Below, in pieces: positions 1 through 64,000 of a DNA stretch of 64,000 nucleotides. Position numbers and translations under genes: made by a program. Source of the stretch: a virus; the IMG/VR virus record IMGVR_UViG_3300047476_001426, positions 1 to 64,000 of that record; one strand, given 5' to 3'. The stretch's first letter is position 1, and every line of letters begins with the position of its first letter. A model generated the notes under the pieces. The model was not told where the DNA came from. It saw only the letters and a program-made list of their open reading frames with translations, and searched no databases.

Positions 1-317
1 CCATAATATAGGTTATACAATTCTACACTTCTTTTATAATCTTGTAAAGACGTTACCAATGGAAATGGAATTCTAATAACAAAATTATCGGGTATTTCAA
101 ATTCAATACTTCCCGCTGTTGGATTAGCTTGTAATATCAACCAACCAAAAACTGGTGAACCATAATAATCTTGTGATAGTTTATCTAACCTATCTTTACC
201 TCTTTTAAAGAACATATATCTGTCGGATGGTTTTATGGGTATCTCAATACCGGGTACAATTCTAAATTTACCATCTTCCACAAAAAACTGATACCTATCA
301 AAATATTGTCTACTCAT
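1..317 (-). CDS. LysM-like baseplate wedge protein (T4 gp53/tail-X-like), 3' end runs off the window
   Basis: Not in ORF track. Manual translation from ATG at 317: MSRQYFDRYQFFVEDGKFRIVPGIEIPIKPSDRYMFFKRGKDRLDKLSQDYYGSPVFGWLILQANP...; the DRLD..S..YYG....W.I..AN pattern is typical of LysM-type wedge proteins; directly follows the stop of the 1614-aa gene. Confidence 0.65.
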   Translation of the reverse strand, partial: MSRQYFDRYQFFVEDGKFRIVPGIEIPIKPSDRYMFFKRGKDRLDKLSQDYYGSPVFGWLILQANPTAGSIEFEIPDNFVIRIPFPLVTSLQDYKRSVELYNLYY

Positions 318-320
318 TTG

Positions 321-3300
321 TTATTCTGCTCTATAAAAATTTAATTTATCATCAACACTATTTGACGTTGAAAATGTTTGATTCACTTCACTAATTATGG
401 TTGAGTTCGTTTCATCTACTGTAGATGAAATACCAAATTCTATTGTTTTACCACTTTTTCTACTTTTGAATTTCGTCAATTTAAAATTCTTCTCTTTTGG
501 TTTCTCAACAAATTTTTCTAGTCTCCTTTTTAATTGGTTCTTTAATGGAGTTTTATATAAACTAGGGTCTTTAAATTCAGACATTAGACTATCTACACTA
601 TCTGACAATAATTCTTTCATTATAAAATCAAAATCCGAAGATGTAATAGTTGGATTTAAAAAAGTAATATTTGTTGATAAATCTTCAAATAATTTTGGTG
701 TATTTGTCTCAATGTAACTAATACATGTTTCGTATTCATTGTATAATAAATCAGATGTAAAACCGCTCATGGTTATGGACTTTACAACCCCATCAGTAAC
801 TGTCGCGTCTTTAGCGTTTTTAACTACAAAATTTACTTTATCCAATGATGTAATTAATTGGTTTCTTGAATTCTCTAAATCTGATAAAAGAGCTGTAGAA
901 TCTGTTAGTTCATTTATTTTGTTTTCTATAATTTTTTCTGTTATAAATTTTTGAACTATTTTATTGGCTTCTATTAATGATGATGAGTTCGCAGGTATTT
1001 CTTTATCGAATCCTAACATGGTAGCCAAATATGTTGGAGATGAATTATTTACAAATGTCGCCAAAGCAGTTTTTAAACCAGAGGCATAAACAGTTAATTC
1101 TTGTGTTTTTTTGTGTAGTCCAAACAATGTCAATGTTTTACCAGGTGTTGGTAATGGTAATGTATACACATCGTATTTGTTTATTGGTCTATAATCACCT
1201 TTTAATAACATGGTAGTTATATCCTTACCATATTTAGTATAAACTTTATTGTATGTGGATGTAAATTTGGTGAAATAGTTCTCGGTTGAAGTAAAAACAG
1301 AACCAATTAATTCTGTATAATTCATGGTATTTCCGTTTTTAAAGGAGCCCATGTACTTACCATTTTTTATATTATTTGTGTTCTCAGTTTGTGAATTTTT
1401 ATTTATTGAGTTATTGTAAGTTTTATTCAAGTCTTCTAAAAATTCTCTCGTAAATTCTTCGGCTTTTTTACCACCAATAGTTTCGTTTGTTGCAATAGAC
1501 CTTTCATCATACATTTCAGTATTAGCAAAGAAATTAGATGAAAGTGCGTTTTGCAATCTTTCCACTGGTTTTGACAAACCTTGTCCACCGATAAAGTTTA
1601 TCGATAACGATACAGACGCAATCATAGGTTGTACACCTATTCCTTCAGGATTTAAATCCCATAGTATTTGACCACCATCATCAAAAGAAATGTTTACATC
1701 TCTAATAACAATTTTTGAGTGGTAAAAGTCTCCAACCCTCAATACACAGACAGGTGGTGGTCCAAATGATGTGTTTCGAGCCCTAACGTCTGAATCTTCA
1801 GATATTCCCTTTATTGGAATAGTATCACCCGGTCTAATACATTGTTGTAAGAAGGTTAATCGAGCGTTCAATCCTTCAGGGGTTGTTGAGTGGAAACCAG
1901 GATGAAAATATTTTAATTTTTCTTTTAAAGATGAGAAAACTATTGGGTCTGTTTCTTCCAACTTTTTAAAGTAAAAACATTCTGATAATGTTTTTGCGAT
2001 GATTCTTTTTAAAGGGTCAATAGCGGGTCTACGTGTTGGTGGGTTAACAACAACTTCACCGTTTTCTTCAATTTTTGTAACAGGTGGGGGTGGTGGTGGT
2101 GTGGTTGGTTTTGGTTTTTCCGATTTTTTATTGTACTTCAAAGAAAACGCGGTTTGTCTACAATAAAAAGCAATTGGTGAGTACACTTTTAAATCGGGTA
2201 CTTTAACGAAATCTTTATTTAAACAATCAACATCAGGATTTGGTCCTGTTAGTGATTCACCATAGTTTACTGATTCAATAACTATTTTAGTATCATGTTC
2301 AAAACCAAAATCTTTGGTACTATATTCTTTAACAACCACTATAGGTTGTCCCCTTTGTATAACTTCCTTATCATTTTCGGAATTATTTTTATTTACTAAA
2401 TTCAAATTTGTTGGCCATTTAATTTGCCATTCTTTTTTTCCACCACTAGCAGTCAATCTATCAAAAATATCTTGGATAACTGAGTGACTTCTTCTTAAGG
2501 CCAATCTTTCATTATAATCAGTTGTAGCAACTGAGGAACAAGAAGATAGAATCTGAAATTTAATAGTGTCGGCAGTCTTACCCGAAATATCCGTAATTAA
2601 ATTATTTAGTGTGGTTTCATATGTATTGAATGAAGTCTGAGCATCATCAAAATATTGACCAATTTTTGTAACTTGGAAGTTAATATCATCTTGAGTTACA
2701 ACCTTATTTTCGTCACCAAAAATAAATGATTTTTCTTTCTTTACTTGTGGGTCTGTCTGTGTTAAACCAGTTAAAGTATTTAAAGCGGAACCCAATTTTG
2801 TAATATAATCTTGTTTTCTAACTTTATATGTGTTGTAAAGTTCTGTGTAGTTTTTGGTCGTATCAAGGTCTAAACTTGGACCCGGTCTATCGTTTTCGTA
2901 TTTTAATTTAATCACAACCTCATCAACTGGTTTTGAATCGGCATCATTACCTTGAGGTGTTGTATTTGTTGGTGTTGATTCTACAGGGTACTCTGTGGTA
3001 ACTTTATATTGTTTTATAATCTCAGGATTTTGTCCTTTATTTAAAAACGATTGAATCAACTTAATGTCGTTTGTATCTAATTGTGCATATCTTCTAATTA
3101 ATGAGTAGAAATCTAATTCTTCACATCCCGCAAAAAATGCATTAATGTAGTTTTCAGATTCTTCATCTGACATTCCTTTGAAGTATTCTCTAACTAATAG
3201 GTTTAAAATACTTGGGTGGTCAACAACTACTTTAAATGAAAGTTGTCCGCTTCTTGATGTATCCTGATATGTGTATATCGGTTCGGGTCTACCTAAGAAA

Positions 3301-5165
3301 GTATTGTCTTGCCATCTTGCTTGGTTGTTTTCACTAACTTTTAAATCATATGGTGGGAACCACATAACTCTACCACCATTAGGTCCTCTTTCACAGAATG
3401 GTAAGTCATTGTACGTAAAACCAGGTGTGTTTGATGTTCTCCAAGCCAAGTTTTCAATTGAGAACATATATTTTTTAGCATAGAATCCGTCACCTGTTGG
3501 TGATTCAAATATGTTTGTTGAGTTTTTAGCACCGAATGAATTTTTGAAACTATTTTTTGCGTCATAGTTTCCACTTGACATCGGAGCAATATTAATGTTC
3601 CAAGGTCTACTGTCACCACCTAATATACTGTCATCAAATTTTCTGATGTTAGCAGTTCTTTTCATGGTGTCAGAATAATTCATATAAGACCTATCTTTTG
3701 TCCAAACTCTACAATATTCTGCACCTGTTTCTTGTTTGTATTTATCAACAAACTTAATTGCAGAACCTCTTGACAACATTGATTCACCCTCTTTGAAGAT
3801 TCTACTTGTTTGGTCAATAACGTTACCTACGTGTGTTCTCGTCGCTTGACCATCCTTAGGCATTGAGTCCAATATTTCTTGGGTTTTACCTAAAATAGAA
3901 TCTTCTCTAAATCCATATTTTGTTGAAATTGAATTATTGTAAGCATCACTTTCTCTTGATTGAAACTCTTGGTTCCATAATCCGATTTTGTTTTGTGAAT
4001 TTTTACTAATCCAAGTTAACTTACTACTTATTGGTCCGCCTTGAGATATGTTTCTTTGTCTTTCAAATAAAGCGGCTTGCGTTGGGTCAAACATCACACT
4101 CAAGAAATAACTACTCTTGACCATATTGTCATTAAAGTCGGACATTGTATATTTAACGTCTTCGCTTCTATCGTCCCCAATGTATGCAACACCTTTTGGT
4201 GCTTCTAAACCTAAAACATTTTTAATTCCACCCGCAACGTTGTTTGCGAAATTGAATAATTTTGATGATTGTTGAGACCTTGCGGTTGTTGTGTAATTTG
4301 GTGCATATGTTGAATAACTTAATTGGTCAAATAATATTTGTTTTTGACCCTCGCCCATATACTCAATCATCAAATCAGAAGGTTTTCTTCCTAATTTTGG
4401 TCTTCTTTGTATTCCGACTAAACTACCTAAAACACCTGTAACATCTTGTAATATTGCACCAGCTTCAGTTTTAGGTGATGGTCTGTTAATGATTGGGTTT
4501 TTAGGGTTACTTAAATAATCACCCGGTATTTCACTAAATGGTGACTCGATACCCGCAACTGTTTGAATAAAATCAACACCCTTTCCTAATAAACTTTTGG
4601 CAACGGTGATTTTATAATTTTTTTCAACTAAAGGTTCTCTACCTGTTACAATATTGATTGCGGTTGCGACGTTACCACCCAAAGCATCAAGAGCCCTAAC
4701 TCTACCTAAGGTAGCAGATTCTAAGTTTTGTTGTAATCTAGCAAAAACGGGACCTAATCTATTTTCTCTAATATTAGTTGTTGCAAATTTCATTAACCTC
4801 GAATCGTCATCGAAGTTTTGTCCTGCCATAATACTAACTAAATTAGTTGTTTGTGGTTCAAATGAATTAAAATACCCGTCATATAAAATACCACCATTTA
4901 ACAATGCCAAATTTGGTAATGATGTATCGGTATATTCTTCAATTGTACTGTTTGGTGGTAAATATAAATTAATAAAATTTTGACCAAAATAAACTGCCCA
5001 GTTTGTTTTAACATCACCTGGGTCAACATTTGCATAATTACTCAGACTTTGAACAGCATAATTCGCGTTAGTGAACGTTTGAGGTCCATTAGGTCTGTTT
5101 AGAGTTTTTGATATTAAAAAATCTCTAAAAGTTTTCGTACTGTTAAAATCTAAATATGTTGGCAT
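321..5165 (-). CDS. Large multidomain baseplate/tube-initiator protein with internal OmpA-like domain
   Basis: 1614 aa; two tube-initiator-like segments (FPPYDLKVSENNQARW..TFLGRPEPIYTY..TSRSGQLSF; PPVCVLRVGDFY...V.ISFD..WD....QPMIASVSLSINFIG) flank an OmpA-like YNERLALRRSHSV motif; lies between tape measure and LysM wedge gene. Confidence 0.55.
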   Translation of the reverse strand: MPTYLDFNSTKTFRDFLISKTLNRPNGPQTFTNANYAVQSLSNYANVDPGDVKTNWAVYFGQNFINLYLPPNSTIEEYTDTSLPNLALLNGGILYDGYFNSFEPQTTNLVSIMAGQNFDDDSRLMKFATTNIRENRLGPVFARLQQNLESATLGRVRALDALGGNVATAINIVTGREPLVEKNYKITVAKSLLGKGVDFIQTVAGIESPFSEIPGDYLSNPKNPIINRPSPKTEAGAILQDVTGVLGSLVGIQRRPKLGRKPSDLMIEYMGEGQKQILFDQLSYSTYAPNYTTTARSQQSSKLFNFANNVAGGIKNVLGLEAPKGVAYIGDDRSEDVKYTMSDFNDNMVKSSYFLSVMFDPTQAALFERQRNISQGGPISSKLTWISKNSQNKIGLWNQEFQSRESDAYNNSISTKYGFREDSILGKTQEILDSMPKDGQATRTHVGNVIDQTSRIFKEGESMLSRGSAIKFVDKYKQETGAEYCRVWTKDRSYMNYSDTMKRTANIRKFDDSILGGDSRPWNINIAPMSSGNYDAKNSFKNSFGAKNSTNIFESPTGDGFYAKKYMFSIENLAWRTSNTPGFTYNDLPFCERGPNGGRVMWFPPYDLKVSENNQARWQDNTFLGRPEPIYTYQDTSRSGQLSFKVVVDHPSILNLLVREYFKGMSDEESENYINAFFAGCEELDFYSLIRRYAQLDTNDIKLIQSFLNKGQNPEIIKQYKVTTEYPVESTPTNTTPQGNDADSKPVDEVVIKLKYENDRPGPSLDLDTTKNYTELYNTYKVRKQDYITKLGSALNTLTGLTQTDPQVKKEKSFIFGDENKVVTQDDINFQVTKIGQYFDDAQTSFNTYETTLNNLITDISGKTADTIKFQILSSCSSVATTDYNERLALRRSHSVIQDIFDRLTASGGKKEWQIKWPTNLNLVNKNNSENDKEVIQRGQPIVVVKEYSTKDFGFEHDTKIVIESVNYGESLTGPNPDVDCLNKDFVKVPDLKVYSPIAFYCRQTAFSLKYNKKSEKPKPTTPPPPPPVTKIEENGEVVVNPPTRRPAIDPLKRIIAKTLSECFYFKKLEETDPIVFSSLKEKLKYFHPGFHSTTPEGLNARLTFLQQCIRPGDTIPIKGISEDSDVRARNTSFGPPPVCVLRVGDFYHSKIVIRDVNISFDDGGQILWDLNPEGIGVQPMIASVSLSINFIGGQGLSKPVERLQNALSSNFFANTEMYDERSIATNETIGGKKAEEFTREFLEDLNKTYNNSINKNSQTENTNNIKNGKYMGSFKNGNTMNYTELIGSVFTSTENYFTKFTSTYNKVYTKYGKDITTMLLKGDYRPINKYDVYTLPLPTPGKTLTLFGLHKKTQELTVYASGLKTALATFVNNSSPTYLATMLGFDKEIPANSSSLIEANKIVQKFITEKIIENKINELTDSTALLSDLENSRNQLITSLDKVNFVVKNAKDATVTDGVVKSITMSGFTSDLLYNEYETCISYIETNTPKLFEDLSTNITFLNPTITSSDFDFIMKELLSDSVDSLMSEFKDPSLYKTPLKNQLKRRLEKFVEKPKEKNFKLTKFKSRKSGKTIEFGISSTVDETNSTIISEVNQTFSTSNSVDDKLNFYRAE

Positions 5166-5171
5166 TTATAT

Positions 5172-5179
5172 TATAAATA
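5172..5179 (-). promoter_or_regulatory. Putative late promoter motif TATTTATA
   Basis: Sense-strand TATTTATA 6 nt before ATG at 5165. Confidence 0.6.
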
Positions 5180-5193
5180 GAAACTTTTTATTT

Positions 5194-7140
5194 TTAATAG
5201 AATTTTGTTGGTAATGTAGTTGAGGTGTAATCAAGTTCATTTGGCAAAACAGTATTTGCAATATCATTAGCGATTGAAGGGTTATTAACTATTGCTCGTG
5301 TTGTTGCGTCAACGACCGCATCGTTTGATTTAATATTTAGGTTAATGTTTTTTGTGGTCACCTGTTGTTCACCTCCCCCAATACTTTTTACACCCTTTAA
5401 TGCATCTTGACTAATCATTCCACTTTTTTGTAGTTCTTCAAATGATTTAACCATAGGTCCTTGTGCATTTTTACCAACCTCTTTCCAAAACGCACCAAGT
5501 TCTTCTTTTCCTTGTAGTTCGGCTGTTGTTGTCTTTTTTAAATTACTTCCAAGTTTTTCTTCTAAATATTTATCAACTTGAGATAAGGGTTCTCTTAATC
5601 CACCCGCAACTCTAACCTTTGCTAAAGTCAATAATGCACTAACATCTTTTTGTATATTTTGTGTGGTTGTGTATTGGTCTCTTGCAATATCCTCAACACT
5701 CATTTTTTCAAATGCTTGTTGATTTTCTATTAAACCTTTAGCAATAGCGGGACTTAATTCATCAAGGGCAACTTTTGTGTCTTCTAAACCTAATTCTTTT
5801 GCTAAAGATTTTGGTACATCAATTACCATTTGACCCCCTTCCATTTTAGAAATGTTGGTAAGGAATTCTTTTTCTTTTTCGTCGATTTGTAAACCTGAAG
5901 ATAAAAGAGCAGTAGCCGCTGAAGACCTTTCAGATGCCTTTATTGCAGTATTAGCTAATTCTTCATAGTTCATACCGAGTTCACTGGCCAACGCTTTAGC
6001 TTTTCTCAAATTGGCACCTGAGATTTCAAATTTCCCTAACTCACTATTATATGTCGTTAAAGAACCTGCAACACCAATTAACGCGTCTTGTAATCCACCG
6101 GCATCATTTGTAGCCATATACATCAATTTAAGTGGGTCATTAAAATCTCCAATTGCACCACCTATTGCTTGTAATTCGGCAGATAACGCAATTGCTTTAT
6201 CAGGGTCCATAGCGTCATCAGCAAGTTTTAATACTGTTGACATATTCAAGTTAAACTCAATAGATTTTTGAACCATTCTTGTTAAACCTTCCACACCATT
6301 TTTAAATCCGTATGAATTTAATTTAGACATATTTTGGTCTAACTCAGATACGACTTTTCTTGCATTTAAACCTAAAGCTAATGAACTTTTACCCGCTTTA
6401 TCAATTTCTTTTATTGCGTCCTTCGCACCAATACCAACTTTTTCAAAACCATCGATAGCACCGGCTAACTTGTCCAAATCACCATAGAAAGCTCTTGCCG
6501 TTTTTTGGGATTCCTGTAAAACATCCGCACCAAATGTGGTCATTTTACCTGTATTTTCTACTAATGAAACAGCATAATTACTAACGTCCTCAAAACCAAA
6601 CGCCATTGCGGTTGCTGCGGGTAAGGTCTCAATTATGTTATTTCGAGCTTCCCTTGATAATTCACCCGTTAAACCAAGTTGTGAATTTATTTTATTTCGT
6701 AAATTAACTTCTTGTGTTAATATCTGTTGGACTCCTGTCATTACTTCCGATATACCAGCACCGGCTAAATTCATAACCACATCACCAACATTTTTTGATT
6801 GATTCATTACATCAAATAAACCCTTAGAAATTGAACTTAATTGAAATATAGTATCTTGACCACTTTCCAATGATGACATCTGATATCCAGCACCCGACCT
6901 ACTAATATCTTGGGTGCCGAGTAATCCTGTAACTGTTGATTGTGTGGCTGATGTGACCTTACCAGTACCTCCCGTTGTTTGTGTTCTAGATTGTTCTGTC
7001 GCACTATAGGCGGTCCAATAGTTATCGATTTGACCTAATAGACTGGGATTATTTTTTACCTCATCACAATCCATGAACTCTTTCTTAAAATTACTATAAG
7101 AAAGTCCTTGTTTAATATCACTAATTCTTGGTGCTGCCAT
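5194..7140 (-). CDS. Tail tape-measure-like protein
   Basis: 648 aa, Ala/Gly/Leu-rich and predicted helical; canonical position downstream of tube and chaperone genes. Confidence 0.6.
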   Translation of the reverse strand: MAAPRISDIKQGLSYSNFKKEFMDCDEVKNNPSLLGQIDNYWTAYSATEQSRTQTTGGTGKVTSATQSTVTGLLGTQDISRSGAGYQMSSLESGQDTIFQLSSISKGLFDVMNQSKNVGDVVMNLAGAGISEVMTGVQQILTQEVNLRNKINSQLGLTGELSREARNNIIETLPAATAMAFGFEDVSNYAVSLVENTGKMTTFGADVLQESQKTARAFYGDLDKLAGAIDGFEKVGIGAKDAIKEIDKAGKSSLALGLNARKVVSELDQNMSKLNSYGFKNGVEGLTRMVQKSIEFNLNMSTVLKLADDAMDPDKAIALSAELQAIGGAIGDFNDPLKLMYMATNDAGGLQDALIGVAGSLTTYNSELGKFEISGANLRKAKALASELGMNYEELANTAIKASERSSAATALLSSGLQIDEKEKEFLTNISKMEGGQMVIDVPKSLAKELGLEDTKVALDELSPAIAKGLIENQQAFEKMSVEDIARDQYTTTQNIQKDVSALLTLAKVRVAGGLREPLSQVDKYLEEKLGSNLKKTTTAELQGKEELGAFWKEVGKNAQGPMVKSFEELQKSGMISQDALKGVKSIGGGEQQVTTKNINLNIKSNDAVVDATTRAIVNNPSIANDIANTVLPNELDYTSTTLPTKFY

Positions 7141-7143
7141 ACT

Positions 7144-7151
7144 TATAAATA
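7144..7151 (-). promoter_or_regulatory. Putative late promoter motif TATTTATA
   Basis: 3 nt before ATG at 7140. Confidence 0.6.
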
Positions 7152-7295
7152 CTATTTAGGACTGTTTTCCAATTCAAGAATATATTCCACATAATATCTA
7201 CGTATAAAAATTGGCATCGTCAAAATATCACCATAACTAAAACCTTTTTTGATTAAAAATAAAATTTCGTCTAATTGACCTTTCTTATAATCCAT
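7152..7295 (-). CDS. Small tail assembly chaperone (gpT-like segment)
   Basis: ATG at 7295 gives MDYKKGQLDEILFLIKKGFSYGDILTMPIFIRRYYVEYILELENSPK; frame is open back to 7343 and overlaps the end of the upstream chaperone; sits just before tape measure. Confidence 0.5.
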   Translation of the reverse strand: MDYKKGQLDEILFLIKKGFSYGDILTMPIFIRRYYVEYILELENSPK

Positions 7296-8034
7296 AGAAA
7301 GGACGAAAAAACTCCACCCCGAAGCCGATTTCAACATCGACATCTTCTCCTGACGGGGTTTTTACTTTTTTTACTAAATCTAATCCTGGTTTATTTTCTT
7401 TGACAAATTTTTTGAAATCCTGTGAATCTTTTATTGGAAGTCTTTCTACAAAGTTGTGAATATTCATCATATCCCTATTACCCTCAACAGATTTAATCAT
7501 CATTTCCAATTGTTTGGTAACAACAGGTGCAACACCTTGTCCATTCCAACTTCGTTTTAAATCCTCCAAATCTTTTTCTTGTTTTGGTGTTAAAAACTTG
7601 AAAGTAATGTGAACTTTAGATTTTTCCATAAAATATGGGTATTCACCATTTGCATCTGATTCTAAATTAAAATCTTTGAATTTTAATTCACTCATATCAA
7701 CACTTGCCGTGTATTCTTTTTCTGTTTTCGGGTCTTGTAGATATAATTTATATTCTGGACCGAAAGCGGTATTTCTTAAAAAAATTAAAATCGCTTGTCT
7801 ATCTTCTTCAACAATATCATCAATTTGGATATCCTTATCTAAAACTTTTCTTTTTAATAGTTCTTCAATCACACCATTGGTTGCAATTAAGTTTTGTGCT
7901 GATAAGATATTTTCATCTGCAGCGGTTAGATACGCAACTTTTAATGATTTCTTTTTATTTTGATAGTGTATACCTCTTGAAGGTAATTCAACAACATCAT
8001 ACGCAATTGTTGGGTCTACTCTAAATTCATCCAT
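7285..8034 (-). CDS. Tail/baseplate-hub assembly chaperone (T4 gp26-like)
   Basis: 249 aa; VELPSRG..Y, YLTAADENIL, DRQAILIFLR..AFG..Y motifs; between tube and tape measure. Confidence 0.6.
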   Translation of the reverse strand: MDEFRVDPTIAYDVVELPSRGIHYQNKKKSLKVAYLTAADENILSAQNLIATNGVIEELLKRKVLDKDIQIDDIVEEDRQAILIFLRNTAFGPEYKLYLQDPKTEKEYTASVDMSELKFKDFNLESDANGEYPYFMEKSKVHITFKFLTPKQEKDLEDLKRSWNGQGVAPVVTKQLEMMIKSVEGNRDMMNIHNFVERLPIKDSQDFKKFVKENKPGLDLVKKVKTPSGEDVDVEIGFGVEFFRPFYGL

Positions 8035-8084
8035 ATTTTTTTATTTTATAACTAGTATAATTTACAAAAACTTATAAAAAAAGT

Positions 8085-8109
8085 AAAGGTCTCCTTTTGA
8101 GAGACCTTT
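8085..8109 (-). terminator. Intrinsic terminator after tail tube gene
   Basis: 9-bp inverted repeat AAAGGTCTC/GAGACCTTT followed by a T-run on the minus strand. Confidence 0.75.
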
Positions 8110-8134
8110 TATTGACAGATTTTTTATTATTTGA

Positions 8135-8623
8135 TTAGTAAACTAATATACATCTATCCATTCTTAATGAACAAGTAATAGATGCAATATCATCTCTTGA
8201 ATAATCTAGTTCATTGAAGTTTAAGTCGGTAATAAAGGTACCTTGAAGTATCCATTTTTCAACCACAACCCCCGTTGGGTCTAACATTTCCAATTCAATA
8301 TCTTTTTTATAGCCAGCCGCGTAACCCATACGACCTGTAACTGATTCTGCGTGTAAACGGAACCATTCCATTAACGCCTGCGCGGCTGAAGGTCCAATTG
8401 GGTCTTTGAAAGTTACTCTTATTTCGTTCCATTCAAATCTACCTGCAACATATGTTGATGTGTTGATGAACGGAATCGCAACTGAATTAATTTTTGCACT
8501 TGGTCTAGCACTTGAGGTTACATACCATTCATTGATACCTAATGATGAAGGAAATCTTAGTATGAATCGGTTAACTCTCTTCGGTTCGTAAGGAACCGGC
8601 ATTTTCATTAATAAATCTGCCAT
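8135..8623 (-). CDS. Tail tube protein (T4 gp19-like)
   Basis: 162 aa; EPKRVNRF, GRFEWNEIRVTFKD, YKKDIELEMLDPTGVVVEKWILQGTF motifs; directly downstream of sheath. Confidence 0.85.
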   Translation of the reverse strand: MADLLMKMPVPYEPKRVNRFILRFPSSLGINEWYVTSSARPSAKINSVAIPFINTSTYVAGRFEWNEIRVTFKDPIGPSAAQALMEWFRLHAESVTGRMGYAAGYKKDIELEMLDPTGVVVEKWILQGTFITDLNFNELDYSRDDIASITCSLRMDRCILVY

Positions 8624-8664
8624 GTCAATATTTGTTTTTTATTTTTTTTATTGTTAATCTTTCT

Positions 8665-8672
8665 TATAAATA
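8665..8672 (-). promoter_or_regulatory. Putative late promoter motif TATTTATA
   Basis: 41 nt upstream of tube ATG. Confidence 0.55.
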
Positions 8673-8745
8673 TCCTGTATCTGAAAAAACAAAAAAAATC
8701 TTGTTCATCCCTTGATTATGTCAAAATTATTTCGTATTTTTTCCA

Positions 8746-8845
8746 TACTAGTACTAGATGCTAGTAAATAAAGAACTAGATAAAAGAAACTAGAATAACT
8801 AGAAGCAAATAAACTAGAACTAGAATACTGGTGCATATACTGGGT
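8746..8845. repeat. Intergenic array of (A)CTAG(A) short repeats
   Basis: CTAG at 8748, 8754, 8761, 8776, 8790, 8799, 8814, 8820, then two ACTGG variants, in A-rich non-coding DNA. Confidence 0.8.
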
Positions 8846-8903
8846 AATTTATAATTTTATTTTTTTTATATTTAGTATTTCTGTGTGGAACAACTAATAT
8901 CAA

Positions 8904-8919
8904 CGTTTCACGTGAAACA
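8904..8919. promoter_or_regulatory. parS-like palindrome CGTTTCACGTGAAACA
   Basis: 15/16 match to bacterial parS consensus TGTTNCACGTGAAACA; perfect 14-bp palindrome core GTTTCACGTGAAAC; half-site GTGGAACA at 8885-8892. Confidence 0.7.
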
Positions 8920-8926
8920 TAAAATA

Positions 8927-8944
8927 GGGAGGGTTTCCCCTCCC
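8927..8944 (-). terminator. Intrinsic terminator after tail sheath gene
   Basis: Minus strand GGGAGGG-GAAA-CCCTCCC followed by TATTTT, just after sheath stop. Confidence 0.75.
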
Positions 8945-8951
8945 CTTTTTA

Positions 8952-11807
8952 TTAGATATTGTCAAATGATGCTCCTGTTGGTGTGATTATGAATTCAACA
9001 TCAATGAATTCAAGAGCTCTTGTTGGTTTAATATAAATTTTACCTCTCAAAGTATTAGCATCAATGTCCTCAGGGTCATTTGAAACCGTTACACGGAATT
9101 CATATAGACCTCTTTCTCTCTTGATTGCGTCTAATATTGGGTTTACCAATCTCAAGAACTCATTACGAACTTGTTCATCGTTTTGTTCAAATAGTAATCT
9201 AACTGCTACCGCTGAAATTAACTTTCTTGCTCTTAATAACAATCTTCTTACGTTAATTCTATCCAATGCTGATTCACGAACTTGAAGAGTTTTGTTACCC
9301 CAAATTATTGTTCCTGTATCTGCGAATGTTGCGATAGGGTTGATTCTAGCTTTGTATAGGTCATCTCTTTCATCCAAAGTCAATTTCTTGTAAGCTTTGA
9401 TTGAGTTAACCAAACCTCTTGAATAACCCGCTACTGCGAACCAAGGGAAGGATACGTTATCAGTTAACGCGATATTTCTTAATACTTCACCTGTTGGTGG
9501 AAGATATAGTTGTACTGCGTTGTCTACGTCTCTAACTTGAATCCAAGGCCAGTAGGTTGCTGAATAGTTACTATCAATTGCAACCCCATCTAACGCGTCG
9601 ATAATTTCATCAGATGTACCATAGTTTGGTGGTGATATCACATAAAGTGAATCCGCTCTATCTTCTTCAATCATATCGATTGCGTATGATGTTAAAGAAC
9701 TATGGTCGTAGAAGTTAATACCCGGTGTTGCGAATATATTAATGTCAACAGCTTCAGGGTTTGCGAAGGTGTCTATACCTTGAGTATATGCGTAGTAGTC
9801 AGAGTTTCCTGATACTGTACTAAACACACCACTATTTGTGGTATTACCACTCGTATAGGTAGGTTTACCAAAGATATAACCATCACCATAAGTTCTTACG
9901 TTTCTGTAGATATCCCATCCATCAAATCCACCACCTGCGGCGAATGTGAATTTACGGTAATTGATATTTGTCATAACGTTAGTTGCTCCACCTGTTTGAC
10001 CTTCTAAATCATATGATGTAGTTAAGAAGGTAGTACCTGTAATAGTAGATGCGTTTGTTGATAAGTGGAAACCTTTAGTTGTTCCCGCTGCTCCTGTTCC
10101 TTTGAATTTAAATAAATCTCTATCGTAAGTTGATTTATTTGTTGGACTTGATAAACCAAAGTAAACTTTTCTCACTTTATCTCCTGAAGATAAAATAGGT
10201 GTTCCGTCCGCTTCGTATCCTGTTGTATCACCAGCGTCGTAGAATTCTGTTTTATACATTACAGAACCTAAAGTTTTAGTTCCAAAGGAAGTGTTATTTA
10301 CAAATCCTTTGAAACCGCCAGGGTAAGCGTCCACAGGGTGGTCGTTAGCCATTGCTAACATGATGTATCTTGAACGTAATTCGTATTCACCATCAGATGT
10401 ACCAACTTTTTTAGCCACATAACCTGGTAGGTCAGGATTCATATTACATCTTGAATATTTTTCAAGAACCACAATATTGTCGTCAGTATCGTTAAAGTCA
10501 CGAACAATTAAATCGAAATCACCAGTGTTTACATCTATGTTGATGATTGAAACTTTTACCTCAAAGTTTGCGCTTTCACCATCAGATACGGTGATAACAT
10601 CAAATAAATCATCAACTTCACCACCTCTTACTTCAGAAACAACAGTTGGTGTCATTGGTGTATCCCATGCGGTTAAGAAGTTATTACCTTCAGTTTCGTA
10701 TACCTCGGTTAAACTCAAACCTCTAATATATCCTTGTTCGAATGCTCTTACAAGATAATTTGGATATGCTTCGTATACATAAATTGGAACCTCACTCTTT
10801 AATTTATCGTATACATCAACTCCAAATACTTTAGTTACATATTTTGAAGATGTGGTATCCATACTACAAGTGAATGATTTAGCACCACTTGTTGAACCCG
10901 TCACACCTACCGTAAATTCCGCTAATGGATTTGTTGTGATACCTGTACCAGTAATTTGGAAATTAACGTCTGTGGTTGTTTCTAAATTCAATGTTTGACC
11001 ATTATATGAACCTCTTGACCTGAAGGCCAATACCACTTGTCCATCATACGCGGTGTTTAATGTACCATTGTATGTGTATTTCGTTACATCAAATACACTT
11101 GTACCACTATTGTAAACAAATAAGTAAGAATAAACTTCTGAACCACTTGTGTTACAAAGTACGTTGTACCATTCTTTATTATTGTTGTTACTTGCGTTAT
11201 CTAAACCTGTCAAAGGTGAAACTTCTTCAATTGAAGCCGTTTGACCACTTGTTCCCGATGTCGGTACTTCACCCATAACAAACCATTGACCATGGTTTGC
11301 AGAAGTGTTACCACTGAAATTTGAAACAATGTATTCAGTAATATAGTTACCATCAACCGATATCTTATTAGATAATTCACTATAAATTGTACTAGCGGTA
11401 ATTGTTGTGGTTGTTGCAGACATTGTCAATCCAGTTGTTGTTCCACTGAATGTTCCCAAAGTCACACCACCTAATGTTTGTACACCAAATGTCTTAACAG
11501 GTTTGTAACCCGTTAAACCTAAAATTCTAGTGACGAATAATTGGTTGGATTCTTCTAAATAAGATTTTGCGAAATATGGTAACTCATATCTTGGGTTGTT
11601 ATTGTTGTCCTTTAGTGGACTTGTTCCCCCAAAATATGACTTGAATTCGTCAAAATTTGTTATTAATACAGGTTCAAAAGCGGGACCTTTTAAGGTTTCA
11701 CCCACCAAACCTAACGTGCTCACCCCAACACTTTGTGCTACGAATGTTAAGTCTTTTTCAGATGTATACACACCCGGAGATACAAAAACTCTATTTGAAT
11801 TTGCCAT
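8952..11807 (-). CDS. Contractile tail sheath protein (T4 gp18-like)
   Basis: 951 aa; N-terminal FVSPGVYTSEKD, C-terminal WFAVAGYSRG, RINPIATF, WGNKTLQ..SALDRINVRRL, IYIKPTRALEFI motifs. Confidence 0.93.
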   Translation of the reverse strand: MANSNRVFVSPGVYTSEKDLTFVAQSVGVSTLGLVGETLKGPAFEPVLITNFDEFKSYFGGTSPLKDNNNNPRYELPYFAKSYLEESNQLFVTRILGLTGYKPVKTFGVQTLGGVTLGTFSGTTTGLTMSATTTTITASTIYSELSNKISVDGNYITEYIVSNFSGNTSANHGQWFVMGEVPTSGTSGQTASIEEVSPLTGLDNASNNNNKEWYNVLCNTSGSEVYSYLFVYNSGTSVFDVTKYTYNGTLNTAYDGQVVLAFRSRGSYNGQTLNLETTTDVNFQITGTGITTNPLAEFTVGVTGSTSGAKSFTCSMDTTSSKYVTKVFGVDVYDKLKSEVPIYVYEAYPNYLVRAFEQGYIRGLSLTEVYETEGNNFLTAWDTPMTPTVVSEVRGGEVDDLFDVITVSDGESANFEVKVSIINIDVNTGDFDLIVRDFNDTDDNIVVLEKYSRCNMNPDLPGYVAKKVGTSDGEYELRSRYIMLAMANDHPVDAYPGGFKGFVNNTSFGTKTLGSVMYKTEFYDAGDTTGYEADGTPILSSGDKVRKVYFGLSSPTNKSTYDRDLFKFKGTGAAGTTKGFHLSTNASTITGTTFLTTSYDLEGQTGGATNVMTNINYRKFTFAAGGGFDGWDIYRNVRTYGDGYIFGKPTYTSGNTTNSGVFSTVSGNSDYYAYTQGIDTFANPEAVDINIFATPGINFYDHSSLTSYAIDMIEEDRADSLYVISPPNYGTSDEIIDALDGVAIDSNYSATYWPWIQVRDVDNAVQLYLPPTGEVLRNIALTDNVSFPWFAVAGYSRGLVNSIKAYKKLTLDERDDLYKARINPIATFADTGTIIWGNKTLQVRESALDRINVRRLLLRARKLISAVAVRLLFEQNDEQVRNEFLRLVNPILDAIKRERGLYEFRVTVSNDPEDIDANTLRGKIYIKPTRALEFIDVEFIITPTGASFDNI

Positions 11808-11845
11808 TTTTAATTTGTTTGGTTAATTAATTTTATTTCTTTATC

Positions 11846-11853
11846 AATAAATA
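11846..11853 (-). promoter_or_regulatory. Putative late promoter motif TATTTATT
   Basis: 38 nt upstream of sheath ATG. Confidence 0.5.
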
Positions 11854-11904
11854 TCTTTGTTTTTGGGAAAGATTTCCTTGATTTTTTTAAAAATGATACT
11901 TATA

Positions 11905-11928
11905 GATACTAATTTATCTTTTAGTATC
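11905..11928. promoter_or_regulatory. Candidate operator inverted repeat GATACTAA-N8-TTAGTATC
   Basis: Perfect 8-bp inverted repeat with extra GATAC/TATC submotifs, immediately upstream of the small RHH-like ORF. Confidence 0.4.
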
Positions 11929-11944
11929 AATATTTATCTTTATC

Positions 11945-12121
11945 ATGGAAAAACCCTTCAAAAACATTAAGGTAGGTGAAAAACACCACGAAATTTTAAA
12001 AGAGTATTGTGATAAAAATGGATTGAAGATTTATAAATTAATTCATAAGTGGATTGATGAGAATTGTAAATCCCCAAAACAAAATGATGGTACAAAAAAA
12101 AAGGATATCTACGGGGATTAA
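11945..12121 (+). CDS. Small ribbon-helix-helix (CopG/Arc-like) DNA-binding protein, missed by ORF track
   Basis: 58 aa: MEKPFKNIKVGEKHHEILKEYCDKNGLKIYKLIHKWIDENCKSPKQNDGTKKKDIYGD; beta strand (KNIKV) plus two helices; fills the gap and overlaps the stop of the convergent gene by 4 nt. Confidence 0.6.
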   Translation: MEKPFKNIKVGEKHHEILKEYCDKNGLKIYKLIHKWIDENCKSPKQNDGTKKKDIYGD

Positions 12122-13224
12122 TTAAAAGTCGAACCCGTTGTAAAAGTGTATTCGTATTTTGACCTACCTATCGTGTCAATATTTACATCTTTAAATGATG
12201 TTGTACCCGACAACTGATTGTAATTTTCAGTAATCGTATATTCAGTTGTTCCCGACAACTGATTTCTCTCAATGAATAATCTTACAGATTGTGTAATCGG
12301 AGTTCCTGTTGTAACCAAAGAATCGGTAAAAGTAATTTCCACAGTCTTGTCGACTTTATACTGAGATGTTGCGGTGTAGTTTGCAATAATCGACCCATTA
12401 GTGTATTCACTTTGTATTGTGATGTTATTGGTTTTTCTTTTAATAGGATAAATTGTTCTTAAATCAGGTTCAACCATGGTGATACTTCTATTAATTGCCG
12501 GCGAAACTTCAAATTCCTCGTCATCAATTAAAAATCCCAACATGGTAAATCCATAATTTTGAATATAAAACCTTCTACCATCAAGGGTATCCATTGGTGT
12601 GTTGTCCTCTATTCTATCCATTACAATAGGAATGTAATGACCTTTAACTCGGGTATATGCTTGTCTTGATGAGAATTTTTGTAAGACTCTTTGGTTGAAT
12701 TTATTTATATCTCTAAATTTTGTACACACAATTGTCACATCAAAACTAATATCCACTGCAATGGGTTGTGGTATTTTATAAATGTCAGCACCCATTTGAT
12801 TCCCATCCCAAGTAGGTACCGATGCGTAAAAAAAGTCTCTTCTATCGGGTATGGTTCTTTGTATTGACGGGTTTGTGCCTAATTGCACATCAGGTTTTCT
12901 AACAACCGCAATAAAGGGTAATTTTAAATTACCATCGTCATCACTAAAAGACCAATTATTGGTATATTCCGCCCATCTTTGGATTGTTAATATTTTTGGA
13001 ATTGTGGGAATTTGTTCTCCATCGGAAATCACTTTAAAGTTTTCTTTAACAAATTCTAACATACCCAAGTCAAGGTCATCATGTAATATTGAGTCAGGAA
13101 GAAAGGTGTCAGATTTTATAATTTCTTCCAACAATTCTTTTCTCCTACCTGTTATTGCAGGACCATCGGTGTTTTGGTTAACACCGTATACTTTGATATC
13201 ATTTTTTCTTTTAGGTAATCCCAT
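12118..13224 (-). CDS. Tail terminator/completion protein (T4 gp15-like)
   Basis: 368 aa; LPFIAVVR, QPIAVDISFDVTIV, INKFNQRVLQKF pattern; between neck and sheath genes. Confidence 0.55.
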   Translation of the reverse strand: MGLPKRKNDIKVYGVNQNTDGPAITGRRKELLEEIIKSDTFLPDSILHDDLDLGMLEFVKENFKVISDGEQIPTIPKILTIQRWAEYTNNWSFSDDDGNLKLPFIAVVRKPDVQLGTNPSIQRTIPDRRDFFYASVPTWDGNQMGADIYKIPQPIAVDISFDVTIVCTKFRDINKFNQRVLQKFSSRQAYTRVKGHYIPIVMDRIEDNTPMDTLDGRRFYIQNYGFTMLGFLIDDEEFEVSPAINRSITMVEPDLRTIYPIKRKTNNITIQSEYTNGSIIANYTATSQYKVDKTVEITFTDSLVTTGTPITQSVRLFIERNQLSGTTEYTITENYNQLSGTTSFKDVNIDTIGRSKYEYTFTTGSTFN

Positions 13225-13226
13225 AA

Positions 13227-13739
13227 TTAAATTCCTCTAAATTCGGATTCTTGAGCAATGGCACAAGTAATTGTTCTGTAATGAGGTCTAAATCCAAACA
13301 TATTGTGTTTATTATCTGATGTTATTTTACCATCGTTTACAACCGTATAGTATCTAACTTTATCTTCAGATTCAGGATAACCGATAAAATCACCATATCT
13401 TATATCAATATCCATTTCTTCTAAATGTTTGATGTAGACAGAAATAGTCATATTACCAGGTTCCAAATACCTATTCACACCTTTTGTATATGAAGTATTC
13501 TTCGGTTCATCAATTTTAACCAAACCGAAAAATTCGGTAGGAGGTAAAAATTTAATTTGGTCCTTACCTACCTCACCATATACATCGTCAGTATCGGTTC
13601 TTTGTCTATCGACCCTGAACAGAACTAATTTCATACCTAAATCACCATGTAAGTATTCTTCCCCCAACTGAACATTTAAATCAAAATCAGTTTGAGAGAA
13701 AAATTTACTTAATCTTGTTATCGGTAGTTTGTTACTCAT
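13227..13739 (-). CDS. Neck/head-closure protein (T4 gp14-like)
   Basis: 170 aa; DDVYGE...F.PP.E, ISVYIKHLEEMDIDIRYGDFI motifs; position. Confidence 0.6.
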   Translation of the reverse strand: MSNKLPITRLSKFFSQTDFDLNVQLGEEYLHGDLGMKLVLFRVDRQRTDTDDVYGEVGKDQIKFLPPTEFFGLVKIDEPKNTSYTKGVNRYLEPGNMTISVYIKHLEEMDIDIRYGDFIGYPESEDKVRYYTVVNDGKITSDNKHNMFGFRPHYRTITCAIAQESEFRGI

Positions 13740-13743
13740 TTAT

Positions 13744-13751
13744 TATAAATA
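13744..13751 (-). promoter_or_regulatory. Putative late promoter motif TATTTATA
   Basis: 4 nt before ATG at 13739. Confidence 0.6.
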
Positions 13752-13792
13752 GTTCATTTATTGATTCTATTTTGATATATTTAAGTTATTGT

Positions 13793-15547
13793 ATGCAGAG
13801 TAAGATTCCTGAAATAGATGCGAGGAATATTCTTTCCACTTATGAGGGGTTTAATAACCAACTAATTGAGTGGAAAAGAAAATTAATTGAACTTAAAGGT
13901 TTTCAATTAACAAGACCTCAAGCCGAGTATGTTTTAAAGTACCACGAAGTAGTTCCTCGTGTTGCTAAAAAGTATATTCACATTGTTGAAGGATTTGGTG
14001 ATAAACTCATGGAATCTAAACACCTAACAAAACCACCTGAAAAAATTTGGTGTGAAAAGTTGTTGTGTGAAAGTGAGATGGCTTATCATATATGGGGTAA
14101 AGTATTTGAGTCAGAAAAGAACTATTCAATGTGGGTCCCAAAATCTGCGATTATTCAAGAAGAAAAGAAATTGAATAGAGAGGTTGATTATTCTCCTTAT
14201 GACAAACGACCACCATTACCACATCAAAAAACCGCAATTGAAAAATTATTGGCTAACGATAAGTTTATCCTGGCGGATGATATGGGATTAGGTAAGACCA
14301 CATCCGCAATTATTGCTTCTTTGGAAAGTGGTGCAAAAAAGATTTTAATAATTTGTCCTGCGTCATTGAAAATAAATTGGCAAAGAGAAATTGAAAATTA
14401 CTCAAATAGAAAAACATTAATAGTTGAAGGTCGTAAGTGGGGTTCCACTTTTGATTATTACATTATTAACTATGATATCGTAAAAAACTATCATTCAACA
14501 GAAACACCTGAAATTGGACAGGAAAATAATAATTCAATTGTTAATGAAAAATTTGATTTAGCCATTGTCGATGAAGCACATTATATTTCAAATACGACCG
14601 CTCAAAGAACTAAACTAATTAACGATATTTTAAAGAACATACCAAAAGTTTGGTTACTTACTGGCACCCCAATGACTTCAAAACCAATTAACTATTATAA
14701 CCTACTAAGAATAGTTAATTCAAACGTTACTTTAAATTGGCAGGGTTACGTCAGAAGATATTGTGGTGGATATCAGTTTACCGTAAATAAGAAGAAGATT
14801 TGGAATACGGGTGGTGCAACTAATTTAGATGAACTTAGGTTGAGAACTAAAAATCTTGTACTGAGACGTATGAAGACTGATATATTGGATTTACCTGATA
14901 AAATTATCACCCCAATATTTTTGGATTTAAAAAGTACATATTACGATGAAGAATTGGAAGATTTTTTAAGAATCACAAGTGAGGCAAAAAATAAAGAATC
15001 TTTAAGTATCACCATAAATCGTTTGATGAAAGTGAGACAAATTATTTCACAAGAAAAAATTAGTTATACCTGTGAACTAATTGATAAGTGTTTGGAACAA
15101 GGAAAGAAGATAATTGTGTTTACAAATTTTACAATGTCCTTAGACATGTTACATGAAAAATATAAGAAAAATTCTGTGGTGTTAGATGGTAGAATGTCCA
15201 AAGAAAAAAGACAACAATCTGTAGACCGTTTTCAAAATGAAGACAAGGTGAAGATATTCATATCAAACATCGTAGCGGGTGGAGTGGGAATCACATTAAC
15301 CGCGGCCGAAGTTGTAATTATGAACGATTTATCATTTGTACCCGCTCACCACAGTCAAGCTGAGGATAGAGCTTTTAGATATGGTCAAAAGAAAAATGTG
15401 TTGGTTTATTACCCAATATTCGAAAACACTATTGAGAAAATAGTGTACAATATGTTACAAAAGAAAAAGAATATTATTGACCAAGTTATGGGTGACGGAG
15501 ATTTCTCAGAAAGTTTTGCTCAATCACTTCTCAAAGAGATTCTCTAA
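13793..15547 (+). CDS. SNF2-family (SMARCAL1/HARP-like) helicase/translocase
   Basis: LADDMGLGKT Walker A, VDEAH, LLTGTP, GVGITLTAA, QAEDRAFRYGQ motifs; likely start ATG 13793 (ORF track starts at 13715). Confidence 0.9.
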   Translation: MQSKIPEIDARNILSTYEGFNNQLIEWKRKLIELKGFQLTRPQAEYVLKYHEVVPRVAKKYIHIVEGFGDKLMESKHLTKPPEKIWCEKLLCESEMAYHIWGKVFESEKNYSMWVPKSAIIQEEKKLNREVDYSPYDKRPPLPHQKTAIEKLLANDKFILADDMGLGKTTSAIIASLESGAKKILIICPASLKINWQREIENYSNRKTLIVEGRKWGSTFDYYIINYDIVKNYHSTETPEIGQENNNSIVNEKFDLAIVDEAHYISNTTAQRTKLINDILKNIPKVWLLTGTPMTSKPINYYNLLRIVNSNVTLNWQGYVRRYCGGYQFTVNKKKIWNTGGATNLDELRLRTKNLVLRRMKTDILDLPDKIITPIFLDLKSTYYDEELEDFLRITSEAKNKESLSITINRLMKVRQIISQEKISYTCELIDKCLEQGKKIIVFTNFTMSLDMLHEKYKKNSVVLDGRMSKEKRQQSVDRFQNEDKVKIFISNIVAGGVGITLTAAEVVIMNDLSFVPAHHSQAEDRAFRYGQKKNVLVYYPIFENTIEKIVYNMLQKKKNIIDQVMGDGDFSESFAQSLLKEIL

Positions 15548-16678
15548 AAAATTCATCATAAAATCAATATCTTCTTGTTTTTTAGAAATAGATTTAATTA
15601 TCTCCACCCAAACTTCACGAATCTTTTCAATATCAAAATCTTCACTATTTGATGGTAGATTAACAATAACCTTATTTTCATCTCTATTAAAGATAAGATT
15701 GGTTTCTTCAGAAACTTCGAGAGCAAATTCAATTTCATTTTTTGAACAATACATAAAAAATTCAAAGAATACTTTTGAATTAAACATGTCGTCAATTTTT
15801 TCTTGCATAAGTATGTTATTTTTATTGTAGGTGTACCAACCATTGGATTGGGGTACTATGGTGTTATCTTTTAAATATAGAAAAATCATTTTATCGGGAT
15901 TAACCGTGTTGGAATTGAAATTGTAGTTTAATGATACTAAAACCAAAAAGTCAATACCCTTACCGATATAATCTCTTACATCTATAATATTTTTAAAACT
16001 TTCCCCTTGAAACTTTACAACTTTACTTTGGATTTTTTTTATTTTACTTTCATCGTCATTATTGACCGTAAATAAATCACAACCATTAATCATATCAATC
16101 GATGAACCTCTAATTAAAGAGGTTCTGAATATTTTGGCGGTCTTAATGTTTTTCTTAAAATGGTATTCAATACAAAGTTCACCATACGTCCCTGAACCAA
16201 TTGTTCTGGATGCAACATGAAAAAGTTCATATAGAAAATCACTTGGACCTAATAATCCATGGTCAACAAATATTCTATCTTTATAATGTCTTAACCATTT
16301 GAAATAATTTTTTATTTCCTTTTCAATATAGTCAGGTGAGTTATTTTCAAAAACTATTTCAGTTAATGGTTGACCATTGAAATCATTAATACCCCTTAAA
16401 AAATAATCTTGAAAAATCCATTCATTTAATTTTTCTACGATTTTAATATTAACAAAATAGTTGGTATTGAATTGATTTATTGGTGACCATGAACCATTCG
16501 ATGTGAGGACACCATATGTTCTATTCTTTTCACAAAATCCATACTGATTAAATGGGCGATAACATTCTCTAAAAACGTCTCTCCACTCATCCATAAAAAG
16601 GTTTTTTATTGTGCCTTTTAAAGTACAAATCCTTTTTATATGATTCTCAATGTTTAATTGGTTAGCGGTAGAATACAT
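15524..16678 (-). CDS. Hypothetical protein with putative PD-(D/E)xK nuclease motif
   Basis: GTYGELCIE...IDMINGCDLF...KIQSKV resembles the E...D...QxK restriction-like core; likely start 16678 (MYSTAN) downstream of a host-type promoter. Confidence 0.4.
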   Translation of the reverse strand: MYSTANQLNIENHIKRICTLKGTIKNLFMDEWRDVFRECYRPFNQYGFCEKNRTYGVLTSNGSWSPINQFNTNYFVNIKIVEKLNEWIFQDYFLRGINDFNGQPLTEIVFENNSPDYIEKEIKNYFKWLRHYKDRIFVDHGLLGPSDFLYELFHVASRTIGSGTYGELCIEYHFKKNIKTAKIFRTSLIRGSSIDMINGCDLFTVNNDDESKIKKIQSKVVKFQGESFKNIIDVRDYIGKGIDFLVLVSLNYNFNSNTVNPDKMIFLYLKDNTIVPQSNGWYTYNKNNILMQEKIDDMFNSKVFFEFFMYCSKNEIEFALEVSEETNLIFNRDENKVIVNLPSNSEDFDIEKIREVWVEIIKSISKKQEDIDFMMNFLENLFEK

Positions 16679-16698
16679 CAATATTTGGAATATTAAAA

Positions 16699-16729
16699 CA
16701 AATATAGTGATATTTATTATAAAATCAAA
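16699..16729 (-). promoter_or_regulatory. Bacteroidota sigma70-type promoter TTTG-N19-TATATTTG
   Basis: Exact -33 (TTTG) and -7 (TAnnTTTG) elements with 19-nt spacer upstream of 16678. Confidence 0.65.
16711..16718 (+). promoter_or_regulatory. Putative late promoter motif TATTTATT
   Basis: 15 nt before ATG at 16734. Confidence 0.5.
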
Positions 16730-16733
16730 GTTA

Positions 16734-17852
16734 ATGTCCACAACAGTCATTTCAAATTCGGAAAAACAAAAACTGTATACACAGGTATTTCATTTGTTGG
16801 GTTTACCCGTAAGAGGTGTTGAACTTACTGAAGAACAAATGGACACATTTTTAGAACTTTCAGTATCTGAATATGAACAATATGTTAGTGATTGGTTAAT
16901 AGAATCCCAATGGTCGGCTTTAGCTGGTTTAAATGTGGATACTCAATCGTTAACAAGGGCGTTTACAACGAGAAGTTTAGATTATGAAACTCAATATACA
17001 CATTCATATTCTAAAATTGTTGGTCTACAAACAGGTGGTAATAGTGAACTAAAAAAAGATTACATTACGTTATCTGCAAACACTCAAACATATACAATAC
17101 CAGCCGGTAGAGAAATAAACGAATTATTATGGTTTACGAGAGCGGAACTAACCGATTCAATAGTTGACCCATTTTTGGGTGGATTTGGTGGATTAGGTGG
17201 TGTTGGATTCGGGGGTGTTGGTGGATTTGCTCAACAAGGTTCATCAGGTTCGTATTTTATGTTACCAGCTTACGACTTACTATTAAGAATGGGTGATAGA
17301 AATATTAAAAACCGATTAATAGGTGGAGATTTGACTTATAGAATAACCGCAGGCCCAAATGAAACTAAAATAGTTCATTTATATAACGTTCCTGGCGGTA
17401 GATTTGATTTTGGTTCAATACAAAACAACAATGCGAAAGTTTGGTATTGGTATTATGATACCACGTCTCTTGATACTTGTTTAGATAAAAATAGTGGTAT
17501 TGTTAAATTACCATCTGATGTTGATACTGAGGAGTTAACATGGGACATGTTAAATAAACCCGCACAGAATTGGGTTAGAAAATATCTTATCGCATATTCA
17601 AAAGAAGGTTTAGGTAGAATATGGGGTAAGTTCTCAGGGGATTTACAAGTTCCTGATAGTTCAGTAAAACTTGATTATTCATCTTTACTACAAGAAGGAA
17701 AAGATGAAAAATTAAAGCTCATTGAAGAATTAATGGCCAGATTAGAACGTCTAAGACCTGAAAAAATATTAGAAAGAAAAGGGATGGAAGCAGAAAATCT
17801 TAATAAGGCATTAAAATATAGACCGTTCCAATCCCCATTTAACGTAATTTAA
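16734..17852 (+). CDS. Neck protein (T4 gp13-like head-tail adaptor)
   Basis: LGLPVRGVELTEEQMD N-terminal motif, WVRKYLIAYSKEGLGRIWGKF, VKLDYSSLLQEGKDE; likely start 16734. Confidence 0.65.
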   Translation: MSTTVISNSEKQKLYTQVFHLLGLPVRGVELTEEQMDTFLELSVSEYEQYVSDWLIESQWSALAGLNVDTQSLTRAFTTRSLDYETQYTHSYSKIVGLQTGGNSELKKDYITLSANTQTYTIPAGREINELLWFTRAELTDSIVDPFLGGFGGLGGVGFGGVGGFAQQGSSGSYFMLPAYDLLLRMGDRNIKNRLIGGDLTYRITAGPNETKIVHLYNVPGGRFDFGSIQNNNAKVWYWYYDTTSLDTCLDKNSGIVKLPSDVDTEELTWDMLNKPAQNWVRKYLIAYSKEGLGRIWGKFSGDLQVPDSSVKLDYSSLLQEGKDEKLKLIEELMARLERLRPEKILERKGMEAENLNKALKYRPFQSPFNVI

Positions 17853-20746
17853 ATATTGGTTGCGTGGTAAGCGTAATCATTACCATTTGTTTGAATTATT
17901 TCATCTTCATTACTTTTAATACTTTCAGCTTGAAGGGAAACAACTTTTCTATTTAAATCAACCCAATAAGGGTCGGCCAAATTTAAACTATCCTCAACAT
18001 ACATGTAGAATGGGTCTCTATTTACCCTATTCCAAAAGAGAACCTCACTGTCTGATAAAGTCATTACCTCATCGTATTTATCTTGACCATCTTCTTTGAG
18101 AGGGAAACCGCTAACTAGCTCACATTGAGTTCTTGTAAAGTATTGTCTATCTTCAGGTTTTTCAACCAAAATATCGTGACGTATTTCAGGACTAAACACT
18201 ACCAAAAGAGGTTCAATTCTTTTATTGAAATTTGTCAGATATCTTGCAACATTATAATCCCCTGTCATATCGGGATTATTAGTTAATTCTTTTTCTGATA
18301 TCATGTAACAATTAATTTCAATATAATCAGGCGGTACTGGTTTATTGTATTTTAATAAAAATTCTTCTTGGTATTTTTTAGTTGGTTTACTTATCTTTTG
18401 AACATCACCATCTGATTTTTTTGTACCATTATTGATGTAGTAGATTGTTTCACCAAGACTTGCAGGATAATTATTTTGCATAACCAATTCCATGTGAGCT
18501 TGTCGTGACATCAAAGAACCCGCTTTTGTGGTCTTTTTAATGTGTTTCTTATAATCCTCAACAGATTGTTTCACACGAGATTTATTTGCAATCTTAGACA
18601 ATGGTATTTGTTTATCATAAATTTGTTGGACATACCTATAATAAAGTTCAACAAAAGATAACCCATCACCATTTAATAAATGTTTCAAACCCTCGTCTAA
18701 AAATTCAACAATATATTGTTGGAGTTTTTTAGATTTAATAGTATTACCGGTTAATTTAATCTTTTCTTTTCCCTTCTTCAGAAGTTTAATGATGTAGTTC
18801 TTTCTTGATACGTTAATACAAGCAGGTGCGGTATAGTCAATATCAAGACCCATTTCATTTCTCATGAAGGTATCATTAAATTCCGCAGTATCTGCTTCAA
18901 TTCCAATATATTCTTTACCCTCCTCAACTAACTCATTTAAACCTTTACCAATATAAATGTGAGTATTAATGTCATCAGGAGTTGAGAAGTTAACACCATC
19001 CGTATCCATTACCAAAGGTACATACCCTTTTTTCTCAAAGAACATAATCATCATACGAAGACATTGTCTTCCCGTACAAGTGATTGTTTCACCCATGTTC
19101 ATATCTCCCCATGGGAATACTTGAGGTGCGGAAAGTGAACCAAAATATGCGTTGATGAAAATCTTAATCGGTAACTGTTTGCGGTCGTACATTTCGGCTT
19201 CAACAGGGTTTGTTTTTGAAAGTTCACCAGCGAGTCTTTTGTATTTGATACGAATGTTTCGGAAATACTTTAACATTGATTTCTGAACACCCATAACATC
19301 ACATTCAGGGAAAACATCATACACCAATTGAATTGATGGGTATAGAGACGCGTAGTCAAATTTTACGATGTTTTTAGAATAACCAACATTTAACAATCTC
19401 GATAAACCACCTGTAATTGCTCTTTTTTCATCTTTAGCGGGTATTGCCAACCCATTTTCATAAGACCAAGCCAACATGATGATTTTCCAAAGAGTCGCGG
19501 TACCCATGGTGGCAATCCTTTCATATGTTGTTGGTACTAATTTAGAAAGTAAGAAAGTCGATTGGGAGAATGAATCGTCAACAACCATCGTTTCATACAA
19601 GTCATCGTCAAGATATTGTTCTACAATTCTTTGACCTGGCCATATCTCATATTTATTCGGGTATTTATCCAATAAATTTTCAGTACCAGGTTCACCTATT
19701 TTTTTGTATTTACCCGTTTTAGGATTCACATAGTAACTATCGTTCTCTAAATAAATTTTTGAAATAAACGCCCCATCCACATATACACGATTTGGTTTTT
19801 CTTTTTCCAAATACTGTGTAATGTATTTCAATCCCCAAGATTTAATTTCTGAATTGATTGCTTGAGCTCTCCTCACCGCGTGTGCAATGTCAACAATGTT
19901 GTGTCCCCATATCACATGTTGAGTATATGGCTCAACCTCATTAGCCAATTTAAGAACCCCTTCTTTTTGTTTGATACCATCAGATGTTAGGATTGCAGTA
20001 CACTCAACAATGTCTACACCTAATATTTCGGCTCTTTTAAGAATAAACGGAAAGTCAAATGATGCTGAGTTATACCCACCAATGATTGTTGGTTTCAATT
20101 CTTTTATTATTTCAAAAAACTGTTCAATACATTTTTTTTCACCGTCAGGACCAAAAGCGGGAATTGTTTTTTGTAAACCACGGTTGTCCTTTACCCCAAT
20201 GAGTATTATCTCGTTGGTTTCGGGTTCAAGACCCGTGGTCTCAATATCGAATACAAATCGATGAACACCTGAGTAATCATCAATACCTTTGAATAATCTT
20301 TTTTTCTTTTGAATGAGATACTGTTCAACAGGTGATAATATGGTAAACAAGTGTCTAAATTTATCACCCCAAGGGTCAATTCCTCCTTGTTTAAAAAAGT
20401 TTATTAACTCTCTATAACCTTTTAGGCTCTTGACTAAATAACATTGACCATTCTCAAGTCTATCATTCCCATGGGTCTCGAGTTTATCAATGATAATCCC
20501 GTATTCACCCATTTTTTTCTTTTGAATGGATTTACTTCCTTGATAAAAATTGCAAGAACTTAAATCACCCACCCAAAGAAATGGGGTTAATGAATCAGGT
20601 TTAATCACCTTACCCCTTACAGGGTCTTGAATAATTTTGTAGATTTTGTTGTTCGGGTAATCATATTCAACCCCAACAATGAATTCTTCGGGGTCCCAAC
20701 CATTTAAAAAGTTCTCGATTACCTCTTGAGAAATTACTTCTGACAT
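17849..20746 (-). CDS. Family B DNA polymerase
   Basis: 965 aa; exonuclease FDIETTG and GYNSASFDFPF; polymerase FDYASLYPS, KIFINAYFG, MDTDG motifs. Confidence 0.93.
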   Translation of the reverse strand: MSEVISQEVIENFLNGWDPEEFIVGVEYDYPNNKIYKIIQDPVRGKVIKPDSLTPFLWVGDLSSCNFYQGSKSIQKKKMGEYGIIIDKLETHGNDRLENGQCYLVKSLKGYRELINFFKQGGIDPWGDKFRHLFTILSPVEQYLIQKKKRLFKGIDDYSGVHRFVFDIETTGLEPETNEIILIGVKDNRGLQKTIPAFGPDGEKKCIEQFFEIIKELKPTIIGGYNSASFDFPFILKRAEILGVDIVECTAILTSDGIKQKEGVLKLANEVEPYTQHVIWGHNIVDIAHAVRRAQAINSEIKSWGLKYITQYLEKEKPNRVYVDGAFISKIYLENDSYYVNPKTGKYKKIGEPGTENLLDKYPNKYEIWPGQRIVEQYLDDDLYETMVVDDSFSQSTFLLSKLVPTTYERIATMGTATLWKIIMLAWSYENGLAIPAKDEKRAITGGLSRLLNVGYSKNIVKFDYASLYPSIQLVYDVFPECDVMGVQKSMLKYFRNIRIKYKRLAGELSKTNPVEAEMYDRKQLPIKIFINAYFGSLSAPQVFPWGDMNMGETITCTGRQCLRMMIMFFEKKGYVPLVMDTDGVNFSTPDDINTHIYIGKGLNELVEEGKEYIGIEADTAEFNDTFMRNEMGLDIDYTAPACINVSRKNYIIKLLKKGKEKIKLTGNTIKSKKLQQYIVEFLDEGLKHLLNGDGLSFVELYYRYVQQIYDKQIPLSKIANKSRVKQSVEDYKKHIKKTTKAGSLMSRQAHMELVMQNNYPASLGETIYYINNGTKKSDGDVQKISKPTKKYQEEFLLKYNKPVPPDYIEINCYMISEKELTNNPDMTGDYNVARYLTNFNKRIEPLLVVFSPEIRHDILVEKPEDRQYFTRTQCELVSGFPLKEDGQDKYDEVMTLSDSEVLFWNRVNRDPFYMYVEDSLNLADPYWVDLNRKVVSLQAESIKSNEDEIIQTNGNDYAYHATNI

Positions 20747-20831
20747 ATCGTATATTTTGTTTTGACATATTAGCTTACAACACCTTGTTGTAGTTCGCCT
20801 TACACAAAGTATACGAAATACTTATCACAAA

Positions 20832-21200
20832 TCAAAATACAGTGATAAATAATTTTTCTTTTACGGGAAGAATCAGTTTTGTTGTGGGATTTAGATTGGT
20901 ATCAAGGAATTGAATAGTTATCTTACCTTCATATTTACCAATTTTTGATGTTTGAGATTCTGTAAATCTGTGAGTTATATAATACTCGTCAGTGGTTTGA
21001 TTGTATTTCTTATCTCTCGTTGTTATTAAACAATCTGAATTCAATATTTCAGGTTCACCTGTTTTTGAATCGTACATGTCAAATGTAATGTCACAACTTT
21101 CTAATAAATCGTTAAATCCCGATTTATCATTTTTACCATCATCAATTAACCTCATTTTAAGTATTGGGTCAGATGCTCCTTGTCGTATAAAAAATTCCAT
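20832..21200 (-). CDS. Putative virion structural protein (BppU-N-like Ig fold)
   Basis: 122 aa, beta-rich; in operon with fibre-like genes. Confidence 0.35.
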   Translation of the reverse strand: MEFFIRQGASDPILKMRLIDDGKNDKSGFNDLLESCDITFDMYDSKTGEPEILNSDCLITTRDKKYNQTTDEYYITHRFTESQTSKIGKYEGKITIQFLDTNLNPTTKLILPVKEKLFITVF

Positions 21201-21205
21201 ATTGA

Positions 21206-21841
21206 TTAATAAATTTTATTTAACACAAAAATATCACTCATGATACTATTCAAAGGACTATTAGAACTAAATTCCGCAGTAACATCCAGTACATTATTAA
21301 TGGTTGTATCAAACGTTGTGTTATTAACTGTGTTAAACGCGAATCCTGTTTGAGAACCGTTTGATTGTTTTGTTGTATGAAAAACACCAAGAGCAACAAT
21401 ACTTGCCACACCCGCAACACCAATTTGTCTAACTGTAAAGTTAACAGACAATTGAAATACATCATCAACCGAAGTTGTCATAGTTTGGGCACCACTATCC
21501 GCCAATATAACAGAACCTGTTTTAATTCTAATTCTTATGGTATCATTATTTTTTGCCGATAGTAAACCACCAAAATCGGCTCTAAAAGAATCACCAATAG
21601 AAAAACCATTAGCGGGTACAGTAATCGTACCTTTTCCCCCATTTATTATTGTGGTTTCCAAAGTAGTACCACTAACTGTGATACTATTTCCTGTTTGAGC
21701 AAATAAACCATAAACCGTTGGGAACGGTGCTAAATTACCATTTTTAATTTTATATGTTGTTCCACCTTGAGAAACAGCGAATTCCGCGTTTGCGGTTAAA
21801 CCCGTTATTTCTGGTAATTGTGATATTGGTAGATTCGCCAT
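21206..21841 (-). CDS. Putative tail fibre/appendage protein
   Basis: 211 aa; MANLPISQLP N-terminus typical of phage fibre proteins; Thr/Gly-rich. Confidence 0.45.
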   Translation of the reverse strand: MANLPISQLPEITGLTANAEFAVSQGGTTYKIKNGNLAPFPTVYGLFAQTGNSITVSGTTLETTIINGGKGTITVPANGFSIGDSFRADFGGLLSAKNNDTIRIRIKTGSVILADSGAQTMTTSVDDVFQLSVNFTVRQIGVAGVASIVALGVFHTTKQSNGSQTGFAFNTVNNTTFDTTINNVLDVTAEFSSNSPLNSIMSDIFVLNKIY

Positions 21842-21845
21842 ATTC

Positions 21846-21853
21846 TATAAATA
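21846..21853 (-). promoter_or_regulatory. Putative late promoter motif TATTTATA
   Basis: 4 nt before ATG at 21841. Confidence 0.6.
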
Positions 21854-21869
21854 CTTCATTATTTAATTA

Positions 21870-22910
21870 TTAATAAGTCTGTGATGTTTGCCATGTGTTT
21901 CTCGCAACAGTCGCACTAAAACCGGACACCGTATGTAATGTTGTCCATGTCGTACCATTGTTACTTCCAGCTATTGTCCAAGATTTTGGGTCCCTACCTT
22001 CTTCATCATTAGCGGTAGCCCATCTATATCCCGTAAACGCCCTTGCAGTTGAAAATTGGAATATAAAGTTGGTTACATTTCCATTTGACACAAAATTTAA
22101 ATCTAGAGCTTTCAGTGATAAACTACCATCAACTAATTTTGATGGTTCCTCACCCACGGGATTATTACCACCTGGATTTGTCACAGTTACAGTACCCCAA
22201 GATTGGTCCACACCACCTATTTGAAATGCAAATTCGGATGATTGAACCGCGTTAGCGTTAGGTGGCATTATCTTGGTTTCTGTGATTTGCCATCTATAAT
22301 ACGTAAATGCGGGTCTTGATGGTGTTGGAGTAATTGATGGAGTTACTGATGATGTTGGTGTAACCGATGGTGTCCTACTTGGAGTGACCGATGGGGTTAG
22401 AGATGGTGTTCTACTTGGTGTTACTGATGGTGTTGGTGTTACAGAAGGAGTTACACTTGGCGTTACAGATGGAGTTACTGATGGGGTAACAGAGCTAGTA
22501 ACAGATGGTGTAACACTCGATGTTGGTGTTACGGAAGGTGTTTTACTTGGTGTAAGTGATGGTGTGATAGATGGAGTTGACGTTAATGAAGGTGTTACCG
22601 ACATAGTTGGTGTAACAGTCGGTGTCGGTGAAGGTCCCGTTTCAATTATTATTTTAGAATAATTTTCTTGGAAAATATAATCACCATTTTCTTGTAATAA
22701 GAAATTACCCGAAAGGTCCTCAACATATAAAGTACATGTACTACCAAAAGCCGGAAAAAACAATGAATATGTCCCATAAAAATAAGGCGCAACATAATCG
22801 TATGGTAAAACTTGTGTACCCAAATTAATAGTCCCACCCGTATCGGGATAGTATGTAATAACCGCCGATTGACCAGTATAATTTGTTGAGACTATTTTTA
22901 AAGTATCCAT
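21870..22910 (-). CDS. Virion appendage protein with Pro/Thr/Ser linker and C-terminal discoidin (F5/8 type C)-like domain
   Basis: LLQENGD motif, ~100-aa TPSV repeats, then YYRWQIT...[26 protein letters not shown]. Confidence 0.55.
22310..22635 (-). repeat. Coding low-complexity tandem repeat (TPSV)n
   Basis: Repeated TPSVTPS/TPTPS units with synonymous-codon variation. Confidence 0.85.
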
Positions 22911-22942
22911 TTATTTAAAATATAATATTTTGTTTAGTATTT

Positions 22943-24313
22943 TTAAAGTCCTACCATACTATCTACACAATCTTCAACACATTCAATTATATCGTAATTT
23001 GGTTTAATATCAACCAAATAATGATGTCTTACCCTTACGTAGTTTAATGGTTCTTGATAATATTGGACTCTTTTAAAATTAAAACAAGAAGTACCCATAT
23101 TATGAATACCACCCGAATATTGAGTACCACCAGCCCATGATTGTATAAATGGTTGGTCACCTCGTGTTGATGGTATGACTTCTTCCCATCCTTTTAATTT
23201 ATAGATTGTTCTACCATTTAAATAAATTTTTAAAGTACCCAATCTTCTATTTCTTTCCGATGCCCATTTTTTATTTAATTCTTCCGCGGTCGTGTAAATA
23301 GTTGTTTGTGTTGAGGTTACCGCGGTGACGACAGTATCGGTATATGGTATCGTTTTTATTCCCGGTATTAAATCATTCCACCCACCATCATTTTCTAAAT
23401 TACAATCTGTATAATACTTATCTCGTTCAAAAGTAATTGTAACATTAAAATCTCTTGACGTACCACTAACACACAATACTGGTGTTTGACCTGATGAGGT
23501 GTAATATGATTCTGTATAACCACTATCGGTCACACAAACACCTGAATATCGAATTGCTCTCCATTGTATTCTACCATCATTTGTAAATGAAAATGATAGA
23601 TTATTATCGGCGTAATTTGATATTGAACTCTCATTTCTAACACCTAAATAATAAATTGTTCTACCACTTGTCCAATCAGAACCATCTTTATTAAGTACTA
23701 AATCAATTGTCCAACCCTTTTCATTTCTTCTCTGTACTTTGTAAGAACAATTATCGGTTCCAGCACCATGATTTATTTGATACGCCCACGGCTTTGCGGT
23801 TGGAATTGGGTCTTGTGGGCAACAATTATCACTGATGATTTCTGTGACACAAGGATACTTGGCACCAATCCCATTAAAATTTGCAACATTTAAAGAATAA
23901 GGATTGGACGTGGGGTCATTATAAATGTTCCCATTATGAACAAAATAATGTTTATAACCACTTCCATCGATGTATTCATAAACATCATTCTCTAAAATTA
24001 AATCTGAATTTTGTAGTTGAGTCGTGAATCCACTGTAGGGTAAAATCCAAGACCAACCTGAGAACAGTGAACCTGTTATATAAGTAGTTAAATTCACTTC
24101 AATTAAAGATATAGTATCTCTTACACAATCAGTCCCAGTCATACCTGTTGTGTTAATAGTCAATCCGGTATATGGTATACTATTATCTAAATCCAAAACC
24201 AAACTGTCATAATCTAATTCAGTTTTAGAAATTTCGTAATCGTAATATTCCGAAGAATCGAGTTGTAAATCTAATTTACTTCCCCAAAATTTAAGTATGT
24301 TTTGACTATTCAT
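22943..24313 (-). CDS. Putative virion structural protein (LamG/concanavalin-like)
   Basis: 456 aa; LSFSFTNDGRIQWR and LKIYLNG motifs; late motif upstream. Confidence 0.4.
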   Translation of the reverse strand: MNSQNILKFWGSKLDLQLDSSEYYDYEISKTELDYDSLVLDLDNSIPYTGLTINTTGMTGTDCVRDTISLIEVNLTTYITGSLFSGWSWILPYSGFTTQLQNSDLILENDVYEYIDGSGYKHYFVHNGNIYNDPTSNPYSLNVANFNGIGAKYPCVTEIISDNCCPQDPIPTAKPWAYQINHGAGTDNCSYKVQRRNEKGWTIDLVLNKDGSDWTSGRTIYYLGVRNESSISNYADNNLSFSFTNDGRIQWRAIRYSGVCVTDSGYTESYYTSSGQTPVLCVSGTSRDFNVTITFERDKYYTDCNLENDGGWNDLIPGIKTIPYTDTVVTAVTSTQTTIYTTAEELNKKWASERNRRLGTLKIYLNGRTIYKLKGWEEVIPSTRGDQPFIQSWAGGTQYSGGIHNMGTSCFNFKRVQYYQEPLNYVRVRHHYLVDIKPNYDIIECVEDCVDSMVGL

Positions 24314-24320
24314 GCTATTC

Positions 24321-24353
24321 TATAAATATCTTTCCTTTCTTTTGATATTTATA
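24321..24353. promoter_or_regulatory. Divergent pair of putative late motifs
   Basis: TATAAATA at 24321-24328 (TATTTATA on minus, 7 nt before 24313) and TATTTATA at 24346-24353 (17 nt before 24371). Confidence 0.55.
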
Positions 24354-24370
24354 TTTAAAAAGATAATTGC

Positions 24371-25129
24371 ATGGATAAATACATTAAAAATATAATTGAG
24401 GAAACTTTTGCGTCTAAAAAACAACAGAGATACTTCTATGCAAAAGCAAATGACAAGTCAATTTCAAAAAAAGAAAGAAATAAATGGTCTAAATGGGCTA
24501 AAGAGTATTCGGATGATACTGATTTTGAAAAAATACCAGAAAAGGTTGAAACTGAAGTAGATGAGATAGTTGACGAAAAAGGTAATATTGCTAGAAAAAA
24601 GACCCCTGAAACAAAATCAAGTAAGGGAGCGTCAAAGTCAATGACAGATAAGGTGGTTAAGACGGGTGCGGGTTCAATGGGTATACATGGTGTTCATGGT
24701 ACTCACACATCTTTAAGATATTGGGCTGAATCAGATTTGAGTAAAGCTTTAGGTTATGAAAAAACTTTAGGTCAGGACGAGGATATCGAAAATGCTTATG
24801 AATATTTTGAAGATGACCTTGGTATGGATGATGATGAAAGTAAAGAAAGATTATCATCTTATGGATATGATGAGAATTTAAAGGGTGATAAAGTTAGATT
24901 AATTGAAAACCCTAAAAAATTCGTAAAAGACTACGTTGAAAGTGTAATTAAAAAGAAATCGTCATCAGAAGATTTGGTAAAAAAAGACCAAACTGAAGAT
25001 ATTAAAACCGAATTAAACCCAATTATTAAAAGACAGGTAATGTCTCTAAAAAATACGTTGGTAAAAAATAATTTATCAGTTGAGGATGTAATTAACATTC
25101 TTAAATCAGAGGACGAAACCGATGAATAA
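24371..25129 (+). CDS. Hypothetical protein, candidate head-internal protein
   Basis: 252 aa, charged; IIEE then FASKKQQRYFYA basic motif. Confidence 0.6.
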   Translation: MDKYIKNIIEETFASKKQQRYFYAKANDKSISKKERNKWSKWAKEYSDDTDFEKIPEKVETEVDEIVDEKGNIARKKTPETKSSKGASKSMTDKVVKTGAGSMGIHGVHGTHTSLRYWAESDLSKALGYEKTLGQDEDIENAYEYFEDDLGMDDDESKERLSSYGYDENLKGDKVRLIENPKKFVKDYVESVIKKKSSSEDLVKKDQTEDIKTELNPIIKRQVMSLKNTLVKNNLSVEDVINILKSEDETDE

Positions 25130-25619
25130 AGAATTAAAAGGAAGGATTTTTGATATCCCACAAGACATTTTAGACAAAATAAATCATACAGTCGTTGGTT
25201 TAAATGGTGAAAATGTGCGTGGTATTCAAAGAGCTAAAAAACTTTTAATTGATAAAAAAGTAAAATACGGTCAACTTAAAAGGATAATTCACGATATCCA
25301 AAACATGGATAAAATGAATGAAAAAGTTAAATATGACTTATGTGGTGGAGATTTGATGGAAAAATGGGCTAAACAATTTTTACAGGGTGAAAGAGATTTG
25401 ATAAGTAATAGAAAAGATTCCAAAAAAAGAGCTGACGATATTACATCAATGACCGGAGAAAGAAAAAATAGTCACCTCAAATCACATAAAAAAAATTTTA
25501 GTTTCAAAATTCCAACAAATTTAGTTAAAAGTAATTCACACAAAACCAGTATTTCACCTTTAACTTCCATGAAATTATTTGAAGAAATGGACAAAATAAA
25601 AAAATTAATTAATTATTAA
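25122..25619 (+). CDS. Hypothetical protein
   Basis: 165 aa, overlaps upstream stop; ends LFEEMDKIKKLINY. Confidence 0.6.
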   Translation: MNKELKGRIFDIPQDILDKINHTVVGLNGENVRGIQRAKKLLIDKKVKYGQLKRIIHDIQNMDKMNEKVKYDLCGGDLMEKWAKQFLQGERDLISNRKDSKKRADDITSMTGERKNSHLKSHKKNFSFKIPTNLVKSNSHKTSISPLTSMKLFEEMDKIKKLINY

Positions 25620-25620
25620 T

Positions 25621-26286
25621 ATGCCAACACAATTAGAAATAATCGGAGACAGAGAAAGAAACCTTCTTGTATCAAGAAATGAATACAACTACGGGGACTT
25701 ATATAGTTCAAGTAACACAGGTGCGTTATCAGACGGTGACGAAAGAGGTAAGGGTGAGTTAAGTGGTAATATTGGTTCAAAAACCGATATCGGTGAAAGA
25801 ACCTCATTACAAGCTAAAAACATTTATGGACCAACTAATCAGTATGGAAGTGGTAATGCCAACGCACTTTCAGACGGTGATGAAAAAGGTAAAGGAGAGT
25901 TAAGTGGTAACGTAGGTTCTAAGACTGATATCACAGAAAGAAACACTTTGATGGCGAAAAACGTCTACAATAATTCGTTTCAGTACTCTTCAGGTAACCC
26001 TAACGCATTATCAGACGGTGACGAAAGAGGAAGAGGTGAAAACAACTCTGGCGGTATTGGTACTTTAACTGATATCAATGAAAGAACAACTCTTATCGCT
26101 AAAAATATTTACAATAATAATTTTGCGTATTCATCAGTAAATCCTAACGCACTATCAGATGGTGATGAAAGAGGTCGAGGTGAAAACAATTCCGGTGGAG
26201 TTGGTACCGTAACCGATATAAACGAAAGAACTGTTTTGAGTGCAAAAAATAAATACGGTAGCACAAAAACTTATCCCGATTTTTAA
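25621..26286 (+). CDS. Protein of ~4.5 tandem 47-48-aa repeats (NALSDGDExGRGE core)
   Basis: DNA repeat cores at 25729, 25870, 26011, 26155 (periods 141, 141, 144 nt). Confidence 0.75.
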   Translation: MPTQLEIIGDRERNLLVSRNEYNYGDLYSSSNTGALSDGDERGKGELSGNIGSKTDIGERTSLQAKNIYGPTNQYGSGNANALSDGDEKGKGELSGNVGSKTDITERNTLMAKNVYNNSFQYSSGNPNALSDGDERGRGENNSGGIGTLTDINERTTLIAKNIYNNNFAYSSVNPNALSDGDERGRGENNSGGVGTVTDINERTVLSAKNKYGSTKTYPDF

Positions 26287-27137
26287 TGATTAATTTCGAG
26301 TCAATATTAATAAACATTTTATCTGAAGCACCTTCAAGGGGAACTCAAAAAACTCTTGAATACGCTATTAAAAATAGAATGCCAGTTTCTTTTGACTACA
26401 GAGGTCCAAGAGGTGAAGTATTACCGGGAAGAAGAATTAAAACAGAATTAGTCGCATCAGGTCTAACAAAAAAAGGAAACTTAGCATTTAGAGGATGGGT
26501 CCAACCACCGTCGGTATCCAAAAAAGGATTTACCGAACATGGATGGAGAACCTTTTTATTAGATAGAATATCCTCAGGTTCAATTCAAGTCTATGAAGAT
26601 GAACAATTTGATAATAAAAGACCTGGTTACAAAGAAGGTGACGATAGTAGTTTTTCAACAACTTATGTGACAAGTGATTGGGGTACAACATTACCAACAC
26701 CACAAGAGAAAAAACCAAGTAAAACGCCAACACCAAAACAAGAACCCGAAAAACAAAAATTACCTGAACCGAAACCAAAGGAAAAACCATCAGCATCCCC
26801 TGTTGAAGTACCAAAAAGAGAAATTGAGGTTTTCAATGATTTAAAAACTAAAATCAAAGTTGTTGATAATATTAAACAAATTAGTCCCGAGGATTTTAAA
26901 AATGCGATTGACGATTTGTATAAAAGGAAGATGGATGATTGGAAAAAATCACAAGTCGATATTGGGGGTAACACCAATGCTGGTGAGGGGACAAGAAGAA
27001 GAATTGAAAAAGATTCTGAATCTGATTTAGATAGATTATTAAAACAAGACAATATCAAGATAATTGAACCATCTTCAGAAGAAACGGTGGAATTACAAGA
27101 ACAATTAAACAGAATCAAGACTTTAATTTTCTTTTAA
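26286..27137 (+). CDS. WYL-like domain protein with Pro/Lys-rich linker
   Basis: VSFDYRGP...RRIKTELVASG...FRGW...WRTFLLDRI matches the WYL signature R.F.LDRI. Confidence 0.6.
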   Translation: MINFESILINILSEAPSRGTQKTLEYAIKNRMPVSFDYRGPRGEVLPGRRIKTELVASGLTKKGNLAFRGWVQPPSVSKKGFTEHGWRTFLLDRISSGSIQVYEDEQFDNKRPGYKEGDDSSFSTTYVTSDWGTTLPTPQEKKPSKTPTPKQEPEKQKLPEPKPKEKPSASPVEVPKREIEVFNDLKTKIKVVDNIKQISPEDFKNAIDDLYKRKMDDWKKSQVDIGGNTNAGEGTRRRIEKDSESDLDRLLKQDNIKIIEPSSEETVELQEQLNRIKTLIFF

Positions 27138-27164
27138 AAATACTTATTTTATAAAAAAATCAAT

Positions 27165-27743
27165 ATGGAAAACACAGGAACTGGAGTACTATCACAAAAT
27201 GACTTAATGCAAAGATTGGTACAAGCAAAAAAAGTTTTAAACAAAGTAGAAAACGGTAATTACGAAAAAGGTAATGTTAATGAAGAAATATTAAGGTCTA
27301 ATCCTGAAGAACTCATGTCAACCGAAAATTCCGCACCAATCAGACAACCACAACAACCAAATCTTCAAAAAATACAGGAATCTAAATTACCTGAAGCGAT
27401 TAAAAGAGCGATGATTGAAAATCCAATACCTCAAATTAGTTTATCAGATTCCTTAGATTTAAATTTTGTTGAGAAAACAAAGAAACTAATGGAGAATGAA
27501 GGTGTTGCAACTAAAAAATCGTCGACACAAAGAAGTTCTTCAGTTGATAGTTCTGATTTAGTAAAACAATTAACTCCAATAATTGAGAACATTGTAAGAA
27601 AGACTGTTGTTGAAATTATGGATAGTAAACTGAATCAAATATTAACCGCACAACAAACCATGTCCATCAATGAAAACTTGGTTTTAAAAGTGGGTGACTC
27701 TGTCTTCAAAGGAAAAATTACAGGTGTAAATAAATCAAAGTAA
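27165..27743 (+). CDS. Hypothetical protein
   Basis: 192-aa ORF, normal spacing and codon usage. Confidence 0.6.
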   Translation: MENTGTGVLSQNDLMQRLVQAKKVLNKVENGNYEKGNVNEEILRSNPEELMSTENSAPIRQPQQPNLQKIQESKLPEAIKRAMIENPIPQISLSDSLDLNFVEKTKKLMENEGVATKKSSTQRSSSVDSSDLVKQLTPIIENIVRKTVVEIMDSKLNQILTAQQTMSINENLVLKVGDSVFKGKITGVNKSK

Positions 27744-27744
27744 G

Positions 27745-27775
27745 TTTGACTTTTCGAATTTTTTTCTTATACTTT
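27745..27775 (+). promoter_or_regulatory. Host-type promoter TTTG-N19-TATACTTT
   Basis: Upstream of glycosyltransferase operon; same architecture found upstream of polB. Confidence 0.5.
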
Positions 27776-27795
27776 ATAAAAAGGAAAGAATTTGA

Positions 27796-29016
27796 ATGTC
27801 AAAGATTAGAATTTTAGCAATACCACCCGATACACATGGTGTAGGTAAATATAGAATATTAGACCCATATAAATTTATTGGTGACCATTACTCAGATGAG
27901 TTCCATATTGATATCGCACTATCAGTTGAGAACAATGATAACTTCTTTAAAAACTATGACATCGTTGTTTTCCATAGTTTTATCCATCAAACAACCCACG
28001 AAGAAAATATTTCAAGAATCAAATGGTTAAAATCTCAAGGGATTAAGACCGTTATGGATATTGATGACCATTGGTCTCCCGACCATAGACACCCAATGTA
28101 TTTCCATATTAAGGAAAACGAGTTACCAAAAAAGAAGGTGGATATGATGAAGGAATCCGATTATGTCTCATGTACCACTGAACATTTTGCAAATGGTCTT
28201 AGAAAAAAACTCAATTTAAAAAATGTCGTGGTGTTTCCAAATGCAATTGACCCAAACGAAAGTCAATTTCAACCAAAACCAACACTATCTGATAGACTTA
28301 GATTCGGATGGTTAGGTGGTTCAACACACTTACATGACTTAGAACAAATTAGAGGTGGAGTCTCAATGATTGCTAATCAATACAATAACGTTCAATTTGT
28401 TCTTTGTGGTTATGACTTAAGAGGTTCAATTACCGAAGTGAATCCACAAACGAATGAGAGAAAAACAAGACCAATTCAACCAATGGAAACGGTTTGGTAC
28501 AAGTATGAACAAATTTTCACCGATAATTACAAAACTGTTGATGAGGATTATAAATCATATTTGATGAATTTCTCGCCAACACCTGAAATTGATGTAAGTA
28601 ATAAAAAATATAGAAGAGTATGGACTCAACCAATTGGTAGATATGGTGCAAATTACAACTTATTTGATGTATCTTTAGCACCCGTGATACCTTCAGAATT
28701 CAACTCGTATAAGTCACAATTAAAAATAATTGAGTCGGGTTTCCACAAAAAACCAATTATCGCGAGTGAAACGATGCCGTATACTATTGATTTAAAAAAT
28801 GCCTACAAAGAGGGTAAACTATTAGATGATGGTAACGCATTGTTAGTACATGAAAACAAAAATCATAAACTTTGGGCGAAGTACATGAAATTACTCATCG
28901 AAAACCCCAACATGGTTGAAGATTTAGGTAATAAACTTTATGAAACCGTGAAAGACAAATATTCGTTAGTTACGGTATCAGAAAACAGAACACAATTTTT
29001 CAAATCAATAATTTAA
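27796..29016 (+). CDS. Glycosyltransferase (GT-B fold, GT4-like)
   Basis: VMDIDDHW, RFGWLGGSTHLHDL, FDVSLAPV...FNSYKSQLKIIESG..KKPIIAS motifs. Confidence 0.8.
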   Translation: MSKIRILAIPPDTHGVGKYRILDPYKFIGDHYSDEFHIDIALSVENNDNFFKNYDIVVFHSFIHQTTHEENISRIKWLKSQGIKTVMDIDDHWSPDHRHPMYFHIKENELPKKKVDMMKESDYVSCTTEHFANGLRKKLNLKNVVVFPNAIDPNESQFQPKPTLSDRLRFGWLGGSTHLHDLEQIRGGVSMIANQYNNVQFVLCGYDLRGSITEVNPQTNERKTRPIQPMETVWYKYEQIFTDNYKTVDEDYKSYLMNFSPTPEIDVSNKKYRRVWTQPIGRYGANYNLFDVSLAPVIPSEFNSYKSQLKIIESGFHKKPIIASETMPYTIDLKNAYKEGKLLDDGNALLVHENKNHKLWAKYMKLLIENPNMVEDLGNKLYETVKDKYSLVTVSENRTQFFKSII

Positions 29017-29028
29017 AACAAAAAAAAC

Positions 29029-29265
29029 ATGCATTACTTAGTTACAGTAGGTTATGAAACCGAAAATTTAGACAGAAATGGTAATCCAAGATTACAAAAA
29101 GTTAAGTACATCGTAGAAGCTGAGTCAGTTGAAGAGGCGACATTAGTTGTTTCAAAATACCGAGCAGGTGATATGCGTTCATCAGAAAGTTTGGCTATTG
29201 TTAAAATGCCAATCGAATGTATCATTGACCCACAAAACACTCCTGAGTACTTTAAAAACAAATAA
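29029..29265 (+). CDS. DUF4494-like small protein
   Basis: Y.V.V.YE..D.NG..R..K..Y.V.A.S..EA pattern resembles the Bacteroidota DUF4494 family (recognised from memory). Confidence 0.45.
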   Translation: MHYLVTVGYETENLDRNGNPRLQKVKYIVEAESVEEATLVVSKYRAGDMRSSESLAIVKMPIECIIDPQNTPEYFKNK

Positions 29266-29267
29266 TC

Positions 29268-29834
29268 ATGATAACCGCCGAACAAATAGAATCTAACAAG
29301 AAAAAGTTTCTTGAAACAAATTCAAAATACAAAATCTTTACGGATGAATTGTTAGATTTTTTAGGTGATGATTTTTTCATCGCCCCCGCATCTACATCTT
29401 TAGACATGTACGGATGTTATCCGGGTGGATTACTTAGTCATTGTTTTAAAGCTGCAAAGTATTCCGTTAAAACGAATGAATTGTTACCTGAGACGATGAG
29501 AGTTCAAACATCATCAATTCTCAAATGTATCTTCCTTTCACAAATTGGTAAGACCTTTATGTTCAAACCTAACCCAAGTGAATGGCATAGAAAAAATTTG
29601 GGTAAGTTGTATGAATTCACCGAACAAGAGGTTTCAATGAAAGCTGGTGAAAGAGCTGTCTACTACGCAACCACAAATGGTGTTAAACTTTCTGAAGATG
29701 AATTCCAATCTATCATGAATTCAGATAAAGAATCGGATGACAAAATGGTTAAGTATCGTTCAGGAACGTTATCTAATGTAATAAGAGTCGGTTTTGAACT
29801 ATCAATATTAGAAGAAAAAAATGGACAAAAATGA
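29268..29834 (+). CDS. Degenerate HD-domain protein (YhaM-like fold, HD replaced by SQ)
   Basis: APAS...YPGGLLSH motif, but FLSQIGK where LLHDIGK is expected. Confidence 0.55.
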   Translation: MITAEQIESNKKKFLETNSKYKIFTDELLDFLGDDFFIAPASTSLDMYGCYPGGLLSHCFKAAKYSVKTNELLPETMRVQTSSILKCIFLSQIGKTFMFKPNPSEWHRKNLGKLYEFTEQEVSMKAGERAVYYATTNGVKLSEDEFQSIMNSDKESDDKMVKYRSGTLSNVIRVGFELSILEEKNGQK

Positions 29835-30420
29835 AATTGAGTCGTACATTAAACGACTTCAAGAATTAGAAAAAGAAATCCTAAATGATGATTCTAATGA
29901 CGAATCAATTATGGGGGACTTAAATAAATTATTATTTAGTCTCGGGGATGATATTAAAAATCAAGTCGAAGAACAAGTTAATCGATTTGAAGTAAAGATA
30001 AAAAAATTAAACCCAAATGCGGTCATCCCCTCATATTCAAAAGAGGGTGATGCCGCTATGGATTTAACCGCGGTAGATGTTGAATTTACTGACGATTATA
30101 TTTCATACAAGACAGGCATTGCAATCGAAATACCCAAAGGTTATGTTGGTTTAGTTTTCCCAAGAAGTAGTAATTCTAAAAAGGATTTACTATTAACAAA
30201 TAGCGTTGGGGTTATCGATAGTGGGTATAGGGGAGAAATTGAAATTAGGTATAAAAGAATTTTAAATGATAGAAAAGGAGGAACCACTTCAATTTATAAT
30301 ATCTCAGATAGAGTAGGGCAGATTATGATTATCCCATACCCTTCAATCACATTTGTTGAGGTAGATGAATTATCAGAAACAGAAAGAGGTGATGGTGGAT
30401 TTGGTTCTACCGGAAAATAA
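29821..30420 (+). CDS. dut: Trimeric dUTPase with N-terminal coiled-coil extension
   Basis: GDAAMDL, FPRSS, NSVGVIDSGYRGEI, ERGDGGFGSTG motifs. Confidence 0.92.
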   Translation: MDKNEIESYIKRLQELEKEILNDDSNDESIMGDLNKLLFSLGDDIKNQVEEQVNRFEVKIKKLNPNAVIPSYSKEGDAAMDLTAVDVEFTDDYISYKTGIAIEIPKGYVGLVFPRSSNSKKDLLLTNSVGVIDSGYRGEIEIRYKRILNDRKGGTTSIYNISDRVGQIMIIPYPSITFVEVDELSETERGDGGFGSTGK

Positions 30421-30445
30421 TAATTATATTAATAAAAATACATAC

Positions 30446-31162
30446 TTGAGAAAGTCAACAACAAAAACCGCCAATCTTATAGAAGATAAGAAAATCGCTA
30501 AAAAACAAAGAATTAGAGAAATTATAAAACAACCAAAAGAAAAATTTCTCACCAAAAATCAAGAAGAGTATTGGAGAATATTGGGCGATAATGAAATAAC
30601 ACTTTGTTTTGGTCCAGCTGGTGTTGGTAAATCATACATCGCAATGAAAAGAGCGATAGATTTACTATGGGATGACAATAACAAATATGAAAAAATTATT
30701 ATTGTTAGACCTGCGGTGGAAGCTGAAGAAAAATTAGGTTCATTACCGGGAGGTTTAGAAGAAAAGCTCGACCCATACATTTACCCATCATATTATCTTT
30801 TGAATAAGATAATTGGTAAAGAGTCTAGAGAAAAATTAAAAGAGGAGGGTTTTATTGAAATTGCCGCACTGGCTTACATGAGAGGTTGGAATGTTGACAA
30901 TACGATATTGGTATTTGAGGAAGCTCAAAATACTACACCATCTCAAATGAAGTTATTACTCACACGTATCGGATTTAATTCTAAATTCTTTATTTCGGGA
31001 GACTTAGAACAATCAGACAAATTTAAAGATAAGACAAAAACAGGTTTATACGACGCTAAAGTAAGACTTGGTGATTTAAAGAATGTCGGTGTTTTTGAAT
31101 TTGGTAGTGAGGATATTGTCAGAAATCCTATAATTACACAAATCCTAAAAAGATACGATTAA
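30446..31162 (+). CDS. phoH: PhoH family ATPase
   Basis: GPAGVGKS, IVRPAVE, LPGGLEEKLDPY, AYMRG, EEAQN, SGDLEQSD, DIVRN; start uncertain (TTG 30446; ORF track 30365). Confidence 0.92.
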   Translation: MRKSTTKTANLIEDKKIAKKQRIREIIKQPKEKFLTKNQEEYWRILGDNEITLCFGPAGVGKSYIAMKRAIDLLWDDNNKYEKIIIVRPAVEAEEKLGSLPGGLEEKLDPYIYPSYYLLNKIIGKESREKLKEEGFIEIAALAYMRGWNVDNTILVFEEAQNTTPSQMKLLLTRIGFNSKFFISGDLEQSDKFKDKTKTGLYDAKVRLGDLKNVGVFEFGSEDIVRNPIITQILKRYD

Positions 31163-31199
31163 ACTTTACTTATAAAGTATTATAAGTTATATTTCCTTT

Positions 31200-31880
31200 A
31201 TGGAAATATTTGTAAGTATAGATGGTGTTTTACGAAACACGATTCAAAAATTTGACTACCATTATAAAGATTACTTCCTCAACACCGAATCGGATGAAGA
31301 GGAGAAATTTGAATACGGTGTTAATGGTACCCCTATTTCTATTGAAAATTTATTAAGTACGTATAATTTTCAATCAATCGATGAATTTAATAAATTTCTA
31401 TATTTTGATTTCCCAATCGAAATATATGGTCACGCAGGATTAAGTTATAGTCATGCTGCAACTGAATTGAACAGCTTTATTTTCGAGAATAAGGATGTGA
31501 AAGTTACATTGGTTGGTCTTAGTGAAAAGGGTAAAGCCAAACCCGCAACACTCTTCTTCTTATCCAAGAACGGTATTATGGCGGATAATGTGATTTTTTC
31601 ATCGCCAAATGACATCAAAAAATTATGGAAGAAATGTGATGTTTGGATTACAGACGATATTAATGTTGTATCCCAATGTCCATTTTACAAAAAAGTTATA
31701 AAGTTTAATACGTTTTACAATAATAACTTTACAAATAAACTACAAATAAATAAATTATCAGAAATAGATAAAACATGGTTGAAATTTTCGGTAAAAACTA
31801 CTATATCGATGTTGATGGAATCAGTCAAAAATGTCAAACAGGGAATCAAATCCAAAATGAAGACGGGACCACAACACTAG
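31200..31880 (+). CDS. HAD-fold 5'(3')-deoxyribonucleotidase-like protein, first catalytic Asp replaced by Ser
   Basis: IFVSIDGVLRN (cf. hhhDxDGV) and DVWITDD motifs. Confidence 0.55.
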   Translation: MEIFVSIDGVLRNTIQKFDYHYKDYFLNTESDEEEKFEYGVNGTPISIENLLSTYNFQSIDEFNKFLYFDFPIEIYGHAGLSYSHAATELNSFIFENKDVKVTLVGLSEKGKAKPATLFFLSKNGIMADNVIFSSPNDIKKLWKKCDVWITDDINVVSQCPFYKKVIKFNTFYNNNFTNKLQINKLSEIDKTWLKFSVKTTISMLMESVKNVKQGIKSKMKTGPQH

Positions 31881-32056
31881 AGATAAACATATTCAAATAT
31901 GAAATAATAAAAACTTGCATTGAGAGGGTATTAAATGAATTTGAAGAATCAGATGAAACATTGGGTGAATTTGGTGATTCAAACCTATCAATATCATTTA
32001 AAATAGCATATAACACATTAATAAAATACGAAATATTAATATCAGAAGATGAATAA
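31775..32056 (+). CDS. Hypothetical protein
   Basis: 93 aa; overlaps neighbours in operon. Confidence 0.55.
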   Translation: MVEIFGKNYYIDVDGISQKCQTGNQIQNEDGTTTLEINIFKYEIIKTCIERVLNEFEESDETLGEFGDSNLSISFKIAYNTLIKYEILISEDE

Positions 32057-33122
32057 CAAAGAAAACATAGAAAAACTGTCAGTGGCTTTAGAAAACCTAA
32101 CCACTAAGACTAATAACATATACTTTTTGGTATATGACACAAAAAACAATCCAAGAGCTTCGGTTAAACATATCTATGATATGGCATTAACATTGAAACA
32201 AAATGGGTATAACGCTAAATTACTTGTTGAGGACAAAACTTACACCGGAGTAAATTCTTGGTTAGGTGATACATACACTGAATTAGAAGTTGTCACCATT
32301 AAGGATGACCGTGTTGAAATTAAAATTGAGGACGTAATTGTTGTTCCTGAATATTATTCAAATGTTTTGGAATCCATGGCAAACATAAGATGTGTGAAAG
32401 TCATGTTAGTTCAACAAAAAGAATATATATTTGAGACCTTACCAATTGGAAGTAGATGGTCTGATTATGGATTTGATAGAGTAATCACAACTACTGAGTT
32501 TTCAAAGAAATACATAGGTGAAATTTTTAACGAATCTTTAGTTCATATAATTCCACCAATCATTAGCGACGAGTTTAAGGTAACTGAAAAAAATACAAAA
32601 CCTATTATTGCTATTCTGTGTAAAGATAGGTCAACAAATAAAAGAATTATCTCAGAATTTTATGTTCGTTATCCACATTTAAGATGGTTAACATTTAGAG
32701 ACATGGTTAATATGTCCTATCAAGAATTTGCGGATAATTTGAGAGAATGTGTTGTTTCAGTTTGGGTAGATGATGACTCAACCTTTGGTACGTTCCCATT
32801 AGAATCCATGAAATCGGGTGTACCTGTTATTGGAAAGATTCCTAAAAACGAACCTGATTGGTTAAGTGAAAATGGTATGTGGACATACGACGATTCAAAA
32901 ATTGTTGAAATTCTTGGTACATACATCAATGCATGGTTAGAAGGTGTGGAGATTAATGATGAAGTAAAACAGAAAATGAAAGATACCCTTTTACCATACG
33001 AAACGGAAATCACAAAAAATAACATTTTGAATATTTTCGACTCATTCATTAATAAAAGAATTGAGGCAATCGAAAAGGCATTAAATAAAATAAAAGAAGA
33101 AACAAAAGAAGAAATCGCATGA
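32049..33122 (+). CDS. Glycosyltransferase (GT-B-like)
   Basis: VIVVPE, FGTFPLESMKSGVPVIG (E-x7 motif of GT-B enzymes). Confidence 0.7.
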   Translation: MNNKENIEKLSVALENLTTKTNNIYFLVYDTKNNPRASVKHIYDMALTLKQNGYNAKLLVEDKTYTGVNSWLGDTYTELEVVTIKDDRVEIKIEDVIVVPEYYSNVLESMANIRCVKVMLVQQKEYIFETLPIGSRWSDYGFDRVITTTEFSKKYIGEIFNESLVHIIPPIISDEFKVTEKNTKPIIAILCKDRSTNKRIISEFYVRYPHLRWLTFRDMVNMSYQEFADNLRECVVSVWVDDDSTFGTFPLESMKSGVPVIGKIPKNEPDWLSENGMWTYDDSKIVEILGTYINAWLEGVEINDEVKQKMKDTLLPYETEITKNNILNIFDSFINKRIEAIEKALNKIKEETKEEIA

Positions 33123-33898
33123 AAGACATATCAATAATTTTACCAATCCATAAATGGGATGAGGAATATGAAACAATGTTTAAGAACGCATTTAGTTCGG
33201 TAGAGCAATTTTATAATGACGTTAAATTATTAATTGTTGGACCATCTAATATCGTTTCCAAAATAAAAATAGACGAAACCAATTTAGAATACCACATTAT
33301 CGAAAACACAGGTAATCATGATTTTTGTTCACAAGTAAATTTGGGAATTGAAAAATGTGAAACAGAATGGTTTTCAATTTTGGAGGTTGATGATGAATAT
33401 CACAAAAACTGGTTGACGTTAGTAAATTCATATAGAAAAGAAAACCCAGAAGTTAGTGCGTTTTTGAGTTTAGTTAAAGACATTAACGTCGAGGGTAATT
33501 TCTTAAGTTATACCAACGAAGCAACTTGGGCATACGGATTTACAGATAAACAAGGGTTTTTAGATAATGAAGCTCTTTTAGAATATCAAAATTTCCAAAT
33601 CAATGGTGGTCTTTATAAAACATCGGTTATTACCGAATATGGTAAGTTAAAATCAAACATTAAGTTAACTTTTGGGTATGAATTCTTACTGAGATTAACC
33701 CACAATAATGTTATCGTAATGACTATCCCAAGATTAGGATACCAACACGTCAATTTCAGAGAAGACTCGTTATTTTGGAGTTACAAAAATTCCGATAGTA
33801 TGAAACTATCTCCTGAAGAGGTTAAATTTTGGTTGGATACAGCAAAAAAAGAATTTTTCTTTAAAAATAATAGAGACATAAACTATGTAGAAAATTAA
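33119..33898 (+). CDS. Glycosyltransferase (GT-A fold, GT2-like)
   Basis: ISIILPIH, VNLGIEKCETEWFSILEVDDEY (DxD-like) motifs. Confidence 0.75.
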   Translation: MKDISIILPIHKWDEEYETMFKNAFSSVEQFYNDVKLLIVGPSNIVSKIKIDETNLEYHIIENTGNHDFCSQVNLGIEKCETEWFSILEVDDEYHKNWLTLVNSYRKENPEVSAFLSLVKDINVEGNFLSYTNEATWAYGFTDKQGFLDNEALLEYQNFQINGGLYKTSVITEYGKLKSNIKLTFGYEFLLRLTHNNVIVMTIPRLGYQHVNFREDSLFWSYKNSDSMKLSPEEVKFWLDTAKKEFFFKNNRDINYVEN

Positions 33899-33900
33899 AT

Positions 33901-34599
33901 ATGCCGCGTAAACGAACCCAAAAAATTTATTTTGGGGAGGAACAAGAACAAGCGGTTGTAAGATATTTAGAATCCGACTCCGATAGCGAAAAGAATAAGA
34001 TATTCAATGAATATTTAAGAGAACCTCTCACAATAATGGTCGAAAGTATTATTCGACGTTATAAATTATATAGAAAAGACTTTGAATTCGTAGATATACA
34101 TGCGGATACGATGTCTTTTCTTATGACTAAGATTAACAAATTCGACCATACAAAAAACCATAAAGCTTATTCTTATTTCGGAACCATTTGTAAAAATTAC
34201 TTAATGGGTGCGATTCAAAAGGATGCTAAGGAAATGAACAGAAATGTGTCCTATGACGACATTTCATCCGATTTAGAAGAGAGTACGGAACATTCTTATT
34301 CTATAGACGAATATCATATTGATTATAAAGATGTGATAATAAAATTCATTATTGAGTTGGAGACGTTTATGGAGGAGGAAGAACTAAACGAAAATGAACA
34401 AAAATTAGGATATGCGTTAATTGAGATTTTTAGCAACTTTGAAAAAATCTTCCAAGTTGGTGAAGGTAATAAATTTAATAAGAACCTGATTTTATTGTCA
34501 TTACGTGAAATGACATCACTTTCAACTAAAGAAATAAGAATATCATTGAAAAGATATAAAAAAGTTTATGAAGGTATCATGATTGGATTCATAAATTAA
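33901..34599 (+). CDS. Late-transcription sigma factor (T4 gp55-like)
   Basis: 232 aa; KFDHTKNHKAYSYFGTICKNYL..AIQKDAK resembles gp55 region 2 (FD..K..NPFAYFT.I...FL..I.KE). Confidence 0.65.
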   Translation: MPRKRTQKIYFGEEQEQAVVRYLESDSDSEKNKIFNEYLREPLTIMVESIIRRYKLYRKDFEFVDIHADTMSFLMTKINKFDHTKNHKAYSYFGTICKNYLMGAIQKDAKEMNRNVSYDDISSDLEESTEHSYSIDEYHIDYKDVIIKFIIELETFMEEEELNENEQKLGYALIEIFSNFEKIFQVGEGNKFNKNLILLSLREMTSLSTKEIRISLKRYKKVYEGIMIGFIN

Positions 34600-34608
34600 T
34601 AATTTCTC

Positions 34609-34616
34609 TATTTATA
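34609..34616 (+). promoter_or_regulatory. Putative late promoter motif TATTTATA
   Basis: 4 nt before ATG at 34621. Confidence 0.6.
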
Positions 34617-34620
34617 TATT

Positions 34621-34995
34621 ATGAGGGAAAAGAAAAACATTATCTCGTTAGATACTGATTCTGCATTAGCATTAATGCAAGAGATTTATAACGATATCGT
34701 TGAACAAAAAAACACCGCATCCATGATAACAAAAAAAATGTTAACATTCATGAAGGATGCTGAGGATATGAGTGTAATTGGTCCCGTCATTAAAGAACAA
34801 CAAAAAATACTAAACGATTGTACTGAAAAAAAGATTTCGTTAGTTAAGTTACAAAGTGCTCTATTAAAACAAACTCAAGGAAGTGGTCCTAACTCAGCTG
34901 GTGGTAAACTACAACTTACAGATGAAGATAGAGTCTTGTTAGAAAAACTGATGAATGATTCAGAAGGTGAATCGTCAGGAATATATAGAGACTAA
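34621..34995 (+). CDS. Hypothetical helical protein (possible small terminase; unverified)
   Basis: 124 aa, helical/coiled-coil; first gene of a late operon. Confidence 0.5.
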   Translation: MREKKNIISLDTDSALALMQEIYNDIVEQKNTASMITKKMLTFMKDAEDMSVIGPVIKEQQKILNDCTEKKISLVKLQSALLKQTQGSGPNSAGGKLQLTDEDRVLLEKLMNDSEGESSGIYRD

Positions 34996-36953
34996 TGAGT
35001 AATTCAAAAGAAACGAAAAAAAAACTTCAGGCACAGATTGAGTCAATCAAAAAAATTAACGATGACCCAAAAGGTGCCTCGAACTCTATTGCCGATTTAT
35101 ATCAAAATAATATACCTGACCCAAACGAATTATTTTCTAAAAAAAGTGATGATTTAAAAAATAAATTAAAATCTAAAGTAGAAAATAACAAAGACATCTT
35201 TAAAGATTTATTGGATGTTGCTGAGCAATTTATTACAAGCAACAAAAAGACAAAATCTGATACAACCTCAACTCAAAAAGAAAGTGTTCCTGTAAACGTA
35301 GATAAAAATCTTGTAAAGGGAAAAATAAAAAGATATGCGGTATCTTCTGCTAAGACCACTTTAAAATCAGCAAAACAAATTGCGGTAAAACATTTTTCCG
35401 AAGCTCTTTTTATGGGTGACGGTATTTGTGGTAGTCAATCCGTATTCAACATCGATTCTATTGCTTTAAAACCAGATGAATTTGATTTTTTAGATATATT
35501 CACACTTGACCCCGACTCTGATTGTGGTAATTTGGTTTATGAGAAAAAATCACCTGACAAGAACAAACAAAAAACAAATAGAAAACTCTACGATTTAATG
35601 TCGTCAGGTGGGTTATACACCTACTCATCTAATAATGGTAAAAATCTATTCACATCCCAATGGAGCGCATCAACACAACAATTCCTAATCACAGGTTTGA
35701 CTCAAGGAACCACAGGTGTGACAAAAGTTCAAGATTTTATTCAAGACTATTATGAATCTTTAGAATTCCCCGATATTGAAGAAATCATAAAGACATCCAT
35801 GATGTTAACAATACAAGGTGGGTCAAGTTGTAGTGATTCAAGTAAATTCACAATTTCACTGAATAAATCATTAAGACTTATTGATAAATTATTCAAAGTT
35901 TGTGGTTCAAGCACTCAAAAAGATGAATTAAAAAATCAAACTCCGGTTGATATGTTCAGTGAAAACGACCAAGATATTGAGTTTTATTTTGATTTCGACG
36001 ACGTGGAGGGTATTGATTTAGATGACGAACAAAACAGATTTAGAAGAGTATTAAAATTCAAAGATTGTTACAATTTTGAGGTTCCTGTTGATGATATGCA
36101 CATTGAAGATTTTATTTATTTAACTAACAATAAAAATATCGAACAGGCGGTTGATGATACTTTAGAAAATGTATCTAAAGATGCCTTATCAAAATCAGAT
36201 TCCTCATTTGATATTAGTGCGTTTTTAAATAATTTATTAAACAACTTCATTTTAAATCTACCGAAAGCTTTGGTAATGTCCATACTATCAGCCAAAATAT
36301 TTTTACCAATAATAATTTTATATAAAATATTTAAAACAGGTTTAACTAATGTCTATTTGAATAGTAAAGAACTGGCTAAGAAATTCTATAAAGCTTTGGG
36401 TAATATTATAAAAGATTTATTTTGGTTATTCATCAGAGAATTTTGGAAATTAATTAAAATTGATGTTTTATCATTTGTACAAACAATTGTACAAAGAATT
36501 ATTAAAAACAAATACAAAAGATACCTCCTAATCATAACATCATTAATAGTCTTATTAAAGAAATTATTACAAAATGAGATAAACAATTGTTACGATTTAT
36601 TCCAAACAATTTTATCGACTATAAACGCGGCACTTTCTCAAAGGGCACCAATAACAGTCCCTTCTATATTACTATTGTTTTCAGAATCCCTTCCAGGTTT
36701 TAGTCAAGATAGGGCGTTTATGAATGTGATGAATAAATTAGAAGCTTCAGGAGTACCAACAGGTCCACTTTATGGTGAATCAAATGACATTGGTAATTTG
36801 GTAAAATCCGTAATCGATGGATATACAGAAGAAAAAGATGCAAATGCGTTTGTAAAAATTGTATTAAAAGGTGGGGTTTTACCGGGACCACCATTAGCGG
36901 GAGGTGCGGTAATTCCACCGGGTTTAATATCAGGTGTAGGTAAAGAATTTTAA
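34995..36953 (+). CDS. Hypothetical, probable virion/baseplate protein
   Basis: 652 aa; translationally coupled in operon with spike gene. Confidence 0.55.
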   Translation: MSNSKETKKKLQAQIESIKKINDDPKGASNSIADLYQNNIPDPNELFSKKSDDLKNKLKSKVENNKDIFKDLLDVAEQFITSNKKTKSDTTSTQKESVPVNVDKNLVKGKIKRYAVSSAKTTLKSAKQIAVKHFSEALFMGDGICGSQSVFNIDSIALKPDEFDFLDIFTLDPDSDCGNLVYEKKSPDKNKQKTNRKLYDLMSSGGLYTYSSNNGKNLFTSQWSASTQQFLITGLTQGTTGVTKVQDFIQDYYESLEFPDIEEIIKTSMMLTIQGGSSCSDSSKFTISLNKSLRLIDKLFKVCGSSTQKDELKNQTPVDMFSENDQDIEFYFDFDDVEGIDLDDEQNRFRRVLKFKDCYNFEVPVDDMHIEDFIYLTNNKNIEQAVDDTLENVSKDALSKSDSSFDISAFLNNLLNNFILNLPKALVMSILSAKIFLPIIILYKIFKTGLTNVYLNSKELAKKFYKALGNIIKDLFWLFIREFWKLIKIDVLSFVQTIVQRIIKNKYKRYLLIITSLIVLLKKLLQNEINNCYDLFQTILSTINAALSQRAPITVPSILLLFSESLPGFSQDRAFMNVMNKLEASGVPTGPLYGESNDIGNLVKSVIDGYTEEKDANAFVKIVLKGGVLPGPPLAGGAVIPPGLISGVGKEF

Positions 36954-36954
36954 A

Positions 36955-37152
36955 ATGGAATCAAATAGACTTAAAAATATTATAGAGAACGCTAAAGACA
37001 AATCAAATAAAGATTTATTTGAGGCGGAAGAATTTTTGTTTAAACAACACGAAGAACTTAAAACACACATAATTGATTTGACTCGTAAATTGGAATCTAT
37101 TGAAAATTTACATCAAGTAATAATTACTGAAATTGAAAATAGGAAAGTATAA
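36955..37152 (+). CDS. Small coiled-coil hypothetical protein
   Basis: 65 aa; coupled to neighbours. Confidence 0.5.
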   Translation: MESNRLKNIIENAKDKSNKDLFEAEEFLFKQHEELKTHIIDLTRKLESIENLHQVIITEIENRKV

Positions 37153-38711
37153 TGAAAATAATTGATTTAGGTGTTTGTATTGATAATAATGACCCAAAAG
37201 GATTAGGTAGAATTCGTGTGGTTGATTATGATGATTATATTGGTGGTAAATCTAATATAAAAGAAAACATACAACACTGGAGTAAAGATGACCCCTTTTT
37301 AGCTTCCCCATTTTTACCAAATAACATAAACTTTATTCCCGAACTTAAACAGGCGGTAAAAATAATCCGTTATGATACCGAAAAAACTACGGTAAACCAA
37401 GAATATATTGCGGGCCCGTTTTCAACTAGATATGATTTTAATTCTCAAGAATTTAACACACAAATATCTCAAACATCTTATGGGGTTTCGGTTGAAGATA
37501 AGGTTGATATAATAAAAAATGAACAAGGAAATTTACCCGAAAATTGTAAAGATGCCTTGTCAAAATATAAAGACTATTCTGTTGGAGGTAAATATGGGTC
37601 AGATGCTATTTTTACTCAGGACGGTTTAGTATTGAGGGGTGGTAAACTCGTTCAAAAAGATGTCACAAGTAATCAAAATAGAGAACTATTAACCAAAGGG
37701 TTCCCAATTGCTTCCGATAAAGTTGCTAAACTTCATTTGAAAAAATTTGGTCCTAAACAGTTTATTTCTGAAGAAACAAAAACAGAAGACATAACAGAAA
37801 ACTCAAATCTTAAATTTATCATTGAGTATGATATTAATGATTTAAGTAATCCTAATTATGTCAATTTTTATGTTTACCAAATAAAACCAAATGTTTCTAA
37901 AAAATATAACTCAAGTAATTTCACTGAATCAACACAAACCGTATCAGGGGAAACAATTTTTTTAACCGAATCGGGTAACACATATACTTTTAGAAGTGAC
38001 TTAAACTCAATTACAGATTATAGTGGTTCTACATTAACAAAGAAAGTTCAATTAATCTATCAAGAAATTAGAAATAAATTAAGTACAATTCAGAGTAATG
38101 GGTTCACAGGTATAGTATCGTTTAAAATTTTAACCGACCTAATAGTCACACAAAGTGATTCAAACGTGTATCCATTCTTCTTTAGACCCACAGATGAGTT
38201 TCAAAATCGAACTGTAACAACAACAGAAAGTGATAATAGATTAAAAATATTTAATAACGTTAAACTACCTGGCTCCACTTCAAAATCTAGCTTAGTCTAT
38301 AGTAAAGATAAGGTGAACCCCAACACAAGACGGGTTGAGAAATCTGTAAAAGTTTTAAAAAATGACAGTACATCGGTGGAACAAACTTTTGGGAATGTTA
38401 CCGCGGATAAAATTTTCCTTTTGTCAACAGATACAAATTTCACAGACAAAAAGATAGATTTCCCAACACTTAATTCATATGAATATGAACAATCTGATTA
38501 CATCGAAAAAATAGACCCAAATACCTATTCATTAGTTAGGGGGGAAATTTTATTGGATTTTATAGATGCCATGTACAATGTGCTCACAACACATGTACAC
38601 AATATCAACAAACCATATGTTAAATCGGATTACGACGCTCACACCAAATTGGATTTATTATACAACAAATTAAGAGATGAATTGATAAATAAATCAATTA
38701 AAATCAACTAA
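37152..38711 (+). CDS. Baseplate central spike protein (gp5/VgrG-like OB fold, HxH tip motif)
   Basis: N-terminal GVCIDNNDPKGLGRIRV; C-terminal LTTHVHN. Confidence 0.7.
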   Translation: MKIIDLGVCIDNNDPKGLGRIRVVDYDDYIGGKSNIKENIQHWSKDDPFLASPFLPNNINFIPELKQAVKIIRYDTEKTTVNQEYIAGPFSTRYDFNSQEFNTQISQTSYGVSVEDKVDIIKNEQGNLPENCKDALSKYKDYSVGGKYGSDAIFTQDGLVLRGGKLVQKDVTSNQNRELLTKGFPIASDKVAKLHLKKFGPKQFISEETKTEDITENSNLKFIIEYDINDLSNPNYVNFYVYQIKPNVSKKYNSSNFTESTQTVSGETIFLTESGNTYTFRSDLNSITDYSGSTLTKKVQLIYQEIRNKLSTIQSNGFTGIVSFKILTDLIVTQSDSNVYPFFFRPTDEFQNRTVTTTESDNRLKIFNNVKLPGSTSKSSLVYSKDKVNPNTRRVEKSVKVLKNDSTSVEQTFGNVTADKIFLLSTDTNFTDKKIDFPTLNSYEYEQSDYIEKIDPNTYSLVRGEILLDFIDAMYNVLTTHVHNINKPYVKSDYDAHTKLDLLYNKLRDELINKSIKIN

Positions 38712-38716
38712 AATGA

Positions 38717-38724
38717 TATTTATA
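38717..38724 (+). promoter_or_regulatory. Putative late promoter motif TATTTATA
   Basis: 11 nt before ATG at 38736. Confidence 0.55.
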
Positions 38725-38735
38725 CTATAAAAGGA

Positions 38736-40109
38736 ATGTCATACTATCGCTCATATTTTTCTAAAAACAATACTATAATTGAAAATAGTAGGGTCAACAC
38801 CGCAAAAAATCCAACAACTGAGATTTATTATGGCGATGGATATTCAAGATATATTTTTAAAGTTGATTTTACTGATTTACAATCCAAAGTGACTAATGGT
38901 GATTTAGTAATCACATCAGGAACGACACACTACCTGAAAATGACTAATACGGTAACCGGTGACCCTAAATTGGTAGGAGACGGTAAATCTAACGGAAAAT
39001 ACCGTGCCACGTCATTTGATTTAATTCTTTTTACGATACCACAATCATGGGATGAGGGTGTTGGTTATGATTATGAGTTCACCACTTATGATGATAATTT
39101 GGGTAATAAATTATACGATACCCGAGCGTCAAATTGGTATGATAGAACAACAACATCAGGTTGGACATATCCGGGAATTTACACAGGCGCAACAATACTA
39201 CAAACAATACATTTTGATAATGGTAATGAAGACATCAATGTAAACATCACCAACTATGTTAATGGTATTATTGTTTCAGGTAACACAGACCATGGATTAG
39301 GTTTAGCATTTACATCTGCTTTTGAAACAATTACCACGGGAGAGACTCAACAATCAGTTGCGTTTTTCTCAAAATACACACAAACTTTTTTTGAACCATT
39401 CGTTGAATCTGTATTTGATGATAGAATAGACGATAATAGACATAATTTCATTGAAGAAAGATATAATAATTTATACCTGTATGTCACTAAGGGTTCCAAT
39501 TTTTATAATTTAGATAGTAACCCTACGGTTGATATTTTAAACTCAAGTAGTGTTGCAATTTCGGGTTTGACAGGTCTGACTACCACAAGGATTAAAAAAG
39601 GTGTCTATAAAGTTAGATTTGGTTTGACAGGTCAGTTATGTGACGGTAAAAGATTCTTTTATGATAAATGGAAAGGATTATCTTTAGATGGTATATCAAT
39701 AAGTAATGTGACTCAGAAATTTGTACCCAAACCGTTCACATCGGGATACAGTATTGGTGCAAATCCAACAGAAACACAAAACTATAAAATTCAATTCTCT
39801 GGCATAAAACAAAATGAAAAAATTATCAGAGGTGAATTGAAAAAGATTGTACTTTATTTAAAATCAATTGAACAATCACGAACCATATTATTTGATGATG
39901 TTTACTATAGAATTTTCATAAAGGAAGGAAAAACAAATGTAATAATCTATGATTGGACTAAGACCGATGTCACCAATGAAAATTCATTTTATTTGGACAC
40001 ATCTTATTTGATACCGAGAGAATATTTTATTGAATTTAAAGCTAAAACATACACAGAAGAAATATTTTATAATGACTATATAAAGTTTGAAATATTATCT
40101 GAAATATAA
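38736..40109 (+). CDS. Putative virion structural protein
   Basis: 457 aa, beta-rich, Thr/Gly-rich; late motif. Confidence 0.5.
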   Translation: MSYYRSYFSKNNTIIENSRVNTAKNPTTEIYYGDGYSRYIFKVDFTDLQSKVTNGDLVITSGTTHYLKMTNTVTGDPKLVGDGKSNGKYRATSFDLILFTIPQSWDEGVGYDYEFTTYDDNLGNKLYDTRASNWYDRTTTSGWTYPGIYTGATILQTIHFDNGNEDINVNITNYVNGIIVSGNTDHGLGLAFTSAFETITTGETQQSVAFFSKYTQTFFEPFVESVFDDRIDDNRHNFIEERYNNLYLYVTKGSNFYNLDSNPTVDILNSSSVAISGLTGLTTTRIKKGVYKVRFGLTGQLCDGKRFFYDKWKGLSLDGISISNVTQKFVPKPFTSGYSIGANPTETQNYKIQFSGIKQNEKIIRGELKKIVLYLKSIEQSRTILFDDVYYRIFIKEGKTNVIIYDWTKTDVTNENSFYLDTSYLIPREYFIEFKAKTYTEEIFYNDYIKFEILSEI

Positions 40110-40112
40110 AAA

Positions 40113-40120
40113 TATTTATT
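40113..40120 (+). promoter_or_regulatory. Putative late promoter motif TATTTATT
   Basis: 3 nt before ATG at 40124. Confidence 0.55.
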
Positions 40121-40123
40121 ATT

Positions 40124-40585
40124 ATGAATAATTTAGATGGAATCATCAAAAAACACCTGAAGACACTAACTGAGGGTCAAATGCCACAAGAAAACTACAT
40201 GTTCTTTGGTAATATCGAACAAATGAAGAGACAATGTGAGTTGTTGATGCAAGAAGATAAAAATCAAATCGATTCAATTCTTAAACAACACGATTGGGCG
40301 CAAGACCACATTGCTGAAGCTAAGAGTTTATTGGACCAAGTATTTGATTTTCTGATGAATCAAACCAAAGGTGATGACCAAGAAAATAATGTCGATGATG
40401 ACCTTTTGAATGAAGAATATCAAATAGACGAAAGTAAAAATTGTCCTACTGACCCCGCTAAATGGTCAGCATCAAAATCAGCTGCTAAAGCTAAATTTGA
40501 TGTATACCCAAGTGCATATGCAAATGGTTGGGCGGCAAAGAATTATAAATCTAAAGGCGGTAGATGGAAAAAATGTAAAAAATAA
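40124..40585 (+). CDS. Hypothetical protein with basic C-terminal module
   Basis: 153 aa; ends AKAKFDVYPSAYANGWAAKNYKSKGGRWKKCKK. Confidence 0.6.
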   Translation: MNNLDGIIKKHLKTLTEGQMPQENYMFFGNIEQMKRQCELLMQEDKNQIDSILKQHDWAQDHIAEAKSLLDQVFDFLMNQTKGDDQENNVDDDLLNEEYQIDESKNCPTDPAKWSASKSAAKAKFDVYPSAYANGWAAKNYKSKGGRWKKCKK

Positions 40586-40588
40586 CCC

Positions 40589-41560
40589 ATGAAAATTACA
40601 GTCAACGAAGAGGATAAAAAATACATCCAAGAATGTCTTGAATCAGGTGAGGTTTTAAAAGAAGACCTTAGAAGATGGTTCAAAGAAAAATGGGTGGACG
40701 TAAGTCGTAAGGTTGACGGTAAACACCCACCTTGTGGTAGAAAAGATGCTGATGGTAAGGCATATCCAAAATGTAGGCCATCTAAAAAAGTTTCCAAAGA
40801 AACACCCAAAGTCGCTTCTTCATATGATAAAAAAGAAAAGAAAGCAATGACACAACAAAAAAGGAGGGCTGAAAAGAAAGACCCAAAAATTGGTAAGGGT
40901 AACGCCCCGACATTTACAAGATTTGATGAAAATATGATTAAGAACATAACAATAAACGTAGATGAAATAATTGATACATACAATCCACCTAAATTATGGT
41001 TAGTATCTGAATCAACCAACTTATTAAGTGAAGGTTTAAAGTATCATATTGAAAAAGAAAAACCGTTAATTGAAAATATATACAGAATTTATTCTGAAAA
41101 CTTTTTTAGTTTATTTAACGAATCAAGAGATTTATATAACAAAGGTGTTCTCGTACTTGACGGTGATGACTTAGAATTAGTCAAGACTGATATTGGTTTA
41201 ACGGGTATCTATGAAGGTGAGGAGGTTTATTTAGATATTCCTTTCATCTTAAATGAAGAAGAATATCTTGTTGAGGCTAAACATAGAGGTAAAAACGTAA
41301 AATTAAATAGACCATTTAGAACTTCGGGTGGACCTAAAAAATTCGCGGTATACGTTAAAAACAACAGTGGTAATATTGTTAAAGTAACTTTCGGTGACCC
41401 AAATCTTAGAGTCAGAAACAATAATAGAGCAGCGGCAAAATCTTTTAGAGCACGTCACAAATGTGACCAAAAGAAAGATAGAACAACGGCTGGATATTGG
41501 AGTTGTAACATCTCAAGATATAGAAAGGCTCTCGGTATCAAATCATCAAACCCTTGGTAA
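40589..41560 (+). CDS. Hypothetical protein with two basic Cys/Trp modules
   Basis: 323 aa; LRRWFKEKWVDV..CGR...YPKCRP and KSFRARHKC..KKDRTTAGYWSC modules. Confidence 0.65.
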   Translation: MKITVNEEDKKYIQECLESGEVLKEDLRRWFKEKWVDVSRKVDGKHPPCGRKDADGKAYPKCRPSKKVSKETPKVASSYDKKEKKAMTQQKRRAEKKDPKIGKGNAPTFTRFDENMIKNITINVDEIIDTYNPPKLWLVSESTNLLSEGLKYHIEKEKPLIENIYRIYSENFFSLFNESRDLYNKGVLVLDGDDLELVKTDIGLTGIYEGEEVYLDIPFILNEEEYLVEAKHRGKNVKLNRPFRTSGGPKKFAVYVKNNSGNIVKVTFGDPNLRVRNNNRAAAKSFRARHKCDQKKDRTTAGYWSCNISRYRKALGIKSSNPW

Positions 41561-41856
41561 TGGATTTCCCATTCAAAGAAGAATTAAAAGAAGGATTTCA
41601 TGTTAGAACATTCACCTCAGATTTAACTGAGATGGAATTGAAGTGGCATTTTGACGAAGAAGATAGGATTGTTATTTGTGAACATGAAACTGATTGGATG
41701 TTTCAAATGGATGATGAATTACCCACACAAATTAAAAAAAATACCCCCATTTTTATACATGAGGGTACTTATCATAGACTTATTAAAGGAACGGGTAACT
41801 TAATTATTAAAGTTAAAAAACTTAATAATAATACACCTGAACACCACACTCATTGA
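41560..41856 (+). CDS. Small cupin-fold protein
   Basis: ELKWHFDEEDR...W.FQMDDELP...IFIHEGTYHRLIKG cupin His motifs; start ATG 41560 overlaps upstream stop. Confidence 0.65.
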   Translation: MDFPFKEELKEGFHVRTFTSDLTEMELKWHFDEEDRIVICEHETDWMFQMDDELPTQIKKNTPIFIHEGTYHRLIKGTGNLIIKVKKLNNNTPEHHTH

Positions 41857-42262
41857 GAAGTTGTTGACTTTTCATCTGTGATTCCACCCATTTCTCTTTG
41901 TTTTTAGTGGTACACTCTGTTTTACACCAAACCACTTTAATTCCCGAATTAACAATACCTCTAGCACAATCCATACACGGTAATCCCGAAGTAAGGTATA
42001 TTGTGGAATTTTTCAGAGAAACACCAATACGTGCGGCGTTATAGATTGCATTACGTTCAGCGTGTTCAAACCAAAAGTATTTCTCAGGTCTTTCCTGACG
42101 TTCTTCTTTAGTATCGTCTAATCCCCTCGGGAATGAATTATAACCCGTAGAAAGTACCTCATTATCAATACCAACGATTACCGCACCAATCTGTGTAGAT
42201 TTATCTTTTGATTTAAGTTTTACTTGTTCTGCAATGTTTAAAAAATATTCTGTCCAGTTCAT
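41822..42262 (-). CDS. dCMP deaminase
   Basis: GYNSFPRG, HAERNAI, PCMDCARGI zinc-binding motifs. Confidence 0.9.
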   Translation of the reverse strand: MNWTEYFLNIAEQVKLKSKDKSTQIGAVIVGIDNEVLSTGYNSFPRGLDDTKEERQERPEKYFWFEHAERNAIYNAARIGVSLKNSTIYLTSGLPCMDCARGIVNSGIKVVWCKTECTTKNKEKWVESQMKSQQLLNECGVQVYYY

Positions 42263-42612
42263 ATTAGTTTTTGATTTGAAATATAATGAATTCTATTGTT
42301 AGAGTAAATTGACATACTTTGAGCAATACCTTTTTCAACCAATTTACCCATTTCCCTACAACTATTTGAATCTCTTGTATCAATACCAACAATAAACTTA
42401 CCATCTGATTGTTTTTGATATGTTACAGGTCTGATATATTTTTCATTATCATCCATGATAAGATATTTTATCATTTCTTCTTTGGTTTGTTTACATTCAA
42501 TATTTCTAGTATCAACCAAATTCTTTAAAACATCTAACCGTAATTTATTATAGTCAATTGGTTCATCGGATTTTAAACTATTTGCAATTTGTTTTTTAGT
42601 CATTTTACCCAT
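42259..42612 (-). CDS. Hypothetical protein
   Basis: 117 aa; coupled to deaminase. Confidence 0.55.
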   Translation of the reverse strand: MGKMTKKQIANSLKSDEPIDYNKLRLDVLKNLVDTRNIECKQTKEEMIKYLIMDDNEKYIRPVTYQKQSDGKFIVGIDTRDSNSCREMGKLVEKGIAQSMSIYSNNRIHYISNQKLI

Positions 42613-42616
42613 AGAA

Positions 42617-42626
42617 TATAAATATA
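42617..42626 (-). promoter_or_regulatory. Composite TATATTTATA motif (late TATTTATA plus host-type TATATTTA)
   Basis: Late motif ends 4 nt before ATG at 42612. Confidence 0.5.
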
Positions 42627-42648
42627 ATTAAAATATTTGGCAATAAAA

Positions 42649-42670
42649 AAGGGGGACTAATGTCCCCCTT
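42649..42670 (-). terminator. Intrinsic terminator after major capsid gene
   Basis: AAGGGGGAC/GTCCCCCTT 9-bp stem followed by T-run on minus strand. Confidence 0.8.
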
Positions 42671-42691
42671 TCTATTATGAGATTGAAATGA

Positions 42692-44449
42692 TTATCTCAA
42701 GGTGTCAAGACTGAATGTAGTCAAACCACCAACGTTAATCACACCAAAGTAACGGTTGTTAACCATTTTCTTAGCGTATCTTGTCATGATACCTTTGATT
42801 GGTGTAAAGTTGAATGGGTTGTACATTGTAGGTGTCAATTGTAATGGAACGTATGGTGCGTAAATGTAACCAGCGTCCAACAATGATTTACCTTTGTGAC
42901 CGATGATGATTTTACCTGATGGTAAATAAGGGTCACGGTAAACTTGGTAACGACCTGCTAATGAACCGATTTTCTCGATACCCATGTTGTATTGGTCTTG
43001 CTCAGGGTTTGCGTTTGATACGTGGAAGTATTCCAAGTCATCAAATACTGCAGATACCTCAGAAGATACAACAATCCAGTTAGCTCCACCTCTTAAGGTA
43101 GTTTTGTGGATTTGAGCTGAGATTTGGTTAATCTTGGTAACCAAAGTTTGGTTCCAGTCTTTTTGAGTGTAACCAGCGAATGATGAACCACCATTACCGT
43201 ATCTCCACTCATTGTAGTCCCATTTAGCTGACCAAGCGGCACCTTTACGGATGTCACGAAGGATTTCACGGTCGATTTCTGCTGCGATTTGCTCAGACAA
43301 TAAAGCTGTCAATTCTGCTTCAGCATCGATGTTGTGGAATGCACTTACGTCTTGAGCCAATTCAGGAGACCAGCTAGCTCTTAACTTTCTTTCAGTTACA
43401 GAAACTGTTACTGATTGAAGGTCGAAAGATACTTCACCGATTTCTTCTTCGAATTCAAGTGAACTGTATTCTCTCCAAGAAACTTTAAGGTCAGTTGCTG
43501 CCAATGTAGAACCTGCAACTACGTAGTCTGTGTAACCAGTTGTTACACCGTTATATTTTTGTAAGTCAACTTGAAGGTAGATAACACCTTCAGCGTCACA
43601 AATGTTGTCATATTTACCTGTTCTACCAGTACCTTTGCTTCCGTATTCAACAATACCTTTACCGTATTTTTGAGTTACAACGTTGAAAGGGATGTTAGCG
43701 GCTACAGTTGCACCTAAGTGACTATATAGACCACTATCAATTCCTGATTGAGTAAATACTGTTAATGAAGCCAAGAATTCTTCAGTGTCCATAACTTGAC
43801 CGTTAGGACCTGCAAGTTTAGCCGCACCATCGTAAGTTGTGAAACCTGAAAGTTTTAAGATTACACTTGAAACTGAAGTACCTGAAGCGATTGCTGATTG
43901 TGTACTAGCAACACCGTTACTGAATGTTACGAATTCAATAGAAGTACCTGTGATAGTTGAATAGGTACCTTTTGAATAATCGAACAAACCTGAATCTACT
44001 GAATCACTTGACTCATAGAAACGGTCGTACAAGTTATTACCTGTGTAACCAGCAGCTGGGTCAGTCTCAGCACTTGGGAATCCGTAAGGTTGACGGTGAG
44101 CGTTGTCGCTTCTGTCTTGGATTTTAGGTACGAAGTAGAACAATTTACCGATAGGTAAGTTCATTGCTTGTACTGAAACGATGTCATTCGCTAATAATTT
44201 AGAGAATACACGACGGATGATAGGGAATACTACAGTTTCGAAAGAACCTGAAGCATCGGCTACAGCCGCTTCGTTGATTAGGTATGAAGCTTGGTTTTCA
44301 TACAATTGTGCGATGTTGTCTTTTTGGTGACCGTTAAGACCCTCAAGGAATCCTAAGTCGTCCCATTTTTTGATGGTATCTTCTTTGATAACACGAAGGT
44401 GCTTAAGACCGATGTTACCAACCATACCTGATTCTAATAATGCTCCCAT
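42692..44449 (-). CDS. Major capsid protein (T4 gp23-like)
   Basis: IVSVQAMNLPIGKLFY, RKLRASWSPELAQD, DAEAELTALLSEQIAAEIDREI, YAPYVPL, GIMTRYA motifs; predicted maturation site LINE/A. Confidence 0.96.
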   Translation of the reverse strand: MGALLESGMVGNIGLKHLRVIKEDTIKKWDDLGFLEGLNGHQKDNIAQLYENQASYLINEAAVADASGSFETVVFPIIRRVFSKLLANDIVSVQAMNLPIGKLFYFVPKIQDRSDNAHRQPYGFPSAETDPAAGYTGNNLYDRFYESSDSVDSGLFDYSKGTYSTITGTSIEFVTFSNGVASTQSAIASGTSVSSVILKLSGFTTYDGAAKLAGPNGQVMDTEEFLASLTVFTQSGIDSGLYSHLGATVAANIPFNVVTQKYGKGIVEYGSKGTGRTGKYDNICDAEGVIYLQVDLQKYNGVTTGYTDYVVAGSTLAATDLKVSWREYSSLEFEEEIGEVSFDLQSVTVSVTERKLRASWSPELAQDVSAFHNIDAEAELTALLSEQIAAEIDREILRDIRKGAAWSAKWDYNEWRYGNGGSSFAGYTQKDWNQTLVTKINQISAQIHKTTLRGGANWIVVSSEVSAVFDDLEYFHVSNANPEQDQYNMGIEKIGSLAGRYQVYRDPYLPSGKIIIGHKGKSLLDAGYIYAPYVPLQLTPTMYNPFNFTPIKGIMTRYAKKMVNNRYFGVINVGGLTTFSLDTLR

Positions 44450-44483
44450 TTTAGTATTGATTTTTAATTTTTAAGTTTATTGT

Positions 44484-45749
44484 TTATTTTAATTTCGACA
44501 TCAAATCTTTCATTCTCTTGAATTGTGGATTCTCATATGCTTTAGATTCCGACAATACTTTTTGAGATGAAGAAGAAGTTGGTGCCGTAGTTATTTTATC
44601 AACCACTGATTCAGTCACAGGTTTTTTAGTGTCTAATTCAGTTTTTATAGAACTATATAAGTTCTTAGACTCTTTCAAGGTTGAAATTGAATCGAATCTC
44701 TTTAAGATGTTTAACTTCTCTTGTTTGGTGGTTGAGTGTTCAGTAAACAAACGAGTGGCGTAAGCTAAGTTGGCGTTAAAGACAGCAACTTCATTCAACT
44801 TTTCTTTGAATAATACAAGAGCTTTCTTGTACTCATCATTTTGTTTTTTAAGTTTGCTAACTTCTTCGTTGATTTCTTCTCTCTTATTACCAGCTTGGAA
44901 TTTCTTTTTGGATTTAATTCCTCCATGATATCCATTACCCATAGTACGAGCAGATTCCTCAACATCACCTTCGATAGAATCATCACCTTCTTCGTAAGTT
45001 TCATCAACATATTCTTCTAATGATTCACCTCCTAAGGTTTCATCATCATCTTCATATGACATGTCTTCGTTTGTATCATCAAGTTCGATTTCGTAAACAG
45101 TTTCTTCAGTGTCATCCATCATTTCTTCTAAAGATTCATCTGAATATTCTGATTCATCACCTTCTCCCAAATTTTCATCGGAATATTCTGATTCATCACC
45201 TTCTTCTAAATCTTCTTCAGACATCATAGTTTCATCTAAGTCTTCTTCACCTAACTTAATGATATACTCATCATCACCGTCAGACAATTCAATGTGGTCA
45301 TCATCTTTTTTCACGATTACACCATCTTCAGGACTCATTGCTTTGAAAACTTTTAAAATTTCGTCTTCATCAGCACCTGTCATATCAACAACATCATCAT
45401 CATCGTTTCCGAATCCACCCATGTCAAGCATGTTGTCATCGTCTTCTTCAGATGAATCTTTGTCCTCAATACCTTTAGCTGGCTCATCAGATGAATCGTC
45501 ATCATCTTCGTCTGAGTTATCGTCCCCTATTTCATCATCAGCAACGGCTGACACATCATCTGTGGGGTCTTCGTCAGGAGTAGGTTGTTCTTTAACTTCC
45601 TTCTCCTCATCTTCCATTGATTCTTTCAACAAATCACCTAGTTCTTGCTTCATGGTAGATGCAAGTATACCTTTTGCGTTTGCCTTAACTGCCTCTTCAA
45701 GAGTCTGTACTTGAAGTAATGCTTGTTCTAGAATGGATTTTTCGCTCAT
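44484..45749 (-). CDS. Prohead core/scaffolding protein (gp22-like)
   Basis: 421 aa, extremely acidic, coiled-coil C-terminus; between protease and capsid genes. Confidence 0.7.
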   Translation of the reverse strand: MSEKSILEQALLQVQTLEEAVKANAKGILASTMKQELGDLLKESMEDEEKEVKEQPTPDEDPTDDVSAVADDEIGDDNSDEDDDDSSDEPAKGIEDKDSSEEDDDNMLDMGGFGNDDDDVVDMTGADEDEILKVFKAMSPEDGVIVKKDDDHIELSDGDDEYIIKLGEEDLDETMMSEEDLEEGDESEYSDENLGEGDESEYSDESLEEMMDDTEETVYEIELDDTNEDMSYEDDDETLGGESLEEYVDETYEEGDDSIEGDVEESARTMGNGYHGGIKSKKKFQAGNKREEINEEVSKLKKQNDEYKKALVLFKEKLNEVAVFNANLAYATRLFTEHSTTKQEKLNILKRFDSISTLKESKNLYSSIKTELDTKKPVTESVVDKITTAPTSSSSQKVLSESKAYENPQFKRMKDLMSKLK

Positions 45750-45768
45750 TTTATTAAATATATTTTCC

Positions 45769-45776
45769 TATAAATA
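45769..45776 (-). promoter_or_regulatory. Putative late promoter motif TATTTATA
   Basis: 19 nt before scaffold ATG. Confidence 0.6.
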
Positions 45777-45829
45777 TGTCGATAATGTAAAAAAATACGG
45801 TTTATAGCGTGATAAACTATAATAAATTA

Positions 45830-46513
45830 TTATTTACCCAAATAAGTATCTAACTTGGACATTAGATTTTTCATCCTATCCGAGTCTACGGGTTTTTCTT
45901 GAATTGATTCTTGATATTGGTCTCTGTCCTTTAAATCGGCAAAAACATACGCACCTGGCGTACTTGGGGATGATACTAAGTCAAAACAAACTAATTCAAA
46001 ATCTTCTTGAACTATGTTTTGACCTTTGATGTTTTTTAATGAACCCACACCTCTTGAAGAAATACCAAGAGTTGCACCATTCATTAATAACATTGCAGCT
46101 TGGTCCCCTTTGGTACTAACTATACCCATTTTCTTCCAAGCGGGAGAAGTAAATAATTTAATCTTACCCATCAAGATTTTTCCATCCCACCATGTTTCTA
46201 ATATGGAATGTGAAACTCTATCTAAATCGATAAGGGAAGATGTTGGGTGATTTAATTCATTTAACGCACTACCTTTTTTAATTAAGGTTTGATATTTTTC
46301 GTTTTCTCTTTTTAAAATGCTTTCAGGATATATTCTACCGTTTTTATTTGGGGTATCATATTTTTGCAAAACTGCGTAAAGGATTATATCTTGTGAATAA
46401 TCCACATCCTTCATTTCAGAAATTATTTTCTGATTCTCTAATGGTGATATATAACCGGCATCGTATTCTATTAGTATACCTTTACCGGTTTCGTTTGGGC
46501 CGAGTATTTTCAT
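45830..46513 (-). CDS. Prohead maturation protease (T4 gp21-like)
   Basis: NKNGRIYP, ALNELNHP, LDRVSH, LGISSRGVGS, FDLVSSPSTPGAY motifs. Confidence 0.92.
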   Translation of the reverse strand: MKILGPNETGKGILIEYDAGYISPLENQKIISEMKDVDYSQDIILYAVLQKYDTPNKNGRIYPESILKRENEKYQTLIKKGSALNELNHPTSSLIDLDRVSHSILETWWDGKILMGKIKLFTSPAWKKMGIVSTKGDQAAMLLMNGATLGISSRGVGSLKNIKGQNIVQEDFELVCFDLVSSPSTPGAYVFADLKDRDQYQESIQEKPVDSDRMKNLMSKLDTYLGK

Positions 46514-46526
46514 CCAACTTTTTTAT

Positions 46527-46534
46527 AATAAATA
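46527..46534 (-). promoter_or_regulatory. Putative late promoter motif TATTTATT
   Basis: 13 nt before protease ATG. Confidence 0.5.
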
Positions 46535-46548
46535 CCCCGAATACTGAA

Positions 46549-46974
46549 TTAATTCTTCTTTTCAAAGAAATTAAATAAAGTTTCGTCCGTTAAAACGGTA
46601 TCTACTATAGATTCTGATAAGTTGGATATAATGTTTCTAACCTCTTTTGACCTTACATCAAAAAATTTTTCTACATATAAAGTTATTTCAAGGTCCATGA
46701 ATGACCTTTTGTTTTCTTTTATACCATTGGTTTTAATATCTAAATCGACTATTGATTCTCTCTTGAATAGTTCAGAATTTAGAGAATAGATTTTCTCCTT
46801 AATCTGTCTTCTGGTTTTTGATATTAGTTTATCAAAGTCATGGTCGATTATTGTGGGTTGGGTCCATGAGTTTAGTTGAATGTAGACCGTTTTTAAGTTC
46901 TTGTAATCAACAGTGCCGTACCCAATCTTTACATTATTGTGTACACCGATTGAAATAAACTTTCCTTTTTTCAT
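46549..46974 (-). CDS. Hypothetical protein
   Basis: 141 aa; divergent from rpsU. Confidence 0.65.
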   Translation of the reverse strand: MKKGKFISIGVHNNVKIGYGTVDYKNLKTVYIQLNSWTQPTIIDHDFDKLISKTRRQIKEKIYSLNSELFKRESIVDLDIKTNGIKENKRSFMDLEITLYVEKFFDVRSKEVRNIISNLSESIVDTVLTDETLFNFFEKKN

Positions 46975-47011
46975 TTAAATTTATCATACTTATATATTTT
47001 ATGGTGTATTT

Positions 47012-47060
47012 AAAATATACAGAATAAACTTAACAAATCAAAATATTTCAATTATATTTA
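47012..47060. promoter_or_regulatory. Overlapping divergent host-type promoters
   Basis: Minus strand TTTG-N19-TATATTTT (47042 to 47012); plus strand TTAA-N19-TATATTTA (47030-47060) before rpsU. Confidence 0.45.
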
Positions 47061-47070
47061 AAAAAAACTT

Positions 47071-47271
47071 ATGATAATCGTAAACGTCAGTAAAGAGAAG
47101 AACCTTGAATCTGCATTAAAAAAATACAAATACAAGGTTCAAAAGACTAAACAAAATGATAAATTGAGGGAGAAACAGGAATATACCAAACCCTCAGTTG
47201 CTAAAAGAAGTAAAAAGTTAAAAGCCATCTACAAACAACAATTATTCACGAATCAAGAAAAATCAAATTAG
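47071..47271 (+). CDS. rpsU: Ribosomal protein bS21
   Basis: 66 aa; MIIVNV...LESALKKYK.K...LRE.QEYTKPSV.KR...KAIY.QQL matches Bacteroidota-type bS21; antisense to flanking head genes. Confidence 0.88.
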   Translation: MIIVNVSKEKNLESALKKYKYKVQKTKQNDKLREKQEYTKPSVAKRSKKLKAIYKQQLFTNQEKSN

Positions 47272-48003
47272 ACCGTTTTTCAATTCAATCAATTTGTAGT
47301 AATTGTATTTAGTATTCTCTGATTTATCTACTTCAGATTTTACATTATTAAGTTTACTTACCACCGAATCCTCGGTCGATTCTTTTAAAAGTGAATCAAG
47401 TTTATTATTCAATTCTTTTTTAATACTTTCCATTTCAAGAACCAGTTCTTCATTTGTCATGGAAACAATCTTATTAAAAATTCCTTTTTGCTCTTCATTT
47501 AAAAAATCTGCGTATTTGATATTGAAATTATTTACCAAGACGGCATTTAATAAAGAATGGTTTTCAATTTGAATTGGGGAAGGTTCAACAACTTCTTGTT
47601 TCTTTTCAGAAACTAAGTGATTTATTAAGTTTTCTCTCGCGTCAATTTTAGATGCAATGTTATGCATGTTTGATTCTTCAGATAAAACATCTAAATCATT
47701 GTAAACCGAACTATTCTCCACAACAACATCTTTGAGAGATTTACCGAACTCTTTCATTTCTTTTTTCAAAGATTTCATCTTATCAATCAAAATAGGTTCA
47801 ATAGATTCCACATACAATTTTGCTTTATCCTTACTTTTAATATTGAGATTTTCTATGTTTTCATAAAACATATACATCTCAACCAAAGATTTATTTGATT
47901 TTAATTTTTTTACCAAATCTTTAATTTCACCTTTATTATTAGAGGTGTACGATTCGGTTAATTTTGTTAACAGTTTTGTTTTTAATTCACCAAAGTTTGT
48001 CAT
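47263..48003 (-). CDS. Hypothetical, probable prohead core protein
   Basis: 246 aa helical; immediately downstream of portal; N-terminal LLTKLTE/S. Confidence 0.6.
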   Translation of the reverse strand: MTNFGELKTKLLTKLTESYTSNNKGEIKDLVKKLKSNKSLVEMYMFYENIENLNIKSKDKAKLYVESIEPILIDKMKSLKKEMKEFGKSLKDVVVENSSVYNDLDVLSEESNMHNIASKIDARENLINHLVSEKKQEVVEPSPIQIENHSLLNAVLVNNFNIKYADFLNEEQKGIFNKIVSMTNEELVLEMESIKKELNNKLDSLLKESTEDSVVSKLNNVKSEVDKSENTKYNYYKLIELKNGLI

Positions 48004-48008
48004 TTTAG

Positions 48009-49817
48009 TTATTCGTTTAAGAAGTCTTTTAGTTTATTTTCTATTTCATAAATATTCTGTTGAGCTTTATCCATGTTAAATAAATCTTTTAAATTTTCAT
48101 CTTCACCTAACATGCTCAATATATTATGTTTTTTTGTTTCATTTTCACTCAATGGCGCTTCACCTCCAGCTGGTGGTGGCGGTGGTGGTGCGGATGCTCC
48201 CATGTCTCCACCCATTTCTCCTCCTCCTTCAGGTGCTTCACCACCTTCTTGTCTCTCTTCTTCAGGTACACCATACTTAGAATCTACATCATCAAATACT
48301 CCTGAACGTTTAATTACATTTTGGGTATTTGTTAATTCAAATCCTATCGCCCTTTCAAGTCTTTGTTGTTGTAAATCCAACACAACTTCACTATCACTCA
48401 TACCAAGAATGTTTTTCTTAGCCCATGTGTGAGAAACAGGGAGGATACCTATTTGAGATTGGTCTGATGTTGCATCTTTATATAGAGTAATTTTCTCTTT
48501 CCACTGTTCAATTCTTAATAAATCAGATTGTGCTGATGGATTGGTTAACGATAATGTGAAGTTATCCAATTCATCTTCTAAACCAAGTAAATAAAGATGG
48601 ATTAATGCAATCTTATTTAATTCTTGAATTATAGATTTTTGAATTCTATTGATTGTTCTCGCAAAACGTATATCCATTAATGCAAGAGTCTTACCATCAC
48701 CAACGACCTCTTCAAATCCTAAGAATGCTTTTGGGATACGAAGGGCCGCTAACATTTTCTTTTGGATGTACTCAATATCTGCGATTTCACCTAAGTTTTG
48801 TGCTCCCGCTAAAGTCTCGATTGGGTTTGTTTGTGCTGGGTCACGAACAGGTATGAAATAATCTTGGTCTACCGCCATTTGATTATATCTCATATCGACT
48901 TGACCGTTTCTCGAGTCCACTATTTGGTCTCTCTTGAATTTGTTTGCAACACGTTGTACATACGCTTCAATATCTTTGTCATCCATGTTACCAACAAAGA
49001 TTTTAAACACTCTTCTTTCAGGTGCTCTCGTTGTTCTATAAATCAACATCGCATCCTCCGCCAAAAGTAATTGTTTCCAAATCCTTCTTATTTTATCTAA
49101 CATAGAAGTACCGTAAGGTAATTTTCTATCATCCCCCAACAATCTAAAGTGTGCAATTTCCCAAGCTTGAAATTCCAAATCTTTATTCTTCCATTGAAAT
49201 CTTAATTCTCTGGTTGGTAATTGCATTGCATTTTGTTGGTTGGGTGTTTTACTTTCTTTACCCTCGTGTCTTTCTATTTCAATATTTGGTAATTGTTGAC
49301 AACCAATAATACCTCTCTCAGGGTCGATTTTTAAATAAACAAAGTTGTCTCCGTATTTACACACACCTCTTGTCCACATTTGTAGATTAGTGTTTAAATC
49401 TAATCTATTAATGAATAAATCTTCAAGAATACTTTTAATTCTTGTAGATTCTGAGAATATAGTTAAAATTTCACCCTTTTCTGATAGAGTTGTTGATTCT
49501 TCAGCATAAATGTCTAACGCCGCTGAAATCTCAGGAGTAAACTCCATTGATTCATAATCATAATACGCCGATAACCTGTTAGGTTCGTAGTATACTGATT
49601 GGTTATAAAGAGATTGGTCGAGTTTTGTCCATTTATCTGCGATGTATTGACTTTGTTGAGCTTGCAACATCGCTTTCTCATATTCTTCTCGACTATTTGT
49701 TTTTAAAATTTGCTCTTTATCAAAATTGAAAGACGGTGCTTCTTCAGGAGTCACCTTACCGGGAAACCCAAATACTTTTGTTAACCTCTGAAAAACCGTC
49801 AAATTACTTTCTGCCAT
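48009..49817 (-). CDS. Portal protein (T4 gp20-like)
   Basis: EISAALDIYAEE, LLAEDAMLIYRTTRAPERRVFKIFVGN, DYFIPVR, IETLAGAQNLGEIADIEY motifs. Confidence 0.95.
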   Translation of the reverse strand: MAESNLTVFQRLTKVFGFPGKVTPEEAPSFNFDKEQILKTNSREEYEKAMLQAQQSQYIADKWTKLDQSLYNQSVYYEPNRLSAYYDYESMEFTPEISAALDIYAEESTTLSEKGEILTIFSESTRIKSILEDLFINRLDLNTNLQMWTRGVCKYGDNFVYLKIDPERGIIGCQQLPNIEIERHEGKESKTPNQQNAMQLPTRELRFQWKNKDLEFQAWEIAHFRLLGDDRKLPYGTSMLDKIRRIWKQLLLAEDAMLIYRTTRAPERRVFKIFVGNMDDKDIEAYVQRVANKFKRDQIVDSRNGQVDMRYNQMAVDQDYFIPVRDPAQTNPIETLAGAQNLGEIADIEYIQKKMLAALRIPKAFLGFEEVVGDGKTLALMDIRFARTINRIQKSIIQELNKIALIHLYLLGLEDELDNFTLSLTNPSAQSDLLRIEQWKEKITLYKDATSDQSQIGILPVSHTWAKKNILGMSDSEVVLDLQQQRLERAIGFELTNTQNVIKRSGVFDDVDSKYGVPEEERQEGGEAPEGGGEMGGDMGASAPPPPPPAGGEAPLSENETKKHNILSMLGEDENLKDLFNMDKAQQNIYEIENKLKDFLNE

Positions 49818-49820
49818 GTA

Positions 49821-49828
49821 TATAAATA
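49821..49828 (-). promoter_or_regulatory. Putative late promoter motif TATTTATA
   Basis: 3 nt before portal ATG. Confidence 0.6.
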
Positions 49829-49869
49829 GTTTATGAGAATATAATTAATTCTATTATGATAATAAAGGT

Positions 49870-51645
49870 TTATCTTTTTTTACCGAACAACCACGCGTAC
49901 TGTTGATAGTTTTCTTTTGTTGCATTGTTATTGTGTCTTGGGATACTTGGGTCATTATCCATAGACATCGAACCTATTTGGTCAAACGCGGTCCCATATG
50001 AATAAAATGATTTATTTGGTTCGTATGTTCTTTCAGATAGTGTCCATGACTCTAACATCGCTTTATTTGCGTTTTCATTTTTAGTCAATTGACTAAAGGA
50101 AATATCCCCAACATATAAAGCCATCGACATACTCATAATAGCATCATCATGAGCCCCTTTCATGTGGTCAGGTCTACCATTTATATAGACAAACGTATTT
50201 AATTCGTTCATCAATCTAGCGGACCTAACCTGAAAACCTTTCCTCAATTGTTCCTCAAATGCTGCAACGATTTGTGTTCGTTTATTATTGAAATTTAATC
50301 CAGGAATTTTTTCCATTGCTTTAGAATTATATTCCCAAATATTCTTGGTATTAATACCATCAATGTATAAATTCTTGTAGTTTAATTCTTGAAGTTTTCT
50401 TGATGTTGCAACACCCATACCTCCCGTAATATCGACAACAATAAACGCTTCATATAGAATACCCCATTTATATGCAATGGATGCTAAATCATCTGGTGGT
50501 ATTTTTCCAATATATTCCGCAACTTGTTCTCTCTCGTCGAAATCGATAATATTAATTGATGAGAAATCCTCACTATCACCACGGGATACGTCAACACCCA
50601 TAATATATTTGTGACCTTGTATTGGTTCTTTCCATTGCCAAAAGGTCCCCTGCATATATTTTTCCTTTGGGTCCCTCAACATATTTTTTACAATATTATC
50701 TTGAACCTCACTTGGGATTACACCATCACCTGAACCTAAGAAGTCACATTCTAACTCTTGTGCGATTTTACGTCTATCAAATTTGAATTTTTTAGACATT
50801 GCTTCAAACCATGAAGAAAGTGGTTTATAACCGTCTTCTTCATATTGTTTATAGTTGGCGATATCAAAATCGTACATAACAACTTCATCATCATCATATT
50901 GTTCCCTGTTCAACATATAGTGAACAATATCTGAACATTTAACCCATCTTAAATCTTTTGTATATCGAGGGTCTTTAAACCATCTTAAATCGGTAATGTG
51001 AAAATCGTTAACACCTCTGATTGCTTGGTCATATACACCATAATAAATTGGGTCAAATCCATTAGGTGTAGAAATCAAAATAATTTTACCACCCGTTGAT
51101 AATGACGCCATTGATGCTGCCCAAAAATCCTCACCAGCTTCAATATATGCAGCCTCGTCAAATACAAGTATTGTAGGGGTGTAACCACGTAAAGCATCCG
51201 CAGATGTTGCGACCGCTTTCACCTCACACCCATTGTTTAATCTAAATCTACTTTCAGAGTTTTTATCGGGAGAAAACCCAACATTTAACCAATCAGGCCA
51301 TTGGTCTAAAAAATGTCTAATTTTGTTAGCCATCTCCACCGCGGTATCCTTTTTGTTTGCGATGACAAGAACCCTTTCAGGGTTTTCGGGTTTTGCTAAT
51401 TGTAACTTTTTAGAAATCCAAGCAGCAGTTACTGTTGTAACACCGGCCTGTCTATATTTTCTAGTTATATTTTCGTTATAATGTTCGTAATCTTTGAGTA
51501 ACTGAATTTGGTCAGGAAACAACTCTAACGGCACATATCTTTTTTGAGTATTGTCATATGTTTGAAGATACGTTTTTAATGCGTAGGTAGTATCTTTCAT
51601 TATACGAGCATACTCTTTTAATTGTTCAATTTTTTGATTACTCAT
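49870..51645 (-). CDS. Large terminase subunit (T4 gp17-like)
   Basis: KYRQAGVTT Walker A, VFDEAAYI Walker B, ISTPNG, QELECDFLGS, GVDVSRGDSEDFS, HDDAIMS motifs. Confidence 0.95.
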   Translation of the reverse strand: MSNQKIEQLKEYARIMKDTTYALKTYLQTYDNTQKRYVPLELFPDQIQLLKDYEHYNENITRKYRQAGVTTVTAAWISKKLQLAKPENPERVLVIANKKDTAVEMANKIRHFLDQWPDWLNVGFSPDKNSESRFRLNNGCEVKAVATSADALRGYTPTILVFDEAAYIEAGEDFWAASMASLSTGGKIILISTPNGFDPIYYGVYDQAIRGVNDFHITDLRWFKDPRYTKDLRWVKCSDIVHYMLNREQYDDDEVVMYDFDIANYKQYEEDGYKPLSSWFEAMSKKFKFDRRKIAQELECDFLGSGDGVIPSEVQDNIVKNMLRDPKEKYMQGTFWQWKEPIQGHKYIMGVDVSRGDSEDFSSINIIDFDEREQVAEYIGKIPPDDLASIAYKWGILYEAFIVVDITGGMGVATSRKLQELNYKNLYIDGINTKNIWEYNSKAMEKIPGLNFNNKRTQIVAAFEEQLRKGFQVRSARLMNELNTFVYINGRPDHMKGAHDDAIMSMSMALYVGDISFSQLTKNENANKAMLESWTLSERTYEPNKSFYSYGTAFDQIGSMSMDNDPSIPRHNNNATKENYQQYAWLFGKKR

Positions 51646-51648
51646 ATA

Positions 51649-51656
51649 TATAAATA
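51649..51656 (-). promoter_or_regulatory. Putative late promoter motif TATTTATA
   Basis: 3 nt before terminase ATG. Confidence 0.6.
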
Positions 51657-51661
51657 TGAAA

Positions 51662-51683
51662 AAGGGTGGTTAAAACCACCCTT
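51662..51683 (-). terminator. Intrinsic terminator
   Basis: AAGGGTGGT/ACCACCCTT 9-bp stem plus T-run on minus strand after gene 51694-53043. Confidence 0.75.
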
Positions 51684-51693
51684 CAGTATTATT

Positions 51694-53043
51694 TTAAGAA
51701 GTAGGACCCTCTGGGTCGTCGTCATCATCTGAGAACCTAATCCCGATGTCTCCTAAGAAATCTCTTAAATCATCATCATCGGTTTCGTCACTTACTTGCT
51801 CCAAATCTTCGTTAAATCTCGACATTGCATCTTGATAATCTTGATTTTTTAACATTTGGTCAATCCCTTGTAATAATTCACCCATAAATCTTTTTCCATT
51901 TTCAGAACCTGATAAAACCTCCTTGGTGAAAACCAAAAATTCTTTAGCTGGTAATCTAAAAATACTCACCAAAAGATAGTTTTGTAATTCAAATTTAGTT
52001 TCATCAACCAAAATTTCTTCAGGGAACTGTCTTCTCATTCTTTCCCAAATCGCTGGACCTAATCTCAAATCCCATACTTCTTTTTCTAAAGTATCTTCAG
52101 ATTGTTCAACTTCGGACCATCTTGGGTCTTCATTACCTTCTTCATCTTTAGGTCTACCTTGAATTGCGAACAATTCTAAAACCCCTTTTATTAATTCATG
52201 AACTAATATTGGGAAATTAATTCCTCTAGCAACAATAGTTGGGGGTGTGGTGTTTCTTCTAACTTCTTGTTTACCACCTACACTTCCACCTCCACCGGCT
52301 CCACCCATCATCATTTTCATGGTGTCATCACTCAATTGCCAATACAGTGTGTCATTTACTGACATTAATATTCCATATTGATTAAGTAACGTTTCTGAAC
52401 CAGTAATTTCTCTAATTTTATCCGCAACAAAATGATACATGTAGTGACCTTTTTTAGATGCCCCCTGTATCATACTATTGATTAATCTTCTTTTTGCTTT
52501 TTCCAAATTCAAAGTACTCAAGTCATCAGATAAATCTTGTTCAATGTCAACAGGTTCCATGTTAGGTTCTTCCTCCATTTCTCTATTGAAATTTGATGTA
52601 TCTATTTGACCCATACCAACAATCTTAGCATCAAACTGTAATCTACCCTCAGGTATAGACATTTCTTTTTTTACTAATTCGATTGCTAATTGTTCGAGAG
52701 CTTCTTTGTGTTCTGATTCAGTTTGAATAATTTCATTGTGGGCATTCATCATCATTTGAGCAAGTGGCATTACACCAGCTTCACCCGTCATAGGGGTTTG
52801 TATACCAGTGTATTCTCTTACTTTAGCAACAACTTGTCTATATCTTTCCGAAGCCAATAATTCTTGGAAATTTTTATTCGGTTCGTCACCTGTCTGAGGT
52901 AAAGGTACTTTTTTTAAAGGTGTGTCACCTTGAGATAACTTATCTTGTATTCCTTGATAAGGTCTATCTTCTGTATCAAAATCCATTGGCATTTCATTAA
53001 TATCTTCCATTAAAGATAATAAATCTTTTTTTGTAAATCTCAT
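51694..53043 (-). CDS. Hypothetical acidic helical protein (candidate head protein)
   Basis: 449 aa; late operon; N-terminal LLSLMEDINE/M. Confidence 0.65.
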   Translation of the reverse strand: MRFTKKDLLSLMEDINEMPMDFDTEDRPYQGIQDKLSQGDTPLKKVPLPQTGDEPNKNFQELLASERYRQVVAKVREYTGIQTPMTGEAGVMPLAQMMMNAHNEIIQTESEHKEALEQLAIELVKKEMSIPEGRLQFDAKIVGMGQIDTSNFNREMEEEPNMEPVDIEQDLSDDLSTLNLEKAKRRLINSMIQGASKKGHYMYHFVADKIREITGSETLLNQYGILMSVNDTLYWQLSDDTMKMMMGGAGGGGSVGGKQEVRRNTTPPTIVARGINFPILVHELIKGVLELFAIQGRPKDEEGNEDPRWSEVEQSEDTLEKEVWDLRLGPAIWERMRRQFPEEILVDETKFELQNYLLVSIFRLPAKEFLVFTKEVLSGSENGKRFMGELLQGIDQMLKNQDYQDAMSRFNEDLEQVSDETDDDDLRDFLGDIGIRFSDDDDDPEGPTS

Positions 53044-53660
53044 TTTGATATTTTTTTCTTTTCTGCTAATGCCTTTGGTTTTGGGTCAGTACCCGGTCCT
53101 GGCTCATACGGGTCAATAGTTGGTTTCTCAGGTGTCTTCGGTTTAGTTGGGGTATCAACATCAGGTTTTGTTGGTGCCGGTGCTGGTTGTGATGCTACGA
53201 TTGCATCATATGACATAAACTCAGGAACACCATTGTGACCTTTACGGGCTTTACTCTTTGGCATTGGTTGGAACGTTTCACCAACCTTCTCATTTATAAC
53301 ACCCATGATGTCTTTTTTTGATGTAAAATGAGAATATTTTGATTCTGCCAAATCTAAAACCCACTCCTCAATTTCTTGAGATTTGTTTTCTTTGTGTTTT
53401 TTGTCATCACACTTACAATCTTTCATTCCACAAACGGAACAAACTTTAGTCTTATTTTTTTCTGTTAATTGAACATTAAATCCGGCGTCCGTATATTTTT
53501 TAACTTCAGCTGGAGACGTTGTCTTTTTCATCATAACAGAACCCGCCTCTTTTAAAACGGTGTTTGAAAGTGTTATAAGCTCATTATCACTTAAACGAGA
53601 AAGAGTTTTATCCGAAAACCCTTCCATAACTAATTTTTCGATGATTAATTTTCTATTCAT
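53040..53660 (-). CDS. Hypothetical protein with CxxC-x4-CxC motif and Pro-rich tail
   Basis: 206 aa; VCSVCGMKDCKC. Confidence 0.6.
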   Translation of the reverse strand: MNRKLIIEKLVMEGFSDKTLSRLSDNELITLSNTVLKEAGSVMMKKTTSPAEVKKYTDAGFNVQLTEKNKTKVCSVCGMKDCKCDDKKHKENKSQEIEEWVLDLAESKYSHFTSKKDIMGVINEKVGETFQPMPKSKARKGHNGVPEFMSYDAIVASQPAPAPTKPDVDTPTKPKTPEKPTIDPYEPGPGTDPKPKALAEKKKISK

Positions 53661-54058
53661 GATTCTTTGAATTTAATTGATTTTTTTTCAAGGGTGAAAT
53701 TTCTTTCTTTTAATTTTTTTGAAACATTTTCATATGATTCACCGAAACGGAAAAATAACCTATCCTCTTCCAAATCAAAATTTGATTTTTCCCAAGCCAT
53801 GGCGATTATTCCGTCCACAGCATCAATAACACCGAAATAGTCAGAATTTTGTATTAATTCAAAAACTATGTCGGTGTCTTTTAGGAGACCTACTTGGTCT
53901 ATATATTCTATGTTTGGTGATTTTGGTGTAGATGTTGAAGATGCTGGTACGTCAAACCATTCGTCCATGTCTATCTCAGTAGATTCACTAAAAATGAATT
54001 CATACTGTTTTTGACCCTTATAATCGGTTCCGATTTCGTTGACATATATCAGTCTCAT
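53657..54058 (-). CDS. Hypothetical protein
   Basis: 133 aa; coupled to neighbours. Confidence 0.6.
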   Translation of the reverse strand: MRLIYVNEIGTDYKGQKQYEFIFSESTEIDMDEWFDVPASSTSTPKSPNIEYIDQVGLLKDTDIVFELIQNSDYFGVIDAVDGIIAMAWEKSNFDLEEDRLFFRFGESYENVSKKLKERNFTLEKKSIKFKES

Positions 54059-55081
54059 TTACTTAAAGTATTTACCTAATGTTTCAGATATACTTTTGTG
54101 GATTTCATTTTTTATTTCGTCCAAATCAATTTCTTTAACATCATCATTACCTAAATCGGCATATTTTGATAAATCAATTTCTTCTTCAGTTGACATTGGG
54201 GTATTGATGAATGACTCAAGTTTATCCATTACATCCATCTCACCTAAATCTCCCTCGTCACCTGTCGGTTCCGCTGGTGTGGTGTCATCATCAGCTGGTA
54301 CGTCTGGCATATCATCAGACATTGCAGCGTCGTCTTCAATTTCTCTATCGAATTTTTTACCTATTTCTTCAATGTCCTCATCATCAAGTTTATCCAAGTC
54401 AACGGCGGAAATAATCATATTCAAAACATATTTGATATCATCACTTTCCATTTTTTCTTTTTGGTCTCTTAATTCTTGACCAAGTTTACCTGAATATTTT
54501 TGAATTTCAGACATGTAATCAGATGGTTTAGCACCACCCATATCTCCTTCATCACCCATATCTGTTTCATCTGATGGTGGAACATCACCACCCATTTCGG
54601 GAGCAGGAGGAACATCACCACCCATTTCGGGAGCAGGAGGAACATCACCACCCATTTCAGGTGCGGGAGGAACATCACCACCCATATCAGGTGCTGGTAC
54701 AGGAGCTTCATTTGCTTGTCCTGAATTTTGTTTTAAAACATATTTTGTTGCTTCATTAAGTTCACCACCAGATAATAGTTGTAATCTTTTTAATGCCTCA
54801 GCATATGAATTAAATCTATTTTTATTTTTCATAAAAAGACCACCAATGTAGTCTAATGAACTTTCATTTAATCCTTTTTTTACGTAATAACCATCTTTCT
54901 CTTTAACAATACCAAATACGGAACCATTTACTGATTCAGATAGATATTCGGTTTTTGATGTTAATGATTGATTTGATGTAGTTGATTTTTTATCACTACC
55001 GTAATAGGTTAACTCAAGGATACGCTTCAATTTGTCGTCTCCGTTAAGTTTTTCGCTTCCTAGTGGTTTTAAATCTGCCAT
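54059..55081 (-). CDS. Hypothetical acidic protein with tandem-repeat linker (candidate head-internal protein)
   Basis: 340 aa; (PAPEMGGDVP)x4. Confidence 0.65.
   Translation of the reverse strand: MADLKPLGSEKLNGDDKLKRILELTYYGSDKKSTTSNQSLTSKTEYLSESVNGSVFGIVKEKDGYYVKKGLNESSLDYIGGLFMKNKNRFNSYAEALKRLQLLSGGELNEATKYVLKQNSGQANEAPVPAPDMGGDVPPAPEMGGDVPPAPEMGGDVPPAPEMGGDVPPSDETDMGDEGDMGGAKPSDYMSEIQKYSGKLGQELRDQKEKMESDDIKYVLNMIISAVDLDKLDDEDIEEIGKKFDREIEDDAAMSDDMPDVPADDDTTPAEPTGDEGDLGEMDVMDKLESFINTPMSTEEEIDLSKYADLGNDDVKEIDLDEIKNEIHKSISETLGKYFK
54579..54698 (-). repeat. Four 30-bp coding tandem repeats
   Basis: Unit GGAACATCACCACCCATTTCGGGAGCAGGA, near-identical copies at 54579, 54609, 54639, 54669. 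Confidence 0.85.
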
Positions 55082-55118
55082 TTGTTTAAATGTTGATAAT
55101 TATATTATTCTTGTATCC

Positions 55119-55126
55119 TATAAATA
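55119..55126 (-). promoter_or_regulatory. Putative late promoter motif TATTTATA
   Basis: 37 nt before ATG at 55081. Confidence 0.5.
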
Positions 55127-55155
55127 CATGCATATAACAAAAAAAATTATTCTGT

Positions 55156-55941
55156 TTACTGCGGTAGGGACAATTTTTTATTTCTGACCTTGGTTTTTAT
55201 ATCAAATAACTTCTCGATATAACCATTTCTTCTTAATAACTTGAAAGTTAAGTTTTCGTAGGAGTATTCACCTCCCACCTCTAATCCTGTTTGTCTGAAC
55301 TTTTTTAACTTATTCTTTAGTTCATCAACTTGTTTAATAACATCCTTACCTTCTTCTGCTTCCTTATCCAATTTATCAATTAACTTACCATACTCCTCAC
55401 TCTTTTCGATTATTTTCTTATCGTCTAAGTCAAACGCAGATTCCACTTTTTTAGGTTCAACAACCCAATCATTATTTAATATGGAATAAACACCGGTGGA
55501 TATACCGGGTGAGTCAATATCTTGTACATAAAATTCCACCTCAAAACCTTTAACCCTAATGTCATTCGATGAAGACCATGCTTTTTTCTTTAATTCGAAA
55601 AATTCTTGGATTATTTCATGAAAAACAATAGAATTGGATTTAGCGGAATCAAATTCATCAATATCAATGATGATATGAATATCTAAATCAGAGTATTTCG
55701 ACCAATTGTAATTTGCTAAAGAACCTGTAAAATGGATGTCGTAAATAAAAAAATCAATACCAAGAAAATCAAGAAACGCGTTTGTGTTTTCTAAAAGTTT
55801 CTCTCTAATTTCTTCTTTTAAGATGTAAGAATTTTTTGTCTTATCAAAAATTTCCAATGAAAGAGAATCCTTAGGAATAAAGGATTTCATTATTTCTTTG
55901 TCTTTTTCAACGTCTTCAATAAATTCTCTATAATGTTTCAT
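55156..55941 (-). CDS. Pol-beta superfamily nucleotidyltransferase
   Basis: IHFTGSLANYNWSKYSDLDIHIII (GS...DxD) and third acidic residue in VEFYVQD. Confidence 0.8.
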   Translation of the reverse strand: MKHYREFIEDVEKDKEIMKSFIPKDSLSLEIFDKTKNSYILKEEIREKLLENTNAFLDFLGIDFFIYDIHFTGSLANYNWSKYSDLDIHIIIDIDEFDSAKSNSIVFHEIIQEFFELKKKAWSSSNDIRVKGFEVEFYVQDIDSPGISTGVYSILNNDWVVEPKKVESAFDLDDKKIIEKSEEYGKLIDKLDKEAEEGKDVIKQVDELKNKLKKFRQTGLEVGGEYSYENLTFKLLRRNGYIEKLFDIKTKVRNKKLSLPQ

Positions 55942-56183
55942 TTTATTTTTTTGTATTTGAAAGTTTTTGAAATGTTTGCATTAAAATGTTTTCCTTGAGA
56001 TTCCGCTTTTTTAAAATCTGTAAACGTTTCTAATGGAACTTTCTCATACTCATAAATAGAGCCATTATTAAATTCAATCATAAGATTGTTATCGTCAGTA
56101 TTGAAAATTGCTCTACTGATGTTTGAAGATGTTACCACCACCTCAATTAAGTTACCTTCTGTCTTTTCTAAAATAATTGCCAT
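55938..56183 (-). CDS. KTSC domain protein
   Basis: VTSSNI....F......L.IEFNNGSIYEYEKVP...F..F..AES.GKHFNANI is the KTSC pattern. Confidence 0.85.
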   Translation of the reverse strand: MAIILEKTEGNLIEVVVTSSNISRAIFNTDDNNLMIEFNNGSIYEYEKVPLETFTDFKKAESQGKHFNANISKTFKYKKIK

Positions 56184-56207
56184 AATTTTTTAGATGTTAT
56201 TATACAT

Positions 56208-56215
56208 AATAAATA
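56208..56215 (-). promoter_or_regulatory. Putative late promoter motif TATTTATT
   Basis: 24 nt before KTSC ATG. Confidence 0.5.
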
Positions 56216-56384
56216 TCAAATAAAAAACCCGAGACGAATAAGTGGTATTTTTTGATTATGTTTGTAATGACCATATTCCGTGAATGCGTTTTAGACAATA
56301 TATCATTTTTATTTTTATACATTGAAAATGTCATTGTTTGTTTTTACGGGATATATTTTGTATACTTAAAGAAAAATAATTCAG

Positions 56385-58403
56385 ATGTCAGTAGATTTTT
56401 TCGAAGAAGGAAATGTTTCCAACCCCAAAAAGACGAGAAAGGGTTCTACCACCCCTATCCTTGATAATTTTTCAAGGGATTTAAACAAAATGGTTGAAGA
56501 AGGTAAAATTGACCCCGTCATCGGTAGAGATGGTGAGGTTAAGAGAATCGCTCAAATTTTATCTCGTAAAAAGAAAAACAACGTAGTAATTGTTGGTGAC
56601 GCAGGTGTTGGTAAATCTGCTTTGGTTGAAAAGTTGGCCCAACTAATTGTTAAGGGTGACTGCCCTTCAAATCTTTTAGATAAAAGGATTGTGTCACTTG
56701 ATTTGACATCATTAGTTGCTGGTACCAAATATAGAGGTCAATTTGAAGAAAGGATTAAGGCCATACTAAATGAATTACAAAACGAACCCAATGTAATTGT
56801 GTTTATTGATGAAATACATACGATGGTTGGTGCGGGTAATGCTAGTGGTTCCATGGATGCTGCTAATATCATGAAACCAGCTTTGGCGAGAGGTGAAATC
56901 CAATGTATCGGTGCAACCACCTTTGATGAATTTAAGAAACACATTGAGAAGGACGGTGCGTTGGTAAGAAGATTCCAAAAAATAATTTTAAAGGAACCGA
57001 CTAAAGAAGAAACGGTACAAATTTTAAATAACTTGAAGGAGTCATATCAAAACTTCCATAAAGTATTTTATGAACCGAATGTGTTTGAAACGATTGTTAA
57101 TCTTTCATCTAGATTTATCACAGATAGACAATTTCCTGATAAGGCGATTGATGTTATGGATGAACTTGGTTCAGACAAAAAAATCAACACCAAAATCCCT
57201 GAAGTGTTGGAAAAACTCAAAAAAGATTCTGACGAGCTAAAGGAAAGAAAAATACAGGTTGTTAAAAGTCAAAATTATGAACAAGCAGCAAAATTGAGGG
57301 ATGAAGAAAGGAAGATATTGAGTAGGTTAGATGAAGAGAAGAAAAAATGGTTGGAAAAACAAAAGGACAATAAAACACCCGTAACTATAGACGATGTATA
57401 TGATATTATCTCGCAAATGACAGGTGTGCCACTCTCTAAAATTGACGAGAGGGAGACAACAAACTTATTAAGTTTAGAAGAAAAATTAAAATCAAAAGTG
57501 ATTGGACAAGATGAGGCCATCTCAATCATATCAAAATCTATCAGAAGAAATAGAGTTGGTATTAAAGATACCAACAAACCTATTGGTTCGTTTATATTCT
57601 TAGGTTCAACAGGTGTTGGTAAAACCTACTTAGCTAAATCAATTGCAGAAATTTTATTTGGTGACCCTGATAAAGTTATACGAGTTGATATGAGTGAGTA
57701 CATGGAAAAACACAATGTTGCTAAACTAATAGGTTCTCCTCCGGGTTATGTTGGGTATGATGAAGGTGGTCAATTGACTGAAAAAATAAAAAACAATCCA
57801 TTTTCAGTTGTCCTATTTGATGAGGTTGAAAAGGCACATAAAGATGTCTTCAATATCCTACTTCAAATTTTGGACGAAGGTCACCTAACAGACTCCTTTG
57901 GTAGGAAGGTAAACTTCACAAATACAATTGTGATTATGACATCAAACATTGGTGCAAAAAAGGTTTCCGAATTTGGTAGAGGAGTTGGTTTTGACTCATC
58001 ATCATCAAACACACAGAATTTTGAAGTTAAAAAATCAATTGTTCAAAAATCTTTGAAACAACATTTTAACCCCGAGTTTTTAAATAGGGTTGATGACATT
58101 ATCAGTTTCAATTCGTTAGATAAAGACGTTATTAAACAAATTATTGGAATTGAACTGAATAAATTGGTTGTGAGATTGAAAGACAAAAACTTCAAAATTT
58201 CATTTGATAAAACAATCATTGAAAGAATTTCAGAACTCAACACACAAGAAGATTATGGTGCTAGACCTATTAAAAGAATCATTCAAAACCTTTGTGAAGA
58301 CTTCTTAAGTGATTCAATTTTGAAAGGTGATATTAAAGAAAATGAAAACATTACTTTGAAATTTAAAGATGGTGAAATAAAAATTTTTAAAAAAAAGGTC
58401 TAA
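56385..58403 (+). CDS. ClpC-like AAA+ ATPase lacking the N-terminal Clp-repeat domain
   Basis: DPVIGRD, GDAGVGKS, FIDEIH, UVR motif (NYEQAAKLRDEE), GSTGVGKT, FDEVEKAH, VGF loop, YGARPIKR. Confidence 0.9.
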   Translation: MSVDFFEEGNVSNPKKTRKGSTTPILDNFSRDLNKMVEEGKIDPVIGRDGEVKRIAQILSRKKKNNVVIVGDAGVGKSALVEKLAQLIVKGDCPSNLLDKRIVSLDLTSLVAGTKYRGQFEERIKAILNELQNEPNVIVFIDEIHTMVGAGNASGSMDAANIMKPALARGEIQCIGATTFDEFKKHIEKDGALVRRFQKIILKEPTKEETVQILNNLKESYQNFHKVFYEPNVFETIVNLSSRFITDRQFPDKAIDVMDELGSDKKINTKIPEVLEKLKKDSDELKERKIQVVKSQNYEQAAKLRDEERKILSRLDEEKKKWLEKQKDNKTPVTIDDVYDIISQMTGVPLSKIDERETTNLLSLEEKLKSKVIGQDEAISIISKSIRRNRVGIKDTNKPIGSFIFLGSTGVGKTYLAKSIAEILFGDPDKVIRVDMSEYMEKHNVAKLIGSPPGYVGYDEGGQLTEKIKNNPFSVVLFDEVEKAHKDVFNILLQILDEGHLTDSFGRKVNFTNTIVIMTSNIGAKKVSEFGRGVGFDSSSSNTQNFEVKKSIVQKSLKQHFNPEFLNRVDDIISFNSLDKDVIKQIIGIELNKLVVRLKDKNFKISFDKTIIERISELNTQEDYGARPIKRIIQNLCEDFLSDSILKGDIKENENITLKFKDGEIKIFKKKV

Positions 58404-58439
58404 ATATTCAAGCTTTTTAAAAAAACATATATATTTATA

Positions 58440-58542
58440 TTCACACAGGACATCTTTGCCGATTTCCTCTCGTTTTTATAGTCTGTGGTGTTGAAACCAC
58501 AAAATGACCACAAACCCCCGACTCACCGTTGGGGGTTTTTTA
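58440..58542 (+). ncRNA. Candidate small non-coding RNA
   Basis: Promoter motifs at 58407-58439, GC-richer non-coding segment with hairpin TGTGGT-N6-ACCACA, intrinsic terminator at 58512-58542. Confidence 0.4.
58512..58542 (+). terminator. Intrinsic terminator
   Basis: AAACCCCCGA-N7-TTGGGGGTTT stem followed by T-run. Confidence 0.75.
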
Positions 58543-58544
58543 TT

Positions 58545-58576
58545 TTTGGTATTCTAAAAATAATTCATTATATTTG
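58545..58576 (+). promoter_or_regulatory. Bacteroidota sigma70-type promoter TTTG-N20-TATATTTG
   Basis: Exact -33/-7 consensus upstream of RNA-repair operon. Confidence 0.7.
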
Positions 58577-58594
58577 TGATAAAGTAACTTTAAC

Positions 58595-59008
58595 ATGGAA
58601 TATACAAAAGATTTGATACTTGTTCGTGGTATCCCGGGTTCTGGTAAATCGACTTTGGGTGAGGTAATATTATACACCCCAAATAATCCAATGAAACCTT
58701 TATCTGCGGATGATTACTTCATGGATAAAGAAGGTAATTACAACTTTGACCCCTCAAAAATAAGGGAGGCCCATAACGACTGCCAACAAAGATGTGCAAA
58801 CCTGATGATGAATTCAGTTGTCAGAGTTGTGGTTTCAAATACATTCACTCAAGAATGGGAAATGGAACCATATTTTGAAATGGGTCGTCGATATGGTTAT
58901 AGAGTCCATACAATCATTGTTGAAAATAGACACGGTGGTGAGAATGTTCATGGGGTCCCTGAAGACAAAATAGACATAATGAAAAACCGATTTGAAGTTA
59001 AGTTGTGA
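58595..59008 (+). CDS. P-loop kinase (AAA_33/polynucleotide-kinase-like)
   Basis: LVRGIPGSGKST, SADDYF, VVSNTF, NVHGVPEDKI motifs. Confidence 0.8.
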   Translation: MEYTKDLILVRGIPGSGKSTLGEVILYTPNNPMKPLSADDYFMDKEGNYNFDPSKIREAHNDCQQRCANLMMNSVVRVVVSNTFTQEWEMEPYFEMGRRYGYRVHTIIVENRHGGENVHGVPEDKIDIMKNRFEVKL

Positions 59009-60075
59009 TAGATAGACTGAAAAAATATCATGAAGATGGGTTGTTAATGAGACAAACACACCCAACTAAAGATTTGTACATATGGAATTATACCCCAAGA
59101 GTACAGTATGAATCTTTATGGGATGATATTACTACGCAATGTCGTGGACTCATTACAACTCATTCAGGTGAAGTCATATCAAGACCATTCGGTAAGTTTT
59201 TTAACTATGAAGAGGTTATTGATAAGGATTTAATTCCATGGGACAGTGAGTATGCTCACGTTCAAACAAAAATGGATGGTTCTCTTGGTATATTGTTTTT
59301 TTATGATGGTGAATGGATTATGGCAACAAGAGGTTCATTTACATCTGAACAATCAATTCGAGGATTAGAGATTATAAAATCAAAATACGATTTGAGTAAG
59401 TTTTCTGAGAAATTCACTTATCTATGTGAAATAATTTATCCTGAGAATAGAATCGTGGTAAATTACGGTGAGGATAAAATCACATTCTTATCTATAACCA
59501 CTCCTGAATCAGAATTAAATTGGGCAACATCAATAGCAATATTCCATTCATCAGATATCAAAGAAGAGGACATTGTTGATAGTACTATGGTGACCTTCAA
59601 TAAAGAAACTTTTGAAACTTACAAAAATCTAAACATACCAAATGAAGAGGGATTTGTTATTAGGTTCTACCCTTCTAATTTTAGAATGAAAATAAAGTTT
59701 GAGGAGTATGTTCGTTTACATAGAATATTAACGAATGTGTCTAATAGAGATATATGGGAAGTGCTCCGTACCAATGGTGATATGAAGGAAATACTTGATG
59801 GTGTACCAGATGAATTTTACGATTGGGTTCGCAAAACTAAAGAAGATTTATTATTTCAATACAAACACTTGGAACGTGAATATCAATGGATTTTTAAAAT
59901 CATTAATAGAGCACCCAACATAGAAAATCGAGCGGTTTTCGCGGAATACGCAAAAAGATATAAACACCCTTCAATATTGTTTAATATGTTGGATAATAAG
60001 GATTACTCTCAACAAATTTGGAAGTTAATCTATCCTTCGTATTCGAAACCATTTAATACAAATGAAGATAATTAG
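59005..60075 (+). CDS. RNA ligase (T4 Rnl1-like)
   Basis: CRGLI, RPFGKFFN, motif I KMDGSLG, ATRGSF, EIIYPENRIVV, EGFVI, MKIKFEEY; GTG start. Confidence 0.88.
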   Translation: MIDRLKKYHEDGLLMRQTHPTKDLYIWNYTPRVQYESLWDDITTQCRGLITTHSGEVISRPFGKFFNYEEVIDKDLIPWDSEYAHVQTKMDGSLGILFFYDGEWIMATRGSFTSEQSIRGLEIIKSKYDLSKFSEKFTYLCEIIYPENRIVVNYGEDKITFLSITTPESELNWATSIAIFHSSDIKEEDIVDSTMVTFNKETFETYKNLNIPNEEGFVIRFYPSNFRMKIKFEEYVRLHRILTNVSNRDIWEVLRTNGDMKEILDGVPDEFYDWVRKTKEDLLFQYKHLEREYQWIFKIINRAPNIENRAVFAEYAKRYKHPSILFNMLDNKDYSQQIWKLIYPSYSKPFNTNEDN

Positions 60076-60502
60076 TAAGAAAAATTATTCAATGAAAACA
60101 AGAATTTATTTGGACGATGTGAGAACACCTGTTGAAAAAGACCAATGGGTTGTTGTTAGGAATTACGAGGAGTTCGTAAATAAAGTTAGTGAGATTGGTT
60201 TGGAGAACATCTCCTTAATATCGTTAGACCATGATTTAGGGGAAACCGCAATGGCGGAATGGCATCGTAATGTTTATCACAACTACGAGTTAGATTACGA
60301 TAATATCCTTGAGAAAACAGGAATGGATTGCACCAAATGGTTGGTTGAACAATGGATGGACGGTAAACCTGTTGTTGACGTTGTTGTCCACTCCGCGAAT
60401 GCGATTGGTAGTGGTAACATGATGGGTTATATTAACAATTATCGACATATTAATAGACTACCTCAGAATTGTATTAGGGTTCAGATTGAACACACTGTCT
60501 AA
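60062..60502 (+). CDS. Cyclic-phosphate-processing receiver-domain protein
   Basis: IYLDDVRTP, ISLDHDLG, TGMDCTKWL, VHSAN..G motifs; adjacent to RNA ligase. Confidence 0.75.
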   Translation: MKIISKKNYSMKTRIYLDDVRTPVEKDQWVVVRNYEEFVNKVSEIGLENISLISLDHDLGETAMAEWHRNVYHNYELDYDNILEKTGMDCTKWLVEQWMDGKPVVDVVVHSANAIGSGNMMGYINNYRHINRLPQNCIRVQIEHTV

Positions 60503-60586
60503 AATTTCTCCGAACTTTTTGGTTAAAAGTTTGTTTGTGTCGGTTTTTATTGTCATATTTGTGATGAACCAAAAATTAAATCGACA

Positions 60587-60931
60587 ATGTCAACAAAAGA
60601 ACCGAACAAACCAAAAGACACGGTAATTAAAAAGCTAATACTAAAACAAGATTATAAAAACTTCAGTGATTTTTATAACATCAACAAAGAATCCATTTAC
60701 AGAACCTTAGCTAATCTTTTTAAAAGTTTGAAGAGAAAGGATAAACAAGTGGTTATTTTAGTTTTGGGAGCTAAAATTAATGGACTACAATGGGAGACCG
60801 AGCTAAAGTTTAAAAGACAAGAATCGGTTGTTTTAGTCAGAGATATTTTACCTTTCTTCGAACAAAATGAAGATTACGAAACTTGCGGTGAAATAACGGA
60901 AACCTACAATAAGATTTTAGAGATTCAATAA
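60587..60931 (+). CDS. Hypothetical protein with UVR-like C-terminal motif
   Basis: 114 aa; FFEQNEDYETCGEI. Confidence 0.55.
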   Translation: MSTKEPNKPKDTVIKKLILKQDYKNFSDFYNINKESIYRTLANLFKSLKRKDKQVVILVLGAKINGLQWETELKFKRQESVVLVRDILPFFEQNEDYETCGEITETYNKILEIQ

Positions 60932-63219
60932 GACGAAGAGGATAAATTAGCATCTCCTTTTACAATATACTTAATATTGAAAATTATTGAGGTATTGGTA
61001 AAATTAATTGTGAAATTAGATACTGGTTGCACATTGTTGAAATTCGATAAAGTTATAGAATTAAAATCTGAAGATGTGTACCAATACACTTCGTTAAATG
61101 GTATCATTCCACTAATATTTGCACCCAATAGATAAGCATCAGAAATATTAATTTTACCGTCTTTATTTATATCACCCGCTTTCATTTTAGGACCATTGTT
61201 AAGAACTAAACCTGGTTGAAGTTGGGTTGGAGTATTTTCGTTTTGTGACTCATTAAAAACTTCATTAAAGTCACTCGATGTCAAAGATGGTGTGTACGTT
61301 GGTACTATCTTATAAGTTGAGTTGTATTTGGTTGGGTTAAATGTAAATGAACCTGTTGCACCAACTATTGCGGTCTGTAATAGAGTCTCGACCCCATTTT
61401 CAACCAAATAAAATTTTAATTCAGGTCTTACAGATAAACCTGAAGGGATAGTAACTGTTCCTGATATTGTTTCTGTTATTATTGTAACAGAACCTGAAGA
61501 ACTAAATGCAAATCCACACGTCCCACTCTGTAATTGTGCTCTGAATAGGGTTTTTACGGATATATTTGAATAAGACTGTGATGTGGTTGTATTGACAATA
61601 TCGGTCCACGTAACACCATCATTTGTCGACCTTTGCCATTTAACAATACTACCACTATAACCACTTAAAGTTACTGTTCCTGAGTTTGTTGTTGTGGTAT
61701 GAATCGATGATGATACCGAACCACCAACAGGAGGTGTACCTGATGTCACGGTAATCGTTTTTGAGTCTGAATTAACCGCACTACCACAGTTTGGTGTTTG
61801 TACTTGAACTCGATAATAATAAGTTCCAGCAGAGTTTAACGTTTCTATTAAACTTGTAGTTGTATTAGAAATATCAGTCCAATTTACATTGTCTGTTGAA
61901 CGTTGCCATTTATTGACATTACCTTGTTGACCCGATAATGTTAGTTCTACTTGACCACCGGCACATATTGAATTATTAACTGCAAATATTGTACCCGATT
62001 TTGTTGGTTTAACTGACAAGAACACACTTGATGTTGGTAAACTTGAGCAAGTTGTTGGACTGGTTGAATTTACAATTGCTCTATAGTATGTTGTTTTAGT
62101 TAGATTAGTTAAGGTAATAGTTGATGATGTGCTTGATATTGTTGTACCAGCGGTAAAAAAGTTATCAAATGAAGATTCCCATCTCACAATACTACCTGTA
62201 TATCCATTAAGTGTTAGTGTTGTACTATTACTACCTGAACAAACATTAATATCACCACCACTAATATACCCACTTGATGCCCCACTAATTTCTACGTTTC
62301 TTGTTAATATGGTTGTACTTGTGGTGATGTCACCTGGCATGTCACCATATTCACAAATATATCCGGGTAGAGATGTGTTTGGTAAATCATTCCATTGACC
62401 TAAATTACCTGAATAAAATTGACCGTAATGTTCTCCACCAGCATTATTAGGTTCCCCACCCGCCCATTTTGCATATTGACCTGTAACAGCAGTACTACCA
62501 TTGGAAAATTGAGTTCCCTTCTCAGGTCCTGTAACCCAATGCCACTTTTGTTCAACGGCTGCTTGTGATGCGAACGTAGTGGTACCTTTAGCGGTATTGA
62601 CCACACCCATTTCATCTGAAGCACCAAACCAACCATCTGATGACATTAATTTCCAAATAAAATTATTTTCCGCCTCAGATGACATTGTTGCCAAATAACC
62701 CGCTCTACCAAAATATGAACGATTTTCTGCGGATGTTTTTGAATTTGTCCATGTTGTTGAACCAGAAACATATTCATAAAAATGTTCAGTTAATGGGTTG
62801 TAAAATACAATTCCCGCAACAAATGTTACTCTTCTTTGTAGTGCATAACAGGTAGAGGTTGTTGACCTAAATTCAACTCCTCTTAAAACCGTTTCCCAAT
62901 TTGAAGCTGTTGTTGTTCCATTAAAAACTAACACCCCTGTGGTTGTATTGAATGCGGAAACAGTAATACCAGACGGTAAAGTTGCTGTTGACCTTAATTG
63001 GTCACCACTTACGCCACTTATGTAACTTTGAGATATTTGAACTCTAAACCCATTAATCGTACCATTCGCAGTCAAAGTAAGATTCGGGTCAACCTTTGTC
63101 CAAGTATTAAAACTTGCGGAAAGTGTACCCGTACTCGATGTACCTAAAGAAACTGATGTTGCTTGTGAGTAACCGAGAATCGGTAAAATTAAAAGTAATA
63201 TAAAAATTAAATTTCTCAT
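60925..63219 (-). CDS. Secreted adhesin-like protein: signal peptide, C-type lectin, Ig-like repeats, dockerin/EF-hand-like motif
   Basis: MRNLIFILLLILPILGYS/Q signal; YLATMSSEAENNFI...WFGASD...WAGGEPNN...EHY...WNDL...YICEY lectin; QWQRSTD/KWQRSTN Ig repeats; GDINKDGKINISDA. Confidence 0.75.
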   Translation of the reverse strand: MRNLIFILLLILPILGYSQATSVSLGTSSTGTLSASFNTWTKVDPNLTLTANGTINGFRVQISQSYISGVSGDQLRSTATLPSGITVSAFNTTTGVLVFNGTTTASNWETVLRGVEFRSTTSTCYALQRRVTFVAGIVFYNPLTEHFYEYVSGSTTWTNSKTSAENRSYFGRAGYLATMSSEAENNFIWKLMSSDGWFGASDEMGVVNTAKGTTTFASQAAVEQKWHWVTGPEKGTQFSNGSTAVTGQYAKWAGGEPNNAGGEHYGQFYSGNLGQWNDLPNTSLPGYICEYGDMPGDITTSTTILTRNVEISGASSGYISGGDINVCSGSNSTTLTLNGYTGSIVRWESSFDNFFTAGTTISSTSSTITLTNLTKTTYYRAIVNSTSPTTCSSLPTSSVFLSVKPTKSGTIFAVNNSICAGGQVELTLSGQQGNVNKWQRSTDNVNWTDISNTTTSLIETLNSAGTYYYRVQVQTPNCGSAVNSDSKTITVTSGTPPVGGSVSSSIHTTTTNSGTVTLSGYSGSIVKWQRSTNDGVTWTDIVNTTTSQSYSNISVKTLFRAQLQSGTCGFAFSSSGSVTIITETISGTVTIPSGLSVRPELKFYLVENGVETLLQTAIVGATGSFTFNPTKYNSTYKIVPTYTPSLTSSDFNEVFNESQNENTPTQLQPGLVLNNGPKMKAGDINKDGKINISDAYLLGANISGMIPFNEVYWYTSSDFNSITLSNFNNVQPVSNFTINFTNTSIIFNIKYIVKGDANLSSSSY

Positions 63220-64000
63220 AAATTTATCTTACTACCAACTAAGAAAAATGATAGAATTGGAAATTCAGGGTTTGTACTCATGTTCGCTTTATAGTTAACA
63301 TTTAACTTAAAACGCTTTGAGATTTGATAGTCAAAACCACTACCAATAAAACCACTCACATATCTATCAGTTATTGATACATTGTCTTTAGATGAATAAA
63401 CTAAGGGTGTTGAAATAACGTATAATTCGGGTGACACAATTAATTTTTTACCAACTTTAAATGGTCTTGTGTAAAAAGCGGTGATAGATGGTGAATAATA
63501 ACCATTCTTTTCTTCCGATATAATCGTTGCTGCTGCACTTACGTTAAAACCCGTAATACCATATTTCCCACCATTTAAAATACCACTATAACCAATAAAC
63601 CCTAAATAATTACCATAAGTGTAAACTCCTGTCAGGTTTATGTTATGAATGAACTTCAACTTTTTTGTTTTATTGTAATGTATTTTAGTATATTTTGTTG
63701 ACACAGCAAACTGTTTGAAATTTAACCAAACCATACCAGTTACACCATAACTTGATAAACCTGTCATTGACGATTTACTTGTTCCAATGTTTACTATTGG
63801 GGTGAAAGTTCTATTCAAATTTTGAGCGGAGGTAACATCAGAAGAAACAATGATAGGGTTAGACCTCGCACTACCCCCACCACCTGATTTACCTTTTCCA
63901 CCACTGTTTGAACCACCAGAACCACCGGCATTATTATCATTGTGAGCATCGTTGTTCATTTGTGTTGTTGCACCAACTTCTTCACCTTGTTGTTGGGTGT
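63216..64000 (-). CDS. Putative outer-membrane beta-barrel-like protein, 5' end beyond window
   Basis: Frame open upstream of ATG 63959 to the window edge (TQQQGEEVGATTQM); C-terminal half has alternating hydrophobic strands ending FFLVGSKINL. Confidence 0.4.
   Translation of the reverse strand, partial: TQQQGEEVGATTQMNNDAHNDNNAGGSGGSNSGGKGKSGGGGSARSNPIIVSSDVTSAQNLNRTFTPIVNIGTSKSSMTGLSSYGVTGMVWLNFKQFAVSTKYTKIHYNKTKKLKFIHNINLTGVYTYGNYLGFIGYSGILNGGKYGITGFNVSAAATIISEEKNGYYSPSITAFYTRPFKVGKKLIVSPELYVISTPLVYSSKDNVSITDRYVSGFIGSGFDYQISKRFKLNVNYKANMSTNPEFPILSFFLVGSKINL

Follow-up and report, generated by a model that had tools for sequence, protein, structure and literature searches.

A 16-bp palindrome between the tail sheath and tail tube genes of a giant phage is, as far as sequence can tell, a real and selected parS site of the host type. 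We suggest that it is a host-type parS, inherited from the ancestor of a broad family of freshwater T4-like jumbo phages of Bacteroidota, and a predicted target of the host ParB protein, and we give this reading a probability of roughly 0.55. The observations that carry it are (i) the identity of the palindrome with host sites, (ii) its syntenic conservation, (iii) the lack of any sign of selection for a hairpin, and (iv) that neither a ParB nor a ParA of the phage was found in the records searched.

The sheath-tube gap and its palindrome

The window, i.e. the whole stretch of 64,000 nucleotides that was analysed, comprises the first 64 kb of an IMG/VR virus record of 136,485 bp (G000) with 33% G+C and an estimated completeness of 41%. 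Its source is likely a giant (jumbo) T4-like freshwater phage of Bacteroidota. Among GenBank phages, no nucleotide match to the sheath-tube locus was found. The features of the locus are the following:

8135-8623, minus strand: tail tube gene, 162 aa (Phage_T4_gp19 match under the curated cut-off, E = 6e-5)
8664-8675, minus strand: late-promoter-type motif GATATTTATAAG, starting 52 nt before the tube ATG
8748-8844, no strand assigned: CTAG module, in which eight CTAG cores, most of them AACTAGA, occupy 76 bp and are followed by two copies of CCAGTAT (motif count)
8877-8892, no strand assigned: decayed second parS copy, 27 bp from the full site, with the heptamer GTTCCAC intact
8904-8919, no strand assigned: full parS-type palindrome, CGTTTCACGTGAAACA on the plus strand and TGTTTCACGTGAAACG on the gene strand (consensus match)
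8926-8945, both strands: bidirectional intrinsic terminator of the sheath gene, a GC hairpin with T-runs on both strands (z = -5.3)
8952-11807, minus strand: tail sheath gene, 951 aa (Pfam Phage_sheath_1, E = 1e-10, and Phage_sheath_1C)
11945-12121, plus strand: ribbon-helix-helix (RHH)-like ORF, 58 aa (weak RepB-RCR_reg match, E = 0.002)

The palindrome is as the earlier note had described it: CGTTTCACGTGAAACA is identical to the consensus TGTTTCACGTGAAACA at 15 of 16 positions, with G at position 16 where the consensus has A, and its core GTTTCACGTGAAAC is palindromic at 14/14 positions. From base composition, 1.2e-3 matches to the 16-mer with at most one mismatch and 2e-4 exact matches to the 14-bp core are expected per 64-kb window, in agreement with the claim that a chance match is unlikely. 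The second half-site that had been claimed at 8885-8892 is likewise present. There, GTGGAACA reads TGTTCCAC on the minus strand, a perfect left half of parS. We take it as what survives of a second, decayed parS copy, of which only the heptamer GTTCCAC (8885-8891, minus strand) is preserved. A match at 39272, with counterparts in G001-G003, was set aside because it lies inside the ORF at 38736-40109 and reflects coding conservation.

The spacer between the sheath and tube genes is 328 nt long and is the largest ORF-free stretch of the window once the ORF at 16650-17852 is counted. Along the direction of transcription it holds the terminator, which directly adjoins the palindrome, then the palindrome itself, the lone half-site, an A/T-rich tract, the two CCAGTAT copies, the CTAG cores and the late-promoter motif; the placement in the largest gap, between sheath terminator and tube promoter, thus stands. 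The genes around the palindrome encode sheath, tube, baseplate and RHH proteins, and neither parA nor parB is adjacent.

The TATTTAT core of GATATTTATAAG starts 49 nt before the tube ATG. Because TATTTAT is about 10-fold enriched upstream of the ORFs of G000, with 46 copies within 120 nt of starts, we read GATATTTATAAG as a late-promoter word. This motif is separate from the palindrome and nearer the tube ATG, with the parS-type site some 230 nt upstream of it, which places the palindrome outside the core promoter of the tube gene; a core-promoter reading was also rejected on the ground that the spacing to the downstream blocks varies by clade. The late-promoter-type word in its general form, (G/A)(A/T)TATTTATA, occurs 46 times within 120 nt 5' of ORF starts (e.g. 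8664-8675 and 11842-11853), often only 11-12 nt ahead of the ATG, which implies leaders that are very short or absent.

The tube protein is 83-100% identical in most relatives. In four contigs (L009, L011, L013 and L076, at about 7205-7690) the match to the tube gene ends after 115-116 residues or its identity falls, and the next gene begins about 105-117 nt earlier than in sister contigs, a pattern that suggests either an assembly variant or a deletion or rearrangement in the 3'-terminal part of the tube gene.

Conservation and loss of the site among related phages

Via the sheath protein (68-98% identity) we gathered 80 related loci, and 76 of these together with the window's own locus gave 77 usable gaps. 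A site with at most three mismatches to TGTTYCACGTGRAACA is present in 53 of the 77 sheath-tube gaps, always directly behind the sheath terminator, at a null probability of 0.0016 per gap; parS is thus found in the syntenic gap of relatives. An exact 16/16 parS is carried by 13 contigs (L007-L018 and L076), spelled TGTTCCACGTGGAACA in 12 of them and TGTTTCACGTGGAACA in one, and also by G200. The nearest relatives of the window phage are among the carriers of the exact site, so that absence or degeneration in close relatives, which would have spoken against the earlier note, is not what was observed; in distant relatives the centre of the site is degenerate or the site is lost. In total, the relatives form a natural series of perfect, centre-degenerate, 1-nt-shifted and lost variants.

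The site stands out from its surroundings, with an information content of 1.1-2.0 bits at positions 1-15 versus 0.1-1.0 bits in the flanks. Positions 1-8 and 11-15 are nearly invariant across lineages whose sheath proteins are just 68-72% identical, and T3, T4, C6, G11, A13, A14 and C15 are invariant in the 18 distinct site variants. Position 5/12 varies only between T and C and between A and G, respectively, and the two spellings mix without compensation. The terminators beside the site share no sequence between lineages, and a terminator always precedes the site. Every site-bearing lineage keeps at least one perfect heptamer. Of 35 distinct relatives, 9 have additional GTTYCAC heptamers no more than 60 nt away from the site, compared to an expectation of 0.57; the heptamer at 8885-8891 of the window is among them.

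The site is present in both deep clades of the sheath-protein tree and is therefore ancestral. On the same tree it was completely lost at least five times independently, and it is therefore dispensable. L025 has the site yet nests inside a clade that lacks it. The sheath proteins of L025 and L027 are almost identical and the whole intergenic cassette is different: that of L025 (6900-6940) consists of a terminator, GTGGAAC and CGTTCCACGTGGAACC, none of which is found in L027. The nesting of L025 and its difference from L027 argue that the sheath-tube spacer is swapped between phages by recombination.

The canonical centre CACGTG is kept in the window's clade, in L025 and in L069, L070 and L075. 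Most of the distant lineages have CACATG, CATGTG, CACGGG, CACGAG, CACGCG or CACAAG instead, and the decay in distant relatives is mostly on one half of the site. Closely related lineages differ in which single centre base has changed, and the canonical centre has therefore been hit repeatedly. Restriction avoidance was rejected as the cause of centre decay, as ACGT (0.88) and CACGTG (1.24) are not avoided in G000.

parS sites of candidate hosts

The closest counterparts of the phage bS21 gene (47071-47271) come from a Saprospirales MAG (G004) and another Bacteroidota MAG (G005). Both MAGs, which are candidate hosts only, have ParB_N genes (E = 1e-34) and carry TGTTCCACGTGGAACA/C; the Saprospirales MAG in addition has TGTTCCACGTGGAACC 354 bp away. 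More broadly, 107 of the 151 Bacteroidota genomes that were sampled have an exact TGTTNCACGTGNAACA, and controls gave almost no hits; among the matches listed, N is C or T on the left and G or A on the right. Sites are present in 33 of the 41 genomes that belong to the same order as the Saprospirales MAG, and both spellings occur within one genome. The phage site is thus of chromosomal type by sequence, as had been proposed, in that its spelling, the G at position 16 aside, matches that of Bacteroidota chromosomes. The host-order sites include many tandem pairs 27-60 bp apart, and the full site and the remnant in the window are 27 bp apart.

With the centre left open (TGTTYCAC-RN-GRAACC), 28 of 32 matches in Bacteroidota chromosomes have a GT centre, and the other centres do not exceed the background given by 7 control hits; one host CACATG site lies 154 bp from a canonical site. 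The A16C variant, which is dominant in the distant phage lineages, is common in hosts (28 hits).

Phage partition genes and further sites

The earlier note had seen neither parA nor parB in the window, and ParB_N as well as a ParA-type ATPase are absent throughout the 136-kb record. The search for a phage ParB was equally negative in all 13 large records covered: ParB_N (PF02195) was found neither in G000 nor in 12 further large records of relatives, among them G198, a record of 310,691 bp that is 93% complete. HTH_ParB (PF17762) is absent from G000-G003 and G198, the ParA-type CbiA domain (PF01656) from G000-G003, G156 and G198, AAA_31 (PF13614) from G000, and a tyrosine integrase from five records. 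As the phage would have no ParB of its own, it probably borrows that of its host, as phi29 does. Over its full length, G198 has exactly one site with at most two mismatches, at the sheath-tube gap.

The scan of the whole 136-kb record for parS left the sheath-tube site standing and added an unconserved one. This second 15/16 parS-like site, TGTTTCATGTGAAACA, lies outside the window at 81395-81410 of G000 (L002:1500-1515), where it comes directly after a tRNA-like gene that contains an insert, and a 148-aa ORF begins 45 nt further on; 2.5e-3 matches of this kind are expected. Its counterpart is absent in 11 of 11 relatives examined, one of which has a 99%-identical neighbouring gene, and L224 carries a different palindrome, TTTCCCATCTGGGAAA, at the equivalent spot. 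Since none of the 11 relatives has kept it, we do not count TGTTTCATGTGAAACA as a second parS; it is probably a hairpin that follows the tRNA-like gene.

Neighbouring elements

The eight CTAG cores between the parS site and the tube promoter span 8748-8823. CTAG is otherwise avoided (71 copies in 136 kb versus 182-417 expected), and the record has a single copy of CCCAGTAT. Every relative has the CTAG module, whether or not the parS site is there too, and some relatives carry inverted CCCAGTATA/TATACTGGG on the two flanks of the module. The module is probably a binding-site array for a phage regulator; alternatively, it may be an origin or another loading site.

The RHH ORF is divergent from the sheath gene and occurs in nearly all relatives (48-97% identity), with inverted GATACT/AGTATC words upstream of it (11895-11930). 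In its distribution it tracks the CTAG module and not the parS site.

GATC does not occur in G000, where about 421 copies are expected, GCGC occurs 15 times versus 56 expected, and CCGG is depleted too. The absence of GATC amounts to complete avoidance, presumably directed against a GATC-specific restriction system of the host, and the pattern suggests that the phage DNA is not protected by modification at GATC, GCGC and CCGG sites.

Discussion

The conserved word could be read by something other than host ParB or by nothing at all. A role of the palindrome as a hairpin in RNA or DNA, e.g. as a 3'-end stabilizer or terminator accessory, and not as a protein-binding word, would fit its position beside a terminator, the small 5-bp stem in the minimum-energy fold, and the parS-like palindrome at 81395, which follows a tRNA-like gene and is replaced by a different palindrome in a relative. 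However, the 18 distinct variants show no covariation and their pairing equals that of shuffled controls, with four C-A mismatches at pair 5/12 and nine non-pairs at pair 1/16, and no match to known RNA families in Rfam was obtained above E = 0.16. Sequence is kept and pairing is not, which is the pattern of a word read by a protein, with the wobble exactly at the N of the parS consensus; we regard a hairpin as highly unlikely. A decaying relic, in which a parS was gained once (e.g. with host DNA) and now persists almost neutrally by low mutation pressure and cassette recombination, would account for the five or more independent losses, the repeated single-base decay of the centre, the exchange of the cassette by recombination in L025 and the decay of the second copy. 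Against it, positions 1-8 and 11-15 remain near-invariant at 68-72% sheath identity next to terminators that are unrelated. Neutral AT-rich intergenic DNA would be randomized at such a distance, and we consider the relic quite improbable.

It is also conceivable, if rather unlikely, that the site is the operator of a phage-encoded or other dimeric protein outside the ParB family that acts at the sheath/tube junction on the word TGTTCCAC-NN-GGAAC(C/A), a family-wide word that would coincide with parS in some lineages only. In agreement with this, the family consensus is asymmetric with positions 9-10 free, centres of this kind are not above background in host chromosomes, in distant relatives a constant 6 nt separates the site from the conserved AT-rich block that follows it (ATTTTT-TATAAT...), and only 41% of the phage's own genome is in hand. 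For an unrelated protein, however, the exact 16/16 host parS in at least 13 contigs would be a remarkable coincidence, and host sites have the same T/C wobble. The 93%-complete relative yielded neither ParB_N nor HTH_ParB, and the spacing to downstream elements differs between clades (29-32 nt versus 58 nt). The neighbouring RHH protein, encoded by the only conserved regulator gene nearby, was rejected as the binder because its gene occurs in lineages with and without the site. For the centre-degenerate lineages, either weaker or half-site ParB binding suffices, or the site decays slowly, or another protein reads TGTTCCAC-NN-GGAAC.

We favor the host-type parS reading. According to this model, one full site and, 27 bp from it, what is left of a second copy were inherited from the common ancestor of the phage family. 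In the cell, a dimer of host ParB would recognize the site on the phage DNA, and the bound ParB would close as a CTP clamp and spread locally, by which the loaded protein would tie the phage genome to the partition and organization apparatus of the host. We infer the binding and loading of ParB at the site, and more weakly their purpose. The earlier note had also envisaged recruitment of SMC, coupling to ParA and titration of ParB from the host chromosome, all of which would be hypothetical consequences of such binding; since Bacteroides rely on unidentified SMC complexes according to a Hi-C study (PMC10197239), the SMC step is doubtful in Bacteroidota. The most plausible purpose, tentatively, would be the positioning or inheritance of unpackaged phage genomes, for instance in a carrier state in starved hosts; alternatively, and as tentatively, the site might serve local insulation or regulation at the sheath/tube junction. 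In a more specific form, which we consider rather doubtful, a single host centromere in cis would make an unpackaged jumbo-phage genome heritable, or place it, via the host ParABS system in a protein-free carrier state, or ParB-CTP clamps loaded behind the sheath terminator would form a mobile insulator or regulator of the late tail genes, the decay of the centre then tuning ParB loading.

The principle of a host-type parS on a virulent phage is already known from phi29. According to PMC2731898, phi29 has five parS sites that are bound by host Spo0J and carry the genome into the prespore, and the same paper, summarizing Meijer et al. 2005, reports that the virulent Bacillus phages phi29 and Nf have host-type parS bound by Spo0J. 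The phage described here resembles phi29 and Nf in being virulent without a ParB of its own and in using the host parS word in a cis-only arrangement, host ParB being the presumed binder. It differs in that phi29 is a 19-kb protein-primed podovirus with five dispersed sites, whereas here a roughly 300-kb T4-like myovirus has one site plus a remnant (a single site in the 93%-complete relative), and in that Spo0J binding was demonstrated for phi29 whereas ParB binding is predicted here. The sites of phi29 serve entry into the prespore, and the Bacteroidota, the presumed hosts, are not known to form endospores; the purpose known from phi29 is therefore not transferable.

With chromosomal parS, for which the consensus is TGTTNCACGTGAAACA (Livny et al. 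2007, PMC2168934), the phage site shares the 16-bp word, the wobble (T/C at position 5, A/G at position 12) and a similar tandem-pair architecture. Chromosomal parS lies near the origin, whereas the phage site is in a tail operon on a replicon without cognate parAB, and the degenerate centres of the distant phage homologues are rare in chromosomal parS. In Pseudomonas aeruginosa, ParB binds GTTCCAC and GTTTCAC heptamers as half-parS sites (PMC5961200, PMC10419367). The perfect heptamer in every site-bearing phage lineage and the extra heptamers beside the full site are reminiscent of this, although half-site binding was demonstrated in a gammaproteobacterium and was not linked to clamp loading, and the ParB of Bacteroidota may differ. 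In the parABS cassettes of plasmids and phage-plasmids (P1, N15), parA and parB adjoin the centromere, whereas the phage site is without them. KorB-OB of RK2 and other ParB-family operator systems encode their own ParB or KorB and have many dispersed operators. The phage locus is similar to KorB-OB in that a palindromic ParB-type word lies in an intergenic regulatory region, from which a loaded clamp could act on nearby promoters, and it differs in having one site and no ParB or KorB gene that we could find.

Our literature search brought up no description of parS in jumbo phages or in phages of Bacteroidota. What the present analysis adds to the phi29 principle are the family-wide variants, the repeated losses and the decay of the centre, the comparison with the host order, the negative hairpin test and the single-site count. 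The series of variants is a ready panel for separating the bases needed for ParB binding from those needed for clamp loading. If host ParB loads at the site, very abundant freshwater jumbo phages would exploit host partition with 16 bp and without a protein of their own. If this is true, the phi29 principle would extend from spore entrapment in Firmicutes to another phylum, genome size and lifestyle, and the question of how large, strictly lytic phages maintain themselves in natural hosts that grow slowly would become open to experiment.
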